Positions 1-37,468 of a DNA stretch of 37,468 bases are shown here, in pieces (positions within the stretch are counted from its first letter, which is position 1; each line of letters begins with the position of its first letter). Both the position numbers and the translations under genes were made by a program. Under the pieces are notes generated by a model that saw nothing but the letters and a program-made list of their open reading frames with translations, did no database searches and was not told the origin of the DNA. Location of the stretch: contig NC_068992.1 of the NCBI RefSeq assembly GCF_001194135.2, positions 4,132,046-4,169,513 of the forward strand, in the 5' to 3' direction. Source of the DNA: Octopus bimaculoides (Eukaryota).

Positions 1-90
<90 letters not shown>

Positions 91-107
91 TTCTTCTTCT
101 TCTTCTT

Positions 108-138
<31 letters not shown>

Positions 139-179
139 TTATTATTATTATTATTATTATCATCATCATTATTATTATT
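1..179. repeat. Compound trinucleotide microsatellite (TAA)17-(TTA)12-(TTC)n-(TTA)n
   Basis: Read directly from the sequence. Confidence 0.97.
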
Positions 180-616
180 AATCTGTTTTTGCTTTTACCA
201 ATCTGATCGGTATCAGCTTTTTTAGACTATATTTTTCGTACTTCCCTGCAGCTTACATGGTCGTAAAAATCACGGATACCGTTACAGACTTACTTTTGAA
301 TAATTCATATTATTCCTAAACTATCTTATAAGATCTTGTGTGATGTCTGAGATTTTTACATAAACATTACGAAAAATTCTTGTTCATTGAGTTCTAGAAT
401 TATGGTATCAAGAGAAATTACCGAGGGTCTTTTTTTACACTCTGTAGCTATTCCATTGTAGTTGTGAGTGAATGAATTAACGCTGTTTTTATGAATTGAA
501 TACTTTCTGTGTTTCAAAAGCAGAGTCTCTTATGCACATGAGTGTGTAGACAAACTCATACAGAAGAGGTAGATACAGGCATACGTAAACACACAGTTGC
601 TCACTCACATGCACAC

Positions 617-1048
<432 letters not shown>

Positions 1049-1139
1049 AATGAATGAAAACAGCTGTTCGTAATGTTGAATATGGTGAATATATATACTC
1101 TGATAGGTGAAGTAGCTAGGAATTAATCGAACGAGGTGG

Positions 1140-1191
1140 CCTTACTGAAGATGGCTACGAAAATAGCCGATACTAGCCGGTCAGTCTTAGG
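1140..1191 (+). ncRNA. Type I hammerhead ribozyme-like motif, slightly degenerate (Penelope/retrozyme style)
   Basis: Elements in order: stem I 5' CCTTA (1140-44); core CTGAAGA (1145-51); extra T; stem II GGCTA-cgaaaa-TAGCC (1153-68); GATA in place of GAAA (1169-72); near-palindromic stem III ACTAGCCGGTCAGT; cleavage triplet GTC (1184-86); stem I 3' TTAGG (4 of 5 pairs). Order and spacing match a minimal type I hammerhead. Confidence 0.6.
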
Positions 1192-1954
1192 AATTCCCGG
1201 TCGGAGTTCGGGGCGATTGTAGCCCCTAACAGAGTATATGTTACCTGCTTTGTAACAGTACTGGAACATTTTAGGTCCTATTTCTAGCAATGTAGGTGAG
1301 GTATGTTTGTATATGTATATATATATCTGTGTGTGATAATAAAAGCGTATGACACCAGACACAATAATATATATATATATAAATATATNNNNNNNNNNNN
1401 NNNNNNNNNNNNNNNNNNNNNNNNNNNNNNNNNNNNNNNNNNNNNNNNNNNNNNNNNNNNNNNNNNNNNNNNNNNNNNNNNNNNNNNNNNNNNNNNNNNN
1501 NNNNNNNNNNNNNNNNNNNNNNNNNNNNNNNNNNNNNNNNNNNNNNNNNNNNNNNNNNNNNNNNNNNNNNNNNNNNNNNNNNNNNNNNNNNNNNNNNNNN
1601 NNNNNNNNNNNNNNNNNNNNNNNNNNNNNNNNNNNNNNNNNNNNNNNNNNNNNNNNNNNNNNNNNNNNNNNNNNNNNNNNNNNNNNNNNNNNNNNNNNNN
1701 NNNNNNNNNNNNNNNNNNNNNNNNNNNNNNNNNNNNNNNNNNNNNNNNNNNNNNNNNNNNNNNNNNNNNNNNNNNNNNNNNNNNNNNNNNNNNNNNNNNN
1801 NNNNNNNNNNNNNNNNNNNNNNNNNNNNNNNNNNNNNNNNNNNNNNNNNNNNNNNNNNNNNNNNNNNNNNNNNNNNNNNNNNNNNNNNNNNNNNNNNNNN
1901 NNNNNNNNNNNNNNNNNNNNNNNNNNNNNNNNNNNNNNNNNNNNNNNNNNNNNN

Positions 1955-1992
<38 letters not shown>

Positions 1993-2607
1993 GGCATATA
2001 AGCAATTACTTCTATACATTTATGTGTCAGGAAGTAGAGAGAGAAAGAGGAAGAGGGATAGTGAGAGTGAGTGAGAAAGTGAGGGAGAGAGAGAGAGATG
2101 ATAGAATATAAGATTCTTGGTGAGTTAAAAGTGTGTTCCAATCCAACTGCAACTGGTATCAAATTTATTCAAGACATTTTCATTTTGCTATGTTCATTTA
2201 GTAGTTATCAGTTTTCTAGATTTTCCAAAATGATATATCTTTATATCCATGTTAACTAAGCAGAACATCATTACGTTCTCTATTCATATATCATAAATTC
2301 CTCAATAAGCTTTAATCCATTTTGATCGGAAAGCACTCATATCTTCACATATTTCAACATATCCCCCCACCCAAATGTTCTATTTTTAACGATGTTTGGA
2401 ATTTGTTTTCTTAGAAAAACCCTGATGGCAATAGGAGCTTAAGTTACTATCAGGTTATTTTAAAACGTTCTGGGATAGCCCTTTTCATAATATGCTCCAT
2501 ATTTTCACCACAAAGTCGTTATTTGATAAGGGGCTAGACATATCTAACTCATCAGGGTTTACGTCGATGTTTTGCTCTTACATAATTATCAGCAAGTTCA
2601 TCATAGC

Positions 2608-2646
<39 letters not shown>

Positions 2647-2703
2647 GCGCACGATCGCACACACACACACACACACGCGCAAACGTACACATGNNNNNNN
2701 NNN

Positions 2704-2806
2704 CTTTTGCCCTTTTGCTCGACGTGTGGTTTCCGTCTGATTTGTTGGTCACGCTAGATTATTGCATCCCACAGGATTTTGTAATCTTCATTCTCAGTAA
2801 CTCAGG
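2704..2806 (-). mobile_element. Decayed fragment of an RLE-type (R4/Dong-like) non-LTR retrotransposon, region just before the endonuclease
   Basis: Minus frame reads VTENEDYKILWDAII*RDQQIRRKP, which aligns with IIENDNAKDLWDFMIQCDYEIENRKS at about 4450-4535. Contains an in-frame stop. Confidence 0.7.
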
Positions 2807-2833
2807 TAAGAATGATAACTTCTTTTCTTTTCA

Positions 2834-2881
2834 ACGTGGTTGTGAAACAAGCTTCTTAACCACACAGCAACGCTTGCACCT
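2834..2881 (-). mobile_element. SINE family A head fragment
   Basis: caagcttcttaaccacacagcaacgc is the reverse complement of the head gcgtggctgtgtggtaagaagcttg seen at 5538. Confidence 0.7.
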
Positions 2882-3317
2882 GTATATTCCTTTCCTTTCT
2901 TTTCCTATTTTTACCTTTGATTTTTAATATCTTCCACCATTCGCAAATCACGTGTTTATACTAGGATAAGTTAAGACATCCATTTAATGTAAGATTTAAT
3001 ACGTGTATTAAGGTATAATGTAAATAATTTGAATGGTAAACGCCCAGAATGAGCTAGCTTCACTATGAGACTCATTTCCCCCGTCATTTCTGTTGGCACA
3101 GGTACCCCTTCCTCGGGTTATGCAATATCGTCTACAGAAATAATTTGTTGACAATTCTCCGTATTGCAGTGGCTGTGACGATCTTAAAATAAAGATGTCA
3201 AAAATCAAGAATTTATTAAAAACATCTCAATTCTAGAAGAAACCTGTCGTGGAAACTGTCTAGCCAAATTAACGATTTCAATGTTTGGAATATGCCAGCA
3301 ATTCTAAAAAAGATTAA

Positions 3318-3450
3318 TTAGTCATCACAACAAGTACGTCATTTTATCGACTCGGCAATAATGAAAAGTAGGGTTGACTTCAAGGGGATTTCAACTGAGA
3401 ACGTAAAGAACCGGAGGAAATATTATAACTTTTTCCGACGCTCTGACAGT
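3318..3450 (-). mobile_element. Degenerate SINE family B
   Basis: ttttatcgactcggcaataatgaaaagtagggttgacttc...tttcaactgagaacgtaaag aligns to the intact copy at 32037-32249. Confidence 0.6.
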
Positions 3451-4042
3451 TTTGTCATCACACCGCCTCCATTATGACGAGAAGTAATTGTATGACATAA
3501 AAACACCCACGCATGCATATAAAGATATCTTTAAATGTCAATTTACAGAGGTTACATTCTACCCATTTGTCTAGTGTTATCATTCTATTAAGAATCATGT
3601 TATGGTTTTGATAAACATTAAGATGTCTGCAAAGCTGTCTCTTTGCACATATTTTTTAAAACAGTTTTTAAAAGCTTTTAACGATTCATTTCAAGAAAGT
3701 TTCCTCTGTATCAAACTTTTGAAAATGATCTCATTTTGCTTCGTCATGTTTCTTTATTCATTTACATTTTTAAAAAATCNNNNNNNNNNNNNNNNNNNNN
3801 NNNNNNNNNNNNNNNNNNNNNNNNNNNNNNNNNNNNNNNNNNNNNNNNNNNNNNNNNNNNNNNNNNNNNNNNNNNNNNNNNNNNNNNNNNNNNNNNNNNN
3901 NNNNNNNNNNNNNNNNNNNNNNNNNNNNNNNNNNNNNNNNNNNNNNNNNNNNNNNNNNNNNNNNNNNNNNNNNNNNNNNNNNNNNNNNNNNNNNNNNNNN
4001 NNNNNNNNNNNNNNNNNNNNNNNNNNNNNNNNNNNNNNNNNN

Positions 4043-4092
<50 letters not shown>

Positions 4093-4537
4093 TTATTGTC
4101 TTTGCACAGCTTCTAACGCTGGAGATGTACTATGGTGTCAGCTGTCCACTACCAGTGAACTAAGGTAACACCCATTATTTTTCGAGTGCTGTTTTCTGCA
4201 AGTGCTCCACCCTTATTGCAGCCCCTATTTATTCCACGTAATTCTCGAGATTTTTGGTCAATGCTACCAGGGCTCCGACAATTATTGGTACTACTGCTAC
4301 CTATTTCATCAACCACAACTGCTTAACCTCCCAAGCTAATCTGTCATATCTCACGACTTCTCTTTCTTCCTTATCGCATACCTTGTTGTCAGCTGGGCAT
4401 GCTATATCTATGATCCAGCATCGTTTGCTTTCTTTCTCAATTAAGACTATGTCTGACTTCCTATTCTCTATCTCATAGTCACACTGAATCATAAAATCCC
4501 ACAGGTCCTTTGCATTATCATTTTCGATGATGCCTCC
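4043..4537 (-). mobile_element. 3' end of an RLE-type (R4/Dong-like) LINE: restriction-like endonuclease domain plus (AAT)n tail
   Basis: Minus translation: IIENDNAKDLWDFMIQCDYEIENRKSDIVLIEKESKRCWIIDIACPADNKVCDKEEREVVRYDRLAWEVKQLWLMK*VAVVPIIVGALVALTKNLENYVE*IGAAIRVEHLQKTAL. It carries the R(K)xD...DIA endonuclease motif and the typical VVPIIVGALG / LQKTAL C-terminus, and ends in (TTA)n at 4043-4093. Stops show it is dead. Confidence 0.88.
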
Positions 4538-4630
4538 GATAAATAAGTACCAGTTGCATACTGAGATCGATGTAATCAACTTACTCTTTCCTCCAAACTT
4601 GCTGGCCTTGTGCCAAAATTTGGAATCAAT
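4538..4630 (+). mobile_element. SINE family B 3' half
   Basis: gataaataagtaccagttg...gatcgatgtaatc...ggccttgtgccaaaatttgg; same family as 32037-32249 but in the opposite orientation. Confidence 0.7.
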
Positions 4631-4639
4631 ATTTCCTGT

Positions 4640-5440
4640 TATTTGTGTATATTTTCATTTGTCCATTTCATTAATTTCCAAGTATTTGTAAGTTTGTCTT
4701 TGGTCTATTTCTTTTTCTGTTTTATTTTCATTTATTTAAATAGCAATAATGGTCTTTAATAATAAGCTATCTCTTAAGGCTGTCTTGGAGTATTTTCTCT
4801 TTTTTTATGTAAATACCATACGATTTCCTCTGATCAATTTGCGTACTGCATGTCATAGACCTTTCAACTGTTAACCATTTGTAGCATATAAGCTGAGATC
4901 ATCCGTATATTAAAATTGGTTGACTGACCGCTCGTAACATTTCCATACCAATCTAGTCTGGTTTAAAATGTTAACCAACGGTGTTAACGTCAGCCAGAAA
5001 CAAAGTGAATAGAGAATGATATTTTGGAATATTCCTTAACTAACAGCGATCAGATTTATTTGTATAATTCCTTATCTTGTCTGTTTCTCTAGAATTGCAT
5101 GTCATTTACTCCTGGAATGTTTAATGTGCCTGTTTATTATGCTGATATCTTATTCAAATTTCCAGGATTTACATGTAAAGTAAACACTGTCAAAAACCTT
5201 CTGGTAATCAGTCGCCTCAATGCTTAAACCCGTTTGTCTCTTTTTGCCGTATTTAGTTAAAGCTTAGTTGATAAGTTATTGACCTAACTGCAAATAAGAA
5301 TTTTATTTTTTGTTTATTTTCAGATGTCCTCTGCGATACTGTTGCAGTTAATATTTTGCAAGCGTTACAAAAGCAGGCTAATGGTCTGTAGCTTCTAGGA
5401 CTTGTTAGTTCTTTAATCTTAGAGCTTAAGACGGTATTTC
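4640..5440 (-). mobile_element. Heavily decayed reverse transcriptase of an RLE-type LINE
   Basis: Collinear RT motifs on the minus strand: SYRPLACFCNACKILT (about 5346-5393), DYQKVFDSV (5183-5209), YTDDLSLY (YTDD at 4898-4909), KEIDQRQTYKYL (about 4680-4720). Frameshifts, stops and deletions lie between them. Confidence 0.8.
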
Positions 5441-5536
5441 TCATTATATTAAGATGATGAAAACAACACCAGTTAGGTGTTATTTTCCGTTACATGAAAT
5501 CTAAGAACACAGGACGTACAAACCTCAACATTATCA

Positions 5537-5695
5537 GGCGTGGCTGTGTGGTAAGAAGCTTGCTTCCTAACTATGTAGTCTTCGGTTCAGTCACACTGCG
5601 CAAAACCTTTGAGCAAATATCCTCTACTATAACGCCGAATCGACTAAAACCTTGCAAGCAGATTAGGTGGACGGAAACTGAAAGAATTCCGTTGT
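5537..5695 (+). mobile_element. SINE family A (tRNA-like head plus core), followed by (TATG)n/(TATC)n/(TACA)n
   Basis: ggcgtggctgtgtggtaagaagcttgcttcc...ggttcagtc...gacggaaactgaaagaa. A-box-like and B-box-like segments are present, and paralogues occur at 7100, 10472 and 26820. Confidence 0.85.
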
Positions 5696-5835
5696 ATGTA
5701 TGTATGTATGTATGTATGTATGTATGTATGTATCTATCTATCTATCTATCTATACATACATACATACATACATACATACATACATGAACATACATGGATA
5801 CATACATACACATATCCAAATTTCCAATTTCCTAA

Positions 5836-5957
5836 AGGTTGACTTTGTCTTTTAACCTTTCGGGATCGATAAAATAAGTACCACCTGAGCCCTGGGGTCA
5901 ATGTAATTGACTAGCCCCTCCCATCAAATTTCAGGTGTTGTGCCTATAGTAGAAAGG
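5836..5957 (+). mobile_element. SINE family B, 5'-truncated
   Basis: ttgactttgtcttttaacctttcgggatcgataaaataagtacc...tgtgcctatagtagaaagg. Confidence 0.8.
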
Positions 5958-6223
5958 CGTATGAGCTGTGGGAAGAAATTTACCTGGGGGTAGGTGTGGG
6001 TATTACATTACTTATATGAGACAATAAAGCATGCAATTTCATTAATCACAGAATGCATTATTTTTACATCTATTCCTCAGCAACTTCATAATTACTTTCG
6101 GTTTCATTAATTGTGATTTAATCGATTCTTGAATATTTTCCAAATAGTCAATTAGCATCCAACAGTTAGACCATCTCCAGTGATCTCCGTTGAGCGTCTT
6201 GCGAGATGTTCCTCGCTAAATGC

Positions 6224-6309
6224 CTTCTTCTTCTTCTTCTTCTTCTTCTTCTTCTTCTTCTTCTTCTTCTTCTTCTTCTTCTTCTTCTTCTTCTTCTTCT
6301 TCTTCTTCT
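6224..6309. repeat. (TTC)n microsatellite running into an N-gap
   Basis: Read directly from the sequence. Confidence 0.95.
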
Positions 6310-7099
6310 NNNNNNNNNNNNNNNNNNNNNNNNNNNNNNNNNNNNNNNNNNNNNNNNNNNNNNNNNNNNNNNNNNNNNNNNNNNNNNNNNNNNNNNNNNN
6401 NNNNNNNNNNNNNNNNNNNNNNNNNNNNNNNNNNNNNNNNNNNNNNNNNNNNNNNNNNNNNNNNNNNNNNNNNNNNNNNNNNNNNNNNNNNNNNNNNNNN
6501 NNNNNNNNNNNNNNNNNNNNNNNNNNNNNNNNNNNNNNNNNNNNNNNNNNNNNNNNNNNNNNNNNNNNNNNNNNNNNNNNNNNNNNNNNNNNNNNNNNNN
6601 NNNNNNNNNNNNNNNNNNNNNNNNNNNNNNNNNNNNNNNNNNNNNNNNNNACCACCATGCGACTGCCGTCCTCCTGGAGCACCACCGTGAATAGTCAAAA
6701 TATTTTTTCGTATACACCATGTGTTTATCTATTACGTTTTATCAAGTAAAGTTCCTTGGATTTTCTTTAACTCCCTCAAGTTTGGAACTTAATGATGAGC
6801 TAGAATTCTCATAGACTTATTTGTTATTAGTTCTTTATTATTAATGTGATGAGATAATTGATATCCAAGATTCAGCATCATGTAAAGCTACGTGTAAACG
6901 AATACTTGTAATCAACTTCACTTATCTTCAATTGTCACCTGCTTTCACCTCTGGTCGGTGAAGTGGCATGGCAATAATTAAGTATGGATGACAACAGGTA
7001 AACGAACGCATTTACAATGTACATCACCGACTATTATATAACATAAGAAAATTTAGTCCAAATTCATTCTATAGTAATATTTTCATTATATCTATACAG

Positions 7100-7235
7100 G
7101 CGTGGCTTCCCAACCACATGGTTCTGTGTTCCGTCCACTGCGTGGTACCTTGAGCAGGTGTCCTTTGCCATAACGTCGGGCCGACCAAAGCCTTGTGAGT
7201 GGATTTGGTAGACGGAAACTAAAAGAAAATCGACG
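7100..7235 (+). mobile_element. SINE family A with a deletion in the head
   Basis: ggcgtggcttcccaaccacatggttc...gggccgaccaaagccttgtgagtggatttggtagacggaaact. Confidence 0.85.
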
Positions 7236-7289
7236 GTAAATGTTGCAATTCTGTAAAAGAAAAAAACTACATCGTTAATGTCAGTAAGA

Positions 7290-8185
7290 TTAATGATGTG
7301 TGCTTTTATATTGTACACGTTCTTATATACTTAAGCGTAGAATAGCTTTGCTGCACTGTCTCGGAAAAGTACTTTGAATGTGCATGAAGATACACCAAGT
7401 TGGGCTATGAATAATATCATCGGACCGCATGAAACGTGTTTTTGCATCGTTGCGCCTTATCAACAAGACGCACAAAATCCATTTATCAAATCCTACTTTG
7501 AATTGCTCTTCTGAAATATAGATACTGAATAATAATTTTTCTGGCGTGTGCAAAGCGTAGTCAAGCTGGAATATATAAATTAAAGACGGTCTAAGTAGCA
7601 GTGATTAAAATAAAACTGTGTAGATTTATATTTAGCACGTTCGTGTGCCTTTCGACGAAGAAAAATCTTCACTGTGGTAGCTACCTCGGAAAAGAAGTTC
7701 TCACTCTAAACAATGTGTGTGAAAATACATTACTAGACTCTGAATGAAACCATAAGACTGTAGGACAAGTGATTTTGCGTCATTACGATCCATTAGCTAC
7801 AGACATATTGAATCTTGTCGTTTATAGCGCTCCAAGAACGGACGAGCTTATATAAAAAACATTAAATGAAAACTTTGTTGTCGTGTACATAGCTGTTTAT
7901 TTGGATTTAATTAAAAGCACATTGAGCTACGATAATTAAAATAGAGTTGTGTACATTTACATTTAACATGTCCGTGTACAATTTCAAGATCTTCTGTGCA
8001 GTAACTGTCTCGGAAGTGACACTCTCTTGTAAACAATGCGGGAAAACACACCGAGCTGGGTCACGAATGTCAATATGGTACTGCTGGATACTTGTTTTTA
8101 CCTCACTAACCTTCAACCCTTTAGTTTTGTTCTTGTTTTTAACTCACTTTCAGACATTGTGCTATGTTCACAAGAAATATAGTTA
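7290..8185. repeat. Cryptic diverged tandem repeat, three units of about 320-333 bp, origin unknown
   Basis: Anchors recur at regular spacing: tgtgt...ttta.att at 7297/7617/7948, ctcggaa at 7360/7685/8009, and an ungapped block at 7403/7736/8059. Hand counts: 36/52 identity for unit 1 vs 2 in that block; 26/33 for 7617 vs 7948. Confidence 0.8.
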
Positions 8186-8518
8186 TTCCTGCGATAAAAT
8201 TATCAAAAACAAGTTTTCTCAAATAGGTTTTTGCTGGTAGATCATTTTAAGTCAAACACACCCGTTATGTTGGCATCAAGTATTACGTCATTGTGCGTGT
8301 TTCGCTTTCAACTGAGAACAGAACAAGACGTCAAAAAAACGTTAACAAAATGAGAAACGAGAGCATAAACACAAAAACATAGAAAACGAACTTTGTTTTC
8401 GAACAACGAAAGAAACAAATACATATTTTTAATTAAATTAATGTTTATATATTAAATAGGGATATGGTTCACTCTGTATAACATGTATGGAGTTAGTCTA
8501 TTTACAAAGTACTAGAAA

Positions 8519-8626
8519 AAGTACTAGGCTTAAAAAATAAGTCCTATGGGCGATTTGCTCGACTAAAACCCTTCAAGGTGGTACTCCAGCATGGCTGTAG
8601 TCAACTGACTGAAACAAGTTGAAGAG
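8519..8626 (+). mobile_element. SINE family A 3' tail module
   Basis: aagtactaggctt...ataagtcc...cgatttgctcgactaaaacccttcaaggtggtactccagcatggctgtagtc...gactgaaacaag. Confidence 0.8.
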
Positions 8627-9451
8627 TAGAAGAATAAATTATTTACTTTTACATAGATGTGTGCGTGTGTGTGTATGTGTGTATTTTTCTTTCGTGGAAT
8701 TGTGGATCTCGAATCAAATAAAGGTAATTGCGGGTAAATATTGGACAGAAAAGCCTAATACTTCAACGCTGTTATTTTATTATTCATAGCTTTATTAGAT
8801 TCGCGTTTCAACGTCCCCAAAGTGAATTATTTCACATTCTCAAAGTTTCAAAATCGTTATGACGTCAGCATTTCATACAGGATGTGGAAAAAATTCGATA
8901 ACTGTCTACATGCGTGTTTGCATGCATGTATGCACAAATGCGTATAACTTACTGACTCCCTCCATAAGCATGCAATATTCTTCATATGTAGAGATGAATA
9001 CAGAGATCTACATCAGTTTTCGGGCCGTCGTTATCATTCTTACTATCTTCAGCAAATGTACGCCGCCATGCAATCATTTCGTTCAGCATCTTCCCGGCCG
9101 CCATCATCTTCAAAGATGGGAGATATGAATTTGAAATATATTCTGTTATTATTACATGCGGTTATGAATTCATATGCTTCGGATGTATATATTAATATAT
9201 TGCTATTTAATTACACACGCGGCCATAGCTGACTATTTGAGCATAGCTCCTATTTTTATATACTTTCAATGTAAATATGCATTAAATTACATGATATATT
9301 ACAGTTAAATATTCATTTCAATGCACAGTGTAAAACAACGTGAATTTCAATACATAGACGTCATTCTGCATGTATTCACACTGGCAAACACGTGCGCATG
9401 CGCACATATGCCCACACACTCACTCATATACACACATATAAATTTGTATAT

Positions 9452-9588
9452 TCTTTTATTTGTTTCAGTCATTTGACTGCGGCCACGCTGGAGCACCACC
9501 TTTAGTCGAACAAATCGACTCCAGGACTTATTCTTGCCCCTTCCCTCCAAGATTTCAGGCCTTGTGCCAAAATTTGAAACCAATATAT
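9452..9588. mobile_element. Composite: family A tail (minus) fused to family B tail (plus)
   Basis: ttgtttcagtcatttgactgcggccacgctggagcaccacc...ggacttattctt is followed directly by cccttccctccaagatttcaggccttgtgccaaaatttgaaacc. Confidence 0.75.
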
Positions 9589-10471
9589 TGTGTAGAGCAT
9601 GTTGGTTATATGAACACGATTCTCTTTCTCGCCACAGCATTTGAGCCTGTTCGATTTTCGGGTGTGACGTGTTTGCTATCTGTTTTTGTGTTGCTTTTAT
9701 ATTTATTGCAGTGCAGACCTTCCCTTATTTGAGGCTTCCGTTTCGAAAGGCTTGTTTCTAGTTTAGTTTTATTGGGATATTCCCAATCGTTGTCGTCACT
9801 TCTTTTGTTGTTCTATTCTCAAGTCTCTGAACGCGGAAAGCGCATATAACCGTTCAAAAGTTTATTACCGCTAACTGCGAAGAACAGGTTTACCAAGTTT
9901 CAGCCATTGGAGAGCGACCCTGTTCAGTCACCACAAATCAATCCGCGTACTTATACTTATATTTTTTTAATATAAACCTGGTCCTTATTCTNNNNNNNNN
10001 NNNNNNNNNNNNNNNNNNNNNNNNNNNNNNNNNNNNNNNNNNNNNNNNNNNNNNNNNNNNNNNNNNNNNNNNNNNNNNNNNNNNNNNNNNNNNNNNNNNN
10101 NNNNNNNNNNNNNNNNNNNNNNNNNNNNNNNNNNNNNNNNNNNNNNNNNNNNNNNNNNNNNNNNNNNNNNNNNNNNNNNNNNNNNNNNNNNNNNNNNNNN
10201 NNNNNNNNNNNNNNNNNNNNNNNNNNNNNNNNNNNNNNNNNNNNNNNNNNNNNNNNNNNNNNNNNNNNNNNNNNNNNNNNNNNNNNNNNNNNNNNNNNNN
10301 NNNNNNNNNNNNNNNNNNNNNNNNNNNNNNNNNNNNNNNNNNNNNNNNNNNNNNNNNNNNNNNNNNNNNNNNNNNNNNNNNNNNNNNNNNNNNNNNNNNN
10401 NNNNNNNNNNNNNNNNNNNNNNNNNNNNNNNNNNNNNNNNNNNNNNNNTATATATATATATATATATATAT

Positions 10472-10590
10472 GCGACAGGGTTCTTTCAATTTCCGTCTGT
10501 CGAATCCAGTCACAAGGTTTTGGAGGTCACTTGGCCACTTGCCCAATGTACCATCGAGTGGGATAGAACTCGGAAATATTTGGTTGGGGA
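10472..10590 (-). mobile_element. SINE family A
   Basis: ctttcaatttccgtctgtcgaatccagtcacaaggtttt...cacttgcccaatgtacc is the reverse complement of the 7100-7235 core. Confidence 0.75.
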
Positions 10591-10997
10591 GACAATCTTC
10601 AAATAGAATATTAAAATTAAAATTGCATTTTTCTGAAGTGTAATTAAATTGAGTGGTATTCACATAAACTTTCATCCTATAAATGATTAACATATTTAAA
10701 ACTGGCTATAATTGCCATATGTTAATTACATTTTTTGGATTTTAAAATTTTGTAATTTAAATGTAACAATTGCTTGTTTATATTAATTTGTTTTTTTGAA
10801 AGATTATTTTGATCAAAACTGATTAAATAAGCAACAATTATAATTGTTCAATCATCGAAATGCATTTGTCGTTAAACTAGGAAACGCCACTCTGCGATAA
10901 CCTACGATAACACATATTGTATATCTACTTCGCAAACATCTCTGTTTCTCTCATTACCCCCTCCCTTTCTCTCTGTACTAAATACACACACACACAC

Positions 10998-11057
<60 letters not shown>

Positions 11058-11061
11058 GAAT

Positions 11062-11353
11062 AAAGAAAAAGAATGACTTCACTGGTAGTTCTAATCAGTT
11101 TAATTTATTATTTAAAAAAATTTTTAATAATGTAAATTTTAATTCATAGATCTGGTAAGTTCTTTGTTAACATAGGTGGGGAGATTTAAAAATAAAAATT
11201 CCTTGTCTTTTGGAGAACTTTCTCGAATTCGTAAAATCTCCACAGCCAAGTTTAAAAAGAACTTACAAGATCAATGAACTAAAATTTATATTATTAAAAA
11301 ATGTTCATATAATAATAAACTGATTAGAACTACCAGTGAAGTTCTTTTTCTTT
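11062..11353. mobile_element. Fold-back (MITE-like) element with ~125-bp inverted arms and a ~45-bp spacer
   Basis: 11062-11187 is the imperfect reverse complement of 11234-11353. There is an exact 27-bp match: acttcactggtagttctaatcagttta (11076-11102) vs 11316-11342. No ORF. Superfamily not determined. Confidence 0.8.
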
Positions 11354-12424
11354 TGTCAAATATACTTAACTGTACCAACACATACACAGACACACACACT
11401 CACACACAAACATATATATGTATAGGTTTGGCTAAAAGTCCTCCGACAGTAACTCAAAATTCCATAAATACTAATTCATATTTTCACAACATAGAATATA
11501 ACTTCTGGTCTTGAAGTGGCTTTTTTCCTATCGCTGACCTTATCACTCCAGAACAGAATTAAAATTAGGGTTAACAAAAAGGTGATAATATATCAAAGTA
11601 CCTGGATAATAAATATTTCACATCCTGTCACAAGTACTACGGTGTAGCTATGACAACAACGACGCAGTTTTCTGGCTCATTGATACAGCAGTAAGTAGTT
11701 ACATTTGCTTGGCACTGCTCCCAACTAGATAAGGGTTCGCTTTATAATTAACGAATCAGTCAGCTTGCTCTATTGAGTGCAAGATTTCCTACAGAGATGC
11801 TCACTACAAGGCTTCGTTTCATCAATTTCATGCGAATTCCTACAATGCAAGTTTAATTATCTATGTAACCCCTGATATATTTTAGACTTGATCTAATGGG
11901 TTTGTATTATGTAGTACATTGTATTGTGTACCGCGTTGATAGATCGACGTGGCGGGTATTATATTTAAGAATAGGAGAACGTATGAAATAAACGAAAACT
12001 AGAAGTTTCTTTGACAGAGATTTCTTAAACCTCTCAGATGACACACAGTTGTAATTAACTCAAGAGAGTGAAGGTGAAAAAGTATAGGTTTAATACGAAG
12101 TGGTTTCTGTGAGAAAATACATTTAGCAATATATTATATATGTAACAATATACAGCATATTATATTACAATTTGCCACAGTATATATTCTCATATGCATT
12201 AAAATTTACGTAACAACACGTACTTACACACACAAACATATATACTTGTTATATAATGTGCATTAAAGTGCATGTTACATATAAAAGATTAATGTCAAAA
12301 TTAAAAGGAAAAGAAGAAACGGGAACGCAAGGGAAAAGCTTATTCTAGATTTAATTTATTCCAGAAACGATTTATGATAATAAGCGCACATACATAAATG
12401 GGTATGAATGTATTACTCTTTACT

Positions 12425-12474
12425 CTTTTATTCTTTTACTTGTTTCAGTCATTTGACTGCGGCCATGCTGGAGC
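12425..12474 (-). mobile_element. SINE family A tail fragment
   Basis: cttttacttgtttcagtcatttgactgcggccatgctggagca. Confidence 0.8.
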
Positions 12475-13095
12475 AACATCTTCAGCTCGGACGACGACTT
12501 CTTCACAATGGTCTCGCCTCATGGAGTGCTGCAAAGAAACCTTTTTTGTCCAAGAAAAACGTGAAGGACAGACTTGCCTTTTGCAGAAAATATAAAAATT
12601 GGTCTAGTGAAGTGATTTTTTTCTGAAGCACCATTTTAATTGTTTGGGACATCTGGAAAAAGTCTCGTCAGAAGGCGATAAGATGAACGCTATGATGAGG
12701 CCTGTACTGTGTCCACGGTCAAGTATCCAGAAACCATTCATGTGTGGGGTTGGTTTTCATCCAAGGGCGTTGAATCACTGTCAGTTTTGTCGAAAAGCAC
12801 ATCTATGAATTCCTCATGGTGCCAAAATGTTCTTGAAAACCATCTCCTTCCAACCGTTGAGAGGCATTTTGACAAAGGAACTTGCATTATCCAACAAGAT
12901 GGAGCACCTTGCCAACTGCTTAAAAGATTAAAAAGTATCTTGGAGATAAAGGTATTGAAATTTTGGAAACTTGGCCGGGAAATTCTCCAGATTTAAATCC
13001 TACTGGAAATTTGAGGTCTATCCTTAAAGTTCGAGTTGGCAGAAAAAAGACAACAAATACTGAAGAGTTGAAAGATCTTGCACAGCAAGAATGTC
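12475..13095 (+). pseudogene. Tc1-family (DD34E-type) transposase remnant without terminal inverted repeats (TIRs)
   Basis: Translated across frameshifts: RRLLHNGLASWSAAKKPFLSKKNVKDRLAFCRKYKNW...VIF...TVKYPETIHVWGWFSSKGV...IIQQDGAPC...WPGNSPDLNPTGNLRSILK. The first D is lost at a frameshift, the final E is replaced by G, and there are in-frame stops. Confidence 0.92.
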
Positions 13096-13096
13096 T

Positions 13097-13210
13097 GACT
13101 TAGCGGTTTGGCGAAGTAACCGATAGAGTGTCGATTCGTTCGACTAGAATACTTCAAGGTGCACCCTAGCATGGATGCAGTCCAATGACTGAAACTAGTA
13201 AAAGATAAAA
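13097..13210 (+). mobile_element. SINE family A tail module
   Basis: cttagcggtttggcgaag...ccgatagag...cttcaaggtgcaccctagcatggatgcagtccaatgactgaaactagtaaaag. Confidence 0.75.
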
Positions 13211-13325
13211 AAAAAAACATACAACCATTGACACATATATATATACATGTAATCACGCGTACATACATACACACATACATTCAATCATACATACAATCAT
13301 GCATACATACACACGTACATGCAAT

Positions 13326-13363
<38 letters not shown>

Positions 13364-13683
13364 ATCACACAAGCACATCACCTGATGATATAAGTACATT
13401 GATAACACATTAAATAGCAAATAATAACACACGGACACACACACAGCTAGAAGCAGGCTGAACATTTTTCTTTCTCGCTGTATACACCCCCCCCCACACA
13501 TACTTACATACATGCCTTCATACATACATACATACATACATACATACATGCGTACATCCATACATACACACACATACAGACATATGCACATATATATATA
13601 TTCTTACATATATATATTCACATAACTTCATACATACATGCATATATATGTATACATATACAAACATACACATATGCTTATAT

Positions 13684-13768
<85 letters not shown>

Positions 13769-15737
13769 NNNNNNNNNNNNNNNNNNNNNNNNNNNNNNNN
13801 NNNNNNNNNNNNNNNNNNNNNNNNNNNNNNNNNNNNNNNNNNNNNNNNNNNNNNNNNNNNNNNNNNNNNNNNNNNNNNNNNNNNNNNNNNNNNNNNNNNN
13901 NNNNNNNNNNNNNNNNNNNNNNNNNNNNNNNNNNNNNNNNNNNNNNNNNNNNNNNNNNNNNNNNNNNNNNNNNNNNNNNNNNNNNNNNNNNNNNNNNNNN
14001 NNNNNNNNNNNNNNNNNNNNNNNNNNNNNNNNNNNNNNNNNNNNNNNNNNNNNNNNNNNNNNNNNNNNNNNNNNNNNNNNNNNNNNNNNNNNNNNNNNNN
14101 NNNNNNNNNNNNNNNNNNNNNNNNNNNNNNNNNNNNNNNNNNNNNNNNNNNNNNNNNNNNNNNNNNNNNNNNNNNNNNNNNNNNNNNNNNNNNNNNNNNN
14201 NNNNNNNNNNNNNNNNNNNNNNNNNNNNNNNNNNNNNNNNNNNNNNNNNNNNNNNNNNNNNNNNNNNNNNNNNNNNNNNNNNNNNNNNNNNNNNNNNNNN
14301 NNNNNNNNNNNNNNNNNNNNNNNNNNNNNNNNNNNNNNNNNNNNNNNNNNNNNNNNNNNNNNNNNNNNNNNNNNNNNNNNNNNNNNNNNNNNNNNNNNNA
14401 CACCAGGATAACAAAACAAATAGGAAGCCATTATAATTTTTTTTTTTGTGTCTTTGTTTCTTTTTTTCATTATCCGTTAGCTTTCTTTCGTAATGTCTGC
14501 TGCATTGTTTAGTATCACATGTATATAAAATCGTAATTATTTTGGGCATCATCATTATCATCATCATTATTATCGTCATCATCAACATTGCTACCATCAT
14601 CATCGTCGTCTTCGTGTTCGCCGTCGACGGCGTCTTCATCGTAGTCGTTGTCCATCTTCATAATCAGCAACTCTGTCGTCGTCGTCATCATTATCGTTTC
14701 TGGCTGATGTGTTTTGTTGCATTATATAGCCCTAGGTCCTTCCTCCTCAGACAAACCTTTTATGATTAAAGACGTTCCAACTTTAACCCCCACCCCTTTT
14801 TCTTCATTTTTCTTTTTCATTTTCCTTCAGATATATCCCAAACTAGATTATCCAAAATCCCATTCCCCAGATTACATATTTTTAAAGCTCCAAAATAGGA
14901 TTAGGGACATAGTTACTTTTAGGAGGTCGATTGATCAACCACGTAGAGGTGGCAATATTGATGATATTAGCTAAATTTTAGGATCGAAGTGGTCATTTGT
15001 GGAGTGGAGAAAAAAGTATAGAGCGGTAGACTAATGCAAAAATAATAATTCATTCCGTCTGTCTATGGCGAGTTCAAATCCAACTTGGAATCATATTTAC
15101 ATTTCATTTCTCCAGTGGGTCAGTGTGTTAGTGGTAATTGTATGTTAGTATGTTAGAGATAGCAGACAAAATATTAGAGATTTGCGATGAAGAGGAAGAA
15201 GAACAAACGAATAATGATGATGTTGAGGATAATGATGTTGATGATGATGATGATGATGACCATGATCAAGATCATGACGTCACTTGTATTAGTGTCTGTT
15301 TTTGCTATTTATAGCGATGATAGTGATTGTAGCAATGCTGATCATAGTAGTGATAGCGGTAGATATTTAATTAGCCCTGATGGTAGTATTAGTGTCGTAT
15401 TGATATTTTTTATGATGATGATGATGATGATGATGAAGACGATAGTGTTGTTGTTGTTGTTGCTGGTGGTGGTGGCATCCTTAATTACGGTGTTGTTAAG
15501 TAACTATTTATGTTTTATTTTGACGCCCACTTTATAATCCAGCCCTCTGGCAGACGTTCATCCCAAATAAAACAAATCTTTCTCCTTTCTATAATTAAAT
15601 GACATTTCATAAATCATAAAAACATTTTAATCTTGATAAGAATAATTTACGTATTGACCTCACGCCTCCCTGCTTACAGAAATTCACACACGCACGCGCA
15701 CACACACACACATGCGTTTGCGCGCGCGTGTATATAA

Positions 15738-15771
<34 letters not shown>

Positions 15772-17407
15772 ATGTATATATATATATATATATATAAAAG
15801 ATAATAAGAGTGAAAAAACTACAGAAGGCTTGTGTTACATGGTTAAAGTATATATTTAAATTATGTCAGAAAAATGTTATAAAATTTTTTTGGTATATAA
15901 ACGTTGTATTTGGAGAAATAACCGGTTTCGTGTTGTCTTTTCAAATTTCTCTACTTCATTGTAACANNNNNNNNNNNNNNNNNNNNNNNNNNNNNNNNNN
16001 NNNNNNNNNNNNNNNNNNNNNNNNNNNNNNNNNNNNNNNNNNNNNNNNNNNNNNNNNNNNNNNNNNNNNNNNNNNNNNNNNNNNNNNNNNNNNNNNNNNN
16101 NNNNNNNNNNNNNNNNNNNNNNNNNNNNNNNNNNNNNNNNNNNNNNNNNNNNNNNNNNNNNNNNNNNNNNNNNNNNNNNNNNNNNNNNNNNNNNNNNNNN
16201 NNNNNNNNNNNNNNNNNNNNNNNNNNNNNNNNNNNNNNNNNNNNNNNNNNNNNNNNNNNNNNNNNNNNNNNNNNNNNNNNNNNNNNNNNNNNNNNNNNNN
16301 NNNNNNNNNNNNNNNNNNNNNNNNNNNNNNNNNNNNNNNNNNNNNNNNNNNNNNNNNNNNNNNNNNNNNNNNNNNNNNNNNNNNNNNNNNNNNNNNNNNN
16401 NNNNNNNNNNNNNNNNNNNNNNNNNNNNNNNNNNNNNNNNNNNNNNNNNNNNNNNNNNNNNNNNNNNNNNNNNNNNATATGTATATATATATGTGCATAT
16501 GTATGTATATATATGTGTATTATATATATGTATGTATATATGTATATATATGTGTGTGTATGCACACATATATATATATATATATATATGTACGTATATA
16601 TGTATATATATATGTGCATGTATGTATAAGTGTGTGTGTGTGTGTGTATGTATATATATATCACAAGAACTTTGGCTGGAAATTAAATATTTTAATGAGT
16701 AAGGGAGACAATCGACTTACGTTATTTGAATGAACATTTAGCAATGAGCGAGTGATGTATGAGAGGCCGGTAACCTTGTGGAGGACATATAGCTGTGGCA
16801 CCACATTCAAACCAAGAGTGTAGATGTGTAAAGAGATAACTGTTAATGATTTGTTACATAGACTCAACAGATGGAATTATGTAGCAAAGGAACCTGTCGA
16901 TTATAACGGCCCAGTTTTCGATTGATACATATTTCATTCATCTGAGAGTGACAAAATACGCAACCAGTCACGTAAGGCTGGAAGAAAAGTTATTAAGCAT
17001 TTTATCCCTCGCACGGCTCACCAAGAAGTATCCCTCAGAAATAAAAGGAAATGTTCCAATCTGAGTTTAGACATTAGAAGAATATTCGGATAATAGAAAA
17101 TTCGGATAATAGAACAGACTCGAAAAATAAAATAGAAGAGAAACAGAAATAATTGATGCTCCTCTGTTCAGAAGCGACGGTGGAAGAGGTTATGTGGGTG
17201 GATGTGGGTAAAATAGTTGCAGACACACTTTCCTCTTCCGCTTACGTCTATACAAGATGCTTTCTCGAGACGAAAACTGCGACTTCAAAGCTTTCTGCAA
17301 TATATCTGAGTTAAGCATGATATACAGAATACTAATTTGAAGCAATACAATTTCCATCGTTAATAACGAATTTTGATCTAGCCTGTTAGCTAAATTTGAA
17401 ACCAATA

Positions 17408-17449
<42 letters not shown>

Positions 17450-18111
17450 AGAAACCGGGTGACCAGCCCTATACTTCTTACGGGTTAATATAAACTAACC
17501 ATATATATGAAAGTACGTATGTATAATAATTATTAAATTGTTTTATAATAGTCTTTCGCATCTACATCTCTCCCTCTCCCCCCTCTCTCTCTGTTGGTAG
17601 AATGTGTAAATAATAAATGTAATCTAAAACCATTCACAAATAGGATACAGATCGATAGAATACACACAATCAGTTCCAAAACAGTTGATAAAAACATTTT
17701 AATTTGTAACATTGATTTCCAAGCTTATATTTCAGTTTGAAGAACTGTTATTCTCTGGTAATATTACACATATAAATCCAACAGTGAGCTCACTATGAAA
17801 TGGCAGCTAATGTAACACTTTATGCTTTTGCGCTTTCATTTTCTATTTCCCTTCTTTTGATATCAACGTTGACATTCAACGTATACAAATGTGTTCTGCG
17901 AACATAGCTTCATGATAAATTTATTGTTTTTTTTTTATAATGAAATATCGAGTACATATTTGTAAAATGTTACAGTAAATAAATTCACTGAATTTCCTCC
18001 CACGCATTTTGCAAAAAAAAAAAAAAACAAGTTGAAAATTCCCCATTGATATGGTGCAGTGATATACAACCGTTTTGAAAAATGGGACCATAAATTTCCT
18101 ATGGCCTGTCA

Positions 18112-18507
18112 TACAAGGGTGAGTCAAAAAGTAATGCCATTTTGTTTAGGATATGTATAATTACCAACACAAGAACATGTATCATACATCAAAATGAAGC
18201 TGGTCCTCTGTGGATCACATCCCTACTTCACAACATAGTCACCGTTTCTCTCAATAACAATGTACCACCTTCGAATGAGAGCATGTATCCCTGCCCCGTA
18301 AAATTCTGTTGACTGTTCGTTGAGCCACTTCTTCACTACAGTTTTCACTTCTTCGTCACTGGACTATCATCTCTTCGTCCCCATGAAAGAGGGTTTGAGA
18401 GGCAAACATTATTCCACAGAGGACCAGCTTCATTTTGATGTATGATACATGTTCTTGTGTTGGTAATTATACCTGCCCTAAACAAAATGGTCTTACTTTT
18501 TGACTCA
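18112..18507. mobile_element. Rearranged mariner derivative with 95-bp inverted arms, both derived from the 3' end
   Basis: TA followed by CAAGGGTGAGTCAAAAAGTAATGCC at the left end. 18120-18214 is the reverse complement of 18413-18507 (5 mismatches). The interior holds mariner C-terminal peptides in opposite orientations: minus SDEEVKTVVKKWLNEQSTEFYGAGIHALIRRWYIVIERNGDYVVK* and plus DYHLFVPMKEGLRGKHYS. Confidence 0.88.
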
Positions 18508-18666
18508 TTAGATATCATTTGATCAACAGACAACATCTTAAGCTTTAAGGAGTAAACCTTCTCTCCCTGCAAATATAAAGAATATTTTACACTCAAATAC
18601 TTCAAAGAAGACACCCTATAAACAAGGGTAACTACAAACGAGGGTAACCCTACACGGATAGCCCCT

Positions 18667-18700
<34 letters not shown>

Positions 18701-18854
18701 GCTAACTGGCTGATAATGTAGCCGATTTGTTGATCTAGGAAGGATAAAAGGTAATGATGACTTCGGCTGAATTTGAACACACTGCGTAGAACATCGGATA
18801 AAAAATAAAACGCAAGATATTCTCTATCGATTCTCACCCAAAGAAGCATATTGT

Positions 18855-18981
18855 TTTCAAATTTTTAGGAGAGCGGAGTAAGCCGATTACATCGACCCCA
18901 ATGCTCGCCCAGCTCGTACTTATTTTATCGATCCCGAAAGGATGGAATACAAAATCAACCTCACTGGAACTTGAACTCAGT
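18855..18981 (-). mobile_element. SINE family B, cut by an N-gap
   Basis: cgattacatcgacccc...tacttattttatcgatcccgaaaggatg...ttgaactcag. Confidence 0.8.
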
Positions 18982-20226
18982 NNNNNNNNNNNNNNNNNNN
19001 NNNNNNNNNNNNNNNNNNNNNNNNNNNNNNNNNNNNNNNNNNNNNNNNNNNNNNNNNNNNNNNNNNNNNNNNNNNNNNNNNNNNNNNNNNNNNNNNNNNN
19101 NNNNNNNNNNNNNNNNNNNNNNNNNNNNNNNNNNNNNNNNNNNNNNNNNNNNNNNNNNNNNNNNNNNNNNNNNNNNNNNNNNNNNNNNNNNNNNNNNNNN
19201 NNNNNNNNNNNNNNNNNNNNNNNNNNNNNNNNNNNNNNNNNNNNNNNNNNNNNNNNNNNNNNNNNNNNNNNNNNNNNNNNNNNNNNNNNNNNNNNNNNNN
19301 NNNNNNNNNNNNNNNNNNNNNNNNNNNNNNNNNNNNNNNNNNNNNNNNNNNNNNNNNNNNNNNNNNNNNNNNNNNNNNNNNNNNNNNNNNNNNNNNNNNN
19401 NNNNNNNNNNNNNNNNNNNNNNNNNNNNNNNNNNNNNNNNNNNNNNNNNNNNNNNNNNNNNNNNNNNNNNNNNNNNNNNNNNNNNNNNNNNNNNNNNNNN
19501 NNNNNNNNNNNNNNNNNNNNNNNNNNNNNNNNNNNNNNNNNNNNNNNNNNNNNNNNNNNNNNNNNNNNNNNNNNNNNNNNNNNNNNNNNNNNNNNNNNNN
19601 NNNNNNNNNNNNNNNNNNNNNNNNNNNNNNNNNNNNNNNNNNNNNNNNNNNNNNNNNNNNNNNNNNNNNNNNNNNNNNNNNNNNNNNNNNNNNNNNNNNN
19701 NNNNNNNNNNNNNNNNNNNNNNNNNNNNNNNNNNNNNNNNNNNNNNNNNNNNNNNNNNNNNNNNNNNNNNNNNNNNNNNAAAGATATTTTATGGTGAATC
19801 ATTGCTAAGTCTAAAGGTAATGTAACGTATCAAACAAACATATATATATATATATCAAACAACTGAAATAATAAAAGGAATAATAACGATTATGAAGATG
19901 TTTGTCACGATGATGATGATAAGGAGGAGGAGGAGGAAGAGGAGGAAGGGAAGGAGGAGAATGTGGGTGTTCAAAATAATGGTTTTGGGAATTCTTGTGC
20001 GCCAGTAATACTATTATTATATATTCGCAATCGTTTTGATATAAATAGAAGTGAATTCGTACCAGACCTTCTTCTTGAACAATTTCCTCCGTTTGTTGCT
20101 TGCTTTTTATTTTCCTCAATTCATCGAAGAGTTGGATATAATGTCTATCTATCTATCTACACACACTCTCTCTCTGTGTCTTTCTCTTTCTGTGTGTGTG
20201 CGCGCGCATACATATATATATCTATA

Positions 20227-22368
20227 TTTCTTTATTGCCCACAGGGGGGCTAAGCACAGAGGGGACTAACAAAGGGATTAGGTCGATTATATCAACCTCA
20301 GTGCGTAACTGGTACTTCTTTAATCGCCCACCCCCCCCGAAAGGATGAAAGGCAAAGTGGACCTCGGCGGAATTTGAACTCAAAACGTAACGGCCGATTC
20401 GGCAACATTCGTTTATTTTCTAGAAAATGGGGTCATAACTCCGAAATATTGAATTGTAATGTAAGCGTACATTAATTTATATATTTGTTTTCTTGTGATT
20501 TACCTTGCGTTTTCTTCGCATTGTTTTGGCCTTACCCACGATCCTTTATACAAGATATATATANNNNNNNNNNNNNNNNNNNNNNNNNNNNNNNNNNNNN
20601 NNNNNNNNNNNNNNNNNNNNNNNNNNNNNNNNNNNNNNNNNNNNNNNNNNNNNNNNNNNNNNNNNNNNNNNNNNNNNNNNNNNNNNNNNNNNNNNNNNNN
20701 NNNNNNNNNNNNNNNNNNNNNNNNNNNNNNNNNNNNNNNNNNNNNNNNNNNNNNNNNNNNNNNNNNNNNNNNNNNNNNNNNNNNNNNNNNNNNNNNNNNN
20801 NNNNNNNNNNNNNNNNNNNNNNNNNNNNNNNNNNNNNNNNNNNNNNNNNNNNNNNNNNNNNNNNNNNNNNNNCTGAATGAACAGAAAGCAAATAGAAATA
20901 TATCCCTTTGATTTTGGCACAAGTTCACCAATTTTGGGGGTAGGGTCAAGTCGAGTACTTTGACTCCAGTGCTTACCTGGTGCTTATTTCATTGACCTTG
21001 TAAGGATGAAAAGCAAAGTTGACCTCAATGATATTTGAATTTAGAGCAATAAATAATAATAGTTTCAAGTTTTGGCACAAGGCTTGAAATTTCGCGGGAG
21101 GAAGATGAGTCAATTATATCGACCCCAGTATTCAAATGGTACTTATTTTATCGACCCTAAAAGGCTGAAAGGTAAAATCGACCTGGGCGGGATTTGAACT
21201 CAGAACGAAAGGCATTTTCTCTGGGGTGTTGACGATTCTGCCACCTCGCCGCCTTACAGAGAATAGTAATAATCCTTTCTTCTATAGGCACAAGGCCTGA
21301 ATCTTTATTCATTTATTTTTTTGGTTGGGGGGACTAATCGATTACATTGACTCAGCGTTTCACTGGTACTTAATTTATCGACCCTGAACGGATGAAAAGC
21401 AAAGTCGACCTCGGCAGAATTTGTTTAGTCCCAGGACAAACCTGTTCCAGAAAATCTATACCAAAACGTATTCCACTCATAACCATAGTGTCTTATTTAG
21501 ATGTATATGGCAATATCTACGCTGTCCTGTTATTTCTCTATGATGCAGTCTATGTACAGCGCTATATGTTGGACTACAACGTAGTTTGTGCTGCTAACTA
21601 CGTTGCTTCTGGGGACAGCGTGTTGCTATATTTTGTCTGCTTTTTTTTTGTTGTTGTTTTAATTTACTTTCAAATTTAAAAAAATTAAAGGTTAGAATCA
21701 TTATTGAATATCATATTTAATTATATTCAAAGTAAATTACTACCAAACTACTGCCAATTTTTGTTTTTTATGTGTGCTAGCTTGCCGGCACAGTAATAAT
21801 AATCCGTTTTTCTATAGCGGCGATTATCAACCAGGGTCCACATGACCCCTGCAGGGGGTCATAAAGACGGACTAAACGTTGCTGAGCATTTTGTCCGGCA
21901 TTCTAACGATTTTTGCCAACTCACCACCTTAAAAATAATCTTTTCTTATTTTGGCAGAAATGTAAAATTTTGTTACTAAAGTTTACGCGTAATAAATCGG
22001 TTCCACTTCAACAATTCTCAAAATGTCTTAACAATCTTTAATGCAATTCCTAATAACATTTATTTATAAACAAAAATAAGAGGATTTTTTAAGCATCGAA
22101 TGGCTGTGAGGGTCTACCTGAGTACAATAAGAATCAAAGAGGTTCAAAGGTAAAAAGTGATTAAAAAATACCGTTCTATCGGAATGAGGCTTGAAATTTT
22201 GGCGGAAGCGGGATAGTCGATTACATCGACCCCAGTACTTGACTGTTACTTAATTTATCGACACCGAAAGGATGAAAGGCAAAATCAACTTCTTCGGAAG
22301 TGTAAAAGCGGAAGGAAATATCGCTAAACCTTTTGTTCGACAAGCTAAAGATTCAGAGTACTCGACGC
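20227..22368 (-). mobile_element. Cluster of co-oriented SINE family B copies
   Basis: Copies at about 20227-20397 (alternative tail ttattgcccacaggggggctaagcacagagg), 20905-21046, 21062-21255, 21271-21423, 21864-21930 (head only) and 22180-22368. They share cgacccc.aaaggatgaaaggcaaagtcgacc and tttgaactca. Confidence 0.85.
21816..22173. mobile_element. Possible old hAT/MER-like non-autonomous DNA element interrupting a SINE tail
   Basis: The left end agcggcgattatcaaccagggtcc and right end aaaaagtgattaaaaaataccg resemble decayed CAGNGGTTCTCAACC-type termini (from recollection). It is flanked by a TTCTAT direct repeat (21810-15, 22174-79), and the SINE B tail resumes after it. Confidence 0.35.
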
Positions 22369-22540
22369 GTTAATAATAATAATAATGGTTTCAAATTTTG
22401 GCAAATGGCCCATGGCACATGGCACAACAGGATTTCAACTACGAATGTAAAGAACCGAAAGAAATATCTCTAATCATGTCGTCTGCAAGTTCACTTCCTT
22501 AATAGCAATAATAATAATTTATATATATGTATATATATAT

Positions 22541-35177: not shown

Positions 35178-36049
35178 TGTGTGTGTGTGTGTGTTAGTGT
35201 GTCCATATGTGGTATATGTGGCTTTTTAGTAGTAATGAGAATGGTTGTATCACTGTTCATGTTAATATTTATACTAGTGTATACAATTATAAACACAAAC
35301 ACATAAATATTTGTGAGTGCGTGTGTTTATATATATACATGTGCATGTGTATATATGCGTATATAGAAATATGTATATATATATATATATATATCTATAA
35401 ATGTCTGTAGATAGTAAATATCCATCTATCTATATCTATATAATTTTCCATATTAATATAAATATATATTATGTATGCATGTATGTATATATATACACAG
35501 ATATCTAGAGAGAGATTCATAGACAAATAGATATAGATATATACGTGTTTGTGTGTGTAGCCGTATTCTTTTATCTATATTTGCGCGTGAATCTGATCAC
35601 GTTTGTTGTAGATGTTATTTATTGTTTCAATACTCCGTAATAAAGACAGATAACAGAATTTAGAAATGATTCAAAAAATTCCAAAAGTCTGTTATCTATC
35701 CAGGTGACAGAATATTAATTTAATAAACAACTGCAAAGAAAAGAACAGAAACAAAACATTAACTGTGCTTGTGCAAATATATATATATAAATACATATAT
35801 ATACATATATATACATGTATATATTTTAAAGCATTTCCATGCAAATTCAATATATTGGACACACATGAACACACTCACGCGCACACAAGCACACCCACCC
35901 ACATATATATCATTGTATCGAAGAGGCAATTGAATGTTGTTATACAACGCTGACCATAATGCGTTTCTTCCCATACTTGTAATGTTCCGGCTAGCTAATG
36001 CTGATGGACTAACATCATCCCTGAAAGGAATGCCTGTCTGTAAATCGCA

Positions 36050-36203
36050 GAGTTACCAATTTACATCTGAATGGTGGGCAACCACGTGAAATCAAATGTT
36101 TTGCTCCAAAAACACAACGTACCGACAGTCTGTGAATTGAAACTGCGACATTGCTATCGTGTGGGCAAGAACAACCTTTATCTCTTGGCCACGCACCTTC
36201 ACG
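36050..36203 (-). mobile_element. SINE family C (tRNA-like head), degenerate
   Basis: caaccacgtgaaatcaaatgttttgctccaaaaacacaacg...gaattgaaac...ggccacgcaccttcac; the minus strand starts GTGAAGGTGCGTGGCC. Confidence 0.6.
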
Positions 36204-36238
36204 CACACGTGTAAGTGCGTTTCTATATAAACATACAC

Positions 36239-36311
<73 letters not shown>

Positions 36312-36917
36312 CATATACATATACACAAGCCTTGTTTTACCTTTCTGCGTGGCATTTAGCGTTCGTTGAAGTTAATTTTCATATTTTATTAACAATCCAA
36401 AAATGAATTATTTTTCTTCTTTATTGAGCACTTAGCTAAACATTACGCGAATAAATGTTGTTATATTTACCAAATATATCAATGGCTACCATATAATAAC
36501 CGCTGCCTCTTTGTTACCTTTTAGTACTGAATTCTAAAGATCAAGAATGTTAAATGCAAAAACTTATACATAGGGTGGAAGCATTTGAGGTTTTACGATG
36601 TTTTTACTTGCCGAGATAAATGTTTGTATGTATAATTAACCTACATCTCTATATTAGGAACGTTGATGAATGTCCGGAGAAATACCGAACTTGTATGTTT
36701 ATTTTAACACACTTACACACACGTACATACACGAACACATACATACACATACACACATATATAAGCAATATTTTCTACATGTACATACATATACAAATGC
36801 TTACACACACATGCATGCATAGGCGCACACACAAACACACACAAACACACACACGAGTGCAGTTGTATATAGCATGCAAATGACTTGATTTATTCTTTAC
36901 GTGCCATTTCCTTGGAA

Positions 36918-36947
36918 CTATGTGTGTGTGTGTATATATACACACAC

Positions 36948-37031
<84 letters not shown>

Positions 37032-37120
37032 GTGTGTGCATGCATATATATATATATGTGTGTATGTGTGTGTGTGTGTGTGCGCGTATATACATATATA
37101 TATATATATATATACGCACA
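36918..37120. repeat. (TG)n/(TA)n compound microsatellite; (GA)n follows at about 37398-37468
   Basis: Read directly from the sequence. Confidence 0.95.
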
Positions 37121-37395
37121 CATCTGAGACTGAATAATAGTGAAATGGCACAGACTGGGGAGTAGGATTACAGATTAGAAAATCTATGTCTGGAGAAAAC
37201 AGAAAAAAAGACAAGGGGTTGCAGACACTTAATGGAAGAGCAGACAGTTTGAGTAGGAATAGAAATAAATTTGAGGTGTAGGGTGAGTTGAAAGAAGTGC
37301 AGAGATGTGGACACAATCAGAGAGTAACGGAAGTTATATAGTTAGAGATTGTTAGAGAAGAGTGGTAGCAGAAAATTTGAAGAGAGAATAGAGGA

Positions 37396-37468
<73 letters not shown>

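What the first reader, a model, noticed from the sequence alone, without database searches (positions are those of the whole stretch)
7290..8185. Hidden ~325-bp tandem triplication not explained by any recognisable element
Seen: three units with anchors at 7297/7617/7948, 7360/7685/8009 (spacing 325 and 324) and 7403/7736/8059. Hand counts: ungapped block 36/52 (unit 1 vs 2), 30/54 (2 vs 3) and 31/54 (1 vs 3); upstream block 26/33 (2 vs 3); tggcgtgtgcaaagc vs tgtcgtgtacatagc 12/15. Divergence of 20-45% makes it old, yet unit length is preserved with few indels. Units 1 and 2 share the minus-strand peptide RNDAK through three synonymous changes, but no frame stays open across units. Six mismatches in the 7617/7948 block fall in one phase, but both frames that make them third positions contain stops. 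Unit 3 has a CTCGG...CCGAG stem, partly kept in unit 1. Candidates (inference): relic satellite, cluster of structured ncRNAs, tandem regulatory modules, or duplicated micro-exon plus intron units. I found no hammerhead core in the units.
Basis: partly seen in the sequence, partly recalled or inferred. Interest (0 to 1): 0.7.

Follow-up and report, generated by a model that had tools for sequence, protein, structure and literature searches.

The report
Old decayed three-copy tandem repeat
Three head-to-tail copies of a non-coding stretch, spaced about 325 bp apart and now only about 66% alike, lie between two SINE-like insertions in repeat-rich DNA; the repeat is real, but it looks like an ordinary relic of a local duplication with no sign of a gene, RNA or other function.

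Summary
Three same-orientation cores (7284-7460, 7604-7792, 7935-8110) start 320 and 331 bp apart. They align far better than dinucleotide shuffles (z 11-20). A profile built from any two cores finds the third (E 1e-14 to 1e-19).

Nothing points to function:
- No reading frame is kept, gap lengths are not multiples of three, and mismatches show no codon phase.
- There is no Rfam family, tRNA or hammerhead core.
- Folding energies match shuffles on both strands, and the CTCGG/CCGAG stem exists only in unit 3.
- The two long ORFs have no Pfam family, and the one searched has no homologue.

Identity (66-67%) and indel density (1.7-3.4 events per 100 nt) match those of SINE-like copies in the same window, so the preserved unit length is what neutral decay gives.

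No other copy lies in the 37 kb. No animal genome could be searched, so I cannot say whether the unit belongs to a dispersed repeat family.

Best reading: an old local tandem duplication of 2.5-3 units decaying neutrally. Short arrays of 2-3 monomers are commonplace in the one mollusc genome surveyed. Interest is low.

The parts
7284..7460 (.). Core of unit 1 (about 175 nt of robust homology)
   Evidence: z 11.5 v core 2 and z 11.3 v core 3. Found by the HMM of copies 2+3 at E 1.3e-14, 7289-7453. 66-67% identity to the other cores.
7461..7603 (.). Spacer 1. The first ~65 nt are not alignable to spacer 2. The last ~80 nt are weakly alike in register.
   Evidence: Middle 7459-7524 v 7792-7854: z 0.03. 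Tail end 7525-7603 v 7855-7934: z 2.46, 33/2000 shuffles. 12/15 motif at 7542 and 7879.
7604..7792 (.). Core of unit 2
   Evidence: z 20.2 v core 3; nhmmer E 4.7e-52 against the three-core profile.
7793..7934 (.). Spacer 2
   Evidence: Same tests as spacer 1. It holds a weak echo of the unit start at 7861-7903 (60% to 7604-7646; core 2 v spacer 2 z 2.5).
7935..8110 (.). Core of unit 3, the last certain copy
   Evidence: The HMM from units 1+2 matches only model positions 2-184 here, at 7936-8108, E 1.8e-19.
8109..8321 (.). Sequence unique in the window, following core 3. It is either the end of the array or an insertion into unit 3. It begins with a 41-bp local duplication (8091-8107 / 8132-8148, 94%).
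   Evidence: No similarity to units 1 or 2 (z -0.2 and -1.1). No other copy in the window. The 17-nt direct repeat is family D12.
8322..8401 (.). Possible displaced spacer of unit 3 (weak)
   Evidence: 8353-8401 v 7834-7883: 72% over 50 columns, z 6.1, z 3.7 with a larger search space. 8322-8349 v 7462-7490: 77%, E 0.84. Not significant in a global alignment (z 1.4-1.7) and not found by two profile searches.
7078..7227 (+). Left boundary: copy of a dispersed SINE-like repeat (family A), 56 nt upstream of core 1
   Evidence: Three other copies in the window (5562-5686, 10481-10619 inverted, 26838-26960) at 66-72% by BLAST.
8515..8684 (+). Right boundary: copy of a second dispersed SINE-like repeat (family B) with a TG-rich tail
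   Evidence: At least six other copies in the window at 70-89%.

Best explanation
A stretch of about 325 bp of non-coding DNA was duplicated in tandem at this locus, by unequal crossing-over or replication slippage, to give 2.5-3 head-to-tail units. The copies have since drifted apart neutrally to about 66% identity. One segment was replaced in a spacer, and unit 3 either took an insertion or marks the end of the array. Dispersed SINE-like elements landed on either side. The array makes no product and has no detectable role.

Shown: the copies, their spacing, their divergence, and the absence of coding and RNA signals.
Inferred: the mechanism of origin, the neutrality, and that the unit is specific to this locus.
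For: - Same orientation and regular spacing of 320 and 331 bp, with z 11-20.
- Some in-register similarity also in the spacers that precede cores 2 and 3. This fits whole-unit duplication better than three separate insertions.
- No other copy in the remaining ~31 kb of the window, whereas the flanking SINE-like families have 3 to 6 or more extra copies there.
- The three pairs are equally diverged, K2P 0.45-0.49.
- Identity and indel density equal those of SINE-like copies in the same window.
- Invariant columns are scattered as chance predicts: the longest run is 7 nt, P 0.31.
- No coding signal (for the 97-aa ORF).
- No RNA family, tRNA, structure or hairpin excess.
- GC is 36%, like the window. 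CpG observed/expected is 1.12, within the window's range of up to 1.27.
- Base rate: in the oyster genome, arrays of 2-3 monomers of 100-500 bp are the commonest class, 8,224 of 14,591 arrays in 559 Mb (PMC7492417).
Against: - Divergence is uneven. The cores keep about 66% identity, while the ~65 nt after cores 1 and 2 are at random level although their lengths are similar, 66 and 63 nt. Uniform neutral decay alone does not predict this. It needs a replacement event, gene conversion limited to the cores, or constraint on the cores.
- No animal genome could be searched, so 'specific to this locus' rests only on one 37-kb window. That excludes only very abundant families.
- The alignment-fold energy is mildly better than column shuffles on both strands (z about -2).
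Confidence: 0.55

Rival explanations
1. The array is one short, old array of a dispersed repeat family. It could be a satDNA-like monomer carried inside a non-autonomous transposon, as in the Helentron/HINE or tandem-repeat MITE elements of molluscs, or a decayed satellite. On this reading the triplication was imported or expanded by the element rather than arising here. It would still be non-functional.
For: - Short arrays of 2-5 monomers inside mobile elements are abundant in bivalve genomes (PMC7492417; PMC3879986).
- The window is packed with transposon remains.
- The better survival of the cores compared with the spacers would fit modular elements.
Against: - No second copy in the window.
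- No microsatellite next to the array. The nearest are (CTT)n at 6224-6309, about 1 kb upstream, and a (TG)n run at 8658-8682 that lies inside SINE-like family B.
- No convincing terminal inverted repeats around the array. The best pair is 22 nt at 77% (I2).
- The 325-bp unit is outside the 140-180 bp typical of those elements.
- A degenerate-pattern scan of metagenome contigs gave only two matches confined to the pattern itself.
Confidence: 0.3
2. The ~175-nt cores are functional non-coding modules. They could be tandem cis-regulatory units, or units of an unstructured transcript such as a long non-coding RNA or a small-RNA source. Selection or gene conversion keeps them alike while the spacers drift.
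For: - Cores are alignable, but the adjacent ~65 nt of spacer is not, and spacer length is kept.
- CpG observed/expected in the array (1.12) is above the window median of 0.835.
Against: - The cores are as diverged and as gapped as SINE-like copies in the same window.
- There are no conserved blocks beyond chance.
- There is no structure or covariation signal.
- One replacement event in one spacer explains the unevenness.
- CpG observed/expected is within the window's normal range.
Confidence: 0.07
3. The units are tandemly duplicated exons with short introns (mutually exclusive or micro-exons).
For: - RNDAK is kept through three synonymous changes in units 1 and 2.
- One block has mismatches concentrated in one phase, p 0.039.
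- A 97-aa ORF spans core 3.
Against: - Stops occur in every frame of at least one unit.
- Gap lengths are not multiples of three.
- Six of seven blocks show no phase bias.
- In unit 3 the RNDAK position reads LVR*K on my reading of the sequence.
- The 97-aa ORF has no homologue among 5.8 billion proteins, and neither ORF has a Pfam family.
- ORFs of this length are expected by chance in 64% A+T sequence (my own estimate).
Confidence: 0.01
4. The units are a ribozyme-bearing tandem retroelement (animal retrozyme), or a decayed small-RNA gene array such as 5S rDNA.
For: - The unit length falls in the ~170-400 nt range of animal retrozyme RNAs (PMC7229834).
- The invariant TCTCGGAA resembles a stretch of 5S rRNA.
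- A T-run lies near the end of each core.
Against: - No hammerhead or any other Rfam family at E<=10.
- No CUGANGA...GAAA core within 7284-8110 on either strand.
- Alignment to a 5S rRNA sequence written from memory is at shuffle level, z -0.7 to 1.0.
Confidence: 0.01

Closest known systems
Short satDNA-like tandem arrays scattered through mollusc genomes (Crassostrea gigas survey, PMC7492417)
   Same: Head-to-tail monomers of 100-500 bp. Two to three monomers per array is the commonest class. The arrays lie in transposon-rich euchromatin, are non-coding, and many are too divergent to cluster with anything.
   Different: The monomer here is about 325 bp rather than 140-180 bp. The copies are about 66% alike, below what TRF detects. 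None of the flank modules of the oyster elements was seen, and family membership could not be tested.
Tandem-repeat-containing MITEs and non-autonomous Helentrons (DTC84, pearl, Cg_HINE; PMC3879986, PMC7492417)
   Same: A central block of up to about five repeats, with variable junction sequence between the repeats and the flanks.
   Different: Those elements have a microsatellite at one end of the array, sub-terminal inverted repeats and a 3' palindrome. Here both sides are occupied by SINE-like insertions, and no such modules are evident.
Animal retrozymes: tandem units each carrying a type I hammerhead, expressed as ~170-400 nt RNAs (PMC7229834)
   Same: The unit length and the tandem head-to-tail layout in an invertebrate-like genome.
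   Different: There is no hammerhead in any unit.
Monomer arrays in the 5' UTR of LINE elements (e.g. mouse L1; from my own knowledge)
   Same: Tandem units a few hundred bp long, upstream (on the minus strand) of a reverse-transcriptase remnant in this window.
   Different: The reverse-transcriptase remnant spans only 4184-5281 and is truncated and internally deleted. More than 2 kb of other repeats, microsatellites and an assembly gap separate it from the array.

Membership tests
Tandem repeat / satDNA-like short array | Two or more head-to-tail copies in one orientation with a regular period | tested here: met
   Core starts are 320 and 331 bp apart, all on the same strand.
Tandem repeat / satDNA-like short array | Similarity between monomers beyond chance | tested here: met
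   z 11-20 against dinucleotide shuffles. Leave-one-out HMMs give E 1e-14 to 1e-19.
Satellite DNA in the classical sense | Abundant family with many or long arrays in the genome | not testable with these tools
   No animal genome collection is available. No other copy in this 37-kb window. The metagenome scan gave only chance matches.
Helentron/HINE or tandem-repeat MITE central repeats | Left flank with sub-terminal inverted repeat, its complement and a microsatellite; right flank with sub-terminal inverted repeat and a palindrome (PMC7492417) | tested here: inconclusive
   No microsatellite adjoins the array. The best inverted pair around it is 22 nt at 77%. Both flanks are overwritten by SINE-like copies, so decayed modules cannot be excluded.
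Animal retrozyme | A type I hammerhead ribozyme in each unit | tested here: not met
   No Rfam hammerhead at E<=10 in 6700-8900. No CUGANGA...GAAA core inside 7284-8110.
Cluster of structured ncRNA genes (snoRNA, snRNA, miRNA, tRNA, 5S and others) | Match to a known family, or a stable and conserved secondary structure | tested here: not met
   Rfam found nothing and no tRNA was found. Folding z runs from -0.34 to +1.36. The structure conservation index is 0.32 and 0.25. The best 80-nt hairpin is -20 kcal/mol, in unit 1 only, and the background 5th percentile is -20.8. Comparison with 5S rRNA gives z <= 1.
Tandemly duplicated (mutually exclusive) exons | A frame open across each copy, indels in multiples of three, and mismatches biased to third codon positions | tested here: not met
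   Stops in every frame of at least one unit. Gap lengths of 1, 4, 10, 2, 8 and so on. Phase test non-significant in 6 of 7 blocks. No Pfam family for either ORF and no homologue of the 97-aa ORF.
LINE 5'-UTR monomer array | The array is contiguous with the 5' end of the element's reading frames | tested here: not met
   tblastn with six full-length relatives maps only protein positions ~444-655 and ~914-1035, to 5281-4184 on the minus strand. Nothing was detected between 5281 and the array.

The most novel reading that the evidence does not exclude
The three ~175-nt cores are kept alike by selection or by gene conversion, because they act as repeated non-coding modules (tandem cis-regulatory units, or units of an unstructured or small-RNA-producing transcript). 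The duplication would then be much older than the cores' 66% identity suggests, and the unalignable but length-matched spacer segments would be the true neutral read-out.
Probability: 0.06. Interest if true: 0.45.

Novelty: new member of a known kind. Interest (0 to 1): 0.1.

Why it matters
It matters little for biology. It is one more short, degenerate tandem array in transposon-rich non-coding DNA.

Its practical value is for annotation. Arrays at about 66% identity fall below Tandem Repeats Finder's reach and are left unmasked. Profile-based self-comparison recovers them.

It also shows a cheap control. Comparing a suspicious repeat with interspersed repeat copies in the same window tells whether its preserved length is more than neutral decay would give.

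Tried and rejected
1. 5S rDNA relic. The lead was the invariant TCTCGGAA and a T-run near each core end. Alignment of each unit and of their consensus to a 5S rRNA sequence written from memory is at shuffle level, and Rfam is silent.
2. Hammerhead or retrozyme: no core motif in the array.
3. miRNA-like hairpins: none conserved, and mean 80-nt folding energy equals the background.
4. Coding exons: frames, gap lengths and phase all fail. The ORFs have no Pfam family. The 97-aa ORF has no homologue. Neither ORF is on record by exact look-up.
5. LINE 5' monomers: the reverse-transcriptase remnant ends near 5281. Pfam on translated flanks found nothing.
6. Half-unit sub-period (a dimer of ~165 bp): cores v spacers show no consistent similarity.
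7. A fourth unit at 8353-8515, and a unit 0 upstream. For the fourth unit there are collinear short motifs (read by eye in the sequence) but no profile hit. For unit 0 the best count is 24/53 at offset 315, which is marginal after scanning 45 offsets.
8. Relatives elsewhere: a degenerate 26-nt pattern that matches all three units found two metagenome contigs. Both match only around the pattern, as expected by chance.
9. Literature on octopus or cephalopod satellites: nothing specific turned up.
10. Identifying the organism: cluster look-up of the closest reverse-transcriptase fragments gave no names. It was not tested.

Full report
**Context**

The window is a draft eukaryotic sequence with 14 runs of N and 36% G+C. 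It is dense with microsatellites. It carries:
- a Tc1/mariner transposase fragment (HTH_Tnp_Tc3_2, E 1.6e-10);
- a truncated reverse-transcriptase remnant at 4184-5281 on the minus strand;
- at least three families of short dispersed repeats.

The SINE-like sequences look octopus-like to me from memory. No tool result establishes the organism.

**Is the repeat real?**

Yes. Local alignments of the three proposed units beat 500 dinucleotide-preserving shuffles: z 11.5 (1 v 2), z 20.2 (2 v 3) and z 11.3 (1 v 3). No shuffle reached the observed score.

In an ungapped diagonal scan of 6651-9991, the four best offsets are 331, 656, 333 and 320, all inside 7278-7705. A profile built from units 1 and 2 alone finds unit 3 at E 1.8e-19. 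A profile from copies 2 and 3 finds core 1 at E 1.3e-14.

Every hand count in the finding is exact: 36/52, 30/54, 31/54, 26/33, 12/15 and the two RNDAK codings. Tandem Repeats Finder does not report the array even at minimum score 30.

**Anatomy**

Robust homology is confined to three cores of about 175 nt: 7284-7460, 7604-7792 and 7935-8110.
- Identity without gaps is 64-67% and K2P distance is 0.45-0.49. The three pairs are about equally distant.
- Between the cores lie spacers of about 145 nt.
- The last ~80 nt of spacers 1 and 2 are weakly alike in register (z 2.46, 33 of 2000 shuffles).
- The first ~65 nt of the spacers are at random level (z 0.03), although they have similar lengths of 66 and 63 nt.

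After core 3 comes 8109-8321. It matches nothing else in the window and opens with a 41-bp local duplication (D12).

A stretch at 8353-8401 resembles 7834-7883 (72%; z 6.1 and 3.7 depending on the search space). It may be the displaced spacer of unit 3. It fails a global test and two profile searches. I treat it as possible only.

The array is bounded by two dispersed SINE-like copies:
- 7078-7227, with three other copies in the window;
- 8515-8684, with six or more other copies.

There is no second copy of the unit in the other ~31 kb.

**Is it coding?**

No.
- Each of the six frames has stops in at least one unit.
- Gap lengths between cores are 1, 4, 10, 2, 2 / 1, 8, 1 / 3, 1, 1, 3, 3.
- Mismatch phase is flat in six of seven ungapped blocks.
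- The 97-aa ORF across core 3 has no relative among 5.8 billion proteins.
- Neither it nor the 76-aa minus-strand ORF of unit 1 has a Pfam family or is on record as a called gene.

**Is it a structured RNA?**

No evidence.
- Rfam gives nothing at gathering thresholds for the window.
- At E<=10 for 6700-8900 it gives only a sub-threshold chance match outside the array.
- ARAGORN finds no tRNA.
- Minimum free energies of the cores on both strands lie within -0.34 to +1.36 sd of shuffles.
- Consensus folds are weak, with many broken pairs. The structure conservation index is 0.32 on the plus strand and 0.25 on the minus strand. The advantage over column shuffles is mild and equal on both strands, z about -2.
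- An 80-nt hairpin scan gives a mean energy equal to the background. Its best hairpin is -20 kcal/mol, in unit 1 only, and the background 5th percentile is -20.8.
- CCGAG, the partner of the invariant CTCGG, occurs only in unit 3.
- There is no hammerhead core in the array.
- A resemblance of TCTCGGAA plus a downstream T-run to 5S rRNA did not survive a direct test.

**Is the preserved length remarkable?**

No. I used interspersed SINE-like copies in the same window as a neutral yardstick, with the same aligner. Family A copies are 68-75% identical in their full-length alignments, with 1.6-3.6 gap events per 100 aligned nt. The cores are 66-67% identical with 1.7-3.4.

Invariant columns (73 of 158) are scattered as chance predicts. 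The longest run is 7 nt, P 0.31.

G+C equals the window's. CpG observed/expected is 1.12, high but within the window's range.

**Is it part of a larger element?**

The reverse-transcriptase remnant lies upstream of the array's minus-strand 3' side. Six full-length relatives match it only over protein positions ~444-655 and ~914-1035, at 5281-4184. More than 2 kb of other repeats, microsatellites and an N-gap separate it from the array. The array is therefore not a LINE 5' monomer block.

The modules that define mollusc tandem-repeat transposons are a microsatellite at the array edge, sub-terminal inverted repeats and a 3' palindrome (PMC7492417; PMC3879986). None is evident here. The SINE-like insertions could have overwritten them.

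No animal genome could be searched. A degenerate pattern scan of metagenome contigs returned two matches limited to the pattern itself, about what chance predicts.

**Interpretation**

The simplest account is a local tandem duplication of a ~325-bp non-coding unit to 2.5-3 copies, followed by neutral decay. It needs one segmental replacement in a spacer, and either an insertion in unit 3 or the array's end there. The near-equal pairwise distances suggest that the copies arose close together in time.

With K of about 0.47 between copies, the age would be tens of millions of years to about 100 million years under assumed neutral rates of 1e-8 to 2e-9 per site per year. That is an assumption, not a result.

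The one feature this does not predict is that the cores are alignable while an adjacent, length-matched 65 nt is not. A replacement event explains it most cheaply. Gene conversion or constraint on the cores remains possible at low probability.

The main open alternative is that the unit belongs to a dispersed, transposon-borne or satellite family. That would be equally ordinary.

In the one mollusc genome surveyed for this, arrays of two or three monomers of 100-500 bp are the commonest class: 8,224 of 14,591 arrays in 559 Mb, roughly one array of any size per 38 kb. Another 4,689 arrays cluster with nothing (PMC7492417).

**Verdict**

It is a new member of a known kind, and interest is low.

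Noticed in passing
window 18120-18214 and 18413-18507: A 95-nt inverted repeat, 95% complementary, with 198 nt between the arms. It looks like a young foldback or MITE-like element of about 390 bp, and is far better preserved than the other repeats in the window.
   Followed up: partly
window 4184-5281 (minus strand): Remnant of a reverse-transcriptase element. It matches relatives of 1,050-1,300 aa only at protein positions ~444-655 and ~914-1035, so it is 5'-truncated and has an internal deletion of about 260 aa. Pfam does not recognise it.
   Followed up: yes
window 12408-12996 (plus strand) and 31062-31474 (minus strand): Transposase fragments. ORF 12408-12623 matches the Tc1/mariner HTH_Tnp_Tc3_2 domain (E 1.6e-10). 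The ORFs at 31062-31474 look transposase-like by eye but have no Pfam match.
   Followed up: partly
window 7078-7227, 5562-5686, 10481-10619, 26838-26960: SINE-like family A: four copies at 66-75% identity, one of them inverted.
   Followed up: partly
window 8515-8684, 9398-9535, 12380-12482, 13132-13217, 24048-24186, 26661-26789, 33622-33672: SINE-like family B, with a TG/CA-rich tail: seven or more copies at 70-91% identity in both orientations.
   Followed up: partly
window 5836-5957, 18856-18980, 20282-20397, 21063-21214, 21223-21423, 22187-22299, 31989-32193: A third dispersed repeat family, with copies of about 100-200 nt at 73-82% identity.
   Followed up: no
window 8091-8107 and 8132-8148: A 17-nt direct repeat (16/17) spaced 41 bp apart, marking a small local tandem duplication exactly where homology of unit 3 to the other units ends.
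   Followed up: partly
window 8652-8731 (minus strand): Sub-threshold Rfam match to EBv-sisRNA-1 (23 bits against a gathering score of 58, E 0.013). It rests largely on a CA-rich low-complexity stretch and I read it as chance.
   Followed up: no
window 7415-7499 (minus strand): The most stable 80-nt hairpin in the array region, -20 kcal/mol with 27 pairs, at the junction of core 1 and spacer 1. It does not recur in units 2 or 3 and lies near the background 5th percentile.
   Followed up: partly
whole window: There are 14 runs of N (10-798 bases, 5,391 in all), many of them next to microsatellites. Distances across them, including 6310-6650 just upstream of the array, are not reliable.
   Followed up: no
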